This document shows, one piece after another, positions 1 to 64,000 of a DNA stretch of 64,000 nucleotides. The DNA is taken from positions 25,109-89,108 of the forward strand of contig JAFATB010000015.1 in assembly GCA_019244185.1 (NCBI GenBank), written 5' to 3'. Position 1 is the first letter of the stretch; every line of letters begins with the position of its first letter. The notes under the pieces were generated by a model. It saw only the letters and a program-made list of their open reading frames with translations. It was not told where the DNA came from and made no database searches. The position numbers and the translations under genes were made by a program. This stretch comes from Acidobacteriota bacterium (GTDB lineage Bacteria > Acidobacteriota > Thermoanaerobaculia > Gp7-AA8).

Positions 1-375
1 CAGCAGATGGAGATGCTGGTGTCCGTTGAGATGCGTCACGCGCAGGTCGCTCGCGAGGACGCGCTCGATCTGCGCGCGCAGCTCGCGCTCGATGGCGTCG
101 ATTGAGATTGCGCGTGCGAGGTAGAGCGGCACGAACGACGTGTATTTCTTCGGGAAGCGGAGATTCGTCAGCGGACGCTCTTCGACGAGCGTGAGATGCA
201 CGCCGGCTTCGAGCGACGGCAGCTCCCGCAGACGCGCGACCGCGTCGTCGAAGGCGGCGCCGGTCGCGACGAGGCTGCAGGCGGTGACGATGCCCTCGCG
301 ATGCGCGCGGATCGCGCCTTCCGTCATTCCGGGATGCAGCCCGACGTCGTCAGCCGTGACGATCAGCCGGCGCAT
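1..375 (-). CDS. ChbG/HpnK (YdjC) family carbohydrate deacetylase, 3' end outside window
   Basis: Manual translation from ATG at 375: MRRLIVTADDVGLHPGMTEGAIRAHREGIVTACSLV...GVHLTLVE...THLNGHQHLH; TADD, GxHL and HxxGHQH motifs of the YdjC family. Confidence 0.9.
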   Translation of the reverse strand, partial: MRRLIVTADDVGLHPGMTEGAIRAHREGIVTACSLVATGAAFDDAVARLRELPSLEAGVHLTLVEERPLTNLRFPKKYTSFVPLYLARAISIDAIERELRAQIERVLASDLRVTHLNGHQHLHLL

Positions 376-1114
376 AGTCGACCGCGCGCGTACGCTGCTC
401 GCGCGGCACCTTCTTCCGCATCTCGGGATAGAGCCGCACGAGCTCCTGCAGAATTTTCAGCACCACGCCGAACGACGCGAGATGCGACGTGCCGCGGATG
501 CGCGGGAAGTAGTCGGTGCCGATCTGCTGGATGGCGAAGCCGCGGTTCTTCGCTTTGACGATGAGCTCCGCGTCGATGAGCGAGCCTTCCGACTTCAACT
601 CGATGGCGTCGAGCACCTCCCGCTTCATCAGCTTGAAGGAGAAGTTGATGTCGCGATGCGGCCAGCCGAAGAGGAAGCCGATCAGCCAGTTGTAAACGAG
701 CGTGTACACGCCGCGCTTGAATCCTTCCATCGTGCGGTCGTGGCGGTACGCCGCGATCATGTCCGCGCCGGTGACTTCCATTGCACGCATCGCGCGGCCG
801 AGGACGTCGGGATCGAACGGGATGTCGGAGTCCATGTAGAAGACGAGATCCTTGCGCGCGGCAGCGAAGCCGGTGCGCAGCGTCGCGCCGAGCTTGCGGT
901 TCTTCTCGTGGCGCAGAATGCGGATCTTCGGATTCGCGTGCGACAGCGACGCGGCGATGCGCGGCGAGGCGTCGGTCGACGCGTCGTCGACGATCAGGAT
1001 CTCGTAGTCGCCCGCGTACTTTTCGAGCGACTCGACCGCCGCCGCGACGGCCTGCTCGATGTTCAGCTCCTCGTTGTACATCGGAATCACGAGCGAGACG
1101 GACGGGCGCGGCAT
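350..1114 (-). CDS. Glycosyltransferase family 2 (polyprenol-phosphate mannose synthase-like)
   Basis: SLVIPMYNEE, VDDASTD, MDSD (DxD) and DINFSFKLM motifs; start chosen 7 nt below a TATGAT -10 box (alternative starts 1123/1126). Confidence 0.9.
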   Translation of the reverse strand: MPRPSVSLVIPMYNEELNIEQAVAAAVESLEKYAGDYEILIVDDASTDASPRIAASLSHANPKIRILRHEKNRKLGATLRTGFAAARKDLVFYMDSDIPFDPDVLGRAMRAMEVTGADMIAAYRHDRTMEGFKRGVYTLVYNWLIGFLFGWPHRDINFSFKLMKREVLDAIELKSEGSLIDAELIVKAKNRGFAIQQIGTDYFPRIRGTSHLASFGVVLKILQELVRLYPEMRKKVPREQRTRAVDYAPADRHG

Positions 1115-1122
1115 CGGCGGCA

Positions 1123-1767
1123 TCATAGCGGCTTCCGCGCGGTGTACAGGATGTGCGGATGCGGATAGCCGCGGTCGATGCGGCGCGCCGCGAAATCGGT
1201 GAAGCCGATCGCGCGCAGCGTGGCTTCGAGCTCCTCGCGCGTTTGATACACGAACCCGCGCCCGAGGGTCACGTGGAGGAAGGCGTTGTTGAGGGATTCC
1301 TGCAGGCGCGCCCAGCGGATTTTTAGGCCGCGCGCGGGATCGAGCTCCTTGAGCACGAACGTGCCGCCGGGCGCGAGGCGCTCGTAGATGCGGCGATAGA
1401 GCGTGACGCGCTCGTCGAGCGTCAGGAGATAAACGACGTCGGCGACGAGGATCGCGTCGAACGCGCCGCGGATCGCGTCGTCGAACGCGGCGATCCAGCG
1501 CACGCCGGGCGCGTGCGGCGGGAGCGACTTGCGCAGGTCCGGCTCGACGGCGAAGACGCGCAGGCGAGGATTCGCCGCGGCGAGATACGCGTAGATGCCG
1601 TGACCCGCGCCGAGCTCGAGGACGCGGCCGGATTCCGGCAGCACGTCGAGCATGCGCGGGAACGGACACGTGAGAAAGCGGATGGCGACGTGGACGCGCG
1701 CGGCGGGCGGCGTGCCGCGGTAGACGCGGCGCAGAAGGGCGATCGCGTCGCGCGTGCGCATTGACAC
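1123..1767 (-). CDS. Class I SAM-dependent methyltransferase
   Basis: VLELGAGHG motif I, FDAIL and LAPGGTF motifs. Confidence 0.85.
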   Translation of the reverse strand: MSMRTRDAIALLRRVYRGTPPAARVHVAIRFLTCPFPRMLDVLPESGRVLELGAGHGIYAYLAAANPRLRVFAVEPDLRKSLPPHAPGVRWIAAFDDAIRGAFDAILVADVVYLLTLDERVTLYRRIYERLAPGGTFVLKELDPARGLKIRWARLQESLNNAFLHVTLGRGFVYQTREELEATLRAIGFTDFAARRIDRGYPHPHILYTARKPL

Positions 1768-1787
1768 TGCGGCGATTATAGAAGCGC

Positions 1788-3509
1788 TTGCGAATCAGCT
1801 TCTGGGTTGCCGCGGCCTGCGTGCTCGCTCTGCACTTCGTGTCGATTCCGCTCACGATCTGGGAACACGACGAGGTGCAGTTCGCGATGGGCGTCGACCG
1901 CTACGAGCCGCTGCGCCACCATCCCGCGCCGCCCGGCGCGCCGCTCTTCATCGGAGCGGCGAAGCTCGTGCGGCCGCTGTTTCCCGACGCGTTTCACGCG
2001 CTGCGCGCGCTGAACATCGTCGCGACGATCGCGGGACTGGCGGCGCTCATCGCCGCGTTCGGCTCGCTTACGCGCAATCGCGCGACGGCAACGCTCGGCG
2101 CGTGTCTGTTCTACGCGTCGCCATCGATGCTGGTGCATGGGATGACCGCGTTCTCGGATCCCGGGGCGATCGCGCTGCTCGCGCTCGCGCTCTGGCTCGG
2201 CGCGAAGGCGCAGGACGAGCCGCGCTTCGCGTGGGGCTTCGCGCTCGCGTGCGCGGCGTCGGTGGGCTGGCGTCCGCAGTTCGCGATCGCGGTCCTGCCA
2301 CTCTTCTTCGCCACGCTCGTCCTCGTGCGCAACTGGCGCGCGCGCTTCGTCGCGCTCGGCGCGTTCACGCTTGGCTGTCTCGCGTGGCTCGTGCCGCTCG
2401 TCATGGCGACGGGAGGCGTCGCGGGATTTGTGCAGTGGCTGTTCGGGCAGGCCGCGTACTACGCCGCGCACGATGCATCGCTCTCGCGCAACGGCATCTC
2501 GACGTCGCTGCTCTTCTTCCGCTTCATCGCCCATCCGTGGGGGCCGAAGCTGCTCGCGTTTCCGGTGCTCGTCGCCGCGGCGATCGGTGCGGCGCTCTCG
2601 CTGCGCGCGAAGCGGCTGCTGCCGCTCGCAATCATGGGCGCGGTGTATCTCGCGTTCGCGCTGGCGACGATGGATCCCGCCGACGCCGTGCGCTATGCGC
2701 TGCCGTCACTCGTCGCGGTCGCGCTGTTCGCCGCAGTCGCGCTGACCAGCCTGCACCACGCCGCGTGGCTCGCGCTCGCCGCGTACGCGATCGGCGCGTA
2801 TCTCTATGCGTCTCCCCTGCTTCGCGCACGCGCGCACACGCCGTCGCCGCCGGTCGCCGCCGCGGCGGCGCTGCGCGCGCTCGTGCCGCGCCACTCGATC
2901 GTGCTCTACGACCTGCAACTGCGCCCGCACGCGGAGTACCTCCTGCCGGAGTTTCCGCAGATGCGCATCGACGAAGGCCTGCATCGTTTCGGCGATCGCG
3001 TCGACGTCCCGCTCTTCATCTACGCCGACGGCGCCGTTGGTCAACACGTTTACCAATGGCCCGACAGCGACGCGTATCGCAAGCTGACCCGCGGCTTCTA
3101 TCGCGCGGTGAGCTTCGTCGACGTGCCGCCGGAGCGCCGCTACGTCGCGCTCTCCGGCGTTTTCGCGCCCGAGCGCTCGCGCACCGGCCAGTCGTGGCGC
3201 TGGATCTCCCGCGCCGCCACGCTCCGCCTCCCCGACCTCGGCACCCGCACCGCCGTCCTCACGCTGCGCCTCCCGCCCGAGTATCCGTTCGACGGGAACC
3301 GCATCTCCGTCAACGGGCAACTCGTTGCGCTGCGCCGGGGCCAGCAACTCGACGTCGCCGTGCCGCTCGCCCGCGGCCGGAACGAGATTCACCTCGTCGC
3401 CGAGCGCGCGTTCGCGCCGAAGGACATCCCGAACAGCCGCAATGCCGATCCGCGCGTGCTCTCCGTCATGCTGACGCACGTCGTGCAGCGAACGGCACCG
3501 ACGCGCTGA
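1788..3509 (+). CDS. Multi-pass membrane protein, probable GT-C (PMT/ArnT-like) glycosyltransferase with C-terminal periplasmic beta domain
   Basis: About 11 hydrophobic segments, EHDE acidic loop after TM1, HHPAPPG, FSD, RPQ and RY motifs, C-terminal WRW...DPRVLSV domain. Confidence 0.65.
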   Translation: MRISFWVAAACVLALHFVSIPLTIWEHDEVQFAMGVDRYEPLRHHPAPPGAPLFIGAAKLVRPLFPDAFHALRALNIVATIAGLAALIAAFGSLTRNRATATLGACLFYASPSMLVHGMTAFSDPGAIALLALALWLGAKAQDEPRFAWGFALACAASVGWRPQFAIAVLPLFFATLVLVRNWRARFVALGAFTLGCLAWLVPLVMATGGVAGFVQWLFGQAAYYAAHDASLSRNGISTSLLFFRFIAHPWGPKLLAFPVLVAAAIGAALSLRAKRLLPLAIMGAVYLAFALATMDPADAVRYALPSLVAVALFAAVALTSLHHAAWLALAAYAIGAYLYASPLLRARAHTPSPPVAAAAALRALVPRHSIVLYDLQLRPHAEYLLPEFPQMRIDEGLHRFGDRVDVPLFIYADGAVGQHVYQWPDSDAYRKLTRGFYRAVSFVDVPPERRYVALSGVFAPERSRTGQSWRWISRAATLRLPDLGTRTAVLTLRLPPEYPFDGNRISVNGQLVALRRGQQLDVAVPLARGRNEIHLVAERAFAPKDIPNSRNADPRVLSVMLTHVVQRTAPTR

Positions 3510-4626
3510 AGACGATCAGCAGCGGATCGACGAGCGGCGTGCGCAGCCGGATCGTCGGGATGTACGGCACGTGCGCCAGCCACATCACGACGAAGAACGC
3601 CACGACCGCGAGCGCAAGCCGCCGGTCGGGCGTACGCGCGAGGCCGATCGCGCCGAAGACGAACAAGCCTATCGAGACGATCGCGCTGAGGAAGACCATC
3701 GCTCGCCCGTATTCAGCGGGATGCAGCCACGGCCGCCAGAACGCCGCGGCTTTCCAGAGCGTCGGACGCACGGGATCGCGACGGAACTGCGCGAGCGCGA
3801 GCCGCTGCCATTCGCGGTCGCGCGTCTTCGGGGTCGCCGCGCGCGCGTCGACGATCCGCGCGGTCTCGGCGACGGTCACCGACTCGAAGTGCTGCGAGCC
3901 GCGCGCGAACGCGTCGCGGTCGCGCAGCTGCACGATCCGCAGCAACTCCGGATGCGTGCCGCGCCACAGGTTGAATCCGCCCGCGTCGTTGACCACGATC
4001 AGCTCGTGAAAGCGCAGGTAGTTCCGCAGCGTCCACGGCGCGAGCGTGAGCGCGGCCGCCGCGACGAGCGCGAGCGCGCCTCTTCGATCGCGCACGAAGA
4101 CGAACAGCGCCAGCAGCGGAATGACGAGCAAGCCCGTCGGTCGCGTCAGCGTCGCGAGCCCGATCGCCGCGCCGGCCAGCGCGGGATTGCCGCGCACGAC
4201 GAGCCAGAAGCCGAGGAGCAGAAACGCCATGAAGAGAGGCTCGCTCCGGATGTCCGTCACCGCGCCCACAAAGAACGGATGGAACGCCGCCAGGATGGCC
4301 GCGAGCAAGGCCGCCCGGCGCGAAAAAAGCCGCTCCGTCAGGAGATAAATCAGCAGCACCGACAATGCATCACAAGCCGCCAGTCCGTACTTCACGACAC
4401 GCGCCGCGGACGGATGACACGCCGTCACCGCCAGAATGAAAAACGGCACTCCGGGGGCGCGGAAGAACGGCAGATTCCCCCGCTCCGGATAGACGTGCTG
4501 CGCGCAGACCGACTGCGCCGTGGCGAGGTAATCGGCGGCGTCGCCGAAGTCGATCCGGGCCGCGCCGGTGAGCTCGATCGCGAGCAGCCGCACGAGGAGC
4601 GCGCAGATGAAAACGGCCAGACGCAT
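3466..4626 (-). CDS. GT-C family 39 (ArnT/PMT_2-like) glycosyltransferase
   Basis: DAADY loop, FRAPGVP, SEPLF, LTRP and PWTLRN motifs; multi-TM. Confidence 0.8.
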   Translation of the reverse strand: MRLAVFICALLVRLLAIELTGAARIDFGDAADYLATAQSVCAQHVYPERGNLPFFRAPGVPFFILAVTACHPSAARVVKYGLAACDALSVLLIYLLTERLFSRRAALLAAILAAFHPFFVGAVTDIRSEPLFMAFLLLGFWLVVRGNPALAGAAIGLATLTRPTGLLVIPLLALFVFVRDRRGALALVAAAALTLAPWTLRNYLRFHELIVVNDAGGFNLWRGTHPELLRIVQLRDRDAFARGSQHFESVTVAETARIVDARAATPKTRDREWQRLALAQFRRDPVRPTLWKAAAFWRPWLHPAEYGRAMVFLSAIVSIGLFVFGAIGLARTPDRRLALAVVAFFVVMWLAHVPYIPTIRLRTPLVDPLLIVFSASVPFAARRASA

Positions 4627-4670
4627 CGGATATGATGGCGCGGCCCGCAACCTCGCATAAGGAGTCACTT

Positions 4671-5909
4671 GTGTCCAATTTCCCCGGCGTTGACTATCTC
4701 GAGATCGACTCGCTCTTCAGTGAAGAGGAGCTGATGGTACGGCAGACCGTCCGCGACTTCGTGGACGAGGAAGTCCTCCCGATCATCGAGCACGCGAACC
4801 GCGAAGAGAAGTTCCCCATGCACCTCATCCCGAAGATGGCGGAGATGGGCCTCTTCGGCGCCACGATCAAAGAATATGACCTGCCCGGTCTCAACAACGT
4901 CGCCTACGGCCTGATCATGCAGGAGCTCGAGCGCGGCGACTCCGGCCTCCGCTCGTTCGCGTCCGTGCAGTCCGGCCTCGTGATGTATCCGATCTACGCG
5001 TACGGCTCGCAGGAGCAGCGCGATTACTGGATTCCGAAGCTCGCCGCGGGCGAGAAGATCGGCTGCTTCGGCCTCACCGAGCCCGACTTCGGCTCGAATC
5101 CGAGCGCGATGCGCACGCGCGCGCGCCGCGACGGCGACTCGTGGATCCTCAACGGCGCGAAAGCATGGATCACCAACGGTTCCATCGCCGACGTGGCCGT
5201 GGTCTGGGCGAAAGCGGAAGGCACCATCCGCGGCTTCCTCGTCGAGAAGGACACTCCCGGCTTCCACACCGCCTATCACATGGGCAAGTTCTCGCTGCGC
5301 GCGTCCGTCACCTCGCAGCTGTTCTTCGAGGACTGCCGCATCCCTCTCGAAAACGTCCTTCCCGAGACGAATGGTCTCAAGTACCCCCTCGGCTGCCTCA
5401 CGCAGGCGCGCTACGGCATCGCCTGGGGCGTCCTCGGCGCGGCCATGAGCGTCTACAACACGGCGCTCCAGTACACGAAGTCGCGCATCCAGTTCGGCGG
5501 CCAGCCGATCGCGTCGCATCAGCTCGTGCAGAACAAGCTCGCCTGGATGATCACGGAGATCACGAAAGGCCAGCTCCTCGCGCTGCAGGCCGGACGCCTC
5601 AAGGATCAGGGCAAGCTCAAGCCGCACCACGTGTCGATGGCGAAGATGAACAACTGCAACATCGCCCTCGAATGCGCGCGCGTCGCCCGCGACATGCTCG
5701 GCGCCAACGGCGTCTCCGACGAGTACCCGATCGTCCGCCACATGATGAACCTGGAGTCCGTGAAGACGTACGAGGGCACGCACGACATCCACAACCTCAT
5801 CATCGGCCACACCGTCACCGGCATCCCGGCGTACAACCCGCCGATGTCGGCCAAACAGGAGCAGGAGCTGAGCGCCGCCGCGGAAGCAGCCGCTCTCGCA
5901 CAAAAGTAA
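4671..5909 (+). CDS. gcdH: Acyl-CoA dehydrogenase, glutaryl-CoA dehydrogenase-like
   Basis: GCFGLTEPDFGS, KAWITNG, QFGGQPIA and TYEGTHDIH motifs; GTG start after AGGAG. Confidence 0.85.
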   Translation: MSNFPGVDYLEIDSLFSEEELMVRQTVRDFVDEEVLPIIEHANREEKFPMHLIPKMAEMGLFGATIKEYDLPGLNNVAYGLIMQELERGDSGLRSFASVQSGLVMYPIYAYGSQEQRDYWIPKLAAGEKIGCFGLTEPDFGSNPSAMRTRARRDGDSWILNGAKAWITNGSIADVAVVWAKAEGTIRGFLVEKDTPGFHTAYHMGKFSLRASVTSQLFFEDCRIPLENVLPETNGLKYPLGCLTQARYGIAWGVLGAAMSVYNTALQYTKSRIQFGGQPIASHQLVQNKLAWMITEITKGQLLALQAGRLKDQGKLKPHHVSMAKMNNCNIALECARVARDMLGANGVSDEYPIVRHMMNLESVKTYEGTHDIHNLIIGHTVTGIPAYNPPMSAKQEQELSAAAEAAALAQK

Positions 5910-5962
5910 TTCTTCTTTAAGGCATTACTTAAACCTATACTCACTTCCATAGGAGGTGACGT

Positions 5963-6529
5963 ATGGGCTATCTCGACGACCTGGACCAACTCCATCGCGA
6001 CATCGATGCGGCGGAAGAGCAGCTTCGCGCGAGCGGCGCCGGCGCATTGCTGGGCGGCGGTCAGCTGAACCAGTTCGAGCTGTTCGGAAAATCGATCGGC
6101 AGGCTGATCGCCTTCACCATTCTGCCGGCGGGCGAGAGCGGGTTCACGCACACGTCGATCTCGTTCACCGACCGCGGCTTCTACTTCATCGACGGCAACG
6201 TCATCCCCGGCGGGACGAACACGACGTTCAAAGGCTTTCTCAACGCGCACGGCATCTTCTACGGTCAGGGCAACGGGATGTCGATCGCGATGACGCAGCC
6301 CGAGCGCACGTCGGGCACGTGGCTCACCGAGGGCGTGGCGAAGGTGCTGCCGTCGCTGACGGGCGCCGGCACGTATCGCGGATCGATGCTGTACAACTGG
6401 GCGCCGAACGGCCCGTTCGCGCGGCTCAACGGCATGCCGGCCATCTTTCAGCTGGTCATCGACGAGCTCGGGTTCACGTTCGGCACGATCTGGCGATGGA
6501 TCGAGCCGACTTCCGACGCGAACGCGTGA
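5963..6529 (+). CDS. Hypothetical beta-rich protein
   Basis: Strong AGGAGG RBS, host-like codon usage; GIFYGQGNG...YRGSMLY...ARLNG...IWRW pattern. Confidence 0.7.
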   Translation: MGYLDDLDQLHRDIDAAEEQLRASGAGALLGGGQLNQFELFGKSIGRLIAFTILPAGESGFTHTSISFTDRGFYFIDGNVIPGGTNTTFKGFLNAHGIFYGQGNGMSIAMTQPERTSGTWLTEGVAKVLPSLTGAGTYRGSMLYNWAPNGPFARLNGMPAIFQLVIDELGFTFGTIWRWIEPTSDANA

Positions 6530-6614
6530 TCGCGAAGCCGCACGACGCCCGTTCTCCCGGAAAAGGTTCTGCTAGAGTGTGCGCGCAAAATCTTTCCGGG
6601 TAGAACGGAGCGTC

Positions 6615-7598
6615 ATGGAATCGAGTCTGGAAGTCGGCTTCCTGCGCGCGGCTGAGAAAGCGGCCATCGCCTCGGCGCGCACGATGGGTTACGGCAAGCG
6701 GAAGTACTCCGATCAGGTCGCGGTCGAGGCGATGCGCGACGAGCTCAATCGCCTGAAGATGCGCGGCTCGGTCGTCATCGGCGAAGGAGAGCGCGACAAG
6801 GCGCCGATGCTCTACGTCGGCGAGCCGCTCGGCCGCGGCTGGACCGAGGGCGAGATCTATCCGGAAGTCGACATCGCCGTCGATCCGCTCGAAGGCACGA
6901 ACCTCTGCGCCACCGGCTCGGCGAACTCCATCGCCGTGATCGCGGCGTCGGAAAAAGGCGGCCTGCTCAACGCGCCCGACATCTACATGGACAAGATCGT
7001 CGTCGGCCCCACCGCGGCGGAGTCGGTCGCGCTCAACGCGAGCGTCGAGGACAACCTCAACGCGATGGCCGAGGCGTTCCAGCGCGACGTCGACGAGCTG
7101 ACCATCATCGTGCTCGATCGCGAACGCCATCAGGATCTCATCGCGCAGATCCGCGAGGCCGGCGCGCGCATCAAGCTGATCACCGACGGCGACCTCTCCG
7201 GCGGCATCGCCGCCGCCGTCCGCGGCACCGGCGTGCACGCGGCGATGGGCATCGGCGGCGCCCCCGAAGGCGTTCTCACCGCCGCCGCCATGCGCTGCCT
7301 CGGCGGACGCATGCAGGGCAAGCTCAAGCCTCTGGAGAAGTGGCAGGAAGACCGCCTGCGCTCGATGGGCTTCAAGGATGATGAGAAGGTCTACGACACG
7401 TCCGAGCTGGCGTCGGGTAACGACATCATCTTCTGCGCGAGCGGCGTCACCGACGGCGACCTCCTGCGCGGCGTCCGCTTCTTCGGCGGCGGCATCCGCG
7501 TCTCGTCGCTGTTCATGTCCCTCAAGTCGAACGTGATCCGCTTCGTCGACACGATCTACCGCGAGGAAGGCAGCAAGCTGGCGGTGAGCTTCACGTAG
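6615..7598 (+). CDS. glpX: Fructose-1,6-bisphosphatase class II
   Basis: [32 protein letters not shown] and [11 protein letters not shown] motifs. Confidence 0.95.
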
Positions 7599-8232
7599 GC
7601 GGCGCGTGGCGAAGGTGCTTGCGCTGTTCCTTGATCAGCGCAAGCAGTGTCCCAAACTTCTTGTTGAGCTCTTCGGTGCGCGTGTTTTGCGCGCGCGCTG
7701 CCTCACGACTTCGCCACATCTCGAGATCCGTTAACGAACTGCGCGGTGCGGGCGACGGCTGCCAGCGGGCGAGCGCCAGCAAGCCGTGGATCGCCTGCGG
7801 CCACCGCGAGTCGCCGTCCGGTGCTGCTAGATCGGCCCACCCGAGCAATTGTTCAAGATCGGCACGATCGCGCAGTACGTTGTCGAGCCGCTCCTGAATG
7901 CGTTTGTCGCGCTCGATCGCCATCTCCGATGGTTCCACCGTCCTCGTGATCGAGTTGTGCGCGAGCATGTATTCCTTCTCGATGATGGCAAAGTGATGGC
8001 GGTTCAGGCTGCCGATGAGGCGTCCGCGAAACGCGTACAGCTGCCGATACATCTCGCCGTTCTCGTTCCAGAGGCGCTCCTCCGCCGCAGTGCGCTGCCG
8101 CTCCGCTTCGAGCTGTCTCGTTTTGAAAAAGTCGAGCGTCTGACTCGCGAGCGCTCCAACCAACAAGCTGACCAGGGAGATGGCGACTGTCTGCAGTTTC
8201 GATTCTTTGGGCGTCATGGCTCGCGGTCTCAT
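7591..8232 (-). CDS. Hypothetical protein with N-terminal membrane anchor and helical body
   Basis: [15 protein letters not shown] hydrophobic segment followed by charged helical sequence; fills the gap between rluA-family gene and glpX. Confidence 0.55.
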
Positions 8233-8236
8233 GCGA

Positions 8237-9112
8237 CTACTCCTTTCCGAACAGCTTCCGAAAACTCGGCGGCGTCGGCGCGGTGAACACGAGGTGCTTG
8301 CCCGTCACGGGATGGCGGAAGCCGAGGAGCTTTGCGTGGAGGCCGAGGCGATCGATGGGGTTGACTTCGCTGCCGTACATGCGGTCGCCGACGATCGGGT
8401 GTCCGGCCTCGCTGAGGTGCGCGCGGATCTGGTTCTTGCGGCCGGTCTCGAGCGTGACTTCGAGCATCGAGTAGCGGTCGCTCATCCGCACCGTGCGGTA
8501 GTGCGTCACGGCGTACTTGGCCTCGGGATGCTCCGGACCGCTGACCATCTTGAGATCCTTGCGCTCGCGCAGCCAGGAGCGAAACGTTCCTTCTTCGGGA
8601 TCCATCGCACCTTCGACGATGGCGACGTACATGCGGTCGACGCTGTGCGCGGCGAACTGCTCTTTGAGCTGCTCGCGCGCGTAGGCGTTCTTCGCGAAGA
8701 CGAGCACGCCGGACGTTTCGCGGTCGAGGCGATGCACGACCTGAATGCGCTCCTCCCCTTTGCGGTCGCCGAGGTACGCGTTGAGATACGCCTGCGCGGT
8801 CGTCTCGCGTTCGCGCTCGGTCGGCACGGTGAGCAGGCCGTTCGCCTTCAGCACGACGATGACGTCGCGGTCTTCGTGCAAGATCGCCAAGCCCGGCGGC
8901 AGCGCGGCGGCGAGCGACTTCTCGGTGATCTCGACGAGATCGTGCGGCGCGAGCTCGCGCTTGGCGTTCTTCTCGATCTCGCCGTTCACGCGCACGCGGC
9001 CGTTCTGCAGCATCTGCCGCAGCGTCGTGCGCGAGGCGGACGGCACGAGCGCCGCGAGCGCGTCGAGCATCGGCATCGCTTTGGTGATCGTCTTCCGAAT
9101 CGCGTTTCCCAC
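8237..9112 (-). CDS. RluA family pseudouridine synthase
   Basis: S4-like N-terminus, HRLDRETSG catalytic motif, TGRKNQIRAH, GDRMYG. Confidence 0.93.
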   Translation of the reverse strand: MGNAIRKTITKAMPMLDALAALVPSASRTTLRQMLQNGRVRVNGEIEKNAKRELAPHDLVEITEKSLAAALPPGLAILHEDRDVIVVLKANGLLTVPTERERETTAQAYLNAYLGDRKGEERIQVVHRLDRETSGVLVFAKNAYAREQLKEQFAAHSVDRMYVAIVEGAMDPEEGTFRSWLRERKDLKMVSGPEHPEAKYAVTHYRTVRMSDRYSMLEVTLETGRKNQIRAHLSEAGHPIVGDRMYGSEVNPIDRLGLHAKLLGFRHPVTGKHLVFTAPTPPSFRKLFGKE

Positions 9113-9145
9113 GCCGCGATGATATGAAAGCGCGAGGAGGCCACG

Positions 9146-9889
9146 ATGGAATATCGAATCGTCGGCGACGTGATGCAGGCACTCGAGATCACGCTGCGGC
9201 AGGGCGAGGAAGTGTTCGCCGAGGCGGGCGCGATGCTGTACATGGGCGGCGGCATGGAGCTGCAGGCGAAGATGCAGGGCGGCATCGTCAAAGGGCTGAT
9301 GCGCAAGTTCCTCGCAGGCGAGTCGATGTTCATGAGCGTCTTCCGCTGCAACGTGCCGCAGGCGAAGATGGCCCTGGCGAATCCGATCGCGGGCAAGATC
9401 TTCCCGATCGAGCTGCAGGGAAACACGATTCTCGCGGAGCGCAACGCGTTCCTCTGCGGCATCGGCAACGTCGATCTCTCCGTCGCGTTCACGAAGCGTT
9501 TCGGCGCGGGCCTCTTCGGCGGCGAAGGCTTCATCCTGCAGAAGCTCTCCGGTCAGGGCCTCGTCTTCCTGCACGCCGGCGGCAACATGCTGGAGTTCAA
9601 CCTCGCGCCGAACGAACAGCTGCGCGTCGACACCGGATGCATCGTCTCGATGGCCGAGTCGGTGCGGTACGACATCCAGTACGTCGGCGGCTTCCGCAAC
9701 GCGCTCTTCGGCGGTGAAGGCTTGTTCTACGCGGTGCTGACCGGGCCCGGTCACGTCGTGCTGCAGACGCTTCCGTTCAGCCGGCTCGCGGGACGCATTC
9801 AGGCGGCGGCGGGCGGCCGTCGCGATGAATCGAAAGGACTGGCCGGCATCGGCGGCGGCATTATCGGCGACATCCTGTCGGGCGACTAG
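9146..9889 (+). CDS. TIGR00266/AIM24 family protein
   Basis: AEAGAM, AGESMF, FGGEGF (twice), VDTGCIV and GPGHVVLQTLP motifs. Confidence 0.9.
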   Translation: MEYRIVGDVMQALEITLRQGEEVFAEAGAMLYMGGGMELQAKMQGGIVKGLMRKFLAGESMFMSVFRCNVPQAKMALANPIAGKIFPIELQGNTILAERNAFLCGIGNVDLSVAFTKRFGAGLFGGEGFILQKLSGQGLVFLHAGGNMLEFNLAPNEQLRVDTGCIVSMAESVRYDIQYVGGFRNALFGGEGLFYAVLTGPGHVVLQTLPFSRLAGRIQAAAGGRRDESKGLAGIGGGIIGDILSGD

Positions 9890-10734
9890 CTCGCGGCTTC
9901 GAGCGCGTCGAACAACTGCTGCAGCGTGGTCGTGACCTCGCCGCGGCGGCTGTTGCCGATCACGCGGCCGTCGATCTCCGCGACCGGCATCACGCCTTGC
10001 GTGGTGCTGGTGATGAACGCCTCGTCGAGGTCGAAGAGCTCGGCCTCGCGCAGGGGGCGTTCGTCGACGCGGATCTTCGCGCCGAGCGCGAGATCGATGA
10101 CGCGGTCGCGCACCACGCCGGGCAGGATGTGCTCGTCGAGCGGATGCGTGACGAGATGTCCGTTCTTGACCGCGAAGAAGTTCGAGCCGGCGCCTTCGCG
10201 CACGAATCCATCCGCCAGCATCAGCGCCTCCGTCGCGCCGGCGCGCTGCGCCTCTTTCTTCGCGATCGCGTTCGCAAGGAGGTTGACGGATTTCACGTGA
10301 CAGCCGTGCCAGCGGAGATCGCGCGTCGTGATGACGCGGATGCCGAGCTCTTTCTTCGCCGCGTCGGGAAATGCGAAGCGGCGCGAGTACGCGACGGCGG
10401 TGGGCGTCAGCGCGTCCGGCCAGAAGTGACTGCGCTCCGCTTCGCCGCGCGAGACCTGGATGTAGACGATGCCGTCGTCGAACGCGGTGCGCGCGAGCAG
10501 CTCGCGAATCGTCGCCGCGAACGCGTCGGCGTCGGCCCAAGCCGCCGCGATCTCGAGCGTGCGCAGGCTGATCTCCAGCCGCCGGAAATGCTCGCGCAGA
10601 AAGATCGGACGTTTGCCGAGGAACTTGAAGACTTCGTAGACCGCGTCGCCGAACTGGAAGCCGCGGTCTTCGACGCCGAGGACGCGCTCGTCGGTCGTGG
10701 TGAAACGGCCGTTGATGTAGAGGGCGTCCGCCAT
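9886..10734 (-). CDS. dat: Class IV PLP aminotransferase (D-amino acid aminotransferase-like)
   Basis: DRGFQFGDAVYEV, KSVNLLAN, EGAGSNFF, ILPGVVR and EAFITST motifs. Confidence 0.85.
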   Translation of the reverse strand: MADALYINGRFTTTDERVLGVEDRGFQFGDAVYEVFKFLGKRPIFLREHFRRLEISLRTLEIAAAWADADAFAATIRELLARTAFDDGIVYIQVSRGEAERSHFWPDALTPTAVAYSRRFAFPDAAKKELGIRVITTRDLRWHGCHVKSVNLLANAIAKKEAQRAGATEALMLADGFVREGAGSNFFAVKNGHLVTHPLDEHILPGVVRDRVIDLALGAKIRVDERPLREAELFDLDEAFITSTTQGVMPVAEIDGRVIGNSRRGEVTTTLQQLFDALEAAS

Positions 10735-11930
10735 CAGACCTGCACTGCTTTCACGATGACGATGGTGCGGTCGTCCTCGTCGTCGCGGCCCCACTTCGCC
10801 ACGCGCGCGAGCACTTCCTGCCCGATCTCCTGCGCGCTGCGCTGGCGGTTCGCCTTGACGAGCCGGAGAAAGCGCTCGGTGCCGAACTCGTTGTCGTGCT
10901 TGTCGTGCGCCTCGATGATGCCGTCCGAGTACATGCAGACGAGATCGCCCGCCTCGAGCTTGGCGAAGCCGCGCGTGTAGGTGGCGTCGGGCGTCGGACC
11001 GAGCACCGGGCCGCCGTTGCGCAGGAATTCTTCCTTGCCGTTCGCGCGGATGATGAACGGCGGATTGTGCCCGGCGTTGCAGTAGATGAGGATGCCGCCC
11101 GTTTCGAGCTCGCCGTAGAAGAGTGACACGAACTTCGTCGTGAGACGGCCGCGATGGATGATGTGGTTCAGCTTCTCGAGCGTGCGCACGATCTTGAAGT
11201 CGCGATCGGTGGCCATGCGCAGTCCCATGTAGACGTCGCGCACGACGAGCGCCGCGGGCAGGCCGTGGCCGGAGCCGTCGGCGATGGCCAGGCCGAGGAT
11301 GTTGTCGGAGACGGGGATGAAATCGTAGAAGTCGCCGCTCACGATTTCGGCGGGCACGGTGCGGCCCCAGATGTCGTAGCCGGCGTACTGCGGAATGCGC
11401 TGCGGCAGGATCGACTGCTGGATGCGCTGCGCCTCGACGATGAGCGACTCGAAGCGCTGCGCGCGCATCTTCTGGTTGATCGCGTAGCGGACGAGGTTCA
11501 GCGAGAAGAGGATGTCCTCGCGGCTCAGCTCGGGCGAGACGTTGAACGCGACGATGTAGTCCTCGTCGCCGACCGAGATCGCGCAGAAGCGCCGCGCGCC
11601 GAGCTTCTTTTCGAGCACCGGATCGACGCCGGGATCGGTGGGATCCATGACCATGATCCCGTTCTCGAGCACGAGCTCGATGGGCCGGTAGTCTTTCGGC
11701 ACGTTGATCCCGAGCTCGCCGTCATGCGCCTGTCCGAAGCGCGCCATGAGCTCGTAGCAGTCGTCGCGCATCTCGTAGACGCGCCCGCCGGTGATGCCGA
11801 GCTGGTCGCGGAAGTTGGACGCGATCGTCTCGGCGATCTGCGCCACCGCGGCGGTCGTGGTGTCGGAACCTGAGGTATCGATCGCTTCGAGCGTGCGCTC
11901 GACCTGGGTGAGGAGGCGTTTGTAATCCAT
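10734..11930 (-). CDS. PP2C/SpoIIE (RsbU-like) serine phosphatase with GAF-like N-terminus
   Basis: SGDFYD, IADGSGHG, NAGHNPP, YSDGIIEA and DDRT motifs. Confidence 0.9.
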   Translation of the reverse strand: MDYKRLLTQVERTLEAIDTSGSDTTTAAVAQIAETIASNFRDQLGITGGRVYEMRDDCYELMARFGQAHDGELGINVPKDYRPIELVLENGIMVMDPTDPGVDPVLEKKLGARRFCAISVGDEDYIVAFNVSPELSREDILFSLNLVRYAINQKMRAQRFESLIVEAQRIQQSILPQRIPQYAGYDIWGRTVPAEIVSGDFYDFIPVSDNILGLAIADGSGHGLPAALVVRDVYMGLRMATDRDFKIVRTLEKLNHIIHRGRLTTKFVSLFYGELETGGILIYCNAGHNPPFIIRANGKEEFLRNGGPVLGPTPDATYTRGFAKLEAGDLVCMYSDGIIEAHDKHDNEFGTERFLRLVKANRQRSAQEIGQEVLARVAKWGRDDEDDRTIVIVKAVQV

Positions 11931-11936
11931 GGATAT

Positions 11937-12197
11937 CTATGAATGCCGCGTGCGTTCGTTGCGCGCGCGAATGCGGTCGACCCGCTCCTGCTCCCAGCGG
12001 TCGCGGTCCGCGTTCGCTTCTTCGATCGAGCGGTATTTGCGGACGCCGCGGGGGATGCAGGTGCCGACGCCGTTGACGAGCGCTCCCGAGAGCTGCCACA
12101 GGAAGCGAATTTTGTCTGGGATCGCCGGATCGCCCGCGTCGAGCATGATCGCGGGATCGGGCATCTCCTCGACGGACCTGTATTTATAAACCGGCAT
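11937..12197 (-). CDS. Small hypothetical protein coupled to a nucleotidyltransferase (putative antitoxin-like partner)
   Basis: Overlaps upstream gene, RBS GGAAGG; internal repeat VYKYRSVEEM / VRKYRSIEEA. Confidence 0.7.
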   Translation of the reverse strand: MPVYKYRSVEEMPDPAIMLDAGDPAIPDKIRFLWQLSGALVNGVGTCIPRGVRKYRSIEEANADRDRWEQERVDRIRARNERTRHS

Positions 12198-12663
12198 CGC
12201 CTTCCAGCCAAGGATACTTCGCGCGCAGGCGGAGCGCGTCGGCTTTGTCGTGAAGCCTGACGGAGTTGCTCTTCAGTTCATACAGTTTCGCGGCGGTTGC
12301 CACGCGAATCGCGATGCCTTCGTATTCGATGAGTTCCGACGAGAGGCTGTCGTACGTGATGTCATCGAGGCGGGTGAGGAAGTCGACGTTGAACGTCTCG
12401 CCGGGCGGCCCGTACGCGATGAGCGGATAGTCGCCGATGAGATCGTCCGCACAAATCTCGTCGACGTGCGGATCATCCCAGACGCAGCGAAGAGCGCGCT
12501 TCAGACGCTCGATGTTCGTGCGTTCAGGCCGGATGAAAAAGTCTGCGTCCGTGCTCGCGCGGACGACACCCTGGAAGCAAAGCGCCACCGCACCGAACGT
12601 GATGTAGTCGACACCTTCACGATTCATCGCATCGATGAACGCGAAGACCTTGTCGAAATCCAT
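12184..12663 (-). CDS. Pol-beta superfamily nucleotidyltransferase (AbiEii/DUF6036-like)
   Basis: YITFGAVAL...RASTDADF (GG-like motif plus DxD), VDFL, LYELK...R.HDKAD. Confidence 0.8.
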   Translation of the reverse strand: MDFDKVFAFIDAMNREGVDYITFGAVALCFQGVVRASTDADFFIRPERTNIERLKRALRCVWDDPHVDEICADDLIGDYPLIAYGPPGETFNVDFLTRLDDITYDSLSSELIEYEGIAIRVATAAKLYELKSNSVRLHDKADALRLRAKYPWLEGDAGL

Positions 12664-14792
12664 TACTTCAACTCCACCCCATCCAACTCATACGGCGCCT
12701 TCACTCCCAGCTGCCCCAGCACGGTTGGGTAGATATCGCCGATATAGGGCGCGCGGTTGGTGGCGAGCTTGCGGTTGGTGAAGAAGATGCCTTTCACGAT
12801 CTCGGGGTCGACGGAGCAGTGGTCGCCGCTCCACACCGCTTTGTTCGGCTCGAAGACTTCCTTCGGGACGCCGCCGAGCGAGGTTTGCCAGGAGACGCGG
12901 TAGCCATTGTTGTTCATGACGAAGAGGTCGGGGATCATGTTCGGGTCGAACTTCTTGTACGCCTCTTCGCGTGCGAGGACGCGGCGGACCGGGTGCTGGC
13001 CGGTGGCGGGATCCACCATGGCCACGAGCTTCGTTTTCAATTCCTGTTTGAGCGCGTCGTATTCGGGGCCGGGATTCACGATGCCGTGCGCCTCGCGGCC
13101 TTTGAGGTTGATGTAGACCTCGCCGAGTCCCATCGCGTACGCGCGCGTCTTCGACCAGTCGACGTTCTCCCAGAACTGTCCGGAGTCGAAGAGCATTTCG
13201 ACGTTGCGCTCCTTCACCTGCACGCCGCTCTTGAGCGTCATGTAGCCGTTGAGCACGAGCCAGGTGTTGTAGTGGACGTGCGTGCGGAACGACGCGAAGC
13301 CGTGGTCGGAGACGACGTAAAGCGTCGCGTGTTGTTTCTCCGCGGCGGCCATCGCATCGCCGACGATGCTGTCCATCAGCTGATACGCGCGCAGAAGCGC
13401 GTCGCCCCACTTCGCGGCGAGCTTCGGATCGTAGGCGGGGTGCGTCGGATCGACGACGCGCCAGAACACGTGGCCGACGCGATCGGGGAATTCGAAGCAC
13501 TGCACCACGAGATCGTCGCCGCGGCCGAGGAACGAGCCGAACATCTTCCGCGACTGATTCACCGTCCACGTCATGTCGTCCCAGAAGATCTGCTCGGTGG
13601 CGAAGCCCTCGGAGATCGCCCACGTGTCGATCTGCCAGCCGAGCGTCTTGTAGAGGCCGAGGTCTTTCGCGACCTGCGGCGCCCAATTCACGGGCGTCGA
13701 GACGCGGAAGCCCGGCGGCAGGTTGCGCGGATCGAAGTTGATCGGCGAGAGATACAGCTTGATCTCCGGCTGCGAGGAGATGAGGTGAAAACGACTGATT
13801 CCGTGGATCTTGATCAGCGGATTGAAGGGGAAAACGAAGTCCACCCAGCCGGTCCACTGCCCCGGTTTGAGGGTGAACTTCTGGCCGCTCACGGCGATGT
13901 CGATCGAGTTGCGATCGTTCGCGACGGTGACGGTCATCGGGATGGAGATGAACGGCGGATCGTTGAACAGTTTGTTCGGCGGTCCCTGAATCTGCGTTTG
14001 GATGACGCCTTTGTTGTCCTCGAGCTGGACGACCTCGATGGAGAATTCATTCGATCCGCTGCCGCCGGCCGGTTTGAAGTCGAGCTCGGACGTGAAGTAG
14101 AACGGCTTGCCGACGCGGCCGGAGACGTCGGGCACGCCGAGGCCGGAGAGCATGTGCCCTTCGTCGAAGTCGGTCGCGGGGAACGTGACGGGCACGTGGA
14201 CGATGGTCGCCTTCTTCCCCGCTTTCGACGCCGCGTCCCAGAACGGGATGCCCTGCCTGCGGTTGATGACGCCGGGACGCGTCACCGGGATGTACTTCTT
14301 CACGGCGACGAACATCCCTGCCGCGAGCACGACGCCGATGACGATGGCGATCGACGCGCCGGCGCGCCGGCGCAGCGCAAACAGAATCGCGGCGATGATG
14401 ACGAAGAGCAGCGCGACGCCGCCCGCAAATGCGATCGGATTGCGCTCGCCGAGGAGAAACGGTTCTTTCGTCTCGTCGAAGGCGGCGAAGACGGGCAGGT
14501 ACGTTTTCGGATCGCGGCGGAGGAAGTCGAAGATGCCGGTGCGGCCGGGATCGATGCCGGTGCTGAACGTCGACCACGACACCGGCGTCTGCGCGGGCGT
14601 CGTCGGCAGGAGCGGACGGAACGTTCCTTCCGCGCGCAGGCGCGCGAGATTCGGCAGTTTCCCCTCGTTCATCCAGCGTTCGGTGTAGCCGGCATCGACG
14701 CCGTCGAAGCCGAGCACGATCACTTTCTGCTGCGCGTACGTGGCCGCGGCGCCGAGGAGCGCGGCGAGGAGGATCAGTCGTCGGAAAAGCAT
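12663..14792 (-). CDS. Alkaline phosphatase superfamily protein (type I phosphodiesterase/nucleotide pyrophosphatase), membrane anchored
   Basis: VLGFDGVD, PAQTPVSW, DRVGH, SDHGF and SGDH motifs; signal peptide plus two internal TM helices. Confidence 0.85.
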   Translation of the reverse strand: MLFRRLILLAALLGAAATYAQQKVIVLGFDGVDAGYTERWMNEGKLPNLARLRAEGTFRPLLPTTPAQTPVSWSTFSTGIDPGRTGIFDFLRRDPKTYLPVFAAFDETKEPFLLGERNPIAFAGGVALLFVIIAAILFALRRRAGASIAIVIGVVLAAGMFVAVKKYIPVTRPGVINRRQGIPFWDAASKAGKKATIVHVPVTFPATDFDEGHMLSGLGVPDVSGRVGKPFYFTSELDFKPAGGSGSNEFSIEVVQLEDNKGVIQTQIQGPPNKLFNDPPFISIPMTVTVANDRNSIDIAVSGQKFTLKPGQWTGWVDFVFPFNPLIKIHGISRFHLISSQPEIKLYLSPINFDPRNLPPGFRVSTPVNWAPQVAKDLGLYKTLGWQIDTWAISEGFATEQIFWDDMTWTVNQSRKMFGSFLGRGDDLVVQCFEFPDRVGHVFWRVVDPTHPAYDPKLAAKWGDALLRAYQLMDSIVGDAMAAAEKQHATLYVVSDHGFASFRTHVHYNTWLVLNGYMTLKSGVQVKERNVEMLFDSGQFWENVDWSKTRAYAMGLGEVYINLKGREAHGIVNPGPEYDALKQELKTKLVAMVDPATGQHPVRRVLAREEAYKKFDPNMIPDLFVMNNNGYRVSWQTSLGGVPKEVFEPNKAVWSGDHCSVDPEIVKGIFFTNRKLATNRAPYIGDIYPTVLGQLGVKAPYELDGVELK

Positions 14793-14856
14793 CGCGCGTC
14801 ATCATAGCGGGTTGAGGTACGCTCCTTGTAACGCGCACATCGGAGGAGTTAACACG

Positions 14857-16407
14857 ATGAAAACTCGCCAGTTCCTCGCGGCCGCGATCGCCGCGACTCT
14901 CATGCTGGCCTGCGGCGGCAGCGGAGAAAAGAAATCAGGCGGCGCCGCGGACACCAACCGTCTCGTCACGATGCTGATGAGCAGCCCGACGAATCTCGAT
15001 TCTCGCGTCGGCAACGACAACGCCTCGGGGCGCATCGCCGATCTCGCCTACAGCGGCTTGATCAAAGTGACGCCGGAGCTCGACTACGCGCCCGACATCG
15101 CGCAGAGCTGGGAAACGCCCGACGACAAGACGATCGTCTTCCACCTCAATCCGAACGCGAAGTTTCAGGACGGCCGCCCCGTCACCGCGGAAGATGTGAA
15201 GTGGACGTACGACTCGCTGCGCGATCCGAACTTCACGTCGTCGAAGAAATCGGGCTACGCCGTCGTGCAGTCGATCGAGGCGGCGAATCCGCAGACCGTC
15301 ATCTTCCATCTCTCCGAACCGAACGGCGGCATCTTCGACAACCTCACGCTCGGCATCCTGCCGAAAGGCTTCGACGCGAACACCGCGAAGACGAAGCCGG
15401 TCACCGCGGGGCCGTACAAGATCGTCGACTTCCGCACGGACGAAGTCGTGGAGCTCGAGGCGTTCGACGGCTGGCACGGCGGCGCGCCGAAGATCAAGCA
15501 CATCACCGTGCGCATCATCCCTGACGACACGACGCGTGTCCTCGAGCTGCGGCGCGGCACGATCGACCTCGAGACGAATGCGATTCCGTTCGAGAACGTC
15601 GCCGAGTTCGAGAAAGACGGCAAGCATCAGGTCATCAAGAAGCCCGGCTCGGTGTGGCAGTACCTCGCCTTCAATCTGAAGGATCCGATCCTCTCGAAGG
15701 TCGAAGTGCGCCGCGCGATCGCGCACGCGATCGACCGCGACCGCATCGTGCGTGACCTTCTGCGCGGCCACGGCGTGCCGACCGACTCGATGTTCGCGCA
15801 GGGACACTGGGCGCGCGCGGAGAACCTGCCGACGTATCCGTACGATCCGGCCAAGGCGAAGCAGCTCCTCGATCAGGCGGGCTACAAGGATCCCGACGGC
15901 GAAGGTCCGCAGATGCGCTTCTCGGTCACGTTCAAGACGTCGACGAACGCGGAATCGAACCAGCGCGCGGAGATGATCCAGCAGATGCTGCGGCAGGTCG
16001 GCATCGACATGAAGATCCAGTCGAGCGAGACCGGCGCGTTCCTCGAGGACATCGGCAAGGGCAACTTCCAGATGTACTCGTTCACGCGAAACGGCATCCA
16101 GGATCCCGACTTTTACTCGATCATCTTCTACTCGAAGAACTTCCCGCCCGAGGGGCAGAACCGCGGGTATTACAGCAACCCGCGCGTCGATCAGCTGATC
16201 GTCGAAGGACGGTCCACATTCGACCGCGCGAAGCGCAAACAGATCTATGGCGAGATCCAGCGCATCGTGCAGGAAGACCTGCCGTACGTCTCGCTGTACC
16301 ACCAGGTCAACGTCGCGGTGATGGACAAGGACGTGCAGGGTTACGTGATGTATCCGGCGGGCTTCCTGTTGTCGCTGCCGCAGATGAGCCGCAAGCCGCA
16401 GCAGTGA
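14857..16407 (+). CDS. ABC transporter substrate-binding lipoprotein, family 5 (peptide/nickel)
   Basis: Lipobox LAC, KFQDGRPVTAEDVKWT, GPYK, VRRAIAHAIDR, YSNPRVDQL. Confidence 0.92.
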   Translation: MKTRQFLAAAIAATLMLACGGSGEKKSGGAADTNRLVTMLMSSPTNLDSRVGNDNASGRIADLAYSGLIKVTPELDYAPDIAQSWETPDDKTIVFHLNPNAKFQDGRPVTAEDVKWTYDSLRDPNFTSSKKSGYAVVQSIEAANPQTVIFHLSEPNGGIFDNLTLGILPKGFDANTAKTKPVTAGPYKIVDFRTDEVVELEAFDGWHGGAPKIKHITVRIIPDDTTRVLELRRGTIDLETNAIPFENVAEFEKDGKHQVIKKPGSVWQYLAFNLKDPILSKVEVRRAIAHAIDRDRIVRDLLRGHGVPTDSMFAQGHWARAENLPTYPYDPAKAKQLLDQAGYKDPDGEGPQMRFSVTFKTSTNAESNQRAEMIQQMLRQVGIDMKIQSSETGAFLEDIGKGNFQMYSFTRNGIQDPDFYSIIFYSKNFPPEGQNRGYYSNPRVDQLIVEGRSTFDRAKRKQIYGEIQRIVQEDLPYVSLYHQVNVAVMDKDVQGYVMYPAGFLLSLPQMSRKPQQ

Positions 16408-16415
16408 GGCGGGAG

Positions 16416-16450
16416 TGCACCTCGACGCGCGGGCCGCGCGTCGAGGTGCA
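16416..16450. terminator. Perfect 16-bp GC-rich hairpin between convergent genes (probable bidirectional terminator)
   Basis: TGCACCTCGACGCGCG-GGC-CGCGCGTCGAGGTGCA; no U-tract. Confidence 0.6.
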
Positions 16451-16462
16451 GCAGAGATTCGA

Positions 16463-17479
16463 TCAGTACGGGCCGCAGACGGTGTCGATCAGCATCGCGC
16501 AGACTTCATACGGGTCCATGTTCGCGGCGGGACGGCGGTCTTCGAAGTAGCCGTAGCCGAGGTTCGAGGTGGCCATCGGAATGCGCACGGAAGCGCCGCG
16601 GTCGCTGATGCCGTAGCGGAACTGATGGATCGGCGCGGTCTCGTGCATGCCGGTGAGACGCTCCTCGTTGTACGCGCCGTAGACCTTGATGTGGTCGTCG
16701 TGGCGCTTCTCGAGTTTGCGCATCGCCTCTTCGATGATCTTCATGCCGCCGGGCTGGCGCATCGCCTTCGTGGAGAAGTTCGTGTGCGCGCCGGCGCCGT
16801 TCCAGTCGCCCTTGACCGGCTTCGGATACAGCGTCGCGCTGATGCCAAAGTCCTCGCCGATGCGGTACAGCAACCAGCGCGCGAGCCACAGCTCGTCCGC
16901 GACGTCCAGCGGTCCGAGCGCGCCGATCTGGAACTCCCACTGCGCCGGCATCACTTCCGCGTTCGTGCCGACGATGTGGATGCCGGCCCGGATGCAGGCG
17001 TCGGCGTGCGCCTCGACGATGTCGCGTCCGAAGACTTCATCGCTGCCGACGCCGCAGTAGTAGCCGCCCTGCGGCGCCGGGAACCCGTGATCGGGCCAGC
17101 CCATCGGACGGTTCCCTTCGAAGAGCGTGTACTCCTGCTCGATGCCGAACCACGCGTCTTCGTCCGCATACTTTTCCGAGATCTGCCGCAGGTTCGCGCG
17201 CGTGTTGCTCCAGTGCACGGAGCCGTCGGGATTGAGCACCTCGCACAGGACGAGGATGTCGTTCTCGCGATGGAGCGGATCGGCGACGTGTTTGACGGGA
17301 CGCAGCAGCAGGTCGCTGAAGTGACCGGTGGCCTGCGAGGTGCTCGAGCCGTCGTATCCCCACTCGGGGATGTCGTCGAGGCGCTTGACCGGCGCGTCGA
17401 GGATTTTGGTCTTCGAGCGAAGCTTCGCCGTCGGCTTCTGTCCGTCGATCCAGATGTACTCAGCGGTGATTTTGGACAC
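16463..17479 (-). CDS. glnII: Glutamine synthetase type II
   Basis: AEYIWIDG, WGYDGSST, FGIEQEY, NAEVMPAQWEFQIG, GDWNGAGAH, RLTGMHET and EDRRPAAN motifs; 338 aa; GTG start after GGAGG. Confidence 0.95.
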   Translation of the reverse strand: MSKITAEYIWIDGQKPTAKLRSKTKILDAPVKRLDDIPEWGYDGSSTSQATGHFSDLLLRPVKHVADPLHRENDILVLCEVLNPDGSVHWSNTRANLRQISEKYADEDAWFGIEQEYTLFEGNRPMGWPDHGFPAPQGGYYCGVGSDEVFGRDIVEAHADACIRAGIHIVGTNAEVMPAQWEFQIGALGPLDVADELWLARWLLYRIGEDFGISATLYPKPVKGDWNGAGAHTNFSTKAMRQPGGMKIIEEAMRKLEKRHDDHIKVYGAYNEERLTGMHETAPIHQFRYGISDRGASVRIPMATSNLGYGYFEDRRPAANMDPYEVCAMLIDTVCGPY

Positions 17480-17576
17480 GCAAATACCTCCTACGGTTGA
17501 TGGGAATCGACCAGGGGAAATGGGGAATACTGCGGATGTTCGAAGATAGCAGAAAGCGGGCCGTGAAGGCGGGCGG

Positions 17577-18728
17577 CTAGAGCTTTTCCGAGAGCTCGCC
17601 GCCCGCGGCGGGTGCGAGCGTCTCGTCCCACACCACGACCTGATTCTTGCCCAGCGACTTCGCGCGGTACATGGCGATGTCGGCGCGGCGCAGCAACTCG
17701 CTCTTCTCGAGCTCGATCGACGTCGACGGCTGTGCGCCGGGCACGTAGCGCGCGACGCCGATCGACACCGTGAGCACGCCGCGCAGATGCAGCGCCGGCA
17801 TGCTGAAGCCCCACTCGCGGTCGAGGAACGAGGTCGACTCGACGGTGCGCCGCACTTCCTCGCAGATGCGCAGCCCTTCATCGAGCGTCATGTCGGGCAG
17901 GATCATCACGAACTCGTCGCCGCCGTAGCGCGCGACGGTCGCGTCGCCGCGCTGCACGATGCGTTTGAGGAGGAACCCGACTTCGCGCAGCACCTGGCTG
18001 CCGGCGAGATGGCCGTGGCAGTCGTTCACCCACTTGAAGCGATCGAGATCGAGAAACAGCAGCACCGCCTCGCGGCCGCTCTTGCGCGCTTCCGCGAGCG
18101 TCTCGGTCATCCGCACGTGGAACCAGCGGTCGTTGTAGAGGCCGGTCAGGTCGTCTTTCTTCGCCAGCTCGTGCGCGCGTTTCGCGTCGAGCGCGTTCTG
18201 CAGCGTGAAGGAGGTGTAGCCGGCGAAGATCTCGAGGAGCGTCATGTCGCGGCGCGTGAAGCTCTTTCCTTCCAGCCGGTTGATCAGCTCGAGGACGCCG
18301 CAGACGTGCTTGCCGATGTAAACCGGCACGGCCACGACGGAGTGCGTCTTGTGGCCGATCTGCTCGTCGATGTTGCCGTAGAAGTATTCATCCTTCTCGA
18401 CGTCCGCCGAGAGATACGGAGTGCCGGATTGATAGACGCGGCCGACGATGCCGTGCTCGGCGGAGAGGCGCTGGCCGACGAGGTTCCGCGCGGAGTCGCC
18501 GAACGTGGCGATGAAGACGAGCTCGTTCTCTTTGCGCGAGGCGACTTTGCGGAACGGGTCGTCGAGCAGGATCGAGCCGGACTCGGACGGCACGAACTCG
18601 TTCGCCTTCTGCAGGATCTGGCGGAGCACGAGGTCGAGGTCGACCTCGTTCCGCAGCGAGAGCCCCGCCTTATGCCGCTCGAGAAAGCGTTCCAACTGGG
18701 GAATCTCGAGGGAATGGAACTGGATCAT
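17577..18728 (-). CDS. GAF-GGDEF diguanylate cyclase
   Basis: GAF region (GVLELINR), DDLTGLYN, DLDRFKWVND, RYGGDEF. Confidence 0.93.
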   Translation of the reverse strand: MIQFHSLEIPQLERFLERHKAGLSLRNEVDLDLVLRQILQKANEFVPSESGSILLDDPFRKVASRKENELVFIATFGDSARNLVGQRLSAEHGIVGRVYQSGTPYLSADVEKDEYFYGNIDEQIGHKTHSVVAVPVYIGKHVCGVLELINRLEGKSFTRRDMTLLEIFAGYTSFTLQNALDAKRAHELAKKDDLTGLYNDRWFHVRMTETLAEARKSGREAVLLFLDLDRFKWVNDCHGHLAGSQVLREVGFLLKRIVQRGDATVARYGGDEFVMILPDMTLDEGLRICEEVRRTVESTSFLDREWGFSMPALHLRGVLTVSIGVARYVPGAQPSTSIELEKSELLRRADIAMYRAKSLGKNQVVVWDETLAPAAGGELSEKL

Positions 18729-18744
18729 GGCCCGAAGAGGGCCA

Positions 18745-19119
18745 TTATAAGGACTCTTCCTCCGCCGCCCACGCCTCGACTTCGAACGAGATCAGCCGGT
18801 ACGCCCGGTTGACGTCGCGCACGCGCCACCAGTGGCGCACGAACTCGGCCGCGTAACGCGCGAGAAATCCGAGGAGTCCGTGGCGGTTCACCTGCCGCAC
18901 GTGGACGAGCTCGTGACGCAGCAGTTTCTCCAGTTTCGCGCCGGTCATCGCGCCGCGGAGAAAGATGCGGCGGCCGAGTGTGATGGCGATGACGTCGCCG
19001 GCGAGAAACGGCCGCAGCCACCACGGGTAGCCTAAGCGGATCTTCGCGCGCGTCTCCGCGATGGCGGACGTCAGGCGCTCCGGAAAGATGTGGTGCTCGC
19101 CTCCTGTCATGTCAGGCAT
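18745..19119 (-). CDS. DUF4157-like HExxH protein
   Basis: AITLGRRIF...LLRHELVHVRQ...FEVEA. Confidence 0.75.
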   Translation of the reverse strand: MPDMTGGEHHIFPERLTSAIAETRAKIRLGYPWWLRPFLAGDVIAITLGRRIFLRGAMTGAKLEKLLRHELVHVRQVNRHGLLGFLARYAAEFVRHWWRVRDVNRAYRLISFEVEAWAAEEESL

Positions 19120-19158
19120 GCCGCGCCGATTTTAATCCTTCTTTCCGGAGCGCAGGAG

Positions 19159-19632
19159 TCAGTCGCGCGCGGCGCGCTTCTTCAGCGACAGCGTGAGCGC
19201 GAACGTCGCCACCGGCTCGTCGCCGAGCTTCGACGGCACGGTGGCGGTGACGTGCACGGTCGCTTCCTGCCGCTCGCCCGTTTCGAGCGTGCGCCGCAAG
19301 AGCTCCTGAATCACCGCTCCGTCGTCATTCGTGAAGTGCACGTCCCCCTCGGCGCGCTTCAGGAACTCCGCCTTCAGGTCCTTGAAGATGAAGTTCACGC
19401 GCTCGCGGCGGTCGGCGACGAGCTTGAAGGCGATGAGACCGGCGGCGACGTCCGCGCCCATGCAGAGCGTGCCGAGGTACATCGCGTGGATGTCGCGGCG
19501 GCGCGTGCGCCAGTTGAGCGGGATGCGCACGACGCAGCGGTCGGCGCTGAGCTCGAGGATCTTCGGAGAGGCCAGCCACAGAAAGAAGACGTTCTGCAGC
19601 GACCAGAGGCGGACCATCGTGGTCGGTTTCAT
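19159..19632 (-). CDS. Hotdog-fold thioesterase-like protein (DUF4442/YiiD C-terminal)
   Basis: VRIPLNWRTR, MYLGTL and AEFLKRAEGDV motifs. Confidence 0.75.
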   Translation of the reverse strand: MKPTTMVRLWSLQNVFFLWLASPKILELSADRCVVRIPLNWRTRRRDIHAMYLGTLCMGADVAAGLIAFKLVADRRERVNFIFKDLKAEFLKRAEGDVHFTNDDGAVIQELLRRTLETGERQEATVHVTATVPSKLGDEPVATFALTLSLKKRAARD

Positions 19633-19640
19633 ACGGCGAT

Positions 19641-22199
<2,559 letters not shown>

Positions 22200-22281
22200 G
22201 GCGTATGTACGGACAGAATGCCACGGCGGATGACGCACCGCCAGACCGGCCGCGTGACGGACTCCGCGCGCGACGGCAACC

Positions 22282-23058
22282 TTACCGTTTCACTTTGTCA
22301 CGATCGAGCCTCCGCCGCGCGTACGGCACGGTGGCGCGGTCGAAGAGCGCGTCGGGCAGCACGCGCAGCAGGCGCACGAGGAGCGACATCGGACGCGGGA
22401 ACTCGATGACGCGCTTTCCCTTCGCGAGACCGTTCGCGATCGCGAGCGCGGCATCGTCGGCGTTCATGAGGAACGGCATGCGGAAGCGGTTCTTCTCCGT
22501 CATCGGCGTGGCCACGAAACCGGGATTCACGATCGCGACGCGCACGCCGTACGGCCGCAGCTCCACGCGCGCGGCCTCGAGGAAGTTCTGCATCGCGGCT
22601 TTGCTCGCCGAATACGAGCCCGCGCCCGGCAGTCCACGCAGACCGGCGAGCGACGCGACGCCGGCGAACGTGCCCGTGCGGCGCTCCATCATCGAGCGGA
22701 TCACGGCGTCGTAGAGATAGAGCATGCCGTGGTAGTTCACGTTCATGATCAGCTCCGCGTCGGCGAGGCTGAACGTCGCCGCGGAGTTGGGAACGCTGAC
22801 GCCGGCGTTCGCGACCGCGAGATCGATCGGACCGAGGTCGCGCTCCGCGCGCGCGACGGCGTCGTGCACGGACGCGCGGTCCGTGACGTCGCACGCGATC
22901 GGCAATGCGCGACCGCCGCGCGCGTTGATGTCGCGGGCGAGCGCGTCGAGCAGTGCCTCGCGGCGCGCGAGCAATGCGACCGCGTAGCCGCGCCGCGCCA
23001 GTTCGCGCGCGAGCGCGTGGCCGATGCCGGAGGACGCACCGGTGAGGACCGCGTTCAT
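22282..23058 (-). CDS. SDR family oxidoreductase
   Basis: TGASSGIG, NAG, YSASK and PGFVAT motifs. Confidence 0.92.
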   Translation of the reverse strand: MNAVLTGASSGIGHALARELARRGYAVALLARREALLDALARDINARGGRALPIACDVTDRASVHDAVARAERDLGPIDLAVANAGVSVPNSAATFSLADAELIMNVNYHGMLYLYDAVIRSMMERRTGTFAGVASLAGLRGLPGAGSYSASKAAMQNFLEAARVELRPYGVRVAIVNPGFVATPMTEKNRFRMPFLMNADDAALAIANGLAKGKRVIEFPRPMSLLVRLLRVLPDALFDRATVPYARRRLDRDKVKR

Positions 23059-24842
23059 TTCAGTTGCGGCAGTTCGACGCCGCCGGTCAGCACCGGCTCG
23101 AAGAGATCGCCGACTTTCGCGAGGCGCTTCGGCATCGTGCGGATCGTGAACTTCAGCGGATCGAGCTTCTTCGTGACCTCGCTCCACTTGAGCGGCGCGG
23201 AGACCGGCGCGCCGTCGATCGCGCGCGGCGAGTACGGCGCGACGACGGTCTTGCCGTAGCCGTTCTGCATGCAGTCGAGATAGAGCCGCCCGCGCCGTTT
23301 GGCGAGACTGCGCTCGACGGTGATGCCGGGGACGCGCGCCGCGACGGCCGCGGCGATCGAGCACGCAAAGTCCGCGACCTCTTCGTGCGTGTAGCCGCTC
23401 GCGAGCGGGATCAGCACGTGGATGCCGCGTTTGCCCGAGGTCTTCGGCACGCTCGGCAGCTCGAGGTTCTCGAGCAGCTTGCGCATCACGATCGCGGCGT
23501 CGAGCGCCTGCTCGAAACCCTTCCCTTTCGCGGGATCGAGATCGAACAGCAGCCAGTCCGGCTCGTCGAGACTCGCGCCGCGCGACGACCACATGTGCAC
23601 CGTCAGCACCGACATCTGCGCGAGCCAGCGCAGCGCTTCCACGCTGTCGACGACGAGATGCTTCACGGTCTGGCGGCTCACCGTGCGCGTCGGCGTCTCG
23701 ATGACGGTCAGCCAGTCCGCGCCTTCCTTGCCGATGTTCTGGTGGAACCACGACGGGCGGTCGATGCCCTGGTTCCAGTGCTCGAGCGCGAGCGGGCGGT
23801 CGGCGAGCGCGCGCAACATCGGCTCGGCGACGGCCTCGTAGTAGTCGGCGATGTGCTGCTTGGTGATGCCGTCGCGCGGATAGAGCACGCGTTCCGGATG
23901 CGAGAGCGTGACTTTCTGCGCCGTTTCCTTGACCACGTCGTTGACCGCCTTGTCTTCGCGGAGGCCGAGGAAGGAAGGATGCCGCAGGCGGTTGTCCGAC
24001 GTCCACTCCGTGAACGCGACCTGCGCCACGAGCCGCGGCTTCACCCACGTCGCGGTCTTGATGCGTGGCGCGTCGACGACGGGCGCTTTCGCGACGATGT
24101 CCTTCGCGAGCTGCTCGCGCAGTTGCGCGCGCAGCTTCAGCGAGAAGCCGGTGCCCACTTTGCCCGCGTAGCGCAGCACGCCTTTGTCGTTGAAGCCGAG
24201 ATGCAGCGAGCCGATCTCGCGCTCGCTGGCGGTGCTCGGCTGCCAGCCGACGATCGCGAATTCCTGCTGATGCAGCGTCTTCACCTTCAGCCACTCTTTC
24301 GAGCGGCGGCCTTCGTACTTCGACGTGTTGCGTTTGGCGATGATCCCTTCCCACCCGCCCGACGCCGCTTTCTGCAGCGCCTTCGTGCCGGTCATGGCGA
24401 GTTTCTCCGCGAGCGCGATGCCGGCGGGCGGTTTCGCGAAGAGTTTCTCGAGCAGCGCGCGGCGCTCTTCGTACGCGCGCTTGCGGAGGTCTTCGCCGTC
24501 GAGCCAGAGGATGTCGAAGATCACGAGGCGTTCGTTGCCGCCCTGCTGCAGCAGCTGAAACCGCGGCGCGCCTTTCGCGTCGAGGACGACGACCTCGCCG
24601 TCGAGGACGATCTCCTTCGACTTGATCTTCTGCAGCGCGGCGAAGGTGCGCGGGAAGCGCGGCGCGAGATCGAGCTCGTTGCGGCTGAGCATCGCGGCCT
24701 CGCCGCCGGCGATGGCGCAGACGGCGCGGAAGCCGTCGTATTTCAGTTCGTACGACCACGAGCCGTCGTCCGGCGGCGGCGCTTCGGCGAGCGTCGCGAG
24801 CATCGGCGGGAACACGCGTTTCAAGAGCTGGCGCGGCGTCAT
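23055..24842 (-). CDS. ligD: NHEJ DNA ligase D (ligase + primase/polymerase domains, no phosphoesterase domain)
   Basis: ELKYDGFR, LDGEVV, EGIIAK, WLKVK and LRHPSF ligase motifs; then LSHPERVLYP, FDLDP, KTSGKRGIHV and YSPRA polymerase motifs. Confidence 0.93.
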   Translation of the reverse strand: MTPRQLLKRVFPPMLATLAEAPPPDDGSWSYELKYDGFRAVCAIAGGEAAMLSRNELDLAPRFPRTFAALQKIKSKEIVLDGEVVVLDAKGAPRFQLLQQGGNERLVIFDILWLDGEDLRKRAYEERRALLEKLFAKPPAGIALAEKLAMTGTKALQKAASGGWEGIIAKRNTSKYEGRRSKEWLKVKTLHQQEFAIVGWQPSTASEREIGSLHLGFNDKGVLRYAGKVGTGFSLKLRAQLREQLAKDIVAKAPVVDAPRIKTATWVKPRLVAQVAFTEWTSDNRLRHPSFLGLREDKAVNDVVKETAQKVTLSHPERVLYPRDGITKQHIADYYEAVAEPMLRALADRPLALEHWNQGIDRPSWFHQNIGKEGADWLTVIETPTRTVSRQTVKHLVVDSVEALRWLAQMSVLTVHMWSSRGASLDEPDWLLFDLDPAKGKGFEQALDAAIVMRKLLENLELPSVPKTSGKRGIHVLIPLASGYTHEEVADFACSIAAAVAARVPGITVERSLAKRRGRLYLDCMQNGYGKTVVAPYSPRAIDGAPVSAPLKWSEVTKKLDPLKFTIRTMPKRLAKVGDLFEPVLTGGVELPQLK

Positions 24843-25285
24843 GTGGCAGCGATGATCGGCGGAAGCGGCGCGATGACGCGCACTTCGTCGAATCCCTCCT
24901 CGAATGTCGGCGGTACGAGCTTGCGGGCGGTGACGTAGACCGCGACGTCCGGCACGCGCGCGTTTCCTTCGCGCAGGCGGTTGCGCGCGACGGCATCTTT
25001 CACGGTCGTCTCGAAAAAGTACGCGACCACGCGCGCGCCGTGGCGTCGGCCGAGCGCGATGAGCGGCGCGCGCACGACGGGCGTCGGATTGGTGTTGTCG
25101 ACGACGACGGAACGTCCCGCCGCGAGCGCGCGCGCGATCTCCTGTTCCTGTCTCCCATCGCGGCTCCGCGCGTGCTTCATCAGATCCTTGCTCACATGCA
25201 CGTGCGTTGCCGCGAAGTGATCGCGGTAGTACGTCGACTTGCCGGCGGCCTGCAGTCCGACGAAGATGACGAGTTCCAACGGCAT
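24839..25285 (-). CDS. P-loop kinase (AAA_33, polynucleotide kinase-like)
   Basis: GLQAAGKST Walker A, VVVDNTN, RNRLR, PTFEEGFD; stop overlaps ligD start (ATGA). Confidence 0.85.
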   Translation of the reverse strand: MPLELVIFVGLQAAGKSTYYRDHFAATHVHVSKDLMKHARSRDGRQEQEIARALAAGRSVVVDNTNPTPVVRAPLIALGRRHGARVVAYFFETTVKDAVARNRLREGNARVPDVAVYVTARKLVPPTFEEGFDEVRVIAPLPPIIAAT

Positions 25286-25294
25286 CACCAAACA

Positions 25295-25540
25295 ATGTCG
25301 CGCTACGTGAAGAAATTCAAATCCCTCGGATCCACGGGCCCCTCCGAAGAGCGAGGCTTCGCGATCTGGGCGGGCTACGATATCGTCGGCGTCGACGACG
25401 ACCTCTCGCTCTACGGCCTGCAGAATGTCGAAACGTGGGACGAAACCCGGCTCGCGGAGCTCGGCGTGACGAAGTTCCTGCGCGTCGAGCCGGACGACGA
25501 GGCGACGTACGCAACGCTGGGGATTCCGAGGACGAGATGA
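25295..25540 (+). CDS. Small hypothetical protein (81 aa)
   Basis: MSRYVKKF...; host-like codons; ATGA overlap with next gene; similar to 26508-26963. Confidence 0.65.
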   Translation: MSRYVKKFKSLGSTGPSEERGFAIWAGYDIVGVDDDLSLYGLQNVETWDETRLAELGVTKFLRVEPDDEATYATLGIPRTR

Positions 25541-25839
25541 CGCACGATACGAAACAGCCGATCGCCATTCCGCTCGAGACGCTGAAGGAGCTGGCCACGA
25601 CGGTCGCCGCGGAGCTTAAGGCGCACGCCGGCGGTGCAAGTGTGGCAAACAGCGGCGGAGGCTCCGCGTATCGCGCGCTGCCTCCGCTCGTGCGCGAGCG
25701 GTTCATCGACGTGCGCGCGGCGCTTTTCCAGCGCGGCATCTACGACCCGGTGCTCGTGCGCTTCGACAGCGCGACCGCGCCGCAGGCGTCGACGGAAGAA
25801 GTGGCGGCGCAACTGGAGCAGGTCGCGGCGGCGCTGTAG
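25537..25839 (+). CDS. Hypothetical helical protein
   Basis: MTHDTKQPIAIPLETLKELA...; coupled start, host-like codons. Confidence 0.65.
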   Translation: MTHDTKQPIAIPLETLKELATTVAAELKAHAGGASVANSGGGSAYRALPPLVRERFIDVRAALFQRGIYDPVLVRFDSATAPQASTEEVAAQLEQVAAAL

Positions 25840-25843
25840 CGTC

Positions 25844-26527
25844 GTGAGCGATCTCCATCGCGACGGCTACACGCTCGCGGACTTTGTGATTCGCGACGTC
25901 GCGCGCATCGCGGCGTCGTTGCCGGACGTCGGCGTACGACGCGGCGGCATTCGCAATCTCGTGCATGCGAACTTCATCGCGGAGCTCTTCGCCGACGAGC
26001 GTCTCGTTCGCGCCGTCACGTCGATCGTTGGCAACGATGCGGTAGCGGTGAAGGCGACGCTGTTCGACAAGACCGCGCGCGCGAACTGGCTCGTGCAGTG
26101 GCATCAGGACCGCGTCGTCGCGGTCCGCGAACGCCGCGAGGCGCCGGGCTTCGGCGCGTGGAGCGTGAAGCACGGCGTCGTGCACGCCGAGCCGCCCGCG
26201 GCGGTGCTCGAGCAGATGCTCGCCGTGCGCGTGCATCTCGACGCGTGCGGCGCGGACAACGGTCCGCTGCGCGTGATCCCGCGCACGCACCGACTCGGCA
26301 AGCTGGCCGATGACGCGATCGCGTCGCTCGTCGCCACGCGCGGTGTCGCGGAGCTCTACGTGCCCGAAGGCGGCGTCGTCTTCATGCGTCCGCTGCTGCT
26401 GCACGCGTCCTCGCCCGCGCGCAACGTGGCGCACCGTCGCGTGCTGCACATCGAAGTCGCGCCGCGCGATGCAATCGCGCCGTTGGAGTGGGCGGCGGCG
26501 GTGGCGATTACGCCAAACGAGATGTGA
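25844..26527 (+). CDS. Phytanoyl-CoA dioxygenase (PhyH) family Fe(II)/2OG enzyme
   Basis: WHQD, HLD...NGPLRVIP, LLLHAS and RRVLH motifs. Confidence 0.9.
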   Translation: MSDLHRDGYTLADFVIRDVARIAASLPDVGVRRGGIRNLVHANFIAELFADERLVRAVTSIVGNDAVAVKATLFDKTARANWLVQWHQDRVVAVRERREAPGFGAWSVKHGVVHAEPPAAVLEQMLAVRVHLDACGADNGPLRVIPRTHRLGKLADDAIASLVATRGVAELYVPEGGVVFMRPLLLHASSPARNVAHRRVLHIEVAPRDAIAPLEWAAAVAITPNEM

Positions 26528-26963
26528 TCCGCAGGTAGCACTCCTCGCCGCCCACCACCTCCACCCGCCCGTCCTCTTCCCACACGCGGAAACGCGCCTG
26601 CACGCGCGGGTCGCGAAGCTGGGTGTCGTCGGCGAAGAACGCGAGGAGCGTCGAGCGCGGGACCGTCGTCACGCCGCGGGCGCGGATGCGCTCCATACCG
26701 ACCAGCAGCGCGTCGAGGCGATAGTCAATGTCTTGATCTTCGAGCGTCTGCGCGGACGGTGAGCCGGCCACGGCGGCGCCGAGGCCGAGAAAGTTCTCGA
26801 ACGGCATCGGGCGGAACTCTTTGACGCCGCGCGCGCGGAGCTCATCGTCGGTCAGGTTGTCCGCGAGCAGGAGACCGGGCACCTCGGTGCCGACGCCGTC
26901 GATCTCCCATCCGATCCAGCGCTCCTTGCCGAGGAGCGCGATGCGCTGGAGATAGCGAGTCAT
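26508..26963 (-). CDS. Hypothetical protein
   Basis: 151-aa ORF with host-like codons; N-terminal half similar to 25295-25540. Confidence 0.65.
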   Translation of the reverse strand: MTRYLQRIALLGKERWIGWEIDGVGTEVPGLLLADNLTDDELRARGVKEFRPMPFENFLGLGAAVAGSPSAQTLEDQDIDYRLDALLVGMERIRARGVTTVPRSTLLAFFADDTQLRDPRVQARFRVWEEDGRVEVVGGEECYLRITSRLA

Positions 26964-27044
26964 GTCATGAATCCGTCACTGTCTTGTAGCACATTGTCCT
27001 GCGCGCCCACTGCTACTCTGCGCTTCGCAGGGCTTCACCAAAAC

Positions 27045-27821
27045 ATGTTCGAAACGGTCGTCCCGGAAACGGTGGCGCCACGGAGCCGAAGGCTTTTCTA
27101 CGAGACTCTTCCGCTCGCGGTCGCCCTTCACGTCTTCGCCGTCGGCGGCGGAGTCATCGCCAACGTCTGGCACGTTGCGTTCCCGTCGCAGTCGCCGAAG
27201 CTCTTCGCGGCGTACTCGCTCGTCGAGCCGCCGCCCCCGCCGCCTCCTCCCCCGCCGCCGCCCCGTCCCGCGGCAACCGTGACGCAGGTCAAGCCGGTGC
27301 CGCAGATGCCGCTCGTCGCGCCGACGGTCATCCCCGACGTCGTGCCGGTCGTGAACAACGATCCGCCGCCGCCCGCGCCGCAGACGGAAGGCGGTGTGGA
27401 AGGAGGCGTGGAGGGAGGGATCGAAGGGGGGATCGTCGGCGGCGACATCCACAGCGTCCCGACGCCCGAGCCTCCGCCGCCGCCTCCACCGCCGAAGCCG
27501 GAGCCGGAGAACGTCGTCATCGCGCGCGACGAGCCGCTGCCGGTGCAGTCGATCGATCAGGAGTTCCCGCCGTATCCGCAGGACGCGCTGCTCGTCGGCT
27601 GGGAAGACCAGCTCGTCGTGCAGTACACGATCAACAAGGACGGCACGGTTTCGAAGATCTCGGTGATCACGCCGCCGCAGCGCGACGAGTTCACGCGCAC
27701 GACGCTCAAGACGATGCGGCACTGGAAGTTCAAGCCGTACTTTGGCCGCGACGGACAGGCGCGCGAGATCACGCACCAGCTCACGATCCAGTTCAAGATC
27801 GCGCACGTGCAGCCTCACTGA
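27045..27821 (+). CDS. Energy transducer TonB
   Basis: N-terminal TM with His, poly-Pro runs, (EGGV/I)n repeats, PPYP...INKDGTV...WKFKP TonB_C domain. Confidence 0.88.
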   Translation: MFETVVPETVAPRSRRLFYETLPLAVALHVFAVGGGVIANVWHVAFPSQSPKLFAAYSLVEPPPPPPPPPPPPRPAATVTQVKPVPQMPLVAPTVIPDVVPVVNNDPPPPAPQTEGGVEGGVEGGIEGGIVGGDIHSVPTPEPPPPPPPPKPEPENVVIARDEPLPVQSIDQEFPPYPQDALLVGWEDQLVVQYTINKDGTVSKISVITPPQRDEFTRTTLKTMRHWKFKPYFGRDGQAREITHQLTIQFKIAHVQPH

Positions 27822-27852
27822 GCCGCCGGCCGCCACCGCGATCGTTTGCAAG

Positions 27853-27867
27853 CGGCGCAATCCTTGC
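27853..27867 (+). promoter_or_regulatory. Sigma54-type -24/-12 promoter upstream of the PafA-like gene
   Basis: CGGCGC-AATCC-TTGC, GG-N10-GC spacing. Confidence 0.55.
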
Positions 27868-27921
27868 TCCCTTCGCTCTCCGTCCGTGGTCGCCGAATTT
27901 CCCTATCGCACGCAGCTCGCC

Positions 27922-29268
27922 ATGCCCGTGATCGGGCTCGAGTCCGAGTTCCAGGTGTACGTCGACGAGCAGGTCGTGGTGCCCGAGGAGTACTGGCGGG
28001 CGCCGTCGGCATTCATCGACCGGCCGCTGCTGTATCGCAGCTCGAAAGCGTCGCAGCTGCCGACGGGCGGCGCGGTGTACTTCGACGGCGGCGTGCTCGA
28101 AGTCGTGACGCCGGTGATCGAGCTCGGCTCGCAGAGCACGGCGCGCGTGGTGCGCAGTCTGTGGGAGCAGATCGGCTTCATCCGCGGGCAGCTCGACCGC
28201 TGGCAGCAGCGCCACGGCAAACGCGTGCGGCTGCAGGCGTACAGCTGTCACTTCAACATCTCGTACGAGCTCGCGCGCGGCGAGCGCAACCGCAACCGCA
28301 CGATTCAGAAGCTCGCGCTGCTGCTCGCGCATCTGTTGCCGGCGGCGGTGCTCGTCGCGGGGACGAACCGGCGTTCGACGGGACTCGGCGTGCGGCCGCG
28401 GCGCGACCGCATCGAGATCACGCTCGACTTCATCCCTGACCCGGGGCTGATGGCGGCGACGACCGCGCTCATCGTCGGCATCGTGCGCGAGGTCATCGGC
28501 TGGCCGTCGTATCGCGTCGAGGAGCTCGCGGCGCGCGGCATTCCGGCCATCGCGGACGTCGAGCCGGGCAAGCACGCGACGCGCAACGGCTGGGTCGCGC
28601 GCGACTTTCACTTCCCGCACAACCCGTTCACGACCAGCGCCGACGCGCGCGTCTGGACGACGATCGACGGACGCACGCTCTCGCTGCGGGACATCGCGCT
28701 CGAAACGGCGTCGGCGTTCCGCGATTCGATCCAGCGTTACGCCGACGCGTTCAGCGTGCGGCTGCTCTTCGCGGTGCTGCGCGGCGAGATGCCGTCGTTG
28801 CTCGATCTCGACGATCGTCCGCCGGCGTACGACGACATCGGCCACGTCGCGCGCTGGGGCGAGGCGCTGCCGGAGCTTGCGAATTACTCCGGCGCCATGC
28901 GTGATGAGGAAGACGCTGCGCCGCTACGCCGTCGCGCCGACGTCGAAGAGAAGCTCGCGCCGCCGTGGCGTGGCGAAGGCGTCGACCGGCGCCACCGCGT
29001 GCAGATGCCGCCGCGCGTCGAACGTCGCGACAAGAACGAGCGCCGCACCGAACGCGCGTCAACCACGTCGCCGCGACTCGCGCGCTCCGCCTACGAGCGC
29101 GTCTTCCGGCAGCTCGCGAGTGGCAAACGTCTGCGCGTCGGACGCGAGGTGCTGACGCCGGTCGGCGTGCGCGGCTGGTACCACGCGATCTTCGAGAACG
29201 CGTCGGGCGACGAGCGGATCCTGTCGATCGATCAGGTGCTCGAGCACATGGATCAATGGCGCGAGTAG
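27922..29268 (+). CDS. PafA/Dop-like (PafA2 family) carboxylate-amine ligase-fold protein
   Basis: IGLESEF, LPTGGAVYFDGGVLEVVTP, YSCHFNISY and RIEI correspond to PafA/Dop GxExE, NGxRxYxD..E..TP, GCHENY and RLH motifs; alternative GTG start 27886. Confidence 0.7.
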   Translation: MPVIGLESEFQVYVDEQVVVPEEYWRAPSAFIDRPLLYRSSKASQLPTGGAVYFDGGVLEVVTPVIELGSQSTARVVRSLWEQIGFIRGQLDRWQQRHGKRVRLQAYSCHFNISYELARGERNRNRTIQKLALLLAHLLPAAVLVAGTNRRSTGLGVRPRRDRIEITLDFIPDPGLMAATTALIVGIVREVIGWPSYRVEELAARGIPAIADVEPGKHATRNGWVARDFHFPHNPFTTSADARVWTTIDGRTLSLRDIALETASAFRDSIQRYADAFSVRLLFAVLRGEMPSLLDLDDRPPAYDDIGHVARWGEALPELANYSGAMRDEEDAAPLRRRADVEEKLAPPWRGEGVDRRHRVQMPPRVERRDKNERRTERASTTSPRLARSAYERVFRQLASGKRLRVGREVLTPVGVRGWYHAIFENASGDERILSIDQVLEHMDQWRE

Positions 29269-29273
29269 CGCGC

Positions 29274-29288
29274 TGGCATCGCACTCGC
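29274..29288 (+). promoter_or_regulatory. Sigma54-type -24/-12 promoter candidate
   Basis: TGGCAT-CGCAC-TCGC, GG-N10-GC spacing. Confidence 0.45.
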
Positions 29289-29334
29289 ACTATGCGCGGA
29301 CAGCCCCGGAACATCGGGGAACGCTGGCGACAAG

Positions 29335-29375
29335 GCGCGTCGATATTCGCAAGGCGGTCGACGCGCTTTCTTTTT
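29335..29375 (+). terminator. Intrinsic terminator
   Basis: GCGCGTCGA...TCGACGCGC stem followed by TTTCTTTTT. Confidence 0.8.
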
Positions 29376-29424
29376 GCGCGTTCGTGTTCGTCGGTGCGCG
29401 CGCGGCGTTGTATCCTCCCGCGCC

Positions 29425-30756
29425 ATGGATGACGCTCTCGCCACGCTCTACACCGCGCATGTGACCATCCAGAAACTGCGCTACGACCGCGCGCTCTCCG
29501 AGGCGCACTTCGACAACGCGGTCGTCTTCGCCGGCGCTCTGCACTATCAGTTCGTCGACGACATGTCGTATCCGTTCAAGGTCAATCCGCAGTTCAAGGC
29601 GTGGGCGCCGGTCACCGACAATCCGAACTGCTTCATCGTCTACACGCCGGGCCTCAAGCCGAAGCTGCTCTACTACCAGCCGGTCGATTACTGGCACAAA
29701 GTGGCCGGCACTCCGACCGAGCCGTGGGTGGCGAAGTTCGACCTCATCATGCTCGCCACTCCCGACGACGCGAAGCCACACATGCCGAAAGGCCGCACCG
29801 CGTTCCTCGGCGAATGGGACGAGCGCTTCGCCGCGTGGGGCGACTTCACGCCCAACCCGGAAGCCGTGATCAACAGCCTCGACTTCGACCGCGCGTGGAA
29901 GACCGAATACGAGATCGTCTGCCTGCGCCTCGCCAACGAGCGCGGTGCGCGCGGCCATCGCGCGGCGGAGCAGGCGTTCCGCGACGGACTCTCCGAGTAC
30001 GAGATCCACCTCGCCTATCTGCGCGCCGCCGATCACGTCGACGAAGAGCTCCCCTACGGCAACATCATCGCCCTCAACGAGAGCGCGGCCACGCTCCACT
30101 ACTACCACCACACGCGGCCGCGCTTCGACGAGTCGAAGCTCTACTCGTTCCTCATCGACGCGGGTGCCTCGTACAACGGCTACGCCTCAGACATCACCCG
30201 CACGTACTCGCGGCGGAAGGACGAGTTCCAGTCGCTCATCGACGCGATGGACGTCATGCAGCGCGGCCTCGTCGACGCCGTCGCGCCGGACGTGAATTAC
30301 ATTGATATCCATCTGCTCGCCCATCGCGGCGTCGCGGACCTGCTGCACGAGTTCCGTTTCGTGCGCGACCTCGACGCGGACGGCATCGTCGAGCGCCGCA
30401 TCAGCAGCACGTTCCTCCCCCACGGCGTCGGCCATCTTCTCGGACTGCAGGTCCACGACGTCGGCGGCTTCATGGCCAACCGAAGCGGGAAGACGATCGC
30501 GAAGCCGGACGGTCATCCGTGGCTGCGCCTCACGCGCGTCGTCGAGCCGGGCATGGTCTTCACCATCGAGCCCGGCTTCTACTTCATCGACTCGCTGCTG
30601 GCCGAGCTCAAAGCGAGCGACAACGCGAAGTACATCGACTGGGACCGCATCGACGCGTTCCACAAATACGGCGGCATCCGCATCGAGGACAACGTGCTCG
30701 TCACGGACACGGGCCGCGAGAACATGACGCGGAACGCGTTCGCGCATGTCTCCTGA
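29425..30756 (+). CDS. pepQ: Xaa-Pro dipeptidase (prolidase)
   Basis: YPFKVNPQFKAW, LIDAGA, DITRT, PHGVGHLLGLQVHDV, TIEPG and GIRIED motifs. Confidence 0.95.
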   Translation: MDDALATLYTAHVTIQKLRYDRALSEAHFDNAVVFAGALHYQFVDDMSYPFKVNPQFKAWAPVTDNPNCFIVYTPGLKPKLLYYQPVDYWHKVAGTPTEPWVAKFDLIMLATPDDAKPHMPKGRTAFLGEWDERFAAWGDFTPNPEAVINSLDFDRAWKTEYEIVCLRLANERGARGHRAAEQAFRDGLSEYEIHLAYLRAADHVDEELPYGNIIALNESAATLHYYHHTRPRFDESKLYSFLIDAGASYNGYASDITRTYSRRKDEFQSLIDAMDVMQRGLVDAVAPDVNYIDIHLLAHRGVADLLHEFRFVRDLDADGIVERRISSTFLPHGVGHLLGLQVHDVGGFMANRSGKTIAKPDGHPWLRLTRVVEPGMVFTIEPGFYFIDSLLAELKASDNAKYIDWDRIDAFHKYGGIRIEDNVLVTDTGRENMTRNAFAHVS

Positions 30757-31507
30757 CGCGGCCGGTCTCGCGCTGCACATCGCGCTCTTCGCCGTCGCGG
30801 GCTTCATCGCCCAGATGATCGACGGCACGCTGGGGATGGCGTACGGCGTCTCCGCGACCACGCTCCTGCTCTCGTTCGGCGTGCCGCCCGCGTTCGCGAG
30901 CGCCAGCGTGCACACCGCGGAAGTCGTCACCACGGCCTTCTCGGGCTATCACCACTGGCGCGCCGGCAACGTCCTCGGCACGTTCGTGCGCAAGCTGCTC
31001 GTCCCCGGCGTGCTCGGCGGCATTACCGGCGCGTATCTGCTGACCGCGATTCCGGGCGACGCGATCAAGCCGTTCATCGCCGCATATCTGCTGGTGATGG
31101 GCGTGATCATCCTCGCGAAAGCGTGGCGGCGCTCGGTGCACGTCGGCAGCGAGAAGCATCTCGTTCCGCTCGGTCTCGCCGGCGGTTTCTTCGACGCGAT
31201 CGGCGGCGGCGGATGGGGACCGATCGTCGTCGGGACGCTGCTCGCGCGCGGCAACGAGCCGCGCACGACGATCGGCTCCGTCAACTTCGCGGAGTTCTTC
31301 GTCACTTTCGCCACGTCGGCGACCTTCCTCTTCACGATCGGCATCACGAACTGGCCGGCGATCGTCGGACTCGCGATCGGCGGCGCGATCGCCGCTCCGA
31401 TCGCGGCGCGACTCGCCGGACGCATCCCCGCGCGCCCGATGATGTTCAGCGTCGGCGCGCTCGTGATTTTGCTGAGTATCCGGACGATTTTTCTGGCGCT
31501 GCGCTGA
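30746..31507 (+). CDS. TauE/SafE family membrane exporter
   Basis: IDGTLGMAYGV and DAIGGGGWGP motifs; multi-TM. Confidence 0.9.
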   Translation: MSPDAAGLALHIALFAVAGFIAQMIDGTLGMAYGVSATTLLLSFGVPPAFASASVHTAEVVTTAFSGYHHWRAGNVLGTFVRKLLVPGVLGGITGAYLLTAIPGDAIKPFIAAYLLVMGVIILAKAWRRSVHVGSEKHLVPLGLAGGFFDAIGGGGWGPIVVGTLLARGNEPRTTIGSVNFAEFFVTFATSATFLFTIGITNWPAIVGLAIGGAIAAPIAARLAGRIPARPMMFSVGALVILLSIRTIFLALR

Positions 31508-32096
31508 ACGCGGGATGCTCGCGGATCAGCCGCATCGACTCCGCGAACAGCGCGGCGTGCTCCGGCTTGTTCATCCACGTCGAGCGTCCCGACGGATGCG
31601 GCAGCACGACGACGTCGAACGAATGTCCCGCGCGCGTCACGCGATGCATGCGGCCGACGGACTGCTTCAGTTCCGCGATGCCGACGAGCTGCTTCGCGGA
31701 AAGCGTTCCGACGGAGATGACGAGCTCGGGCCGCAGGAGGCGCAGCTCGCGGTCGAGATGCGCGCCGCAGTTCGCGATCTCGGTCGCGTCCGGCACGCGG
31801 TCGCCGCCGTTCTTGAGATCGCGTCCGGGAAAGCAGCGGATGACCGAGCCGATGTGCACGCGCGCGCGGAAGTCGGCTTCCTCGATGCCGAGGTGCTCGG
31901 CGATCCAGGCGAAGAGCCGCTTGCCGGCGGTATAGGCGAACGGCCGCTTGTAGTCGGCCTCGCGCGGACCGGGCGCTTGCCCCACGAGCATCACGCGCGC
32001 GTCGCCGCACGCGCCGGTGACCGGCTCGCCGAAGACGTTCGGGCAGGCGCGGCAGGCATAGAGCGCCTCCAGATGAGCTGCAAAGTCGCGATTCAT
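31446..32096 (-). CDS. Uracil-DNA glycosylase family protein (Fe-S type)
   Basis: CRAC, VGQAPG, RCFPG, NC and LPHPSG motifs. Confidence 0.88.
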   Translation of the reverse strand: MNRDFAAHLEALYACRACPNVFGEPVTGACGDARVMLVGQAPGPREADYKRPFAYTAGKRLFAWIAEHLGIEEADFRARVHIGSVIRCFPGRDLKNGGDRVPDATEIANCGAHLDRELRLLRPELVISVGTLSAKQLVGIAELKQSVGRMHRVTRAGHSFDVVVLPHPSGRSTWMNKPEHAALFAESMRLIREHPAFSAAPEKSSGYSAKSRARRR

Positions 32097-32117
32097 ACGC
32101 TACGATCCACGCAAACA

Positions 32118-32858
32118 ATGCGGCGCCTCGGAATCGTCCTGCTGTGCCTCTTCCCCCTCACCGCGCACGCGTGGACGCGCGCTTCCGACGAACGCATCGC
32201 GCAGAAAGGCGCCGCGCTCGCGCCGCCCGACCTGCGCGCCCTCATCGAGCGCTTCGAGCCGGAGTACAAACAGGGACTCGAACGCGCGCTCGCCGACGAA
32301 GGCTCCGACACGCATCACTACTTCGTCCTCTCACGCGAAGGACGCCTGCGCGAGCGCCTCGAACGCGAGACGCAGAAAGCGATCGCCGACATTCGCAAGG
32401 GCGAGCCGCTCGGCCTCGTCATCGAACGTCTGGGCGGACTCGCACATCTCGTCGCCGACGCGAACAATCCCTTCCACGTCGCCAACGACGACGTGCGCCT
32501 CGGCGCCTCGCGCGCCGATTTCGAACAGTACTTCGAGCGGCGCCTCACGAAGTTCCCGACCGTCTTCTACGGACTTGACCCGCAGTTCCGCCTCGGCACC
32601 TATCTCGACCGCACGTTCGCGCGCACCGCGAAGTTCTATCCGCTGATGAGCGAGGAGTACTTCCGCGGCGGCACGGCGCATACGTCGAACGATTTCGACG
32701 ACCGGTCGACGGCGTTCGGCGTCGCGGCCGTCTGCTACTCGCGCGCGGTCACGGACCTCGTCAACCTCTACTACTTCATCTGGAAGGAAGCCGGCGGCGA
32801 CGTCCGCTCGGCCGCCGTCATGCGCGACGGCAATCTGTCGTTGCATGCAGAACATTGA
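32118..32858 (+). CDS. Secreted zinc phospholipase C / S1-P1 nuclease-fold protein
   Basis: Signal peptide ending AHA|W (mature N-terminal Trp); HLVADANNPFH resembles HxxxDxxxPxH. Confidence 0.6.
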   Translation: MRRLGIVLLCLFPLTAHAWTRASDERIAQKGAALAPPDLRALIERFEPEYKQGLERALADEGSDTHHYFVLSREGRLRERLERETQKAIADIRKGEPLGLVIERLGGLAHLVADANNPFHVANDDVRLGASRADFEQYFERRLTKFPTVFYGLDPQFRLGTYLDRTFARTAKFYPLMSEEYFRGGTAHTSNDFDDRSTAFGVAAVCYSRAVTDLVNLYYFIWKEAGGDVRSAAVMRDGNLSLHAEH

Positions 32859-34338
32859 GCGGGCAATCCTCTCCGTCTCCGACAAGACCGGCATCCTCGA
32901 GCTCGCGCAGGCGCTGACCGCGCGGGGCGTCGAGATCCTCTCCACCGGCGGCACCGCGAAGCATCTCGCCGACGCCGGCGTTCCCGTGACGCCGATCGCG
33001 CAGTGGTCCGGCGCGCCGGAGATTCTCGGCGGACGCGTGAAGACGCTGACGCCGAAAGTCTTCGGCGCGATCCTGCACGACCGCGCGAACGACGCGCATC
33101 TCGCCGACGTCGCGCGCCTCGGCATCCCGCGCGTCGATCTCGTCGTGGTGAATCTCTATCCGTTCGAGTCGACGATCGCAAAAGAAGGCGTCACGCTCGC
33201 CGAAGCGGTCGAACAGATCGACATCGGCGGCCCGTCGATGCTGCGCGCCGCGGCGAAGAACCACCGCCACGTGCTGCCGCTGTGCGATCCGTCGCTGTAC
33301 GCCGACTTCCTGCGTGAATTCGAAGGCGGCGCGATCTCCGACGAGTTCCGGCTGCGCTGCGCGATCCGCGTCTTCGAGAAGACGAGCGCCTACGACGCCA
33401 CGATCGCGAGTTACCTTGGCGGCAACGCGTCGCTCTCGCTGCAACTCGACAAGTTCCAGGACCTCCGCTACGGCGAGAACCCGCACCAGAGCGCCGGCTT
33501 CTACGTGCGCGCCGGCGAGCGGCCGTTCGCGCAGTTGCAGGGGAAAGAGCTCTCGTACAACAACCTGCTCGATCTCGACTCGGCGATCCGTCTCGCGAAC
33601 GCGTTCGGCGAGCCCGCGGCCGCGGTCATCAAGCACACGAATCCGTGTGGCGTCGCGCGGCGCGACACCCTCGCCGAGGCGCTGCGCGCGGCGATCGAAG
33701 CCGACCCGGTGTCGGCGTTCGGCGGCATCATCGGCGCGAACCGCACGTTCGACGGCGACTGCGCGCGCGCCGTCGCCGAGCTCTTTCTCGAAGTGATCGT
33801 CGCGCCGGAGTTCGACGACGAGGCGCGCGAGCTGCTCGCGAAGAAAAAGAACCTGCGCCTCGTCACGACGGCCGGCGCGGCGCCCGCGCACGAACTGCGC
33901 TCCGCCGCCGGCGGCATCCTCATGCAATCGACCGATCGCCTCGGCGGACGCGACGCATGGAAAGTCGTGACCGAACGCCAGCCCACGAGCGAGGAGCTCG
34001 ACGGACTCGAATTCGCGTGGATCGTCTGCGCGCACGTGAAGTCGAACGCGATCGTGCTCACGCGGCAGTCGCAGTCGTCGGGCATCGGCGCCGGACAGAT
34101 GAGCCGCGTCGACGCCGCGAAGGTGGCGATCATGAAGTCGCTCCTCGGTACCGACGGCACGTTCGCGGCGTCGGATGCGTTCTTTCCGTTTCGCGACGGA
34201 CTCGATCTCCTCGCCGACGCCGGCGTGCGCGCGGTGATTCAACCGGGCGGCTCGGTGCGCGACGTGGAAGTCATCGCCGCGGCGAACGAGCGCGGATTGA
34301 CGATGGTCTTTACCGGCGAGCGTCACTTCCGGCACTGA
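32845..34338 (+). CDS. purH: Bifunctional AICAR transformylase/IMP cyclohydrolase
   Basis: SVSDKTG, GRVKTL, IDIGGPSM, LRYGENPHQ, KHTNPCG, SDAFFPF and RHFRH motifs. Confidence 0.97.
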   Translation: MQNIERAILSVSDKTGILELAQALTARGVEILSTGGTAKHLADAGVPVTPIAQWSGAPEILGGRVKTLTPKVFGAILHDRANDAHLADVARLGIPRVDLVVVNLYPFESTIAKEGVTLAEAVEQIDIGGPSMLRAAAKNHRHVLPLCDPSLYADFLREFEGGAISDEFRLRCAIRVFEKTSAYDATIASYLGGNASLSLQLDKFQDLRYGENPHQSAGFYVRAGERPFAQLQGKELSYNNLLDLDSAIRLANAFGEPAAAVIKHTNPCGVARRDTLAEALRAAIEADPVSAFGGIIGANRTFDGDCARAVAELFLEVIVAPEFDDEARELLAKKKNLRLVTTAGAAPAHELRSAAGGILMQSTDRLGGRDAWKVVTERQPTSEELDGLEFAWIVCAHVKSNAIVLTRQSQSSGIGAGQMSRVDAAKVAIMKSLLGTDGTFAASDAFFPFRDGLDLLADAGVRAVIQPGGSVRDVEVIAAANERGLTMVFTGERHFRH

Positions 34339-34339
34339 G

Positions 34340-34876
34340 ATGGCCGACGCGACGAAGATCCGCCTCATCATCTCCGACGTCGACGGCGTTTGGACGGACG
34401 GCAAGATCATCTACGCCGGCGAACGCAACGAGATCAAGGAGTTCAACGTGCGCGACGGCCTCGGGGCGAAGCTCGCGCAGAAGGCGGGCATCACCATCGT
34501 GCTGCTGACGTCGCGCCGCTCGCATGCGCTCGAACGCCGCGCGCGCGAGCTCGGCATCCGGGAACTGCATCAGGGCGCGACGAACAAGCTCGAGGCGGCG
34601 GAGCGCATCGCGCTGCAGCACCAGGTCTCCTTCGACGAGATCCTTTACGCGGGCGACGACCTTCCCGACCTCGCGCCGATGTCGCGCGCCGCGATTTCCG
34701 CCGCGCCGTCGGACGCCGCTCCGGAAGTGCGCACGCTCGCGACGTGGAAGCTCGCCAGCGCGGGCGGCGGCGGCGCGTTCCGCGAGCTCGTCGAGCGCCT
34801 GCTGCGCGAGCGCGGCGACTGGGATGCGCTGGTGCGGGAGTTTCTCAGTGGCCGGCCCGACGCTGCGAGCATTTAG
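34340..34876 (+). CDS. kdsC: KDO 8-phosphate phosphatase (HAD family)
   Basis: DVDGVWTDG, FNVRDG, GDDLPD and GGGGAFRE motifs. Confidence 0.88.
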   Translation: MADATKIRLIISDVDGVWTDGKIIYAGERNEIKEFNVRDGLGAKLAQKAGITIVLLTSRRSHALERRARELGIRELHQGATNKLEAAERIALQHQVSFDEILYAGDDLPDLAPMSRAAISAAPSDAAPEVRTLATWKLASAGGGGAFRELVERLLRERGDWDALVREFLSGRPDAASI

Positions 34877-35762
34877 AACGCGCGTGCTGTATCGCGCGCT
34901 GGTCGCCGTCAGCGCGATCGGCCGCCGCATTCCGCTGCGCATCGGACGCGCGTGCGGCCGCGCGCTCGGCTCGCTCGCGAACCTCGTCGCGCGCAAGGAA
35001 CGCGCGAAAGCGCTCGCGAATCTCGCGATTGCGTTCCCCGACTGGACCGACGCGCAGCGCCGCGACACCGCGCGCGCGATGTTCCGCCACCTCGGCATGA
35101 CGCTCTTCGAGATCGCGTACTTGCCGAACGTCACCGCCGCGAATCAGCAGCGCACCACAATCGTCGAAGGCATCGAGCCACTGCTCGAACGCATCGACGA
35201 CGGCCGCGGCGTGATCGTCTTCACCGCGCACTGCGGCAACTGGGAATGGCTCTCGTACGTGACGGGACTCTACGGTCGTCCCGTGAGCGTGCTGCAGCGC
35301 GAGCGCGACTCGCCGCAGATGAACCGCTACATCACCGAGCTGCGCGCGCGCGCCGGCGTGCGTACGATCGACCGCGGCTCCGCGAGCTCCGCGCGCGAGA
35401 TGATCCAGAACCTGCGCCGCGGCGGCCTGCTCGCGTTCGTCGTCGACCAGAACATCCGCACCGAAAGTGTGAAGGTGCCGTTCTTCGGACGTCCCGCGCT
35501 GACGCCGATCGGCCCGGCGAAGCTCGCCGTGCGGACGGAAGCGGCGGTCGTGCCGGCGGTCATCGAACGCCGGCACGATGGGATGCAGCACGCACGCTTC
35601 CTCGCGCCGATCGAATGCAAGCGCGGCGACGATCCGGTCGCGCTCATCGCGCGCGTCACCGCGCTCATCGAAGAACAGATCCGCCGCGTGCCCGAGCAGT
35701 GGGTCTGGATGCACGATCGCTGGCGCGAGCGGCCGAAGTGGGACGTCAGCGACTCGCCCTGA
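34848..35762 (+). CDS. Lipid A late acyltransferase (LpxL/HtrB family)
   Basis: HCGNWE, DQ, VPFFG and PEQWVWMHDRW motifs; GTG start after GGGAG. Confidence 0.9.
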   Translation: MAGPTLRAFRTRVLYRALVAVSAIGRRIPLRIGRACGRALGSLANLVARKERAKALANLAIAFPDWTDAQRRDTARAMFRHLGMTLFEIAYLPNVTAANQQRTTIVEGIEPLLERIDDGRGVIVFTAHCGNWEWLSYVTGLYGRPVSVLQRERDSPQMNRYITELRARAGVRTIDRGSASSAREMIQNLRRGGLLAFVVDQNIRTESVKVPFFGRPALTPIGPAKLAVRTEAAVVPAVIERRHDGMQHARFLAPIECKRGDDPVALIARVTALIEEQIRRVPEQWVWMHDRWRERPKWDVSDSP

Positions 35763-37062
35763 CCTCCTCGGCGGCGAGCGGCCAGTCGCCGCGCATGAAG
35801 GTGCGGATCGCCGCGAAGACCGTTTCGGGATGATCGAGCCACGCCGCGTGCGCCGCGCCGGGAACGGAGACGAAGCGCGCGTTCGGCAGCGTCATCGCCC
35901 AATCGCGCCCGCCCGCGTAGACGGCATTGTGATCGTTCGTGCCGTGGATGGTCAGCACCGGCATGGCGATCTTCTTCAGTTCGTCCGCGCTCAGCGACGC
36001 GCCGGTGATCGTCGGCCAGAGCGCCTCGAAGTGCCGCGTGATGTTCGCGGTCTGCTCTCCTTCCGTGCCGCAGATCGCGGCGAGGTCGATGCGTTGCGCG
36101 CCGGCGGGATCGGTGACGAGCGCGTAGCGCATCACGTCGAGGTTTGCGGCGCAGAGCTCCTGCTGCGTCGCGTTCGCGTTGGCGCGCGCGGCGGTGCGTT
36201 TCTGCAGGACGTCGTCCGGCACGTGGATGCCGCTCTGGTCGGGCGCCGTGAATGCACTGTCGTGGTTCGCCGCGGGTCCGATCTGCACGAGACGCTCGAC
36301 GTGCTCGGGGTGCGCGGCCGCATACATCGCCACCATCTTGCCGAGGTAGGACCAGCCGACGGGCACGAACTTGTCGACCTTGAAGAACTGGCGCACGGTC
36401 TCGAGGTCGGCGACGTCGTTCTGGATGGTCAACGTCTTGACGTCTGCGACGTGCGACGAGCGGCCGCGGTCGCGCGGGTCGTACGCGATCACCGTCGCGA
36501 AGTCGGAGAACTGCCGGAACGCGTCGTACAGCCACGTCTCCAGCGGCACGATCATCGTGAACGGGCCGTCGCCGATGCGGCGGTAGTGCAGCTTCGCGCC
36601 GTCGGGCGTGGGGATGAAGCCTTCTTCGACTTTCGGATTGTTCTCCGGCAGCGCCGGCGCGCCGGAACCGCTGTCGAAGATGATCTTCCACGAGCCGTCA
36701 GCTTCCTTGCGCCAGACGGAGTTGTAGTTGCCGGTCAGGTTGCCCTGCGCGTCGTACACCGGTCCGGTCGACCAGCCGATCTTTCCGTCCGCCGACACCG
36801 CGACGCGCTCCGGGCCCCAGCGGAACGGCGCGGGACCGGTGAGGAGCCGCGACCAGCGGTCGACGACGGCCTGTTTGCCGTGCAGCGTGCGCAGGCTGAG
36901 GAACGTCGCGTCATCCGCGACCATCGAAAAGAAACGCGCCGCGTCGCGGTCGGCGAACGCTTTCGCGAACGCTATCTCGGTGGCCCGCACTTCCGACACC
37001 GCGTCGGCGAAGAGCGGGAATGCGAACAGACAGAGACCCACAACGGCCAGAAGTCGTTTCAT
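35746..37062 (-). CDS. Secreted NTF2-like (DUF4440) + alpha/beta hydrolase fusion
   Basis: Signal peptide; SVWRKEADGSWKIIFD NTF2-like end; YDPRDRGRS, GWSYLG, IHGTND and GAAH hydrolase motifs. Confidence 0.8.
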   Translation of the reverse strand: MKRLLAVVGLCLFAFPLFADAVSEVRATEIAFAKAFADRDAARFFSMVADDATFLSLRTLHGKQAVVDRWSRLLTGPAPFRWGPERVAVSADGKIGWSTGPVYDAQGNLTGNYNSVWRKEADGSWKIIFDSGSGAPALPENNPKVEEGFIPTPDGAKLHYRRIGDGPFTMIVPLETWLYDAFRQFSDFATVIAYDPRDRGRSSHVADVKTLTIQNDVADLETVRQFFKVDKFVPVGWSYLGKMVAMYAAAHPEHVERLVQIGPAANHDSAFTAPDQSGIHVPDDVLQKRTAARANANATQQELCAANLDVMRYALVTDPAGAQRIDLAAICGTEGEQTANITRHFEALWPTITGASLSADELKKIAMPVLTIHGTNDHNAVYAGGRDWAMTLPNARFVSVPGAAHAAWLDHPETVFAAIRTFMRGDWPLAAEEVRASR

Positions 37063-37209
37063 GAGCATCCTCCGGATTGTTGGTTGATGGATGAGATCCG
37101 CGCCGGGATCGACCTGCTTCGTATCGTACAGGCCACGCCGCGCCCACAGCAAGCGTCGCTCGGCACGGCAGCGATACGTTCCTGCCAACACGTCGTTACG
37201 AAACCACGG

Positions 37210-37944
37210 TCAGCGCGCTTTCGCGACCACGATCGCACAGACGCGGGCAGCGCCGGCGGCGAGCAGCGGCGACGCACATGCGCGCAGCGTCTCGCCGGTC
37301 GTGCAGATATCGTCGACGAGCAGCACGGACTTGCGCGCCGCGCGCGGCGACGCGTGAAACGCATCGCGCACGTTCGCCGCGCGCGCGTGCTTCGGGAGCG
37401 TCGACTGCGTGAGCCGCGAGGCGCGGCGCGTCAGCAGGCGTGCGTCGAACGGCACGTGCAAGCGGCGCGCGAGCGCACGCGCGAGAAGCCCGGCCTGGTT
37501 GTAGCCGCGGCGGCGCTGCTTCGCGCGCGCCATCGGCACCGCCACGATCGTGTCGAAGGCAAGATCGCCGCGCGCGTGCAGCGTCTCCGCGAGCAGCGCC
37601 GCGAGCGCGTCGTCGAGAAAATCGTGGTGCTCGAACTTCAGCGCGTGCAGCAGCCGTTCGAGCGTGCCGCGATATTCGCCGAACGCCTCGCACCAGTCGA
37701 GCGGCAGCGGCGCGGCGAGACAGCTCACGCAGAAATCCGCCTCGTTATACGGCAGCGGCAGCGCGCAGGAGCGGCACTTCGCGCCGTCGATGCGCGGCAG
37801 CGACGACCAGCACGACGCGCAGCAGGAGGCGGTGCGCGCGCGCCATCCGAGGTCGTTTCCGCAGGCCGCGCACCACGAGGGCAGAACGATTCGGAGCGCG
37901 CCGCGTCCTACTAACGACAACGCGCTGGCGACCACATTCTGCAC
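37210..37944 (-). CDS. comF: ComF family protein (double zinc ribbon + phosphoribosyltransferase)
   Basis: Four CxxC pairs, RGYNQA, LLVDDICTTGET. Confidence 0.9.
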   Translation of the reverse strand: MQNVVASALSLVGRGALRIVLPSWCAACGNDLGWRARTASCCASCWSSLPRIDGAKCRSCALPLPYNEADFCVSCLAAPLPLDWCEAFGEYRGTLERLLHALKFEHHDFLDDALAALLAETLHARGDLAFDTIVAVPMARAKQRRRGYNQAGLLARALARRLHVPFDARLLTRRASRLTQSTLPKHARAANVRDAFHASPRAARKSVLLVDDICTTGETLRACASPLLAAGAARVCAIVVAKAR

Positions 37945-38006
37945 GCGCACATTGTATCGAGGAGCCTTCTTTGAAGAACGACAACCTGTTCGCTATAGTG
38001 CCGGCC

Positions 38007-38579
38007 ATGAAACGTGCCGCCTTTTTGCTCGCCCTCATTCTCGCGAGCGCACTCCCCGCGTTCGCGCAGTCGAATGAGGTCGGCGTCATCGTCGGCGGCA
38101 GCCGCCGCTTCATCGACAGCGCGCCGGCGCAGCCGGGCGACGAACTGCTCGACAGCAACTTCTCCTTCTCCAACAGCTCCGTCGACCTCTTCTGGGCGCT
38201 CGCCATCGACTCCGACACCGCCGTGCGCGTGAAGGTCGGCCGCATCGAAGGGCCGATTGCCGTCGAGACCGGCAGAATCGGCAACGAGCGCTCGCGCCGC
38301 GACGTCGAAGGCGAGATCCAGCACCTCGACGTGGCCACCGAGTACCGCTTCAGCGAAGCCTACGGCACCAGCGCGATCTTCGGCGGCGTCGGCTTCTACC
38401 GCCAGAGCGCGAGCGGTGCCGAGACGAAGAACAACTACGGCTTCAACGTCGGCGTGAACACCGACCTGCCGCTCTCGCGCCGCTACGGCGTCGTCGTCGA
38501 AGGAACGTACCACTGGATCCAGGGCGGTTTCCGCCCCCGTTTCCTCACCCTCGGCGCGGGCCTGCGCGTCTCGTTCTGA
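38007..38579 (+). CDS. Outer membrane beta-barrel protein
   Basis: Signal peptide AFA|Q, alternating beta strands, C-terminal GLRVSF. Confidence 0.85.
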   Translation: MKRAAFLLALILASALPAFAQSNEVGVIVGGSRRFIDSAPAQPGDELLDSNFSFSNSSVDLFWALAIDSDTAVRVKVGRIEGPIAVETGRIGNERSRRDVEGEIQHLDVATEYRFSEAYGTSAIFGGVGFYRQSASGAETKNNYGFNVGVNTDLPLSRRYGVVVEGTYHWIQGGFRPRFLTLGAGLRVSF

Positions 38580-38591
38580 CGGCGCCGTTTC

Positions 38592-38606
38592 TGGCGCCGT
38601 CATTGC
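38592..38606 (+). promoter_or_regulatory. Sigma54-type promoter upstream of the CBS gene, overlapping an inverted repeat
   Basis: TGGCGC-CGTCA-TTGC; overlaps dyad TGACGGCGCC/GGCGCCGTCA (38577-38602). Confidence 0.55.
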
Positions 38607-38651
38607 TCTTCTTTCTCCGGTTGTACGACACAACCTGACGAAGGAGGAATC

Positions 38652-39113
38652 ATGGCTCAGGAACGAAACCAAGGCTCGGACTCGCGCCACGTGCGCGACG
38701 TGATGACACCCAATCCCGAATGCGTGTCGGAGAAGGACAGCATTCGCGACGTTGCGCGGATCATGCGCGACGAAGACACCGGGGTCGTCCCGGTCGTCGA
38801 CGGGAAGAAGGTCATCGGCCTCATCACCGATCGCGACATCGTCGTGCGCGGCCTCGCCGAGGGTAAGGATCTCGGCAACGCGCGCGTCAACGAATTCATG
38901 ACCAAGCAGGTGCGCAGCGTGCGCGAGGACGACTCCGTCAACGACGCGCTGCAACTCATGACCGGCGCGGAGATCCGCCGCGTGCCGGTCGTCAACCGCA
39001 ACGATGAGATCGTCGGCATCGTGTCGCTCGGCGACATCGCCAGCGACTCGGGCCAGCCCGGCAAGGTCGGCCGCGCCGTCGAGGACATCTCCGAGGCGCC
39101 GCCCAACAACTAG
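38652..39113 (+). CDS. CBS domain protein
   Basis: VRDVMT, GLITDRDI, IRRVPVV and GIVSLGD motifs; AGGAGG RBS. Confidence 0.93.
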   Translation: MAQERNQGSDSRHVRDVMTPNPECVSEKDSIRDVARIMRDEDTGVVPVVDGKKVIGLITDRDIVVRGLAEGKDLGNARVNEFMTKQVRSVREDDSVNDALQLMTGAEIRRVPVVNRNDEIVGIVSLGDIASDSGQPGKVGRAVEDISEAPPNN

Positions 39114-39134
39114 CGGCAGCAGCGTTGATCTCTC

Positions 39135-39168
39135 ACGCCGGCCGCGCACCCCGCGCGGCCGGCGTTTT
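39135..39168 (+). terminator. Intrinsic terminator
   Basis: ACGCCGGCCGCGC-ACCCC-GCGCGGCCGGCGT followed by TTT. Confidence 0.75.
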
Positions 39169-39210
39169 CATGCAGGAATGTCGCGCCCGCTCGGCATCGT
39201 TCCGACGCGC

Positions 39211-40269
39211 GTGAAACGCACCGTTCTGCTCTGCCTGACGCTCGCGGCGACGCCGCTCTTCGCGGTCGACGTCGATCCGAAGCTCGAGAAGATCATCCGC
39301 GAGGCGCTGCCGGTCTGCGCCGACACCACGGTCAAGTTCGAAGAGCTCCCCGTCAAGCTGCCGCCGCGTTTCTCCGGCCTCGTCGTGCGCACCGAAAGCA
39401 AGCGCCACGCGTGCGAAGAGCAGCTCGTCAGCATCACCTCCCCCACCGGCGGCTTCTTCCTCGGCCAGCCGTGGCCGCTCGCCAATGAAGAAGGCGCGAA
39501 CGTCGAGGAGAAGCTGCGCAGCTTCACCTATCGCAACCTGCAGGAGAGCATCACGCCGGTCATCGACCGCACCATGAAGACCGACGACGGCCTCTATCGC
39601 GTCACGCTGCTCAGCACCACCGAGAACGGCAAGATGCCGATGGAAGGCACGCTCGATCCCGACGGCCGCGTCTTCTTCTTCGGCACCTTCCGCCACCTCG
39701 GCGGCGGCAGCGTCGCCGACCAGCGCGTGAAGGCGCTCGAGCCGATCGTCGCGCAGTCGCCGTCGAAAGGCGCGACGAATCCGGCGATCACCGTGCTCGA
39801 GTTCTCCGACTTCGAATGCCCGTCGTGCCGCCGCGCGTCCGGCTACATGGACGCGATCCTCGCCAAGCACGGCGACAAGGTGCGCTATGTCCGCTACGAC
39901 GTGCCGCTCAACGGACATCCGTGGGCGTTCGCCGCGGCGCTGGCCGGCCGCGCGATCCATCGCCAGAATCCCGAGCTCTTCTGGACGTTCAAGAAGCAGG
40001 TGTACGACAACCAGGAGAACCTCAACGCGTTCATGTTCTGGGACTGGGCGCGTGGCTTCGCGCAGGACCACGACCTCGATCTGAAGCGCTACGACGCCGA
40101 CCTCGGATCGCAGGAGATCAAAGACCTGCTGCTCAAGGGCGAAGGACTCGCGTTCGCCAACGACGTGCGCGCGACGCCGACCTACATGGTCAACGGCGTG
40201 CTCGTCGATGCGGGCGACGACGGCAGCGCTCTCGCCTCGTACATCGAGAAGGCGCTCGTCGCGAAGTAA
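39211..40269 (+). CDS. DsbA/thioredoxin family protein
   Basis: Signal peptide; EFSDFECPSC, HPWA and VRATPT cis-Pro motifs. Confidence 0.88.
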   Translation: MKRTVLLCLTLAATPLFAVDVDPKLEKIIREALPVCADTTVKFEELPVKLPPRFSGLVVRTESKRHACEEQLVSITSPTGGFFLGQPWPLANEEGANVEEKLRSFTYRNLQESITPVIDRTMKTDDGLYRVTLLSTTENGKMPMEGTLDPDGRVFFFGTFRHLGGGSVADQRVKALEPIVAQSPSKGATNPAITVLEFSDFECPSCRRASGYMDAILAKHGDKVRYVRYDVPLNGHPWAFAAALAGRAIHRQNPELFWTFKKQVYDNQENLNAFMFWDWARGFAQDHDLDLKRYDADLGSQEIKDLLLKGEGLAFANDVRATPTYMVNGVLVDAGDDGSALASYIEKALVAK

Positions 40270-40845
40270 TCAGAGCGCCTGCCACACCAGGTCGAGAAAC
40301 GCCTTCAGCATCCGCCCGGTGAGGCCCCAGATCTCGTAGTTGCTGTAGTGATAAAAGTACGCGGGATAGTTCTTGCCGCGGAACGGCACCGCGCGCACTT
40401 CGGGATTGCTGACGTCGAGCAGCGCCTCGAACGGCACCTCGAAGATCTCCACGACCTCCGCCTCCTGCATCACGTACTCGACCGGCTCGTGAATGACGCC
40501 GACGAACGGCGCGACGAGGAAGCCGCTGTGCGTGATGACGTCGTCGAGACGGCCGATCAGCTCGACCGCGTGCGGCGGAATGCCGACTTCCTCCTGCGCC
40601 TCGCGAATGGCGGCCTGCGGCAGCGACTCGCCGTTCTCGACCGAGCCGCCGGGAAACGCGATCTGGCCGCTGTGCGCGGCGAGGTTGTCGGAGCGGCGCG
40701 TGAAGAGGATCGACCAGCCGCCGCCCTCGTTGCGCACGAGCGGGATCAACACGCACGCGCGGCGATGCTGCGGCGCGTGGATCTCCGCGGCGGGGCGGCG
40801 TCCGAGGATGGCGCGGAGACGGGAGAGCGCGTCGTCATCGAACAT
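40270..40845 (-). CDS. Nudix CoA pyrophosphatase (NudL-like)
   Basis: HSGQIAFPGG...AAIREAQEEVG Nudix box; IWGLTG. Confidence 0.92.
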   Translation of the reverse strand: MFDDDALSRLRAILGRRPAAEIHAPQHRRACVLIPLVRNEGGGWSILFTRRSDNLAAHSGQIAFPGGSVENGESLPQAAIREAQEEVGIPPHAVELIGRLDDVITHSGFLVAPFVGVIHEPVEYVMQEAEVVEIFEVPFEALLDVSNPEVRAVPFRGKNYPAYFYHYSNYEIWGLTGRMLKAFLDLVWQAL

Positions 40846-42262
40846 CGCGCGTCTCCCACGGTTCCGGCTCGATCGCGGGCACGTCCTGCAGCGCGTGATA
40901 GAGGCGCAGCGTGTGCGCGGATGCGCGGCGCGCGAACTCGATCGTGGCGCTGTCGCCGGGACGCAGATCGCACGGCAGCGCGAGCCAGGCGTCCTGCACC
41001 TCGCGATCGTGCTCGTCGAAGAGCTTCGCGAGGAGGCGATACTCCGGCGTGCCGTACGTGCGCGTGCGGATCGTCGCGTCGCCGTCGTTGCGAATCGTGA
41101 GCGCGTCGGGCGTGAGGTTCGTCAGCGCGAGTCGGGGAAACAGCGGCAACGCGTTCGTGATGGCGCGGCTGGCAACGCGCGGCGCGGGCTCGAGCGCGCG
41201 CAGGTAGCCGTCGACGGTGAGGTCGAGCCGCGCGTTCGCTTCGAGCCATGCGCGCTGCGCGTTCGTCGGCGCGAAATCGCGCAGGAGGAATTCGGTCAAC
41301 GTGTTGACTTCATCGTCGCCGCCGAGAGGCACCTTGAAGACGATGTCGTCCGGGAGCTCGGCGAATTGCGCGTAGTCGCTGACGGCCACCGGCTTGCCGG
41401 CGTCGAGCGCGCGGATGAGGGTGCCCGAGGTTTCGCCGGCGGTCGGATAGCGAAGATTCACGAAACGGTCGGCGACGGCGTAGTACGCGGGGAAGTCGTC
41501 GTCGGCGACGTAGCCGGTCGTGATGATGCCGTCGCCGCGCAACGCATCGCGGTCGATGTTCGGCGCCGGCTCGCCGACGACGAGCAGCATGAGCTGCGCG
41601 TTCTGTGCGCGCGCACGGCGGAACGCCTCGAGCACGACCTCCGCGCGTTTGGCCGACGTCAGAAAGCCGAAGAAGCCGATGACGCGTGAGCCGCCCGGAA
41701 TGCCCATGCGCGCGCGCAACGCGTCGCGAGCGAACGCGCGGCGCTCCGGCACGTACGGATGCGGCACGACGTGAATGGGCGTCGTCACGCCGAACGAGCG
41801 CAGGCGGTCATGCGCGTAGCGGTTGTGCACGATCACAGCGCGCGCGCGTTGCGCGACGTCGACGGAGGCCGGCAACAGGAAGTTGCCCATCTCGCTGTGC
41901 AGTCCCGCCGCGCGGCCGCGCGCCCATGCCGCGCCCGCGGCGCCGTGGCTCGCTTCCAGCGCGGCGACGTACGCGTCCGCGTCGCCGCGCGCGAGCGTCT
42001 GCTCGACAATGAGGTGATGCAGCACGAGATCGTGCAGCACGACCACGCCGGGCGTGCGCATCGCCTCGTCGTACGCGAAGCCGTGGAACGGATTGTTGCC
42101 GAGCTGGTAGATCGTTGCGTCGAAGTCCGAGGCGCGGTAGCCGTCGAGCGAGTCGAACGCGGTCACGTCGAGTTGCTCCCTCAACGCGGGCAGCAGCAGC
42201 GACGCGTAATGCGCGACGCCGGTCTTCGCCGGCGGCAGCGGCGTGAGCATGGCCACGCGCAC
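40835..42262 (-). CDS. Glycosyltransferase family 4 with C-terminal Ig-like extension
   Basis: PLPPAKTGVAHY, YQLGNNPFH, LRYPTAGETSG and GKPVAVSD motifs. Confidence 0.88.
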   Translation of the reverse strand: MRVAMLTPLPPAKTGVAHYASLLLPALREQLDVTAFDSLDGYRASDFDATIYQLGNNPFHGFAYDEAMRTPGVVVLHDLVLHHLIVEQTLARGDADAYVAALEASHGAAGAAWARGRAAGLHSEMGNFLLPASVDVAQRARAVIVHNRYAHDRLRSFGVTTPIHVVPHPYVPERRAFARDALRARMGIPGGSRVIGFFGFLTSAKRAEVVLEAFRRARAQNAQLMLLVVGEPAPNIDRDALRGDGIITTGYVADDDFPAYYAVADRFVNLRYPTAGETSGTLIRALDAGKPVAVSDYAQFAELPDDIVFKVPLGGDDEVNTLTEFLLRDFAPTNAQRAWLEANARLDLTVDGYLRALEPAPRVASRAITNALPLFPRLALTNLTPDALTIRNDGDATIRTRTYGTPEYRLLAKLFDEHDREVQDAWLALPCDLRPGDSATIEFARRASAHTLRLYHALQDVPAIEPEPWETRDVR

Positions 42263-42264
42263 GG

Positions 42265-43369
42265 CTACTCCGCCGTCTTCCGCGCCTGCGCGGCCAGGAA
42301 CGCCTCGATGAAGCCGTCGAGATCGCCGTCGAGGATGCGCGCCGGATCGCCGACCTCGTAGCCGGTGCGCAGGTCTTTCACCAGCTGATACGGCTGCAGC
42401 ACGTACGAGCGGATCTGCGAGCCGAAGCCGATGTCCTTCTTCTCGCCCTCGATCTTAGCCTGCTCTTCCTTCCGCTTTTCGAGCTCGAGGTTGTAGAGCC
42501 GCGCGCGCAGGAGCTTCATCGCGGTGTCGCGGTTCTTGTGCTGGCTGCGCTCGTTCTGACAGGTGACGACGATGCCGCTCGGCATGTGCGTGATGCGGAT
42601 CGCGGAGTCGGTCACGTTGACGTGCTGGCCGCCCGCGCCCGACGAGCGGTACGTGTCGACGCGCAGGTCCTTGTCATTGATCTCGATGTGGATCGTGTCG
42701 TCGATGTCGGGGATCGCGAACACCGACGCGAACGACGTGTGCCGGCGCTTCGCCGCGTCGAACGGCGAGATGCGCACGAGGCGGTGCACGCCGTTCTCCG
42801 CCTTGAGATAGCCGTACGCGTAGTCGCCGCGGATCATCACCGTCGCGCTCTTGAGGCCCGCTTCCTCGCCGGCCTGATATTCGAGCAGCTCGGTCGACCA
42901 CCCTTTCTTCTCGCAGTAGCGGAGGTACATGCGCAGCAGCATCTCCGCCCAGTCCTGCGACTCGGTGCCGCCGGCGCCGGGATGGATGTTGAGGATGCAG
43001 TCGCGCTCGTCGTTCTCACCGGAGAGCTTCATGGTGAGCTCGATCTCGTTGACCTCGCGCTCGAGCTGCGCGACGAGCGACTCGATCTCGGCGTCGACCG
43101 GCTCGCCCTCGCGCTGCAGTTCGAGCAGCACGTCGAGCTCTTCGGATTTCGATTCGATGGACGTCCCGGCGGCGATGCGCTTCTCGACGCGGGAGCGGCG
43201 GCGGCCGGCTTCCTGCGCGGTCTCCGGCTTGTCCCAGAAGCCGGGCGCGGACATCTCGCGCTCGATCTCGTCGAGCGCGCGGCGTGCGGAAGCTAGGTCA
43301 AAGATAGCTCCGTACGGAGCGGAGTCGTTCGCGGAGGTCAGTGATTGCGGTCAGCGTTTCGTCGTGCAT
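42265..43369 (-). CDS. prfB: Peptide chain release factor 2 (programmed +1 frameshift)
   Basis: SPF and GGQ motifs; upstream ORF MHDETLTAITDLRERLRSVRSYL ends in CTT-TGA-C at 43303-43297 and continues in the +1 frame. Confidence 0.97.
43297..43312 (-). promoter_or_regulatory. prfB +1 ribosomal frameshift site
   Basis: CGGAGC-TAT-CTT-TGA-C: internal SD-like GGAG followed by the slippery CTT TGA. Confidence 0.93.
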
Positions 43370-44870
43370 AGATCAATCCGATCAGTACCACGACGACGCT
43401 CATCCACGCAAACCAGTCGCCGAAGCGCACGTACGGCGTGATCGTGTTCCGCGCCTGGAACGTCGCGTAGATCGTTCCCTCGCGTCCCATCGGCAGCGTC
43501 TGGAGCAGGCGTCCGGTCGGATCGACGAACGCGGAAATGCCGGTCGTCGCCGCGCGCAGGAGATACCGATCGTCCTCGATCGCACGAAGGCGGGCCTGCC
43601 ACAGATGTTGTGCGGGCGCGGCGGTGCCGTCGTACCACGCGTCGTTCGTGATCGTCACGAGCACGGTCGCGCCGTGCAGCGTCTGCGCGCGCGTGATCTG
43701 CGGATAGACGATCTCGTAGCAGATGGCCGGTCCGTACGCGAGCTTGCCGGCGAGCGGAAAGTCGTTCGTGCCGAACGTGAACTCGCCGACGGCATGCACG
43801 AGCTTCTGCGCGAAGAAGAGCATCTTGCGCAGCGGCACGTACTCGCCGAACGGCACGAGGCGGATCTTGTCGTAGTGGCCGATGGTCTTGCCGCCGCTGG
43901 CGAGGAACGCGGAGTTCCAGAGCAGCGTCGGACGCGCGGGGTCGGTCGCGACCGAGCCGACGATGACGTCGATGTGGCGCGAGGCGGAGAGGTCTTCGAT
44001 CGACGCGCGGAAGAACGTCGTGTCGGTGTACGAGAGCGGCACGGTCGACTCCGGCCAGATCACGACCTGCGCGCCGTGCGCGGCCGCGGCGACGGTCATG
44101 TTCAGCATGCGCTCGTAGAGCTGCAGCACGTTCGCCTCGTTCCAGCGCATCTCCTGGGAGATGTTCGGCTGCAGCAGCGCGGCCGTGAACGTCTCGCCCG
44201 CGCCGGGCCGCGAGATCAGCTTCGCCGCCACGAGTCCCGTGCCCCACCACGCGAGCAGCACGATGCCGAACGAGCCCGCCACGAGCACGCGCGCGATGTG
44301 CGCCGTGCGCTGCGTCGCCCACCACGCCACGATCACCGACGGCACGACGATCAGCGCGCCGGTGAAGTACGGACCGGCGAAGCGGTCGATCTGGATGAGC
44401 GAGGTGTAGTCGACGATCGCCGTGGCGATGAGATTCCACGGAAAGCCGGTGAAGAGATACGTCCGCGCGTACTCGACCGCCGCCCACGCGAGCGGCACGA
44501 GGAGCCACGGCAGAAACCGCAGGCCGAGCCGCAGCTTCTTCACGACCACGCCGAAGAGCGCGCCGAAGAGGCCGAGGTAGAGCGACATGGCGATGAAGAT
44601 CAGGACGCCGGTGACGTACGGCAGGCCGCCGTAATGCGACATCACGCGGATCACCCACGGCACCATCAGCAGCCACGACACCGTCTGTGCGAGCCAGCCG
44701 TGGAAGAACGCTTCCCACGCGCCGTTCGACTGCACGATCGCGATCAGCAGCGGCGCGAGCGCGAAGAACGCCAGCCAGCCGATGGTGTACGTCGGAAAGG
44801 CGAAAGCGAAGAGGGCGCCGGAGAGGATCGAGAGGAGGAAGCGGAGGAGTCTACTTCTTGAAGAGCGCAT
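43338..44870 (-). CDS. lnt: Apolipoprotein N-acyltransferase
   Basis: GFPW, QPNI, WPES, YDKIRLVPFGEY, ICYE and TNDAWY motifs. Confidence 0.96.
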   Translation of the reverse strand: MRSSRSRLLRFLLSILSGALFAFAFPTYTIGWLAFFALAPLLIAIVQSNGAWEAFFHGWLAQTVSWLLMVPWVIRVMSHYGGLPYVTGVLIFIAMSLYLGLFGALFGVVVKKLRLGLRFLPWLLVPLAWAAVEYARTYLFTGFPWNLIATAIVDYTSLIQIDRFAGPYFTGALIVVPSVIVAWWATQRTAHIARVLVAGSFGIVLLAWWGTGLVAAKLISRPGAGETFTAALLQPNISQEMRWNEANVLQLYERMLNMTVAAAAHGAQVVIWPESTVPLSYTDTTFFRASIEDLSASRHIDVIVGSVATDPARPTLLWNSAFLASGGKTIGHYDKIRLVPFGEYVPLRKMLFFAQKLVHAVGEFTFGTNDFPLAGKLAYGPAICYEIVYPQITRAQTLHGATVLVTITNDAWYDGTAAPAQHLWQARLRAIEDDRYLLRAATTGISAFVDPTGRLLQTLPMGREGTIYATFQARNTITPYVRFGDWFAWMSVVVVLIGLIYARRNADRNH

Positions 44871-45324
44871 CGAACGCCTTCCGCGCGTCCTCCGGCGTCT
44901 GCGGCTGCTTGCCTTTGTCGGCGGCGAGATCCTTGACGATCTTCGGCGTGAAGAACGTGCACTGATTGCGTGTTTGCTTGCCGACGACGCGCGCCGGGAT
45001 GTTCTCGCGGCATTCCCACAACGTGGTCGTATCGAAGAAGCGGCAGTTGCCGCAGGTATGGAGATCGGCGCCGCAGCCGCCGCACGCGTCTTCCGCGGTC
45101 AGCTCGCCGAGGCTGTGGCGGATCTGTCCGCACTTGTTGCACTTGAAGGCATCGGGTCCGAAGCCGCCGGCGGTGCGCCCGCGCGGCGCGTCCTCGAGAC
45201 GCGGACGCGGCGCATCGGGACGCGGTCCCTGCGGCCGCTGCTGCCCGCCGCCGTTCGAGTACGAAGAGCCGTACCCGCCGCCGCTGTCCTGGTAACCACG
45301 ATGCCTGTATTTGCGATCGCTCAC
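44851..45324 (-). CDS. Cys-rich putative zinc-binding protein
   Basis: CNKC, CGGC, HTCGNC, CRE and NQC; disordered Gly/Arg N-terminus. Confidence 0.8.
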   Translation of the reverse strand: MSDRKYRHRGYQDSGGGYGSSYSNGGGQQRPQGPRPDAPRPRLEDAPRGRTAGGFGPDAFKCNKCGQIRHSLGELTAEDACGGCGADLHTCGNCRFFDTTTLWECRENIPARVVGKQTRNQCTFFTPKIVKDLAADKGKQPQTPEDARKAFDALFKK

Positions 45325-45326
45325 AT

Positions 45327-45479
45327 TCACCTTCCAAAGAGAATCCAGAGCACGCCCACGACGACAGCGATCGTGATCACGAAGAGGATCAAACGAATCG
45401 CGAGCTTCGCCATCTTCAGCACGATCCAGATCGCGATGATGACGATGAGAAGAATGAGGAGCTCGTGGGTGCTCGGCAT
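45327..45479 (-). CDS. 50-aa two-TM membrane protein (absent from the ORF track)
   Basis: MPSTHELLILLIVIIAIWIVLKMAKLAIRLILFVITIAVVVGVLWILFGR; its stop abuts the start of the Cys-rich gene. Confidence 0.7.
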   Translation of the reverse strand: MPSTHELLILLIVIIAIWIVLKMAKLAIRLILFVITIAVVVGVLWILFGR

Positions 45480-45527
45480 CCGGGGATGTCGCTAGTGTAA
45501 CAACGTTTCGCGCCGATTGATTCGTCG

Positions 45528-46589
45528 CTACTGAATGTAGTTGCCGACGTCAGCCGAGCGGCGCTGCGCGGGCGCCACGACGAGCGTCGGATCGTTCGTG
45601 CGATTCTCCGTCACGGTGTAGAACGGAATCACCGCGCCGCCGAACGCGACCTCGAGCCACATGCCCGGCGCGAGCGCGCGCTTCGCGAGATCGGACGCGG
45701 ACGTCATCTGCATCCAGTCCGCGGGAAAGGTCCCCGTCTCGAGCGCGAGCAGCCTGCCGTCCGCCGCATACACGAAGACGGACATGGTCACGTCGGTGAG
45801 CGTGCGGAAGCCGACGTTCACGCGGAAGCGCTCGTCCGCGATCGGCACGTGCATGCTCGGCGGCTCGAGATAGTCGTACGGATAGATCGCCTCCGCGAAC
45901 GTGCCGAACGTGCCGAGCGACGTGTCGTTGTAGAGCCGCGCCTCGATGCGCGGCAGGATTGTCTGCGCGCCTTCGTCGGGCACGATGTCGATGGAGCCGA
46001 GGCCGCTCTGCCCCATCGTCGCGACGACGTCGTCGAAGACGAGCGGCTGCGCGTTCGTGAACGCGAACGGCATCGACGGATCGTTCGCGCTGCCCGCGAC
46101 GCCCGCCGGATGAAAGACGATGCGGCCGCGCTGATTCGCCGCGGTCGGCACGAGCGTCAGCGCCGTTTTGAACTTGCCGCCGAACGCGCCCGCGGTCGAG
46201 CCGACCACCGGCAGCACCGCGCGGCGCGTCAGCGCTCGAAACGCGGCGTCGGCCGGCAGCTCGACGTCGATCGCGCCCGTGCACGCGTCGAGCGAGTTGT
46301 CCGTGTCGGCACTCTGCACGCCGGCGCGAATGATGGCGGTCACGACGTAATGCGCGTGGCCGTCAGAGCTCGAGCGATGCGCGATCGTGAAGGTGTTCTG
46401 CCGCGTCGTGTAGTTGCGCAGCAGCTCGGAGTTCCCCAACGACTCGACGATCCAATATTCGGTGGCGCCGGTGACGGCGTTCCAGTGCAGCACGCCGTTC
46501 TCGACGCGCAAGCCGAGGTTGCACGAGGCGTGGAGCGGAAACGCGAGGAGGAGGGAGAGGAATGCGGTGAGCCGGACCGCCCGTGTCAT
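45528..46589 (-). CDS. Secreted protein: FN3-like domain + 'PVVGSTxGAxG' beta domain
   Basis: Signal peptide; WNAVTGATEY; paralog of 46653-47744. Confidence 0.8.
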   Translation of the reverse strand: MTRAVRLTAFLSLLLAFPLHASCNLGLRVENGVLHWNAVTGATEYWIVESLGNSELLRNYTTRQNTFTIAHRSSSDGHAHYVVTAIIRAGVQSADTDNSLDACTGAIDVELPADAAFRALTRRAVLPVVGSTAGAFGGKFKTALTLVPTAANQRGRIVFHPAGVAGSANDPSMPFAFTNAQPLVFDDVVATMGQSGLGSIDIVPDEGAQTILPRIEARLYNDTSLGTFGTFAEAIYPYDYLEPPSMHVPIADERFRVNVGFRTLTDVTMSVFVYAADGRLLALETGTFPADWMQMTSASDLAKRALAPGMWLEVAFGGAVIPFYTVTENRTNDPTLVVAPAQRRSADVGNYIQ

Positions 46590-46652
46590 GCGACGCAGAA
46601 TAACATCGCGGCGAGGCGCACCGGCGAGCGGCGCGCCTCGGCCCGCGGAACG

Positions 46653-47744
46653 TCACGGCTGGAAGGAGTAGTGATAGACGTCGGTCGGCTCTTTCGTCGG
46701 CGGCACGAAGAGCGCGGGATCGTTCGTCACGTTGTCGGTGAGCGAATACATCGGCACCGCGGTGCCGCGGAACGTGCGGATCACGATGACGTCGCCCGGC
46801 TGCAGATCGACGTCCGGCAGCAGCACGTACGCGGGAGCGAACACCAGCGTGTCCGGCAGCATCTCGAAGCTGCGGCTCCCGATCGTCTGCGCGTTGCGCA
46901 GGACGAGCATCGTGACGAGGGCGCTGTCGAGCGAGCGGATGCCGACGTTGAGGCGCATCGCCGGACCGGGCATCGTCGCCTCGGCCTGCGGAAGGTCGAG
47001 CGGATTGGCGAGGACGTTGAAGTCGTACGGCTGCACCTGCGACTCGAACGCGCCGAACGTTCCCGTCGGTGTCTGATTGAACAGATGCACCTCGGCGCGC
47101 GGAATGCTCGCCTGCGCGCCGTGGACGTCGGGCACGATGTCGAGGCTTCCGAGACCGGTGAAGTTGAACTCCTTCACGATGTCGTCGTACTGAATCACGT
47201 CTCCGCGATTGTGCAGTTCGTAGCGTAGTGATTGATCGGCCGAGCTGCCCGGCACGCCGAGCGGATGGAACACGAGCTGTCCCGTCATGTCCGCGCCGGA
47301 GTAGTTGCGCAGGCGCAGCGACGTATGGAAATCGGCGCCGTTCGCGCCCGGCGTCGAACCGACCAGCGGGATGATCGAGCGCCGCGTCAGTTTCATGAAA
47401 TCGCGATCGGTCTTGAACGTCACGTTCACCGTCGTGGTGCACGTCTCGTTCGGCGTGGTCGCGGTGATGCGGTACACGTACGGTTCGTCGACGGTGGTGT
47501 AGCGGCTCACCTCGAGCGACGTTTCGTCCGGGTCGAGCTCGATGCGGCGGATCGTGTTGAAGTCATCGGACGAGGCCTCGACGACGTAGCCCGTGGCGCC
47601 GGCGACCGGCGTCCACGAGATCATCCAATACGAGGCGACCGGCTTCCGCTCGTCGCGCACGGTCGCGGTGACGGCGCAGACGGCGAACGCGCTGTGGGCG
47701 AGGAACAACACCAGGGGCAGGGCGAGTAGACTCCGTTTCGGCAA
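46653..47744 (-). CDS. Secreted protein: FN3-like domain + 'PLVGSTPGANG' beta domain
   Basis: TTG start after AGGAGG; signal peptide; WTPVAGATGY; paralog of 45528-46589. Confidence 0.8.
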   Translation of the reverse strand: MPKRSLLALPLVLFLAHSAFAVCAVTATVRDERKPVASYWMISWTPVAGATGYVVEASSDDFNTIRRIELDPDETSLEVSRYTTVDEPYVYRITATTPNETCTTTVNVTFKTDRDFMKLTRRSIIPLVGSTPGANGADFHTSLRLRNYSGADMTGQLVFHPLGVPGSSADQSLRYELHNRGDVIQYDDIVKEFNFTGLGSLDIVPDVHGAQASIPRAEVHLFNQTPTGTFGAFESQVQPYDFNVLANPLDLPQAEATMPGPAMRLNVGIRSLDSALVTMLVLRNAQTIGSRSFEMLPDTLVFAPAYVLLPDVDLQPGDVIVIRTFRGTAVPMYSLTDNVTNDPALFVPPTKEPTDVYHYSFQP

Positions 47745-47819
47745 GTCCGGACCTCCTGTTATTTGACGTAACGAAGGGAAGAATACGCGGAAAGGCGGGA
47801 CGGAGATAGTGACGTTCTG

Positions 47820-49193
47820 TTACACGAGCAACCGCAGAGGCTGCTCGACGTAGCTCCTCAGCGTCTTGAGGAAGTCCGCGCCGATCGCGCCGTCGACGAC
47901 GCGGTGATCGCACGACATCGTCACCTTCATCCGGTCGCGCACGACGACTTGGCGGTCGACGACGACCGGCCGCGCCTCTGCCGCGCCGATCGCGAGAATC
48001 GCGGCGTTCGGCGGGTTGATGATGGCGGTGAACTCCTCGATGCCCCACGCGCCGAGGTTCGAGATCGTGAACGTGCTGCCCTGATATTCGTCGGGCTTGA
48101 GGCGGCGGTTCTTCGCTTTGTCGGCGAGCGCGCGCACTTCGCTCGCGATGTCGGTCACGGACTTCTGGTCGGCGTTGCGGATGACCGGCGTGATCAGGCC
48201 GTCCTGCGTGGCCACGGCGATGCCGACGTGCACCTCGCCGTGCTGCGTGATCGCTTCTTCGCCCCAGCTCGCGTTGACGTTCGGATGGTGGCGCAGCGCG
48301 AGCGCGACGGCGCGGACGATGAAGTCGTTGAGGCTCAGCTTCGCGCCGGTGATGTCGATGAGCTGCTGGCGCACGCCGGCGAGATTCGTCACGTCGAAAT
48401 CGGCGGTGAGATAGAAATGCGGAATCGGTCCCGTCGACTCGGCAAGGCGCTTCGCGATCGTGCGGCGCATCGCCGTCAGCGGGATGATCTTCGTCTCCAG
48501 AGCGGGCGGCGCGACGAGCTGCGGCGCGCGCACCTGCGAAGCAGATTGCTGCTGCGCCGATGCCGCCGGCGTCGCGGCCCGTTGCCCAGGCGCGACGCCG
48601 CTCTGCGCGTTCTTGATGTCGGCGGCGATGATGCGTCCGCGCGGGCCGCTCCCCTGCACGTCGTCGAGTCGCACACCGAGGTCCGCGGCCATACGGCGCG
48701 CGAGCGGCGAGGAGCGGCGGCGTTCGCCGGAGCTCGGCGGTGCCGCGGCAGCGGGCTGTCCCGAGTCGGCCGACGCGCGGTCGCGGCGCGGTCCCTTCTG
48801 CTCGATCGCTTCCTGATATTCGCCGGTGGTGTGCTTGACGCTGTCCTTTTTATCGGTAGAGCGGCGCTGCGGCGCTTCGCCTTGCGTCTCGGCCTCCGCG
48901 GGCTTCGACTCCTGCGGTTGCGGCGCGGCGGCCTGCTTCTTCTCCGCCGGCTTCTCGCCTTCGCCGAGGATTTGCGCGAGCGTGCCGCCGACGGGGACCA
49001 TGTCGCCTTCGTTGGCCGCGTACTCGCCGAGCGTGCCGTCCGCTTCCGCCTCGAGATCGAGGTTGACCTTGTCGGTCTCGATCTCCGCGACGGCCTCCCC
49101 TTTCTTCACCGCGTCGCCCGGCTTTTTGTACCAGCGGACGACTTTCCCCTCGGTCATCGCGTCGCCCATCTTGGGCATGATGATTTCAGGCAT
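47820..49193 (-). CDS. pdhC: Pyruvate dehydrogenase E2 dihydrolipoamide acetyltransferase
   Basis: ETDKV lipoyl motif, SPLARR E3-binding domain, DHRVVDG. Confidence 0.93.
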   Translation of the reverse strand: MPEIIMPKMGDAMTEGKVVRWYKKPGDAVKKGEAVAEIETDKVNLDLEAEADGTLGEYAANEGDMVPVGGTLAQILGEGEKPAEKKQAAAPQPQESKPAEAETQGEAPQRRSTDKKDSVKHTTGEYQEAIEQKGPRRDRASADSGQPAAAAPPSSGERRRSSPLARRMAADLGVRLDDVQGSGPRGRIIAADIKNAQSGVAPGQRAATPAASAQQQSASQVRAPQLVAPPALETKIIPLTAMRRTIAKRLAESTGPIPHFYLTADFDVTNLAGVRQQLIDITGAKLSLNDFIVRAVALALRHHPNVNASWGEEAITQHGEVHVGIAVATQDGLITPVIRNADQKSVTDIASEVRALADKAKNRRLKPDEYQGSTFTISNLGAWGIEEFTAIINPPNAAILAIGAAEARPVVVDRQVVVRDRMKVTMSCDHRVVDGAIGADFLKTLRSYVEQPLRLLV

Positions 49194-50175
49194 TGGCGTA
49201 CATCACCTTCCGCACCGCGCGCTCGATGTGCTCTTCATGCGGCGTCGCCAGCAACTCCAGATTCCGCGCGTACGGCATCGGCACGTCCTCGCCCGTCACG
49301 CGCGCCACCGGCGCATCGAGCTCGTCGAACATCGCCTCGGTGATGCTCGCCGAAAGCTCCGCCGCCGCGCCGTACGGCTTCCACTGTTCCTGCACGACGA
49401 TCGCGCGATGCGTCTTCGCCACCGACGCGAACACCGGCTCGAGATCGAGCGGCCGCAGCGTGCGCAGGTCGATGACCTCGCACTCCGCGCCACCATCTTT
49501 CGAGAGTTTGTCGGCGACCGTCAGCGACAGCTGCAGCATCCGGCCATACGAGACGATCGTGACGTCGCTCCCCTCGCGCGCGACGCGCGAGCGGCCGAAC
49601 GGCACCGTGAAGTCGGGATCGTCCGGCACTTCGCCTTTCATCCCGTAGAGCGCCGCGCTCTCCAAAAAGATCACCGGGTCTCTGCCGCGGATCGCGGTCT
49701 TGAGCAAACCCTTGGCGTCCGCCGGCGTGCCCGGCGCCACCACGTGCAGTCCCGGGAAATGTCCGTAAAACGATTCGAACGACTGCGAGTGTTGCGCGGA
49801 GAGCTGCACGCCCGCGCCATGCGGGCCGCGAATGACGATCGGAACGTCGACCTGGCCGCCGGAGAAGTAGCGGACCTTCCCCGCGTGATTGATGATCTGA
49901 TCGGCGGCGACGATCGAGAAGTTCATCGTCATCATCTCGACGATCGGCCGCAGCCCGGTCATGGCCATGCCGACCGCCGTGCCGATCATCCCGGCTTCAG
50001 CGATCGGCGTGTCGATGACGCGCTTCGGGCCATACTTTTTCAGCATGCCCGCGGTGATGCGGAACGTGCCTTCGTAGACGCCGATGTCCTCGCCCATGAT
50101 GAGGACGTTCGGGTCGCGCTCCATTTCTTCGATCATCGCGTCGCGGATCGCGTCGCGGTAACTCTTCTCGCTCAT
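49186..50175 (-). CDS. pdhB: Pyruvate dehydrogenase E1 beta subunit
   Basis: GEDIG, DTPIAE, QHSQ and DLRTLRPLD motifs. Confidence 0.93.
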   Translation of the reverse strand: MSEKSYRDAIRDAMIEEMERDPNVLIMGEDIGVYEGTFRITAGMLKKYGPKRVIDTPIAEAGMIGTAVGMAMTGLRPIVEMMTMNFSIVAADQIINHAGKVRYFSGGQVDVPIVIRGPHGAGVQLSAQHSQSFESFYGHFPGLHVVAPGTPADAKGLLKTAIRGRDPVIFLESAALYGMKGEVPDDPDFTVPFGRSRVAREGSDVTIVSYGRMLQLSLTVADKLSKDGGAECEVIDLRTLRPLDLEPVFASVAKTHRAIVVQEQWKPYGAAAELSASITEAMFDELDAPVARVTGEDVPMPYARNLELLATPHEEHIERAVRKVMYANA

Positions 50176-51236
50176 TCGTGCTCGCTCTCGTAGTCGCTTT
50201 CGGCAACGGGTCGCGGGCCGTGCTCGGCGATGACGTCGTCGAACAGCTCGCTCGCCGCCGGCGGGTCGCTCTCCTCGGCGAACTTGACCGCCTTGGCGAC
50301 TTCCTCCGCCGCCCACTCTTCCATCGCCTTGACGTCGGCGTGGGTGAGGCCGCAGACCTCGCCGAGGCGCGCGCGGAGGATGCCGATCGGATCGCGGTGG
50401 CGGTGCTTCTCGACTTCTTCCTTCGAGCGATACGGCTGCAGGATGTCCGCCGCGCCGTGTCCGGAGAAGCGATACGTCACCGCTTCGATGCAGTACGGTT
50501 TGCCGGTCTCGCGCACCTGCCGCACGACGCGGTCGGCGACGCCGCGCACGGCGAAGAGATCCTGGCCGTCGACCTTCTCACCGGGGATGTCGTACGCGCG
50601 CACGCGCGCCGCGAGATCGGTGAGCGCGGAATGCCGCTCGATCGACGTGCCCATCGCGTAGCCGTTGTTCTCGATGACGAAGATGATCGGGCACATCCCC
50701 TGATGTCCCCATAGGCCGGCCATGTTCATCGCCTCGTGGAACGAGCCGATGTTCATCGCGCCGTCGCCGAAGTAGCAGACGGCGATGTTGTCGGTCTCGC
50801 GATAGCGGAACGAGTACGCGGCGCCCGCGGCGAGCGTGAGATGTCCGCCGACGATGCCGTAGCCGCCGTAGAGGCCGTGCTCGACGTCGAACAGATGCAT
50901 CGAGCCGCCCTTGCCTTTCGAGATGCCGGTGCGCTTGCCGTACAGCTCCGCCATCACGCGGCCGGGGTCGGATCCGAGTGCCAGCGCCTGCGCGTGATCG
51001 CGATAGCCGCAGAAGACCGCATCACCCGGCTGCAGCGCGCTGACGATGCCGCTCGCCACCGCTTCCTGCCCGATGTACACGTGGAGATAGCCGCCGATCT
51101 TTCCGCGGCGGAATGCGTTCTCCGTCGCCTCCTCGAAACGCCGGATGAAGATCATCTGCCGCAGCAGTTCGGTCCACTCCGGCGCGCATGCAGGATCGGC
51201 CACGGCGGCGCCTGATTCTTTCTTTGCTTTTGCCAT
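50172..51236 (-). CDS. pdhA: Pyruvate dehydrogenase E1 alpha subunit
   Basis: HVYIGQEA, GKGGSMH, GDGA...NN TPP motif, YRFSGH. Confidence 0.93.
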   Translation of the reverse strand: MAKAKKESGAAVADPACAPEWTELLRQMIFIRRFEEATENAFRRGKIGGYLHVYIGQEAVASGIVSALQPGDAVFCGYRDHAQALALGSDPGRVMAELYGKRTGISKGKGGSMHLFDVEHGLYGGYGIVGGHLTLAAGAAYSFRYRETDNIAVCYFGDGAMNIGSFHEAMNMAGLWGHQGMCPIIFVIENNGYAMGTSIERHSALTDLAARVRAYDIPGEKVDGQDLFAVRGVADRVVRQVRETGKPYCIEAVTYRFSGHGAADILQPYRSKEEVEKHRHRDPIGILRARLGEVCGLTHADVKAMEEWAAEEVAKAVKFAEESDPPAASELFDDVIAEHGPRPVAESDYESEHE

Positions 51237-51456
51237 TCGTTCCCAGCGGCGGAAATGCACATCATGCGCCGCGCGGGCGGATTCTATACAAGGTTCCCCG
51301 CCCCGCGCGCCGCCGATGCATGCGCCCACGCGACTCTACCGCGCGTGGCGAAATCGCGCCCTGCCGCACCCACTCCACCCTTCCTTATCTCGGGCTCCGC
51401 CACCCACCCGCTCCACTTGCAGGAGAACCGCATCTCCACCCGTAAAATCCTCACCA

Positions 51457-52575
51457 ATGTCCGACGAAGCGTTGACATCGGATTTCGTTCTCGAGGACCT
51501 CCGCCGCTACGTGGCGAGCAACGGGTTCTCCCTCTCGCCACAGCTGGAGGAAGTGCTGCTGCACGTCGAACGTCTCGCCGAGGAGCTCGCGCTCGATCCC
51601 TATCCATCGCTCTTCATGCTCGGTCTTCTCGAGAAGTCGCCGCGGCTGCGCGAGGCGGTGCGCATGCTGCGCGGCGATCCCGACGAAGGCGCGCGCGTGG
51701 TGCGCGAAGACCTCGCCGACTATCCCGATCTCGAACCGTACAGCGAAGGCGTGCCGTATTCACATCCGGAGGAACGCGACTTCTGGGAGCGGACGGTGCT
51801 CATCGACCGCACGATCGAGAAAGCAGCGGTCGACGACCGGCGCGAGCTGCTCGACACCGACTTCGCCCGCGCGCTCATCGAACGCCAGCTCAGCCTTCTG
51901 CGGAAGGAAAACCTCGACGGCACGTGGAAGGATCGCGCGCTGCAGGCGCCGTACGTGATGCTCGCGCACATCGCGAACATCTTCGACGAGTCGCTCGCCG
52001 TCAACGTCCGCGACATCAACCGCCTGCTGCGCCACGAGCGTTCCGAGTTCTCGCTCGCCGCCGTTCCCGACGAGTTGCGCGAGCCAGTGCTGCGCTTCCT
52101 CGACGACCATCCCGAGCCGCGGCGCACCGCGTTCGTGATGATGGAGTTCGGCACGACGCCGCTGCACAAGGAGATCTTCGCCGCGATCCGCACCGCGCTC
52201 GCCGCCTTCGGCCTCGAGGCATTGCGCGCCGATCAGAAGTCGTACAGCGACCAGCTCGGCGCGAACATCAAGACGTACATGTACGCGTGCGGCTTCGGCG
52301 TCGCCGTCTTCGAGCGCCTCACGAACGAAGTGCACAACGCGAACGTGACGTACGAAGTCGGCTACATGCAGGCGCTCGCCAAGCCGGTCTGTCTGCTAAA
52401 GGACTCGACGCTGCGCGGCCTCAGCACCGATCTCACCGGCAACATCTATCTGCCGTTCGACGTGCAGAGCGCGCGCGACTCCATCCTCACCCAGCTGCGC
52501 GGCTGGCTCGAACAGCAGAAGCTCGTCATGCGGCCGGTGCGAGGTTCTCGTCGAATCGAGTCCGTCTCGCAATGA
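51457..52575 (+). CDS. Protein with helical N-terminus and C-terminal TIR/nucleoside-deoxyribosyltransferase-like domain
   Basis: AFVMMEF, LRAD, NANVTYEVGYMQALAKPVCLL and TDLTG motifs. Confidence 0.7.
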   Translation: MSDEALTSDFVLEDLRRYVASNGFSLSPQLEEVLLHVERLAEELALDPYPSLFMLGLLEKSPRLREAVRMLRGDPDEGARVVREDLADYPDLEPYSEGVPYSHPEERDFWERTVLIDRTIEKAAVDDRRELLDTDFARALIERQLSLLRKENLDGTWKDRALQAPYVMLAHIANIFDESLAVNVRDINRLLRHERSEFSLAAVPDELREPVLRFLDDHPEPRRTAFVMMEFGTTPLHKEIFAAIRTALAAFGLEALRADQKSYSDQLGANIKTYMYACGFGVAVFERLTNEVHNANVTYEVGYMQALAKPVCLLKDSTLRGLSTDLTGNIYLPFDVQSARDSILTQLRGWLEQQKLVMRPVRGSRRIESVSQ

Positions 52576-53821
52576 ACACGACCGCCACGATCGCGAGGAG
52601 AATCCCGTTCATCGCCAGCGCCGCGGTGATCGACCAGCGCTGCGCGACGTATCCCGCCAGCAGATTGCCGAGCGGCATGCCGCCGCGGAACGCGAGCATG
52701 AAGATCGACATCACGCGCCCGCGCATCGAGTCGCTCGTCGCCAGCTGCACGAGCGAGCTGTAGAGCGAGATCACGCCGACGATGCACATGCCGGCGAAAA
52801 AGGAGATGACCAGCGACAGCGGCAGCGAGCGCGAAAACGCGAAGCCGGTGAGCAGACACGCAAACGCGAGCTGCAGCTCGAGCGCGATCTTCCCCTTTTT
52901 CGCAGCGTGCGACGTCGCCGCGATGATCAGCGCGCCCGTCACCGAGCCGAGGCCGTACGTCGTCATCATCCACGCGTAGCCGCGCGCCTGCAGACCGAAG
53001 ATGCTCTTTGCGACGACCGGCAGGAACGTCACGATCGGCATGCCGAGGAATGTGCCGGCGAACGCGAGGAACGTCAGCACGAGCAGCGTCTTGCGCGAGA
53101 AGACGAAGTGAAAGCCCGCTTTCATCTCGTCGAGAATGCTGCTGTCCGCGTTGCGCGCGTTGATCATCGGCGTCTGGATGAGCATCAGCGCGACGATCAC
53201 GGCGATGAACGAGACGCCGTTGAGACCGAAGCAGACCGCCGCGCCCCACGTCGACAGCGCGATGCCGGCCAGGATCGGGCCGATGACGCGCGCGAGATTG
53301 AACTGCATCGAGTTCATCGCGATCGCGTTCGGCACGTCCTCGCGCTTGACGAGCAACGGCAGCAGCGAGATGTACGCCGGTCCGCTGAACGACTGCGCGC
53401 TCCCGGTCAGAAACGACAGCAGGAAGATGTGCCACACCTTGACGCGCTTCGACCAGATCAGCGCGGCGAGGACGAACGCGAACGTCATCTGGAGGTACTG
53501 CGACGCGAGCATGATCTTGCGCCGCTCCAGCCGGTCGGCGACCACGCCGCCAAAAAGCGAAAAAATCAGCATCGGACCGGTCGACAGGAACGCGTCGACG
53601 CCGAGGAGCAGCGGCGAGTTCGTCATGTTCAGAACGACCCAGCCTTGCGCGAGGGTCTGCATCCACGTGCCGGTCGTCGACAAGAACGCGCCGATCCACA
53701 AGAGGCGGAACTCGCGGTAGCGCAACGCGCTGAACGTGCGCGCGAGCGCGCCCTGCGGCGGCGGCGGCTCGCACCGCGCCTGGGACTCGTTCGCTTCTTC
53801 CTGGGGCAGGGATGCGCTCAT
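52526..53821 (-). CDS. MFS transporter (MFS_3/DHA3-like)
   Basis: About 12 TM; GVVADRLERRK, NLARVIGP and MRGRVMS motifs. Confidence 0.92.
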   Translation of the reverse strand: MSASLPQEEANESQARCEPPPPQGALARTFSALRYREFRLLWIGAFLSTTGTWMQTLAQGWVVLNMTNSPLLLGVDAFLSTGPMLIFSLFGGVVADRLERRKIMLASQYLQMTFAFVLAALIWSKRVKVWHIFLLSFLTGSAQSFSGPAYISLLPLLVKREDVPNAIAMNSMQFNLARVIGPILAGIALSTWGAAVCFGLNGVSFIAVIVALMLIQTPMINARNADSSILDEMKAGFHFVFSRKTLLVLTFLAFAGTFLGMPIVTFLPVVAKSIFGLQARGYAWMMTTYGLGSVTGALIIAATSHAAKKGKIALELQLAFACLLTGFAFSRSLPLSLVISFFAGMCIVGVISLYSSLVQLATSDSMRGRVMSIFMLAFRGGMPLGNLLAGYVAQRWSITAALAMNGILLAIVAVVFIARRTRFDENLAPAA

Positions 53822-54318
53822 GCTCGTAGCTTCAGCCGCGCATTCGTCCCAGCCGTATGCGCGTGACAGATCGCGATCGCCAGCGCGTCCGACGCATCCG
53901 CCGACATCCGCAGCGACGCGCCGCCCGGCAACAGCATCCGCACCATCTTCGCCACCTGTTCCTTCTCCGCCCGCCCGTAGCCGACGACCGCGCTCTTTAC
54001 GAGACTCGGCGCGTATTCGAAGACTTCCAACTGCGCGCTGCACGCCGCGAGCAATACGACGCCGCGCGCGTGCGCGAGCTGAATCAGACTCCGCACATTC
54101 TTCCCCGCGAACGGCGTCTCCACCGCCACCGCCTCGGGCCGCGTGCGCGTGATCAGCTCGCACAGCCGCTCGTGAATCGTGGCCAGCCGCTCCGGCAGTT
54201 CCGCGCCGCGGCGCGTCCCGATCGATCCCTGCTCGACCAGCGCCAGCCGCCCCCGCTCCGAATCGATCACTCCGAATCCTGTCGTGATCGAGCCCGGATC
54301 AATCCCAAGGATGCGCAC
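53818..54318 (-). CDS. ruvC: Holliday junction resolvase
   Basis: ILGIDPG, AVE, QLAHARG, GRAEKEQV and DASDALA motifs. Confidence 0.96.
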   Translation of the reverse strand: MRILGIDPGSITTGFGVIDSERGRLALVEQGSIGTRRGAELPERLATIHERLCELITRTRPEAVAVETPFAGKNVRSLIQLAHARGVVLLAACSAQLEVFEYAPSLVKSAVVGYGRAEKEQVAKMVRMLLPGGASLRMSADASDALAIAICHAHTAGTNARLKLRA

Positions 54319-54350
54319 GCGTTCATTCTACCTGCTGCGTTCCGCCGCCC

Positions 54351-54941
54351 TCACCGCTTCCAGAAACGAATCTCGTAAATCGGACGTCCCTCTTCGCGAT
54401 ACTTCGCCTCGTAGTTCGTGCGCGGCGGATCATCCGCCGTCGGCACGCGGCGCTCGGAGGGAAACATCGCCTCCACCAGCGGCGCCGCGCTCTCGAAGTA
54501 CTCCGCGTGATCGGTCACGTAGATCGCGGAGCCCCCATCGACGAGCACGCGCCGGATCTCAGCGAGGACTTCCGTCCGGATGATGCGCCGCTTCTGCTCG
54601 CGCTTCCGCGGCCACGGATCGGGAAAGTAGATGTGCACCTCGCTCACCGACGCATCGGGGATCATCCGCTGCAGGACCAGAAACGCGTCGTGGTTGATGA
54701 GGCGGACGTTCGTCAGATGCCGTTTCGCAATGCGCTCGCGAATGACGCGGTGGTAATGCAGCGACTTCTCGATGCCGACGAGGTTCACCTCCGGACGTTC
54801 GAGTGCCGTGGCGATGAGAAAGCGTCCCTTGCCGGAGCCGATCTCGACGACCACCGGATTCGTGTTGCCGAAAAGCTCCGCGAAATCGAGGCGCTCGAAT
54901 GCCGTCTCGCGCGGATTGATCGCGATCTGCAGCTCGCTCAT
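54351..54941 (-). CDS. trmB: tRNA (guanine-N7)-methyltransferase
   Basis: EIGSGKG, FPDPWPRK, TD and TNYEAK motifs. Confidence 0.95.
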   Translation of the reverse strand: MSELQIAINPRETAFERLDFAELFGNTNPVVVEIGSGKGRFLIATALERPEVNLVGIEKSLHYHRVIRERIAKRHLTNVRLINHDAFLVLQRMIPDASVSEVHIYFPDPWPRKREQKRRIIRTEVLAEIRRVLVDGGSAIYVTDHAEYFESAAPLVEAMFPSERRVPTADDPPRTNYEAKYREEGRPIYEIRFWKR

Positions 54942-54962
54942 GCGGCGCGGACCCTACACCAT

Positions 54963-55493
54963 TCACGCGCCGGCCGCACTCCAGAACGGCGTCGCGTCGA
55001 CCATCTTCCGGATCGCGGCGAGAAGCGACGGGTCGTTGCGCAGCCGCGACCGGATCCACCGCGCGAAGCGAACGTCGCCTTCGTCGCCGCCGTGTTCGCG
55101 CAGATGCGCGAGCCACGCGTCCGGATTTCCGTCGTACACGCGGACGAAGACGTGAAAGCGGATGAATTGCGCGACCATCGACGCGTCACCCCCCGGCATC
55201 TTCACGACGTCCGCGAGCGGCTCGGCAATCGGCTTCGCGCGCCGCCGCGCGAGCGTCGTCGTGAACAGTTCGATCACGTTTTCGATCACGTCGCCGCGCC
55301 GTTCGACGCGATGCGCGATGCGGCTCACGCGCAGCGTTTTTCCGGCCACCCGCACCTGCTCTCCCGGTCCGATCGGCAACCACGGACGACGCGACGCGCG
55401 GCGCCACAACACTTTTCTTTGGCTGCCCGGCGCGTACACGAGAAGAACGTATAAGTTCCTGATAACGCGCGTTTTGACTCGTATCCGTTCCAC
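54963..55493 (-). CDS. Hypothetical protein divergent from the ECF sigma gene
   Basis: GTG start after GAGGGG; basic beta-rich N-terminal half and helical C-terminal half (YDGNPDAWL...RFARWIR). Confidence 0.6.
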   Translation of the reverse strand: MERIRVKTRVIRNLYVLLVYAPGSQRKVLWRRASRRPWLPIGPGEQVRVAGKTLRVSRIAHRVERRGDVIENVIELFTTTLARRRAKPIAEPLADVVKMPGGDASMVAQFIRFHVFVRVYDGNPDAWLAHLREHGGDEGDVRFARWIRSRLRNDPSLLAAIRKMVDATPFWSAAGA

Positions 55494-55575
55494 TCGCACC
55501 CCCTCATCAACGGAGTGTGCGGAAATCCATGAATACCTACCTCCACAGCATGGTAAGGTACGTAAGAAATCCTTC

Positions 55576-56100
55576 ATGACGACGAATTCGCTGACGCAGC
55601 CACGGGTCGACGATCGGCAGTTCGAAGCCGTCTACGAACAGTACTTCCCGCTGCTCGTCCAGATCGCGTCGTTCAAGTTCAGCGTCCCCGATTCCGAGGC
55701 TGAGACGCTCGCGCACGATGTGCTCATCAGCTACCTGCGCAAGAGCCGTTTGATCGTCGAGCTGCGCCCATGGCTGATCGGCGCGATCTGCTACGCGAGC
55801 CGGCACTACTGGCGCCTCAACGGACGCATCCTCGACGCCGAGGCGGAGATCGCGGCGGACCGCGTCGACCCGGCGTCGATTCGGATCCTCGACAGCCTCC
55901 CCGACCAGCTCGCGGCGCGCGAAGCGCTGGAATGCCTCGCCCCGCGCTGCCGCGAGGTCCTGCGGCTCCGCTATTTCGAAGGTTGGACGGTGATCGAGAT
56001 CGCGCAGCGTTTCGGCATCAAGCCGAAGTCCGCGCAGAAGCTGATTTCGAAATGCCTGCGCCGCGCCGAGCGGCTCTACTGCGGAAAGGGCGCGCGATGA
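55576..56100 (+). CDS. ECF RNA polymerase sigma factor
   Basis: Region 2 (FEAVYEQY...EAETLAHDV...PWLIG) and region 4 (LAPRCREVLRLRYFEGWTVIEIAQRFG); 174 aa. Confidence 0.88.
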   Translation: MTTNSLTQPRVDDRQFEAVYEQYFPLLVQIASFKFSVPDSEAETLAHDVLISYLRKSRLIVELRPWLIGAICYASRHYWRLNGRILDAEAEIAADRVDPASIRILDSLPDQLAAREALECLAPRCREVLRLRYFEGWTVIEIAQRFGIKPKSAQKLISKCLRRAERLYCGKGAR

Positions 56101-57290
56101 GCGAACGCGAAGAACGCACGCGCCTCGTCCCCTTCCGCCGGAGCCGCCACACCCCCGACCCCGCCCGCGTCGCCGAGTTCGCCGCGACCGCGCGAAAGAT
56201 CCAGGCCGAACGCGCGCTCGCCGCCGAACAGGTGGAGAAGTTGCTGAAGGAAACCCCGCGCGCACAGTGGCCGCGCCTGGTGAACGAGGAGAGGTTGCGG
56301 ACGCACGGCGCGCTGGAGCAGTTGTCGAATGCGGTGGAGCAGCGGCGCGATCGCAATCCGGTTGAAGCACTGGCGGTGGCCGAGATCGCCTCATCGATCG
56401 CAGCATCGCTCGCGGATTACCCAGGCGTTCTGCTCGCGCAGATGCGGTCGCAAGCATTGAAGGATCGGGCTCAGGTGCTTTGTGCTCTCGCTCGATACGA
56501 CGAGTCGCTCGCGACGATCACCGCTGCAGAAGAACTCCTTGAACCATTCGGCGCGTTAGGGCACGACGTCGCGACGCTGCAGTTCACGCGTGCAAACGTA
56601 CTGCAGCATCTCCGTCGTTTCGACGAAGCCTCCCAACTGCTCGAAGAATGCCGCCGTACTTTTCACAGCTACGGCGACACGCGGCTGTCCACAACGGCCG
56701 CGATCGCGCTGGGGAACCTGCTCGTTCGCCGCGGCGACTACCGTGCTGCATGTCAGCTGCTGCAGCCACTGGCTCAACACACCGAGGCGCCGACGAGGCC
56801 GATCGTACTCCTCGCCCTCGGCTGGTGTGCCGTTCATCTCAACGCGCCCGACGACGCTCTCGAGTACTTCACCGGCGCGCGAGCGGGCTTTCGCGCGCTT
56901 GGCCGTACGGTGTCGGAGCTGAAAGCAGCTTACGGCGTCGCCTCAGCGCTCTTGCATCTGGGCAGGCTCGCTGATGCTGCCGCACAATTCTCAGAGACTC
57001 GTGACCGGTTTCTCGCCTCCGACGTCATCGAGGAAGCGGGCCTCAGCGGGCTCGGAATGGTCGAGGTATACCTGCTGCGGAACGAGAATGATCACGCGAG
57101 AGATCTCGCCGCGCGCATCGTCCATGAATTTTCCGAAGCGCGCCTGAATCAGCGGGCGATCGCGGCGCTGGCATATTTGAACGAGGCAATCGCCGCGAGC
57201 AACGCCACGCCCGACGTTGCCCGCAGCGTGTGCGAATACATCCTGGCGCTGCAACTCGAACCTACATGTGAATTCGCTGTGGTGAACTAG
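56097..57290 (+). CDS. Cytoplasmic tetratricopeptide-repeat protein
   Basis: Repeated TPR-like units (LARYDES, LRRFDEA, RGDYRAA, LNAPDDA, LGRLADA); ATGA overlap with the sigma stop; no signal peptide or TM. Confidence 0.8.
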   Translation: MSEREERTRLVPFRRSRHTPDPARVAEFAATARKIQAERALAAEQVEKLLKETPRAQWPRLVNEERLRTHGALEQLSNAVEQRRDRNPVEALAVAEIASSIAASLADYPGVLLAQMRSQALKDRAQVLCALARYDESLATITAAEELLEPFGALGHDVATLQFTRANVLQHLRRFDEASQLLEECRRTFHSYGDTRLSTTAAIALGNLLVRRGDYRAACQLLQPLAQHTEAPTRPIVLLALGWCAVHLNAPDDALEYFTGARAGFRALGRTVSELKAAYGVASALLHLGRLADAAAQFSETRDRFLASDVIEEAGLSGLGMVEVYLLRNENDHARDLAARIVHEFSEARLNQRAIAALAYLNEAIAASNATPDVARSVCEYILALQLEPTCEFAVVN

Positions 57291-57487
57291 TGGTGCGGCC
57301 AAGGATCGACGAGACCATCACCGAAGATGCGCACGACCAGCTTCTTGATCACCTTCACGATCGGATTCGGCTCTCTCCCGATCCCCACGCCATCGCGGCT
57401 CGGCGCCGCCTGCGCGGATCCTGCGAGCAGCAGAACGACGGACAACGCGACGACACCACGACCCACAACACTGGACACACGACGCAT
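57287..57487 (-). CDS. Small secreted pre-peptide (66 aa)
   Basis: AGGAGG RBS; Sec signal MRRVSSVVGRGVVALSVVLLLAGSAQA|; 39-aa mature part ending IVKVIKKLVVRIFGDGLVDPWPHH; stop overlaps the TPR stop in CTAG. Confidence 0.75.
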   Translation of the reverse strand: MRRVSSVVGRGVVALSVVLLLAGSAQAAPSRDGVGIGREPNPIVKVIKKLVVRIFGDGLVDPWPHH

Positions 57488-57615
57488 AAGCCCTCCTGTT
57501 TCCGGCATTTGCCGGGATTGATCTGGAGGGCGCCCTCACCTCGCGGTGTGACGGAACTGTTCCTTATGCCCCCGTAGGCTGTGCAGGAAACTGCACACGC
57601 GCGCCAGCGCGACAC

Positions 57616-57990
57616 CTAACTCGAGATCGGGAACAACGGCAGGATTCGCGACCTCGCTCGCGCAGGATCGATAGTCACGAGCGCACCACGCTCGAGTTGC
57701 ATCGTCAGATCGTGGAGCGTGGCGACGACGATCGGGCCGACGGCCGCCGGCGTTGGATCCTGCGTACGGATCTGAATGACGCTCGGACCACGCGCGTTGG
57801 TCGCGGCGAGGATGTTGCCGAAATCGAGATCGTGCGTGAACACGGCAAAGCCAGCGTCGCGCGCGTACGCCATGATCTCAGCGTCGGACGCGGTCGGATT
57901 GCCGAGCATCACCCAATGCTCGGCCGTGATGCCGTGTTGCGCAAACAACTGAACCCACTCCGGGCTCTTCATGTCGACGAGCAGTTTCAC
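57616..57990 (-). CDS. DUF5615 PIN-like toxin (VapC45-like)
   Basis: MKLLVDM, DAEI, FTHDLDFG and PSVIQIR motifs. Confidence 0.88.
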   Translation of the reverse strand: MKLLVDMKSPEWVQLFAQHGITAEHWVMLGNPTASDAEIMAYARDAGFAVFTHDLDFGNILAATNARGPSVIQIRTQDPTPAAVGPIVVATLHDLTMQLERGALVTIDPARARSRILPLFPISS

Positions 57991-58214
57991 TTCGCCAGGC
58001 GGACTTCAAATTCATCCGAACGCCACGCCGCATACGCGAGCGCCTCGGAGATGTCTTCGGCCTCGAGGTACGGATAAAGACGAAGAATCTCCTCTTGCGT
58101 GCGTCCGGCAGCGAGCAACCCGATGATCGTTCCGACCGTCACGCGCATGCCGCGAATGCAGGGGCGACCGCCCATGATGGCCGGATCGGCGGTGATACGC
58201 GTGAGGGCGTGCAC
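57987..58214 (-). CDS. DUF433 antitoxin (VapB45-like)
   Basis: RITADPAIMGGRPCIRGMRVTV...YPYLEAEDI; overlaps the toxin start. Confidence 0.92.
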   Translation of the reverse strand: MHALTRITADPAIMGGRPCIRGMRVTVGTIIGLLAAGRTQEEILRLYPYLEAEDISEALAYAAWRSDEFEVRLAK

Positions 58215-58418
58215 GGTGAAAGTGTACGCTCACTGCGCGGACGCGGCGCGCAGCGCCGGCCGCGGTACGGGCGGCTCGTCAGCTTCACCGCCCCCCACCC
58301 CTCCGCACTGACGGAAACATCTCCGTTAACACCCCGCCGTCACCATTTCTGCGGCTTTCCACCGGACGGCCGGTCGGCTAGAGTGCGTCGTTCTTTGTTT
58401 CAGGGGGTTGCAACGCAG

Positions 58419-60848
58419 TTGAATCGTCCCATCCCGTTCCATCGTCCCAATCCCGATCCTTACCGCGCAGCATTCGAACGGCACCCGCATCCGATGTGGG
58501 TCTACGACGCCGACGACCTGTCGGTGCTCGCGGCCAACGCCGCCGCCGTCCGCCATTACGGCTACACCGCAGGCGAGCTGCATCGCCTGCGCATGCCCGA
58601 GCTCCATCCGCTTGCCGACGCCGATCGTGTAACCGGTTACTACGCCGGAACTCCGATGCCGGTGGGCAGGAAACGCGGCTGGACGCACCTCCGCAAGGAC
58701 GGCAGCACCCTCGAGGTGGAAACGATGCTCACGCCGCTCGCCGGCGCCGGCGCGGAGCTCCGCCTCCTCATCGCCGAAGACGTCACCGAGCGCAATCGCG
58801 CGCATCGCGCCCTGAAGGAAGCGAAGCAGCGCTACACCGCGCTCGTCGCCGACGCCTACGAGGCCATCTGTCTCGTCGACGCCGAAGGCCACATCCTCTA
58901 TCTCAGCCCGTCCCTCCACCGCATGTTCGGCTACGAGGACGAAGAGCTCCTCGGCCGCAACGGCTTCGCGCTCCTGCACCGTGACGACGTCACCCGCATC
59001 GAAGACCTGCGCCGAGAGCTCCTCGCGCGTCCCGGCACGACCGTCTCCTTCGAATGCCGCGCGCGGCGCCGCGACGGCCACTGGCGCTGGCTGCAAGGCA
59101 TCGCCGTGAACATGCTCACCGACCCGAGCGTCGCCGCGCTGGTGCTCAACTATCGCGACGTCACCGACCGCCGCCGCACCGAACAGGCGCTGCGCCAGGG
59201 CGAGCCCGCTGGCGGCGTCGACGACTGGTCGTTCGAGCTCGACATCCGCGGCTTCATCACCGCGAGCACTCCCGCCGTCGAGCGCATCCTCGGATACAAA
59301 CCGGCCGACGTCATCGGCCGCCATTTCACCGACTTTTACTTCGCCGAGTCGCGCGAGAAAGTGCGCGAGTTCTTCGCGCGCATCGTGACCGTGCGCAGCG
59401 GCTGGACGGATCTCGTCCAGCGCCTCCGCCACCGCGACGGCAGCGAATGTTTCGTCGAGGCGAGCGGCGTACCGCTCTTCGACGCGAGCGGCAACCTCAC
59501 CGGCTTTCGCGGCAGCGACCGCGACATCACCTCGCGCGCGCGGTTCGAGCAGCGCGTGCGGCACGGCTCGCGCCGCGATCCGCTGACCGGGCTGCCGAAC
59601 CGCCTCTTCTTTCAGGAACGGCTCGCGACCGTGTTGTCGTGCCTCGCGCGCAACGGCAGCGACGAGCACATGGCCGTGCTCTTCATCGACCTCGATCACT
59701 TCAAGCTCGTCAACGACACCTTCGGACACGCGGTTGGCGACAACGCGCTGCAGGTGATCGGCAGCATGATCCGCGCGATTGCCGGCGGCGACGACAACGT
59801 CGCGCGCGTGGGCGGCGACGAGCTCGCGGTCTTTCTCCCCGGCGTCTCCGGCATCGAGGAGGCAAGCGAGATCGCACGGAAGATCTTCCACACCATCGCG
59901 GTGCCGCTGGAGCTCGGCGGCAATCAGGTGCACGTCTCCGCGACGATCGGCATCAGCATCTCGCCGTGCGACGGCGACACCTCGTCGGCACTCTTCCGCA
60001 ACGCCGAGCACGCGATGCAGCGCGCGAAGGAGCTCGGCCGCTGCCGTATTCAGCACTTCACGCCCGAGATGCGCGAGGAGCAGGCGCGGCGTCTCGCGCT
60101 CGAATCCGAACTGCGCGGCGCGCTCGACCGCGGAGAACTGCTCCTGCACTACCAGCCGTTGGTCAACTCGTTGACTTTCGAGATGGTCGGCGTCGAGGCG
60201 CTGCTGCGCTGGCGTCACCCGACGCGCGGCCTGTTGTCGCCGGACGAGTTCATCGCCATCGCCGAGCGCAGCGGCGCGATCGTGCCGCTCGGCGCGTGGG
60301 CGCTGCGCCAGGCCTGCGTCGACCTGCAGCGCCTGCGCGCCGCCACCGGCCGCGAGCTCCGCGTCGCGGTCAATCTCTCCGCGCGGCAGTTGCAGGAGCC
60401 GGAACTGCTCGACTCCTTGCGCGCGATCGTGCGCGACACCGGCGTCGACCCGCGCAATGTCGAAGTGGAGATCACCGAAAGCGTCGCCATGCAGAACGCG
60501 CAGGCCACGCTGATGACGCTGCAACTGCTGAAGGAGATGGGCGTCTCGCTCGCCGTCGACGACTTCGGCACCGGCTACTCGTCGCTGCTCTACCTCACCC
60601 GCTTCCCGATCGACACGGTGAAGATCGACCGGCAGTTCGTCGGCAACGTGACGCACGATCCGAACGCCGCCGCCGTCGTCGGCGCGGTGGTCGCGCTCGC
60701 GCACAGCCTTCAGCTCAAGACCGTCGCCGAAGGCGTCGAGACGAGCGAGCAGCGCGACTTCCTGGCCGGACATCGCTGCGCGGAAATGCAGGGCTTTCTC
60801 TTCGCGCGGCCGGTACCGATCGAGACGCTGCTCGAGGCGTCAGCGTAG
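58419..60848 (+). CDS. PAS x3 - GGDEF - EAL c-di-GMP enzyme
   Basis: Three PAS/PAC units, DPLTGLPNR, GGDEL, EAL and DDFGTGYSS; TTG start is approximate. Confidence 0.92.
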   Translation: MNRPIPFHRPNPDPYRAAFERHPHPMWVYDADDLSVLAANAAAVRHYGYTAGELHRLRMPELHPLADADRVTGYYAGTPMPVGRKRGWTHLRKDGSTLEVETMLTPLAGAGAELRLLIAEDVTERNRAHRALKEAKQRYTALVADAYEAICLVDAEGHILYLSPSLHRMFGYEDEELLGRNGFALLHRDDVTRIEDLRRELLARPGTTVSFECRARRRDGHWRWLQGIAVNMLTDPSVAALVLNYRDVTDRRRTEQALRQGEPAGGVDDWSFELDIRGFITASTPAVERILGYKPADVIGRHFTDFYFAESREKVREFFARIVTVRSGWTDLVQRLRHRDGSECFVEASGVPLFDASGNLTGFRGSDRDITSRARFEQRVRHGSRRDPLTGLPNRLFFQERLATVLSCLARNGSDEHMAVLFIDLDHFKLVNDTFGHAVGDNALQVIGSMIRAIAGGDDNVARVGGDELAVFLPGVSGIEEASEIARKIFHTIAVPLELGGNQVHVSATIGISISPCDGDTSSALFRNAEHAMQRAKELGRCRIQHFTPEMREEQARRLALESELRGALDRGELLLHYQPLVNSLTFEMVGVEALLRWRHPTRGLLSPDEFIAIAERSGAIVPLGAWALRQACVDLQRLRAATGRELRVAVNLSARQLQEPELLDSLRAIVRDTGVDPRNVEVEITESVAMQNAQATLMTLQLLKEMGVSLAVDDFGTGYSSLLYLTRFPIDTVKIDRQFVGNVTHDPNAAAVVGAVVALAHSLQLKTVAEGVETSEQRDFLAGHRCAEMQGFLFARPVPIETLLEASA

Positions 60849-62006
60849 GTCTTCCCACAGCCGCACGTAGGTCTCGTAGCGGCCGCGATCGAGGGTCTCG
60901 TCCTCGACGCGGTCCTGCACCTCGCAGTCCGGCTCGTGGACGTGCGTGCAGTTCGTGAAGCGGCAGAGCTCCGCGTGCTCGGCGAACTCGGGGAAGTAGT
61001 CGCGCAATGACTCGCGATCGAGATCCCACAAGCCGAACTCGCGGATACCCGGCGTGTCGATGAGATACGTGCCGCTGCCGAAGTCGAAGAGCGTCGACGC
61101 GGTCGTCGTATGGCGGCCGGTGCCCCGTTTCTTGTGCAGCGTATTCGTCGCGAGTTGCAGCGATGCATCGAGCGCGTTGAGGATCGACGACTTGCCGACG
61201 CCGCTGTGGCCGACGAGCGCCGCCATCTTCCCTTCCGCCACGGCGCGCAGTTCCTCGAGCCCCTCGCCGGTCTTCGACGAGCAGGCGATGACGGGAACGC
61301 CGAGGTCGCGGTAGGGGGCGAGACGATCGAGCTCGTGCGCGCGGTCGGCGGGAGAGAGCAGATCGAGCTTGTTCACGCAGATCACCGGCTGCGCGCCGCC
61401 GCGCTGGATCGCGATCAGATAGCGGTCGATGAGACGCGGACGCAGCGGCGGCGCCTTGACGGAGACGACGTGAATGACGACGTCGATGTTCGCGGCGATC
61501 AGGCGCTGCAGGTGCGCGTGCAACGGATCGGGACGCGCGAGCACGGAGTGACGCGGCAGCACGGACGCGAGACGCCAGACGCCGTCGTCGTCCGTCACGC
61601 GCACGCGATCGCCGACGGCGAGCGAGCTGCGCTGGCGCACGGCCAGCTCCGGCGGCACGAGACAGTCAACCTCTTGACCTTCGAAGAAGACCCGGCACCG
61701 GCCGCTGGAAACGCTCATCACGATGCCGGCCTCGTCCCAGTCCGCGTCGTCGGTCTCGACTTCCTGCGACTGCGTTTCCTGCAAATGCGCGAGCATCGTT
61801 TCGATGGACGGGCGCTTGCGCGAGGGCCCGTGTTTGTCGAGCAGCTCTTCCCAGTTGTCCTCGGTGATGCGCGACTCGCGCACCTCCCCTTTCTCTTTTC
61901 CGCGGAGCGCGCGGCGCAGTTTTCCGGCCTGCTTGCGCGACTTCATCTCGTCGTACGGGACATGTTTTTCGATGTCCTTGAGATGCCGCTTGGTCGTGCG
62001 ATCCAT
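60840..62006 (-). CDS. rsgA: Ribosome small subunit-dependent GTPase A
   Basis: NKLD, GHSGVGKS, GRHTT, DTPG and CRFTNCTHVHEPDC zinc motif. Confidence 0.95.
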   Translation of the reverse strand: MDRTTKRHLKDIEKHVPYDEMKSRKQAGKLRRALRGKEKGEVRESRITEDNWEELLDKHGPSRKRPSIETMLAHLQETQSQEVETDDADWDEAGIVMSVSSGRCRVFFEGQEVDCLVPPELAVRQRSSLAVGDRVRVTDDDGVWRLASVLPRHSVLARPDPLHAHLQRLIAANIDVVIHVVSVKAPPLRPRLIDRYLIAIQRGGAQPVICVNKLDLLSPADRAHELDRLAPYRDLGVPVIACSSKTGEGLEELRAVAEGKMAALVGHSGVGKSSILNALDASLQLATNTLHKKRGTGRHTTTASTLFDFGSGTYLIDTPGIREFGLWDLDRESLRDYFPEFAEHAELCRFTNCTHVHEPDCEVQDRVEDETLDRGRYETYVRLWEDLR

Positions 62007-62054
62007 GGGTTACAATCCTAGTCCTGGTCCCCGACAAGAGTCCAAGGAGTCCAA

Positions 62055-62510
62055 GTGGAAAAGCCGTTCGTTTTAGTAGCGGACGATAACGAGGCAACGT
62101 GTACGCTCATCACGGCGTTGCTCCAGCACGAGTTCGCGGTCGACATCGTGACCGACGGTGCTGAGGCGCTGGAGAAGCTGAAGTCCCGGCAGTACGCGGC
62201 CATTCTGCTCGATCTCCTGATGCCGATGGTCGACGGCTATGCGGTGCTCGATGCCATCCGCGTGCAACGGCCCGACCTGCTGCGGCGCACGCTGGTCGTG
62301 ACGGCCTCGCTTTCCATGCGGACGACCGAGCGCCTCCGTCAGTACGACATCTGCGGCCTCGTCGCGAAACCGTTCGAAGTCGACGCGCTGCTCGCGGCCG
62401 TCCGCCAGTGCGCGGGCGAAGGCAGCGGCTCGACCGTGCGCGGACCGCTGCTCTCCAGCGGCATGATCCTGCTCCTCGGCGAACTGCTGCGGACGAAGTG
62501 GGTGCCGTAG
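62055..62510 (+). CDS. Single-domain response regulator with C-terminal tail
   Basis: VLVADD, LLDLLMP, T and KPF receiver motifs. Confidence 0.9.
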   Translation: MEKPFVLVADDNEATCTLITALLQHEFAVDIVTDGAEALEKLKSRQYAAILLDLLMPMVDGYAVLDAIRVQRPDLLRRTLVVTASLSMRTTERLRQYDICGLVAKPFEVDALLAAVRQCAGEGSGSTVRGPLLSSGMILLLGELLRTKWVP

Positions 62511-62514
62511 GCGC

Positions 62515-62979
62515 CTAAAACTTGTTCGACGCCCACCACGCGAACAGCGGCGCGCCGGAGAGCATCGTCGCCAGCGCCATCGTCTCGAACGCGCCGCGCC
62601 CGCGCAGATCGGCGCACGCGGCCACGACCGCCGAGACTTCCTGCGGATCGAACGGCTTCTTCACGATGCCGTGAATGAGCTTCGAGTCGAGCTGCTCGAT
62701 CATCATGCGATCGGCGCCGGTGACGACGAGAACGACCGGCGCCGCGAGCCCGTGGTCGCCGTGCAGCGTCTTCAATACCTCGAAGCCGTCCGTGACCGGC
62801 ATGAGCAGGTCGAGCAGGACGACCGAGTACGAATGCTCGCGCACCAGATCGATCGCTTCCCGCCCGTCCTCGGCCTGATCCACGACCAGCCCTCGCTGAC
62901 GGAGAGCGGTCACGAGAATCCCCCGGACGGTCGAGTCGTCGTCGACGACGAGTACCCTGCGATGCTGCTCGTTCGTCAT
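62515..62979 (-). CDS. Single-domain response regulator with C-terminal tail
   Basis: VLVVDDD, LLDLLMP, T and KPF receiver motifs; GAGGTG RBS. Confidence 0.9.
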   Translation of the reverse strand: MTNEQHRRVLVVDDDSTVRGILVTALRQRGLVVDQAEDGREAIDLVREHSYSVVLLDLLMPVTDGFEVLKTLHGDHGLAAPVVLVVTGADRMMIEQLDSKLIHGIVKKPFDPQEVSAVVAACADLRGRGAFETMALATMLSGAPLFAWWASNKF

Positions 62980-63040
62980 GCCACCTCGATGGAGCGGCGA
63001 TACTGATCTCGCGCGATCCTCATTGTCAACCTCTGCCACA

Positions 63041-64000
63041 TCAGACGTTCGGCGAAAGCCGCGGAGCGCGCGGCGGCGGATGCGCCATCCGCCGCAACGC
63101 CTCCTCGAAATCGCGCGCGGAGAGCGGCTGCGAACAGAGAAAGCCCTGGATTTCCGCGCATTGCTCGCGGCGGAGGAACGCCAACTGCTCCTCCGTCTCC
63201 ACGCCTTCGGCGATGACACGCAGGTTCAGTGCCCGCGCCATCGAGATCACCGCCGTGATGATGGCCGCGTCGTCCGCCGTGAGATCGCGCACGAAGTCCT
63301 GATCGATCTTCACCGTGTCGATCGGGAAGCGCTTGAGGTAGCTGAGCGACGAGTAGCCGGTGCCGAAGTCGTCGATCGACAGGCGCACCCCCATCTCCTT
63401 CAACCTCTTCATGATCGTCAGCGACAGCTCCGCGTTCTGCATGGCCGTCCCCTCGGTGATCTCGAGTTCCAGGTACTCCGCCTCCAGCCCGCTCTCGCCG
63501 AGCGTCTTCTCGATGAGCGACGCCAGGTCGCGCTGCTGGAACTGCCGCGGCGAAAGGTTGACCGCGATCCGCAGCGCGTGGCCCAGCTCGTGCCACTTCT
63601 TCATCTGCGCGCACGCCGTCTTGAGCACCCACTCCCCCATCGGGATGATGAGCCGGCTCTCCTCGGCCAGAGGAATGAAGTCCTCGGGATTCATCAGCCC
63701 GTTCTCGGGATGCTGCCAACGAATGAGAGCCTCCGCGGCGACGAGCTTGTTCGTCCCGATCTCGATCATCGGCTGGTAGTGGACGACGAACTCCTGCCGG
63801 TCGACGGCGCGATGCAAACTCCGCTCGAGCGACAGCCGTCCGTTCATGGCATCAAACGTCGAGGGCGTCGCGTACTGGTAGTTGTTGCGGCCGGCTTCCT
63901 TCGCCCGGTACATGGCCCCGTCGGAGTTCTTCAGCAACATCTCCGCGTCGAGTCCATCGTCGGGGAAGATGGCGATGCCGATCGACGTCGTCACGAAAAG
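63041..64000 (-). CDS. GGDEF-EAL c-di-GMP enzyme, 5' part outside window
   Basis: End of GGDEF domain (SIGIAIFP...AMYRAK), then EAL and DDFGTGYSS. Confidence 0.93.
   Translation of the reverse strand, partial: LFVTTSIGIAIFPDDGLDAEMLLKNSDGAMYRAKEAGRNNYQYATPSTFDAMNGRLSLERSLHRAVDRQEFVVHYQPMIEIGTNKLVAAEALIRWQHPENGLMNPEDFIPLAEESRLIIPMGEWVLKTACAQMKKWHELGHALRIAVNLSPRQFQQRDLASLIEKTLGESGLEAEYLELEITEGTAMQNAELSLTIMKRLKEMGVRLSIDDFGTGYSSLSYLKRFPIDTVKIDQDFVRDLTADDAAIITAVISMARALNLRVIAEGVETEEQLAFLRREQCAEIQGFLCSQPLSARDFEEALRRMAHPPPRAPRLSPNV

Follow-up and report, generated by a model that had tools for sequence, protein, structure and literature searches.

A sigma factor, a TPR protein and a small exported peptide encoded together in Thermoanaerobaculia: a possible peptide-controlled gene switch

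Cytoplasmic TPR proteins that serve as peptide receptors are described, as far as the account in PMC10075063 goes, for Bacillota and their mobile elements. The locus considered here, part of a stretch of 64,000 nucleotides from an Acidobacteriota bacterium that was analysed as a whole (the window), raises the question of whether a small exported peptide could control an ECF sigma factor through a soluble TPR protein in a diderm. The earlier note on this DNA had proposed as much, taking the locus for a candidate Rap/Phr (RRNPP)-like system. No description of a sigma/TPR/exported-peptide module was found in the literature searched, and the module may represent an undescribed kind of gene switch under peptide control, in which the binding of the peptide is putative.

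Gene arrangement and conservation of the triad

The first gene of the locus, on the plus strand at 55576–56100, is an open frame without internal stop for an ECF-type sigma factor of 174 aa. The protein matches TIGR02937 (sigma70-ECF) with 53.9 bits (cut-off 42.9) over residues 15–164, Sigma70_r4_2 with 43.8 bits (cut-off 25.7; E 2e-11) and Sigma70_ECF above its cut-off, while Pfam Sigma70_r2 gives no match at E<=1; with regions 2 and 4 only and a match to an ECF model, it can be placed among the ECF (group 4) sigma factors. The gene of the soluble TPR protein (397 aa; 56097–57290, plus strand) follows with its ATG (56097–56099) overlapping the TGA of the sigma gene (56098–56100) in an ATGA. 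On the minus strand, the gene of the small exported peptide (66 aa; 57287–57487) converges upon it, and the stop of the TPR gene (TAG, 57288–57290) and that of the peptide gene on the opposite strand (57287–57289) are contained in a single CTAG (57287–57290). Both overlaps had been claimed in the earlier note and are confirmed, as is its claim that no membrane anti-sigma gene is adjacent: the list of neighbouring genes comprises a TrmB-like methyltransferase, a conserved hypothetical gene, a DUF433/DUF5615 pair and a PAS-GGDEF-EAL gene. The diderm, acidobacterial cell that it had assumed as host is supported by diderm markers within the window (lipid A acyltransferase, TonB_C and Lnt) and by the names Acidobacteriota and Thermoanaerobaculia carried by the homologs.

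In 24 loci the TPR gene is immediately preceded by a full-length sigma homolog (55–78% identity), and in 21 of these the ATGA overlap is kept according to an automated count; it is also visible in the sequence context of L014 and L015, and L008 has TGATG. The non-coding region at 55445–55575 (plus strand), which separates the sigma gene from a divergently oriented hypothetical gene, is conserved, an alignment of 25 loci displaying runs of invariant bases without three-base periodicity. This region probably holds promoters or operators of the sigma–TPR operon; neither a consensus RNA structure nor an Rfam match was found in it. The 204-aa ORF listed on the minus strand at 54963–55577 was rejected in that form, as it is over-extended, the initial ~45 codons falling in non-coding DNA that is conserved but shows no codon periodicity. 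Consensus scans of 55200–57800 for sigma-70 promoters and for terminators both returned zero sites, and an Rfam scan of the same interval (E<=10) just three chance-level matches to eukaryotic snoRNAs/miRNAs.

The sigma–TPR–peptide triad is a conserved module in Thermoanaerobaculia. An hmmsearch places a peptide gene directly against the 3' end of the TPR gene in 27 of the 41 related loci, the window being additional, and since the same ORF family occupies the same place in these loci the small ORF is more than a chance reading frame. Every sigma-linked TPR homolog examined is flanked by a signal-peptide ORF (27 loci and the diverged copy in L021), whereas the peptide gene is found in none of the six loci with sigma-less or truncated TPR paralogs; the recurrence of the synteny that the earlier note had asked to see is thus established. 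For a convergent ORF of ~90 aa in the sigma-less paralogs, a RelE/ParE-like identity was considered and dropped, having no Pfam, NCBIfam or PDB-sequence support.

Considering the flanks of the 27 peptide loci, with trmB in 22, ruvC in 18 and rsgA in 17, these loci are largely orthologous, and most of the synteny count therefore reflects vertical inheritance and not independent events, which counts against a peptide-gated reading. It would also be in keeping with a peptide gene that is a functionally unrelated neighbour kept in place by vertical inheritance. Such an explanation is nevertheless very improbable, given that the triad recurs outside that context in the paralogous modules L021 and L027, whose MAGs contain the main locus as well, that the six sigma-less or truncated paralog loci lack the peptide gene, and that the junction between the TPR and peptide genes is kept while other neighbours vary, as with the DUF433/DUF5615 pair inserted in the window.

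The closeness of that junction could instead point to a link at the RNA level only, by which antisense interference would couple the expression of the peptide and sigma–TPR genes without protein contact, and the peptide could act on another periplasmic sensor. Counting the window, 23 of 28 cases have −11 to +6 bases between the stops of the TPR and peptide genes, and with almost no spacer each convergent transcript must run into the other gene; the lack of a terminator-like site in 55200–57800 and the hairpins located between the two genes in longer-spacer loci are consistent with interference as well. However, spacers of 21–65 bases exist in L005, L019, L023 and L032, and the paralogous module L021 has its peptide and TPR genes on one strand, so that convergence is not required. 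A link of this kind alone is thus held to be very unlikely.

The TPR protein and its anti-sigma relatives

Regarding the TPR protein itself, a Pfam scan yields TPR families only (e.g., TPR_12 at E 3.6e-14) and no DNA-binding domain, and its AlphaFold2 (AF2) model is all-helical, with 19 helices, a pLDDT of 90.9 and a superhelix of about 280 residues (~110–387). As its maximum 19-residue hydropathy is only 1.4, the protein has no membrane segment; Pfam, AF2 and hydropathy together bear out the earlier description of a 397-aa all-helical TPR protein without one.

The family to which it belongs is large, with 554 representative clusters at E<=1e-30. An HxxxCxxC motif is present within the first 110 residues of 67 of the 150 best family representatives, and its distribution among these differs by length, from 58 of 60 at 431–480 aa to none of 44 at 370–405 aa. 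Three of the 16 relatives scanned (P0204, P0240 and P0270) match Pfam zf-HC2 above the 22.2-bit cut-off, at 28.9, 29.7 and 22.9 bits. These three also match the family profile at 6–395, 8–393 and 31–392 (E 2.9e-109 to 3.7e-60), in near full-length alignment with the window protein, from which the HxxxCxxC zinc motif is absent. The window protein is therefore homologous to proteins bearing an anti-sigma domain, and it is encoded with and co-translated after an ECF sigma gene through the ATGA overlap. It belongs to a zf-HC2/TPR anti-sigma-like family as a member without the zinc finger, having lost the motif. Since family members of ~450 aa carry the N-terminal zf-HC2 (HxxxCxxC) motif, an anti-sigma role has homology support; where an anti-sigma or co-activator role had been proposed before, it is the anti-sigma part that gains (67 of 150 with the motif, 3 of 16 with zf-HC2), and the protein can be regarded as a putative anti-sigma factor. 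The zinc-finger relatives share the TPR domain, including its most conserved C-terminal block, so that a family-wide TPR partner other than the peptide is possible, and this has to be counted against gating by the peptide.

RsrA, RshA and ChrR are soluble zinc-binding anti-sigma factors. Relatives of the TPR protein resemble such proteins in carrying HxxxCxxC and matching Pfam zf-HC2, whereas the motif is missing from the window protein, as it is from each of the 44 representatives of 370–405 aa. With the motif absent and a superhelix of about 280 residues present, thiol or zinc chemistry cannot be the sensing principle of the window protein. A further likeness is that the soluble ZAS (zf-HC2) anti-sigmas are, in the account given in PMC8999054, cytoplasmic proteins whose genes immediately follow that of the ECF sigma.

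It can also be hypothesized that the TPR protein does not inhibit the sigma factor but serves it as a positive co-factor, corresponding to the TPR extension of ECF42 as a separate protein; this possibility is orthogonal to the other explanations. In the accounts drawn on here (PMC8999054, PMC7826278), ECF42 sigma factors are reported to be inactive without their C-terminal TPR extension, a domain that exerts its control over the ECF sigma in the cytoplasm and is supposed to bind a further protein, as may be the case in the module. Compared by description only, the two differ in that the TPR part is fused to the sigma in ECF42 and separate here, that its role is positive in ECF42 and presumed negative here, and that these accounts describe no peptide gene for ECF42. 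While the window protein, being without the zinc-finger part of the anti-sigma domain, would suit a co-factor, its longer relatives carry the anti-sigma zinc motif and no sigma–TPR fusion occurs among the 150 best family representatives, which makes a positive co-factor quite unlikely.

The exported peptide and its upstream region

The peptide is composed of a Sec-type signal peptide, a variable linker, a basic amphipathic helix and a conserved C-terminal tail, and measures 57–69 aa across 31 aligned copies. A basic n-region, a hydrophobic core and small −3/−1 residues are found in 31 of 31 copies, with A-Q-A before residue 28 in the window peptide, the Sec type being judged by these sequence features only. 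The residues invariant in the 31 copies (G56, D57 and P62) are all in the tail that ends the protein, where the last ~10 residues follow GD-x-L-x-D/I-P-x-P. Selection is likewise concentrated in the signal peptide and the last ten residues, pN/pS being 0.60 for the signal peptide, 1.06 for the linker, 0.91 for the helix and 0.42 for the tail. In its conservation across the family and in the contrast between tail (0.42) and linker (1.06), the small ORF has the behaviour of a genuine gene. The strong ribosome-binding site that had been ascribed to it, along with the Sec signal peptide, was recovered as AGGAGGG (57491–57497, minus strand, as read from the sequence), located three bases before the ATG and nearly invariant in 26 aligned upstream regions. 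The 71 database homologs of the peptide are all unnamed or 'hypothetical', and a look-up in the ESM Atlas gave only unnamed acidobacterial clusters, below 0.9.

Upstream of the Shine-Dalgarno (SD) site, a comparison of upstream regions across loci reveals a conserved non-coding region (57498–57600, minus strand). It holds a GTGCA-N6-TGCAC palindrome (57581–57596), a conserved block ending in CGTCACACC (57545–57555), a GAGGGCGCCCTC palindrome (57526–57537) and a short GC hairpin before the SD. The two palindromes occur once each within the window, and the CGTCACACC block is found across loci solely upstream of peptide genes. The region, which has no Rfam match, would serve as a promoter or leader. 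In the leader, a CCCUCC block can be paired with the SD over 7 bp, the six inner pairs being present in 24–26 of 26 sequences and the outer one in 22 of 26; with 0 covarying pairs, this pairing is unproven. GGAAC-N16-CGTC is the classical ECF promoter consensus. Its spacing and that of sigma-54 promoters, compared by eye, fit neither the peptide nor the sigma upstream region. No bipartite promoter motif is shared by the peptide (27) and sigma (23) upstream regions, whose sole common hexamers, ATAAGT and GCGTCA, stand at different spacings.

These properties bear on the main rival explanation, in which the peptide is the output of the module and not its input: an ordinary soluble sigma/anti-sigma pair would answer a cytoplasmic cue, and the exported cationic amphipathic peptide, its gene being either driven by the module sigma or simply co-regulated, would act on the envelope or on competitors. 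Such a role, which is possible though rather doubtful, would account for the basic amphipathic helix kept in all copies and the net charge of +2 to +5 of the mature peptide, as well as for the tandem multi-copy arrays of varied sequence, in which one TPR gene is accompanied by several peptide genes whose tails differ (three each in L017 and L036, two each in L015 and L019). It would also agree with the strongly conserved upstream region that the peptide gene has of its own, including a CGTC-containing block unique to such regions. A precedent is offered by the SigF/NrsF pair of Caulobacter, of which NrsF is said to be membrane-bound. [quoted passage not shown] The bufferin precursors are Cys-rich, however, and need MNIO and DUF2063 enzymes encoded alongside (PMC11626156), whereas the window peptide contains no Cys and has no MNIO/DUF2063 enzymes adjacent, nor are any modification or transport genes found among the locus neighbours. 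An output role is further weakened by the lack of a bipartite promoter motif common to the two sets of upstream regions, by the location of the strongest constraint in the extreme C-terminal tail and not in the helix, and by the convergent stop-to-stop position relative to the TPR gene, which would be unusual for a regulon member.

Possible gating by the peptide and its closest parallels

The explanation preferred here, held tentatively and by no means with confidence, is that the module consists of a peptide-gated soluble anti-sigma factor with its sigma factor and its peptide. The TPR protein would hold the sigma inactive via its N-terminal helices, taken as a remnant of an anti-sigma domain, the TPR superhelix would be the sensor, and the ligand would be the conserved C-terminal tail of the neighbouring peptide, which would change the hold on the sigma. 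Two routes for this ligand are deemed roughly equal in plausibility: it could be exported, trimmed and taken up again, as in Rap-Phr-type signalling, or the not-yet-exported precursor could be captured in the cytoplasm, in which case the module would report export flux and not cell density. The more specific proposal of an independent Rap-Phr-like quorum- or self-sensing circuit, with the TPR protein as a cytoplasmic receptor for a processed C-terminal fragment that releases the ECF sigma upon binding, is considered unlikely.

With regard to RRNPP systems, the module agrees with the five operational criteria set out in PMC10075063, including a small pro-peptide gene (66 aa in the window, for a range of 10–100 aa), Sec export of the pro-peptide (by features present in 31 of 31 copies, with a conserved A-x-A site), a TPR receptor of about 250–500 aa (397 aa, TPR_12, AF2 superhelix) and direct adjacency of the receptor and pro-peptide genes (overlapping stops, adjacent in 27 loci). 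In this operational sense the Rap/Phr likeness originally proposed holds, but a specific kinship with Rap/NprR/PlcR/Rgg/AimR-type receptors was found neither by profile search nor by Foldseek. In the profile search against PDB sequences, designed TPRs and LGN come first, and RapJ (4.8e-5, a match confined to one TPR stretch), RapI (0.026) and NprR (0.028) come after them. The Foldseek matches to Rap/NprR are significant, yet they rank 21 and below with a TM of 0.47–0.55, behind peptide-binding TPR superhelices (LGN/Pins complexes), which are the closest solved folds. The resemblance to Rap/NprR is generic to TPR proteins.

In both the module and RRNPP systems, a cytoplasmic TPR protein of 250–500 aa is encoded next to a small Sec-signal gene, and functional constraint is found at the C-terminal end of the pro-peptide. 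Rap lacks a DNA-binding domain and acts by holding a transcription protein; the TPR protein of the module, which lacks one too, would work in the same manner. Whereas RRNPP signalling peptides vary (pherotype), the module peptide is most conserved in its tail. The module also differs in the anti-sigma origin of the N-terminal part of its TPR protein, in its presumed target, an ECF sigma factor, in the convergence of its genes and in its host, a diderm acidobacterium. As for capture before export, FlgM/sigma-28 and the TPR chaperones IpgC/SicA with MxiE/InvF are export-coupled regulators, and in the type III examples IpgC/SicA the regulator-binding protein is a TPR protein. There, too, a cytoplasmic regulator is freed or engaged by the export status of a small partner, although export is flagellar or type III and not Sec, and the logic alone is likened, with no homology claimed.

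Gating by the peptide is favoured by the ATGA coupling of the sigma and TPR genes together with the zf-HC2 anti-sigma ancestry, by the linkage of the peptide gene to the module (27 of 41 loci, L021 and L027, none of the six sigma-less or truncated cases), by the pro-peptide-like pN/pS anatomy, by the different peptide tails in paralogous modules of one MAG, and by closest solved folds that bind peptides (LGN/Pins), with Rap/NprR among the significant matches. Against it stands the fact that the peptide is exported and the TPR protein cytoplasmic: a return into a diderm cell needs trimming, outer-membrane passage and an importer, functions none of which is encoded in the locus, and the sole family-5 solute-binding protein of the window is 40 kb from the module. 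The conserved tail, so unlike the variable RRNPP peptides, and the lack of specific RRNPP receptor kinship also count against it, and the tandem arrays and retained basic amphipathic helix fit an extracytoplasmic effector as well. A complex prediction of the TPR protein with the mature peptide (27–66), made with alignments, gave scores of 0.02 and 0.01 against a mark of 0.32, which is evidence neither way.

If the receptor reading were true, the TPR protein would be the first peptide-gated anti-sigma factor, derived independently, within a diderm phylum, from an anti-sigma family of the zinc-finger type. Such a convergent invention in the Acidobacteriota, which are abundant and poorly understood, would untie the TPR-peptide design from monoderm envelopes. 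The soluble anti-sigma mechanisms recounted in PMC8999054 are conformational change, partner switching and a mechanosensing complex, to which a gene-encoded small peptide as cue would add a new mode of ECF regulation, and the module is small enough for testing in a heterologous host. Were the peptide no more than an output, the analysis would still have defined a large zf-HC2/TPR anti-sigma family, uncharacterised so far, of 554 clusters at E<=1e-30 and with a zinc-less branch, together with a new family of small exported peptides having an unexplained conserved C-terminal motif.

Gene layout and regulatory DNA of the module

The ECF sigma gene (55576-56100, +; an open frame of 174 aa) encodes a protein that scores 53.9 bits against TIGR02937 (cut-off 42.9) and also matches Sigma70_r4_2. 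Its TGA (56098-56100) is overlapped by the ATG (56097-56099) of the TPR gene (56097-57290, +), a 397-aa ORF whose sole Pfam matches are to TPR families (TPR_12 at E 3.6e-14). Since the 19-residue hydropathy maximum of the TPR protein is 1.4, it is considered to be without a membrane segment; its AlphaFold2 model, built on a 32-row alignment, displays 19 helices (pLDDT 90.9, pTM 0.82), residues 1-16 being disordered. The small ORF, or peptide gene (57287-57487, -; 66 aa), is convergent with the TPR gene, the TPR TAG (57288-57290) having two bases in common with the stop on the opposite strand, and AGGAGGG is found three bases 5' of its ATG. The earlier note had described this layout, and its ATGA-type overlap, shared stop bases, strong RBS and coordinates proved accurate. 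Regarding the neighbours of the module in the window, namely a TrmB-like methyltransferase gene, a conserved hypothetical gene, a DUF433/DUF5615 pair and a PAS-GGDEF-EAL gene, no membrane anti-sigma gene can be found among them, as that note had also stated. The genes of the DUF433/DUF5615 pair overlap (57616-58214, -) and separate the peptide gene from the PAS-GGDEF-EAL gene; the pair resembles an insertion, since a GGDEF-EAL gene directly follows the peptide gene in five loci with TPR-protein homologs (L006, L008, L009, L012 and L018). The window also codes for a lipid A acyltransferase, a TonB C-terminal domain protein and Lnt, which is consistent with a diderm host, and every named homolog comes from Acidobacteriota/Thermoanaerobaculia MAGs, in agreement with the host proposed previously.

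Both intergenic regions are unusually conserved, given a TPR identity of only 40-60% between loci. The ~130 bases 5' of the sigma gene (55445-55575) contain runs of invariant bases, are identical nearly base for base in 23 loci and include the conserved blocks ACGTATAAGTT, TTTTGACTC, GGAGTGTGCGGAAATCC, CCTACCTCC and GTGGTAAGGT. Neither a consensus RNA structure nor codon periodicity is detected in 55445-55575, the latter result indicating that a 204-aa ORF listed there is over-extended. This stretch separates the sigma gene from a divergent conserved hypothetical gene (54963-55439, -; ~158 aa, without Pfam match), which is found in all orthologous loci having upstream sequence. The peptide upstream region (57498-57600, -) combines a CCCUCC block with two perfect palindromes, GTGCA-N6-TGCAC (57581-57596), which occurs once in the window with 0.04 expected by chance, and GAGGGCGCCCTC (57526-57537). 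A conserved block ending in CGTCACACC, present in the loci exclusively upstream of peptide genes, and a short GC hairpin followed by the SD complete the upstream elements. According to RNAalifold, the CCCUCC block pairs with the SD over 7 bp, with the six inner pairs preserved in 24-26 of 26 sequences; covarying pairs are absent from these 26 sequences, so that masking of the SD by a translational switch is only a lead, an alternative being that the region serves as several sites for protein binding. No Rfam match is found in the module's regulatory DNA. As the peptide and sigma upstream regions have no bipartite motif in common, transcription of the peptide gene by this sigma factor cannot be inferred.

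Conservation of the triad across loci

Among 8,000 candidates scored, 132 relatives of the TPR protein can be found in the database, with 44-60% identity among the 120 matches listed, and a scan in which each species was represented by one genome gave 41 loci. In 27 of the 41, the small-ORF profile, which has one match in the window, detects an opposite-strand copy right after the TPR gene (E 2e-28 to 8e-15). The sigma and TPR genes form a coupled pair: a full-length sigma homolog (55-78% identity) ends at the TPR start in 24 of the 27 peptide-bearing loci; of the other three, L004 and L012 are truncated by the end of the contig, and in L027 the sigma match is a fragment of only 70 residues. 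A four-base overlap of start and stop was retrieved by script in 21 of these 24 loci; the same overlap can be read from sequence context, outside the script's search window, in L014 and L015, and L008 has TGATG at the junction in its place. The TPR-to-peptide stop spacing is -11 to +6 bases in 23 of 28 cases, the window being counted and L036 mis-assigned, and spacers of 21-65 bases are found in L005, L019, L023 and L032, with hairpins within those of L019, L023 and L032. With stops this close, RNA-level coupling of the convergent genes is a lesser rival explanation. The flanking genes include trmB (22 loci), ruvC (18) and rsgA (17); as the loci are mostly orthologous with common flanks, the synteny counts owe more to vertical inheritance than to repeated events. 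The prediction that TPR homologs are flanked by a signal-peptide small ORF is thus borne out, with linkage to sigma, in a largely orthologous set.

Evidence beyond vertical inheritance is provided by L027 and L021, paralogous modules without trmB, ruvC and rsgA flanks that share MAG records with L002 and L011, and by peptide-free sigma-less paralogs. An 11-base overlap joins the peptide gene of L027 to the end of its TPR gene. In L021, a diverged sigma (38% identity) and a TPR gene (34% identity) are directly followed 3', on the same strand, by a weak peptide-family match (E 1.6e-5), an ORF in which a signal peptide precedes a related C-terminal tail. No peptide gene is present (0/6) in the sigma-less ~510-aa paralogs (L021 second gene, L025, L028, L029, L031) and the truncated L026. 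The peptide gene has been kept with the sigma/TPR pair through paralogy; that it is a mere neighbour is a lesser explanation. The sigma-less ~510-aa paralogs have an additional helical region at the N-terminus, and each is followed, in the peptide gene's usual place, by a convergent conserved ORF of 88-112 aa without signal peptide (L021 5229-5492; L025 5429-5692; L028 5168-5503; L029 5444-5737; L031 5065-5352; all -), with no match in Pfam, NCBIfam or PDB sequences.

In the eight most distant loci (L033-L035, L037-L041), no credible peptide-family match is found, and an ECF sigma gene lies just 5' of the TPR match in five, as detected by tblastn for L033, L037, L039 and L040 and from the ORF listing for L034. 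The TPR proteins of L033 and L034, the two loci in which ORFs were read, are much longer. The Terriglobia loci suggest that sigma-TPR pairing predates the peptide-linked form. In these Terriglobia MAGs, the ECF sigma gene is followed by a gene for a ~1,000-aa TPR protein (L033 3063-6496, L034 3021-7273). Distant sigma identity is 26-29% in L033, L037 and L040, and an H-x3-C-x2-C motif can be seen by eye in the ORF listing of L034, in a downstream ORF.

Kinship of the TPR protein

An exhaustive profile search with the TPR family retrieves 37,348 proteins at E<=1e-3 (generic TPR), 5,033 at E<=1e-10 and 554 representative clusters at E<=1e-30. Counted within the first 110 residues of the best 150 representatives, HxxxCxxC is found in 58/60 proteins of 431-480 aa and 9/13 of 406-430 aa, and in 0/44 of 370-405 aa, 0/27 under 370 aa and 0/6 over 480 aa; no sigma-TPR fusion exists among these best 150. 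The anti-sigma zinc finger zf-HC2 is matched in 4/16 Pfam-scanned representatives at E<=0.01, P0204 (28.9 bits), P0270 (29.7) and P0240 (22.9) lying above the 22.2 cut-off and P0242 (19.3) under it. Because such relatives align with the window protein from ~residue 17 through to its end, the latter represents a zinc-finger-less branch of a soluble anti-sigma-like TPR family. This kinship, together with the translational coupling to sigma, underlies the putative anti-sigma call: by these alignments the TPR protein is of anti-sigma ancestry, and its sigma binding is a prediction. An alternative, orthogonal to the other readings, gives it a positive, ECF42-like role; in the sections of the ECF classification used here (PMC7826278), TPRs are named in just two cases, the ECF42 extension and a FecR-like protein of ECF267, and the supplementary tables of that classification may list the sigma group. 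Another family representative, P0239 (901 aa), contains two stretches that match the family profile (the best being 519-896) and that may be two modules in tandem.

The earlier note had proposed an RRNPP-like pair. By the operational criteria in the sections of PMC10075063 drawn on here, an RRNPP system has a small pro-peptide that is exported by Sec and, adjacent to it, a receptor of 250-500 aa with TPRs. All five features are seen in the window module; the difference lies in receptor sequence and fold kinship. The Foldseek comparison suggested in that note went against Rap/NprR: among 104 PDB matches at E<=1e-3, LGN/Pins TPR domains complexed with partner peptides come first (E 2.9e-7 and up, TM 0.47-0.60), and RRNPP receptors rank below (TM 0.47-0.55), with RapJ at rank 21 (E 1e-5), RapF at 30 (5.3e-5), pLS20 Rap at 33 (7.7e-5), phi3T Rap at 35 (9.9e-5) and NprR at 38 (1.4e-4). 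Likewise, a profile search of PDB sequences returns designed TPRs (8.4e-22), then LGN/Pins (3e-8 to 1.6e-7) and, further down, RapJ (4.8e-5), RapI (0.026) and NprR (0.028). Judged from profiles and model, the resemblance to RRNPP receptors is generic to TPR superhelices. By analogy, the module may function like an RRNPP pair, yet outside the RRNPP families.

The exported peptide and its possible roles

The small ORF is a real gene for a predicted exported peptide. The signal peptide previously assigned to it has Sec-type features in all 31 aligned copies, with at least two K/R within the first ten residues, an 11-residue hydrophobic core of mean hydropathy at least 2.5 and small residues at -3/-1; a second hydrophobic stretch is absent from all 31, and the mature part always has a net charge of +2 to +5. 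From N- to C-terminus, the alignment comprises a conserved A-x-A site, a variable linker, a basic amphipathic helix and a tail, the end of the protein, in which G56, D57 and P62 are invariant and P64 nearly so. Pooled pN/pS, a rough measure here as synonymous sites are near saturation, is lowest in the tail (0.42), followed by the signal peptide (0.60), the helix (0.91) and the linker (1.06); constraint, as read from these comparisons, is focused on the C-terminal tail. A value of 0.06 is obtained for the closest pair, L020/L030. Its 71 relatives in the protein database (55-84 aa) are all unnamed or 'hypothetical', those with a named source all being from Thermoanaerobaculia, and no Pfam domain is detected in any of them; the family itself is represented by no Pfam or NCBIfam model, and an Atlas look-up gives only unnamed acidobacterial clusters.

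In full-text literature searches for this combination, no account emerged of an ECF sigma that has both a soluble TPR partner and an exported peptide next to it, nor of RRNPP-type systems outside Bacillota, and the part of PMC8999054 dealing with soluble anti-sigma factors lists three mechanisms, none peptide-gated. We tentatively favour the TPR protein as a peptide-gated soluble anti-sigma factor, a reading held to be somewhat short of probable. The peptide might be exported, trimmed and then taken up again, a route with two membranes to cross and an importer absent from the locus. Capture of the precursor before export would sidestep the membrane problem and, if true, the module would be monitoring export; analogies for such capture come from other secretion systems. 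The window's only family-5 binding protein, SBP_bac_5 (14740-16404, +; E 1.5e-93), is 40 kb from the module; proteins of this family are of the kind serving oligopeptide importers, and this copy proves only their existence in this genome.

The main rival, in which the peptide would be an output that is exported and not an input to the peptide-gated anti-sigma factor favoured here, is considered somewhat less likely. It can draw on the basic amphipathic helix, on tandem peptide arrays with varied sequences and, by analogy, on the bufferin precedent, in which SigF and NrsF, as presented in the section of PMC11626156 used here, adjoin and regulate Sec-exported peptide (bufferin) precursors. Tandem copies of the peptide gene are found in L017 (3), L036 (3), L015 (2) and L019 (2). 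The gene is locally amplified in L036, where three copies alternate with fragments of TPR coding sequence (2175-6170), and in L017, where the C-terminal tails of the three copies differ (5195-5935).

Follow-up and report, generated by a model that had tools for sequence, protein, structure and literature searches.

PMC10075063 treats peptide signalling via cytoplasmic TPR receptors as a trait of Gram-positive bacteria. The RRNPP signature set out there has five elements: a propeptide of 10–100 aa, a Sec/SPI signal called by SignalP, a receptor of 250–500 aa, TPRs in that receptor, and genes that are direct neighbours. A second related group is formed by the ECF42 sigma factors, which carry a fused C-terminal TPR extension and, according to PMC8999054 and PMC7826278, probably become active when a partner binds the TPR part. 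Our literature search found no paper combining RRNPP and Acidobacteria.

The locus described here lies in a 64-kb stretch of DNA, the whole of which we call the window, and consists of genes for a small peptide, a TPR protein and an ECF-type sigma factor (Table 1). In layout it resembles peptide-signalling cassettes that to date have been described from Gram-positive bacteria alone. Judged by sequence, all five elements of the PMC10075063 signature are present: the propeptide has 66 aa; a Sec signal was called by hand rules, in place of the SignalP of the published definition; the receptor has 397 aa; it contains TPRs by Pfam, AF2 and Foldseek; and the two genes are direct neighbours with a 4-nt overlap, in convergent orientation. 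Two further RRNPP traits set the locus apart, namely an N-terminal HTH or Rap-type helical effector domain, as the TPR protein has no HTH, and a home in Firmicutes, their plasmids or phages, as 26 of the 27 loci found belong to Thermoanaerobaculia/Acidobacteriota.

Table 1. Features of the locus, with positions in the window
Feature	Position	Strand	Basis and remarks
ECF-type sigma factor, 174 aa	55576..56100	+	TIGR02937, Pfam Sigma70_r4_2; coupled to TPR gene
Cytoplasmic TPR protein, 397 aa	56097..57290	+	Pfam TPR_12 (3.5e-14) and others; candidate receptor/regulator
Pre-peptide CDS, 66 aa + stop	57287..57487	-	Sequence, SD, codon-position GC, homologues, dN/dS
C-terminal tail, residues 56-66	57290..57322	-	GDGLxxPxP core; lowest mean column entropy (0.90 bits)
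Cationic amphipathic helix, residues 42-55 (14 residues)	57323..57364	-	Hydrophobic moment, AF2, conserved K/R
Linker, residues 28-41	57365..57406	-	Predicted disordered; mean column entropy 2.69 bits; low confidence in AF2
Sec-type signal peptide (predicted), residues 1-27	57407..57487	-	n-region MRR..R, uncharged run, AxA; hand rules
Shine-Dalgarno AGGAGGGC	57490..57497	-	Strong; GGAG invariant in 24/24 aligned upstream regions
Short GC hairpin, CCGGC-loop-GCCGG	57502..57515	-	Just upstream of SD; alignment by eye
GC palindrome GAGGGCGCCCTC	57525..57537	-	Conserved; variants keep the symmetry
Promoter-like block with CGTCAC, 36 nt	57540..57575	-	Conserved in upstream alignment; nhmmer

The peptide ORF is a genuine conserved gene for a small cationic peptide with predicted export. 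The ORF and translation quoted in the first-pass annotation match the window sequence exactly; the ATG (57485–57487) lies 2 nt downstream of the SD, and the stop codon overlaps that of the TPR gene. That annotation had staked its case on homologous small ORFs and on purifying selection, and both were found. The window peptide is the founding member of an unannotated small-protein family with at least 61 relatives, and dN/dS was 0.26–0.39 in the five closest pairs, with pN well below pS; with the fixed synteny described below, these results show that the gene is real. The relatives are mostly 52–76 aa long (one listed relative has 131 aa), and four close homologues show 95, 80, 75 and 52% identity. 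In a 50%-clustered library, 31 short representative proteins matched at E ≤ 1e-3, and 32 HMM-positive ORFs were spread over the 27 genome loci. Pfam and NCBIfam assigned no family to the peptide, Rfam gave nothing above chance on the peptide region, and an ESM Atlas search returned only unnamed Acidobacteriota clusters at 0.86–0.89, under the 0.9 lead level. Within the window, tblastn found no paralogue of the peptide (next match E = 0.051).

The architecture proposed earlier, consisting of signal, linker, cationic amphipathic helix and Pro-rich tail, was borne out across 62 aligned family members, apart from the Trp of the tail. W63 occurs in 9/62 members and an HH extension after PxP only in the window peptide and its two closest relatives, so neither is a tail feature of the family. 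The signal n-region holds two to four K/R in 60/62 members and is followed by an uncharged run of 15–20 residues; position -1 is A or G in all 62, AxA is present in 34, and cleavage of the window peptide is predicted after A-Q-A (A27). R2 (94%), R10 (90%) and A27 are conserved at 90% or more, G11 and V12 at 74%. AF2 modelled the pre-peptide as a helix (2–25), a low-confidence linker (26–41, with pLDDT < 50 at residues 31–36), a second helix (42–55) and a coil tail. The amphipathic character of the second helix held up when checked: its hydrophobic moment is 0.65 in the window, as high in 711 of 20000 shuffles, and the family median is 0.735. Its basic residues are conserved (K45 89%, K48 87%, K49 69%, R/K53 82%), and the mature peptide carries a net charge of +3 to +5 in 55/62 members, against +2 in the window.

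The first-pass annotation had suggested the tail as a specificity signal and had proposed an alignment to tell conserved from hypervariable parts. Over the 62 members, the tail is not hypervariable; no other region is as well conserved (mean column entropy 0.90 bits, compared with 1.65 for the helix and 1.75 for the signal). It is the linker that is hypervariable, in sequence and in length, with many charged residues. G56, D57, P62 and P64 are invariant and only positions 60, 61 and 63 vary, giving a core with four invariant and two nearly invariant positions out of nine, and the peptide ends exactly at PxP in 49/62 members. The C-terminus is the natural candidate ligand.

Further loci were located with a degenerate DNA pattern, derived from right-anchored column statistics and scanned over genomes. 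The loci were collected via the peptide, and the counts cover peptide-bearing loci; they are lower bounds, because the pattern matches just 16 of 35 known members at the protein level. Sixty-three of the 90 pattern loci (Nostoc and others) were excluded as family members by HMM, and an earlier genome search with a 5-sequence alignment had matched 85 stretches, none of which was confirmed. The family comprises at least 27 loci in 20 MAGs, the one locus from outside Thermoanaerobaculia/Acidobacteriota being a 3-kb contig binned as Rhizobiaceae. A TPR homologue adjoins the peptide gene in 24/27 loci, and the remaining three are cut at that side. The two genes are convergent in 23/23 loci, mostly with abutting stops, and their 3' ends lie within -17 to +5 nt of each other in 21/23. 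The TPR gene is preceded by an ECF-type sigma gene or by a mini-protein with sigma region 2 only, and the stop-to-stop linkage persists in the latter case. The far side of the peptide gene varies, with rsgA in 12/27 loci and an acyltransferase, a K+ transporter, GGDEF-EAL or unknown genes elsewhere; the rsgA synteny indicates that part of the gene-order conservation is vertical inheritance. In six of the 20 MAGs there are two or three modules, whose tails differ, and the peptide gene occurs in tandem copies in five loci. The conserved neighbourhood supports the earlier proposal of a functional link between the peptide and the TPR/sigma pair. A link to DUF5615/DUF433 was discarded, as none of the 27 loci carries them.

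The sigma protein scored 54.0 bits against TIGR02937 (cutoff 42.9, residues 14–163); Pfam found region 4 (2e-11) and did not find region 2 at E ≤ 0.01. With regions 2 and 4 only, and a size in the range of about 170–200 aa, it fits the ECF (group 4) class. Homologues in 13 loci are 68–78% identical, and in other modules a sigma-region-2-like mini-protein of 74–95 aa takes the place of the full sigma. The TPR start overlaps the sigma stop as ATGA in the window and in 13/14 full-sigma loci, an arrangement by which the two genes are translationally coupled. By position, the sole candidate for an anti-sigma encoded beside the sigma gene is the co-translated TPR protein.

The AF2 model of the TPR protein (pLDDT 91.3) has 18 helices in TPR-like pairs and no strands, with an N-terminal helical region (helices 21–103) before the repeats. 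Neither sequence nor model showed a signal or TM segment, and Pfam and NCBIfam gave no HTH, DNA-binding or ASD (anti-sigma domain) family. Its homologues, in at least 148 clusters, are all named merely as TPR proteins. Foldseek matched the model to LGN/Pins, Rap and NprR (TM 0.47–0.62), including complexes and structures of known peptide receptors (Rap-peptide, RapF-ComA, pLS20 Rap-Phr*, phi3T Rap and NprR-NprX) at TM 0.47–0.55. The profile likewise matched RapJ (1.6e-7), RapI (1.5e-5) and NprR (1.3e-4); designed TPRs, LGN/Pins and kinesin light chain matched it as well or better, and eukaryotic LGN/Pins outscored Rap and NprR in both profile and Foldseek searches. The structural matches are generic, and in sequence the protein resembles Rap/NprR no more closely than it resembles TPR proteins at large.

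The peptide gene does not share an operon with the sigma and TPR genes; it is convergent to them and has a conserved upstream block to itself. The nhmmer profile of this block had a single match in the window and, in the loci, matched only upstream of peptide genes, which ruled out a promoter shared with the sigma operon. The block contains CGTC, a candidate for the typical ECF -10 motif. It did not match the sigma-70 consensus, and a sigma-54 or sigma-70 reading was rejected on that ground and for its spacing, which judged by eye is unsuitable. Retention of the block's upstream half is not confined to modules whose sigma has region 4: locus L012 has a region-2-only protein and yet the full block.

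Between the block and the start codon, the CCGGC-loop-GCCGG hairpin was seen by eye in 22/24 aligned upstream regions; its column-wise pair counts are poor (59% paired) because its variable loops misalign. The 3' half of the palindrome (GCCCUCC in RNA; anti-SD 57525–57531) is complementary to the SD. In the RNAalifold consensus the two pair over 7 bp, with 92.9% of cells paired, and the minimum free energy structure of the window leader sequesters SD and AUG (z = -1.94). Covariation in the aligned upstream regions was almost nil for the palindrome-SD pairing and essentially nil overall. On these folding models, an SD-hiding leader structure is a possible gate on translation of the peptide.

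The module shares several properties with RRNPP cassettes. As in Rap-Phr, NprR-NprX and PlcR-PapR, the gene for a propeptide with a Sec signal adjoins a gene for a cytoplasmic TPR protein of 250–500 aa, the informative part of the peptide is at the C-terminus, and several paralogous cassettes can occur per genome. Like Rap, the TPR protein lacks a DNA-binding domain, and it presumably works through contact with a second regulator. It differs from them in its host phylum, the diderm Acidobacteriota; in its presumed partner, an ECF sigma or sigma-region-2 mini-protein instead of a response regulator or HTH; in strictly convergent genes with touching stops; in a tail that is strongly conserved, unlike RRNPP pherotypes; and in the cationic amphipathic helix ahead of that tail. 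The analogy to Phr/PapR peptides drawn in the first-pass annotation therefore stands for the five signature elements and the C-terminal candidate ligand and does not extend to a hypervariable tail. With ECF42 the module shares a minimal ECF-type sigma (above the TIGR02937 cutoff) coupled to a TPR domain, and, as in TPR-regulated ECF sigmas, there is no membrane anti-sigma. In contrast to ECF42, the TPR part is a separate, translationally coupled protein, a gene for a putatively secreted peptide is a fixed third member, and some modules keep only the region-2-like protein.

Our reading of the locus, held tentatively, is a Rap-Phr-like peptide/TPR pair that gates a sigma factor. Peptide, convergent TPR and upstream sigma would form a self-contained three-gene signalling module of Thermoanaerobaculia (Acidobacteriota). 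The pre-peptide would be exported via Sec and lose its signal peptide after A27, leaving a cationic peptide of about 37 aa or a shorter C-terminal fragment with GDGLxxPxP and a free carboxyl end. After re-uptake, the cytoplasmic TPR superhelix would recognise this product in its groove. Coupling through ATGA would ensure that TPR protein and sigma are made in a fixed ratio, and peptide occupancy would decide whether the TPR protein holds or releases sigma. The logic would be that of Rap-Phr/RRNPP systems, except that an ECF sigma would serve as output where those have an HTH or response regulator, and the conserved 5' leader, able to hide the SD, might add a translational gate on peptide production. 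The analysis shows that the gene is real and establishes its architecture, its family, the fixed synteny and the fold of the TPR protein; export, processing, re-import, binding of the TPR protein to peptide and to sigma, and any density dependence are what we infer here.

This reading is supported by the conservation of the module (TPR adjacency, convergence and a varying far side), by the five signature elements, by the matches of the TPR protein to Rap/NprR structures and profiles, by the sigma/TPR overlap, by the strongest constraint falling on the extreme C-terminus, and by genomes with several modules of different tails. Divergence rates add to this: mean pairwise distance is 0.49 for the TPR protein and 0.55 for the mature peptide, compared with 0.25 for sigma, so both diverge about twice as fast as sigma. 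Distance at tail positions tracked TPR distance across 14 modules (Mantel r 0.66, p 1e-4). On trees, this correlation is a single split between DP-type and hydrophobic-P-type tails, which requires one change on the tree of the TPR protein; the tree of sigma lacks resolution and did not reject the same split (AU p 0.134). Plain co-inheritance thus explains the correlation, and the Mantel and partial Mantel values, strong as they look, are not counted as evidence of specific tail-TPR coevolution.

Several observations weigh against the signalling reading. The structural matches are generic and better for LGN/Pins than for Rap/NprR, the tail/TPR correlation fits co-inheritance, and the rsgA synteny attributes part of the gene order to descent. 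The tail is conserved and has not diversified into pherotypes as in Phr/PapR, and a model in which the peptide is only a signal leaves the amphipathic helix and the signal n-region, both conserved, unexplained. In a diderm host, a Sec product arrives in the periplasm, so that both outer-membrane passage and re-import would be needed; the module includes no importer of the Opp type. The TPR protein has no HTH, and contact with sigma is assumed from gene coupling alone. We accordingly regard as doubtful the broader claim of a first RRNPP-like peptide-receptor communication outside Firmicutes, in which a Rap-like TPR protein reads the conserved GDGLxxPxP end and gates an ECF sigma (a region-2 decoy in the second module type), with several orthogonal cassettes per genome in uncultured soil Acidobacteria.

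The main rival, on the unlikely side in our estimate, treats the peptide as an output effector, the main and perhaps sole target gene of the neighbouring sigma. The cationic peptide would act on the cell's own envelope or surface (membrane/LPS binding, surface activity, stress protection) or on competitors in the manner of a bacteriocin, and the TPR protein would control sigma in response to a cytoplasmic cue unrelated to the peptide. ECF sigmas often adjoin their target genes; the ECF sigma BldN, which drives small secreted chaplins, is a precedent for such an output, and tandem gene copies, as in five loci here, are common for effector or bacteriocin genes. The charge, hydrophobic moment and conserved helix residues give the peptide a membrane-active profile, and the promoter-like block solely upstream of peptide genes also fits a sigma target; its absence upstream of the sigma operon, however, means that no shared autoregulated promoter was found. 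The strict stop-to-stop linkage to the TPR gene, even next to a region-2 mini-protein, goes beyond usual target adjacency, and membrane activity offers no obvious role for the invariant free C-terminal motif. The signal peptide, a mature length of about 37 aa, the charge and the amphipathic helix are shared with Sec-dependent cationic amphipathic bacteriocins and AMPs. Unlike them, the module has no immunity or transporter gene, its host is diderm, the C-terminus is invariant and Pro-rich, and the peptide gene is linked to a TPR/sigma pair. No immunity, exporter or processing gene was found nearby, the genes on the upstream side of the peptide differing among the 27 loci, and a Sec product that stays periplasmic in a diderm speaks against an antibacterial role on other cells. 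The bacteriocin/immunity alternative put forward in the first-pass annotation thus finds no specific support.

Less probable still, and in our view improbable, is a secretion-coupled switch, in which the TPR protein binds unexported pre-peptide by its tail, its signal n-region or both, and export frees the TPR protein to bind or release sigma, whose activity would report Sec flux or envelope stress. Precedents for secretion-coupled regulation are FlgM-sigma28, ExsE-ExsC and IpgC-MxiE, IpgC being a TPR chaperone with MxiE as its partner; in these systems (FlgM-sigma28, ExsE/ExsC/ExsD/ExsA, IpgC-MxiE), as here, a small exported protein, a cytoplasmic binder and a transcription factor are encoded together. 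A switch of this kind needs neither re-import nor passage through the outer membrane. It would account for the conservation of the n-region (R2, R10, G11/V12) as well as of the C-terminus, is in keeping with a cytoplasmic TPR protein, and an SD-sequestering leader fits tight dosing of a bait protein. The support is purely by analogy, however, and the known examples use dedicated machines, flagellar or type III, whereas the module peptide has a Sec signal. Fast Sec export would leave a small cytoplasmic pool, and a Sec monitor has no obvious need for multiple paralogous modules per genome.

Close to refuted is the view that the reading frame arose by chance in GC-rich sequence, or that the TPR transcript has here a conserved antisense or 3'-UTR element: the GC content is 67%, four further ORFs of 64–95 aa overlap the same ~300 nt (so that ORF length is no evidence of a gene), the opposite frame has a similar GC1/2/3 pattern, and antisense transcription across the ORF is likely, there being no space for a terminator between the two convergent genes, but frame, start, SD and stop position are kept across 62 sequences with indels in multiples of three, closest pairs are under purifying selection, signal-peptide grammar is kept throughout the family, and a conserved block and an SD of its own precede the gene.

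If the signalling reading is true, a cassette of this kind would extend TPR-peptide signalling to a diderm soil phylum whose members are largely uncultured, and would tie its logic to the control of a sigma factor, a type of output that is new. Should the peptide be an effector, the locus still defines an unannotated family of peptides with predicted export, a family of TPR partners of ECF-type sigmas, and a conserved leader that may gate translation.

Translation of the minus strand of the window returned exactly the 66-residue protein quoted in the first-pass annotation; a longer, 73-aa form starting at 57508 lacks a comparable Shine-Dalgarno (SD) site. Because four further ORFs of 64–95 aa overlap this stretch of 300 nt, and because codon-position GC in the opposite frame is similar to that of the peptide frame, the open frame alone is no evidence of a gene in this window of 66.6% GC. 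Its GC3 (0.73) is lower than that of the housekeeping neighbours (0.83–0.87) and near that of the adjacent TPR gene (0.68). Four relatives of 64–66 aa, with identities of 95, 80, 75 and 52%, came out of a word-indexed protein search, and an exhaustive search of 50%-identity representatives gave 32 proteins with E ≤ 1e-3, 31 of which are 52–131 aa and align end to end. A 948-aa match, similar via low-complexity stretches only, was dropped. The final alignment comprises 62 sequences (family proteins P0011, P0017, P0031 and P0035 were left out); M1, G56, D57, P62 and P64 are invariant in it, and conservation reaches 90% or more at R2, R10, A27 and G58. Nei–Gojobori dN/dS is 0.26–0.39 for the five most similar gene pairs; remoter pairs are uninformative since their synonymous sites are saturated. 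The homologous small ORFs and purifying selection on which the annotation had staked its proposal were thus both found, and this comparison of sequences establishes the ORF as a genuine gene that belongs to a family. No Pfam or NCBIfam model matched the peptide, its ESM Atlas matches were unnamed Acidobacteriota clusters only, and no second copy was found within the 64-kb window.

The proposed architecture of signal, linker, amphipathic cationic helix and tail was recovered across the 62 members by hand rules, AF2 and muH. A Sec-type signal peptide is predicted by the hand rules, with 2–4 K/R in the n-region (60/62 members), an uncharged run of 15–20 residues, and A or G at position −1 in all 62 (AxA in 34/62). 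AF2, run on the 62-row alignment, predicts helices at residues 2–25 and 42–55, a low-confidence stretch at 26–41 and a coil tail (mean pLDDT 70.4; below 50 at residues 31–36). The second helix is amphipathic, with muH of 0.65 in the window (711 of 20,000 shuffles as high) and a family median of 0.735. Predicted mature peptides have a median length of 37 aa and, in 55/62, a net charge of +3 to +5; that of the window has 39 aa and +2. Mean column entropy is 1.75 bits in the signal, 2.69 in the linker, 1.65 in the helix and 0.90 in the tail, so that conservation peaks in the tail and the linker is hypervariable, a division that the annotation had left to alignment and that is incomplete in that tail positions 60, 61 and 63 vary (1.9–2.6 bits). 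The "Pro/Trp" tail held for its two invariant prolines and not for its tryptophan, present at position 63 in 9/62 members. Forty-nine of the 62 proteins end exactly at PxP, and the HH ending of the window's peptide is common only to its two closest relatives. P0011 carries two tail motifs in succession (GDGLxxPxP, a short spacer and the motif again), which gives the tail the look of a unit that can be repeated.

GTDB species genomes were scanned with a degenerate DNA pattern built from right-anchored column statistics, which matches 16 of 35 known members at the protein level. Among the resulting 90 loci (L-numbers), the family HMM recognized 32 peptide ORFs in 27; the other 63, having no HMM match, are chance or unrelated matches. 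Matches in Nostoc (L002, L003, L005 and about 20 more) fall at one conserved place, are negative with the family HMM and represent an unrelated conserved gene. Twenty MAGs contribute the 27 loci (23 labelled Thermoanaerobaculia, 3 labelled Acidobacteriota and 1 on a 3-kb contig binned as Rhizobiaceae). That contig (L081, JACMIV010000227.1, 3001 bp) holds a family member and a TPR fragment; a binning error is likelier than a true occurrence outside Acidobacteriota.

A TPR homologue (31–51% identity) adjoins the peptide gene in 24/27 loci, and in the remaining three (L047, L074, L079) the locus ends before the TPR side. The two genes are convergent in all 23 loci with both ends visible, with 3'-end gaps of −17 nt (three loci), −11 (two), 0 (ten), 1 (two), 2 (one), 3 (three), 5 (one), 21 (one) and 65 (one), and −4 nt in the window. 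No intrinsic terminator fits between them, so their transcripts must overlap. A sigma homologue lies 5' of the TPR gene in 20/27 loci. It is full-length in 13 (68–78% identity), and the ATGA overlap with the TPR gene occurs in 13 of 14 full-sigma loci, partial L032 counted in. In six of the 20, the pre-TPR ORF has just 74–84 aa, alignable to sigma region 2, and L012 has a seventh such ORF, of up to 95 aa, missed by tblastn. These alignments point to a second module type, with a region-2-only ORF of 74–95 aa, no region 4, and the TPR protein and peptide kept. One full-sigma module together with one or two region-2-only modules is a frequent combination within MAGs.

Features of the module and its surroundings in the window and region-2-like ORFs at other loci
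Feature	Position	Strand	Remark
Leader of sigma gene	55430-55578	+	~110 nt, highly conserved across loci
uORF in sigma leader	55529-55579	+	16 codons; TGA overlaps sigma ATG
ECF-type sigma gene	55576-56100	+	174 aa; stop overlaps TPR start as ATGA
TPR gene	56097-57290	+	397 aa; convergent with peptide gene, 4-nt overlap
Pre-peptide CDS	57287-57487	-	66 residues
Peptide ATG	57485-57487	-	AGGAGGGC 2 nt upstream
Short GC hairpin	57502-57515	-	conserved in alignment
GC palindrome	57526-57537	-	variants keep symmetry
Promoter-like block containing CGTCAC	57540-57575	-	36 nt; conserved in alignment
DUF433/DUF5615 pair	57616-58214	-	between rsgA and peptide gene
PAS-GGDEF-EAL gene	58095-60848	+	between rsgA and peptide gene
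rsgA	60840-62006	-	beyond GGDEF-EAL gene and DUF433/DUF5615 pair
Region-2-like ORF	L012:463-750	+	putative second module type
Region-2-like ORF	L019:3229-3471	-	putative second module type
Region-2-like ORF	L021:620-841	+	putative second module type
Region-2-like ORF	L027:522-773	+	putative second module type
Region-2-like ORF	L031:588-809	+	putative second module type
Region-2-like ORF	L035:563-814	+	putative second module type
Region-2-like ORF	L070:568-807	+	putative second module type

On the peptide's upstream side, rsgA is present in 12/27 loci, and some of the synteny thus reflects a chromosomal region passed on vertically; elsewhere this side holds an acyltransferase, a K+ transporter, a GGDEF-EAL gene or ORFs without family. 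Since most of these 12 have rsgA immediately upstream of the peptide gene, the window's PAS-GGDEF-EAL gene and its DUF433 and DUF5615 genes look like insertions; the latter two, on the peptide's own strand, are presumably a toxin-antitoxin pair and occur in 0/27 loci. L025 and L063 have parts of the GGDEF-EAL gene in common with the window. The peptide-TPR-sigma triad outlasts neighbourhood change. Five loci (L044, L059, L063, L089, L079) carry two tandem peptide genes, differing mainly in the linker and the variable tail positions, and 6/20 MAGs harbour two or three separate modules whose tails differ.

About 100 nt 5' of the peptide gene are conserved in 24 aligned loci, the SD included; eight peptide genes (downstream tandem copies, those with cut flanks and those without the promoter-like block) lie outside this alignment. 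The block profile has a single match in the 64-kb window, matches solely upstream of peptide genes in the loci, and never upstream of sigma in either. Read as a sigma-70 promoter, the block has no consensus match; ECF −10 elements typically contain CGTC. In L044 and L063 the block precedes the first tandem copy only, a pattern suggestive of a two-peptide operon; both copies have it in L089. In the RNAalifold consensus, the palindrome's 3' half forms 7 bp with the SD, and the window's MFE structure (−29.9 kcal/mol, z = −1.94; 9/200 shuffles as stable) buries SD and AUG. Pairing is high (92.9%) but almost without covariation, so that a translational gate on the peptide gene is plausible at most. 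Rfam gave no family for this upstream region. The uORF in the sigma leader differs in frame and length in other loci, and conservation of that leader may therefore be at the RNA level.

Homologues of the TPR protein form at least 148 clusters of about 395 aa, named as TPR proteins only and drawn from Acidobacteriota or Thermoanaerobaculia MAGs. The AF2 model (52 sequences; pLDDT 91.3) begins at residue 2 and has 18 predicted helices, no strands, a disordered N-terminus of 13 residues and no signal or TM segment. Foldseek against the PDB placed LGN/Pins on top (TM 0.48–0.62), followed by RapJ-PhrC, RapF-ComA, pLS20 Rap with and without Phr*, phi3T Rap and NprR-NprX (TM 0.47–0.55), and sequence-profile matches kept this order. 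With LGN/Pins ahead of Rap/NprR, the predicted fold indicates a peptide-binding type of TPR superhelix, not specific kinship with the receptors of RRNPP, the Firmicutes peptide quorum-sensing systems. The disordered N-terminus (window 56097-56160, plus strand, and homologues) has a conserved basic motif containing Pro-Asp-Pro; its weak, loose likeness to the DPxP of one tail class (DP-type) could mark an internal pseudo-ligand.

We compared tails and TPR proteins in 14 modules with complete sigma, TPR protein and peptide, excluding 11 incomplete or mini-sigma modules. Modules that lie further apart at tail positions 60, 61 and 63 also tend to have more distant TPR proteins (Mantel r 0.66, p 1e-4); the partial r is still 0.66 with sigma distance controlled, and the reverse partial correlation is negative. 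DP-type (6) and hydrophobic-P-type (8) tails fall on two sides of one fully supported branch of the TPR tree; the sigma tree lacks resolution and does not reject the same division (AU p 0.134). Given this single tree event and the sigma result, we treat the correlation as co-inheritance, compatible with coevolution yet no evidence for it. Mean distances of 0.49 for the TPR protein, 0.55 for the mature peptide and 0.25 for sigma put the first two at roughly twice the evolutionary rate of the third.

By analogy, we tentatively favour a Rap-Phr-like peptide/TPR pair governing the sigma factor: the TPR protein would take the peptide after export, or a C-terminal piece of it that ends PxP-COOH, as its ligand and would control the co-translated sigma factor. 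The Phr/PapR analogy drawn in the annotation carries over to all five elements of the published computable RRNPP signature (PMC10075063), the module having a small propeptide that is Sec-secreted (by hand rules) and a receptor of 250–500 aa with TPRs, encoded by direct neighbours. It falters where the tail is conserved instead of diversified. RRNPP membership is not claimed: the Rap and NprR matches do not single out a known receptor subfamily, the TPR protein has no HTH that we could find, its host belongs to another phylum, and import of the peptide and its binding are predictions of the model. The Rap-Phr-like reading further has to contend with a diderm envelope and no importer within the module, and it leaves the conserved helix without explanation; its main rival, only somewhat less probable, would make an envelope-active cationic peptide the output of the sigma factor. 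A secretion-coupled partner switch, the TPR protein binding the pre-peptide before export, seems improbable on analogy.

Full-text literature searches returned nothing joining RRNPP with Acidobacteria or Thermoanaerobaculia with a sigma factor, and broader searches listed nothing on such a module; this sigma group might figure in the supplementary tables to the ECF classification. The portions available of two reviews of ECF regulation (PMC7826278, PMC8999054) describe fused TPR extensions (ECF42) and contain no separate TPR and secreted-peptide module; in ECF42 as described there the TPR is fused to sigma, whereas here a separate TPR protein accompanies a peptide predicted to be secreted. The observation made in the annotation is confirmed, and its interpretation finds support in part. 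The three genes are an unannotated, lineage-specific module, best likened to a peptide-signalling cassette of Gram-positive bacteria that has been coupled to a sigma factor.
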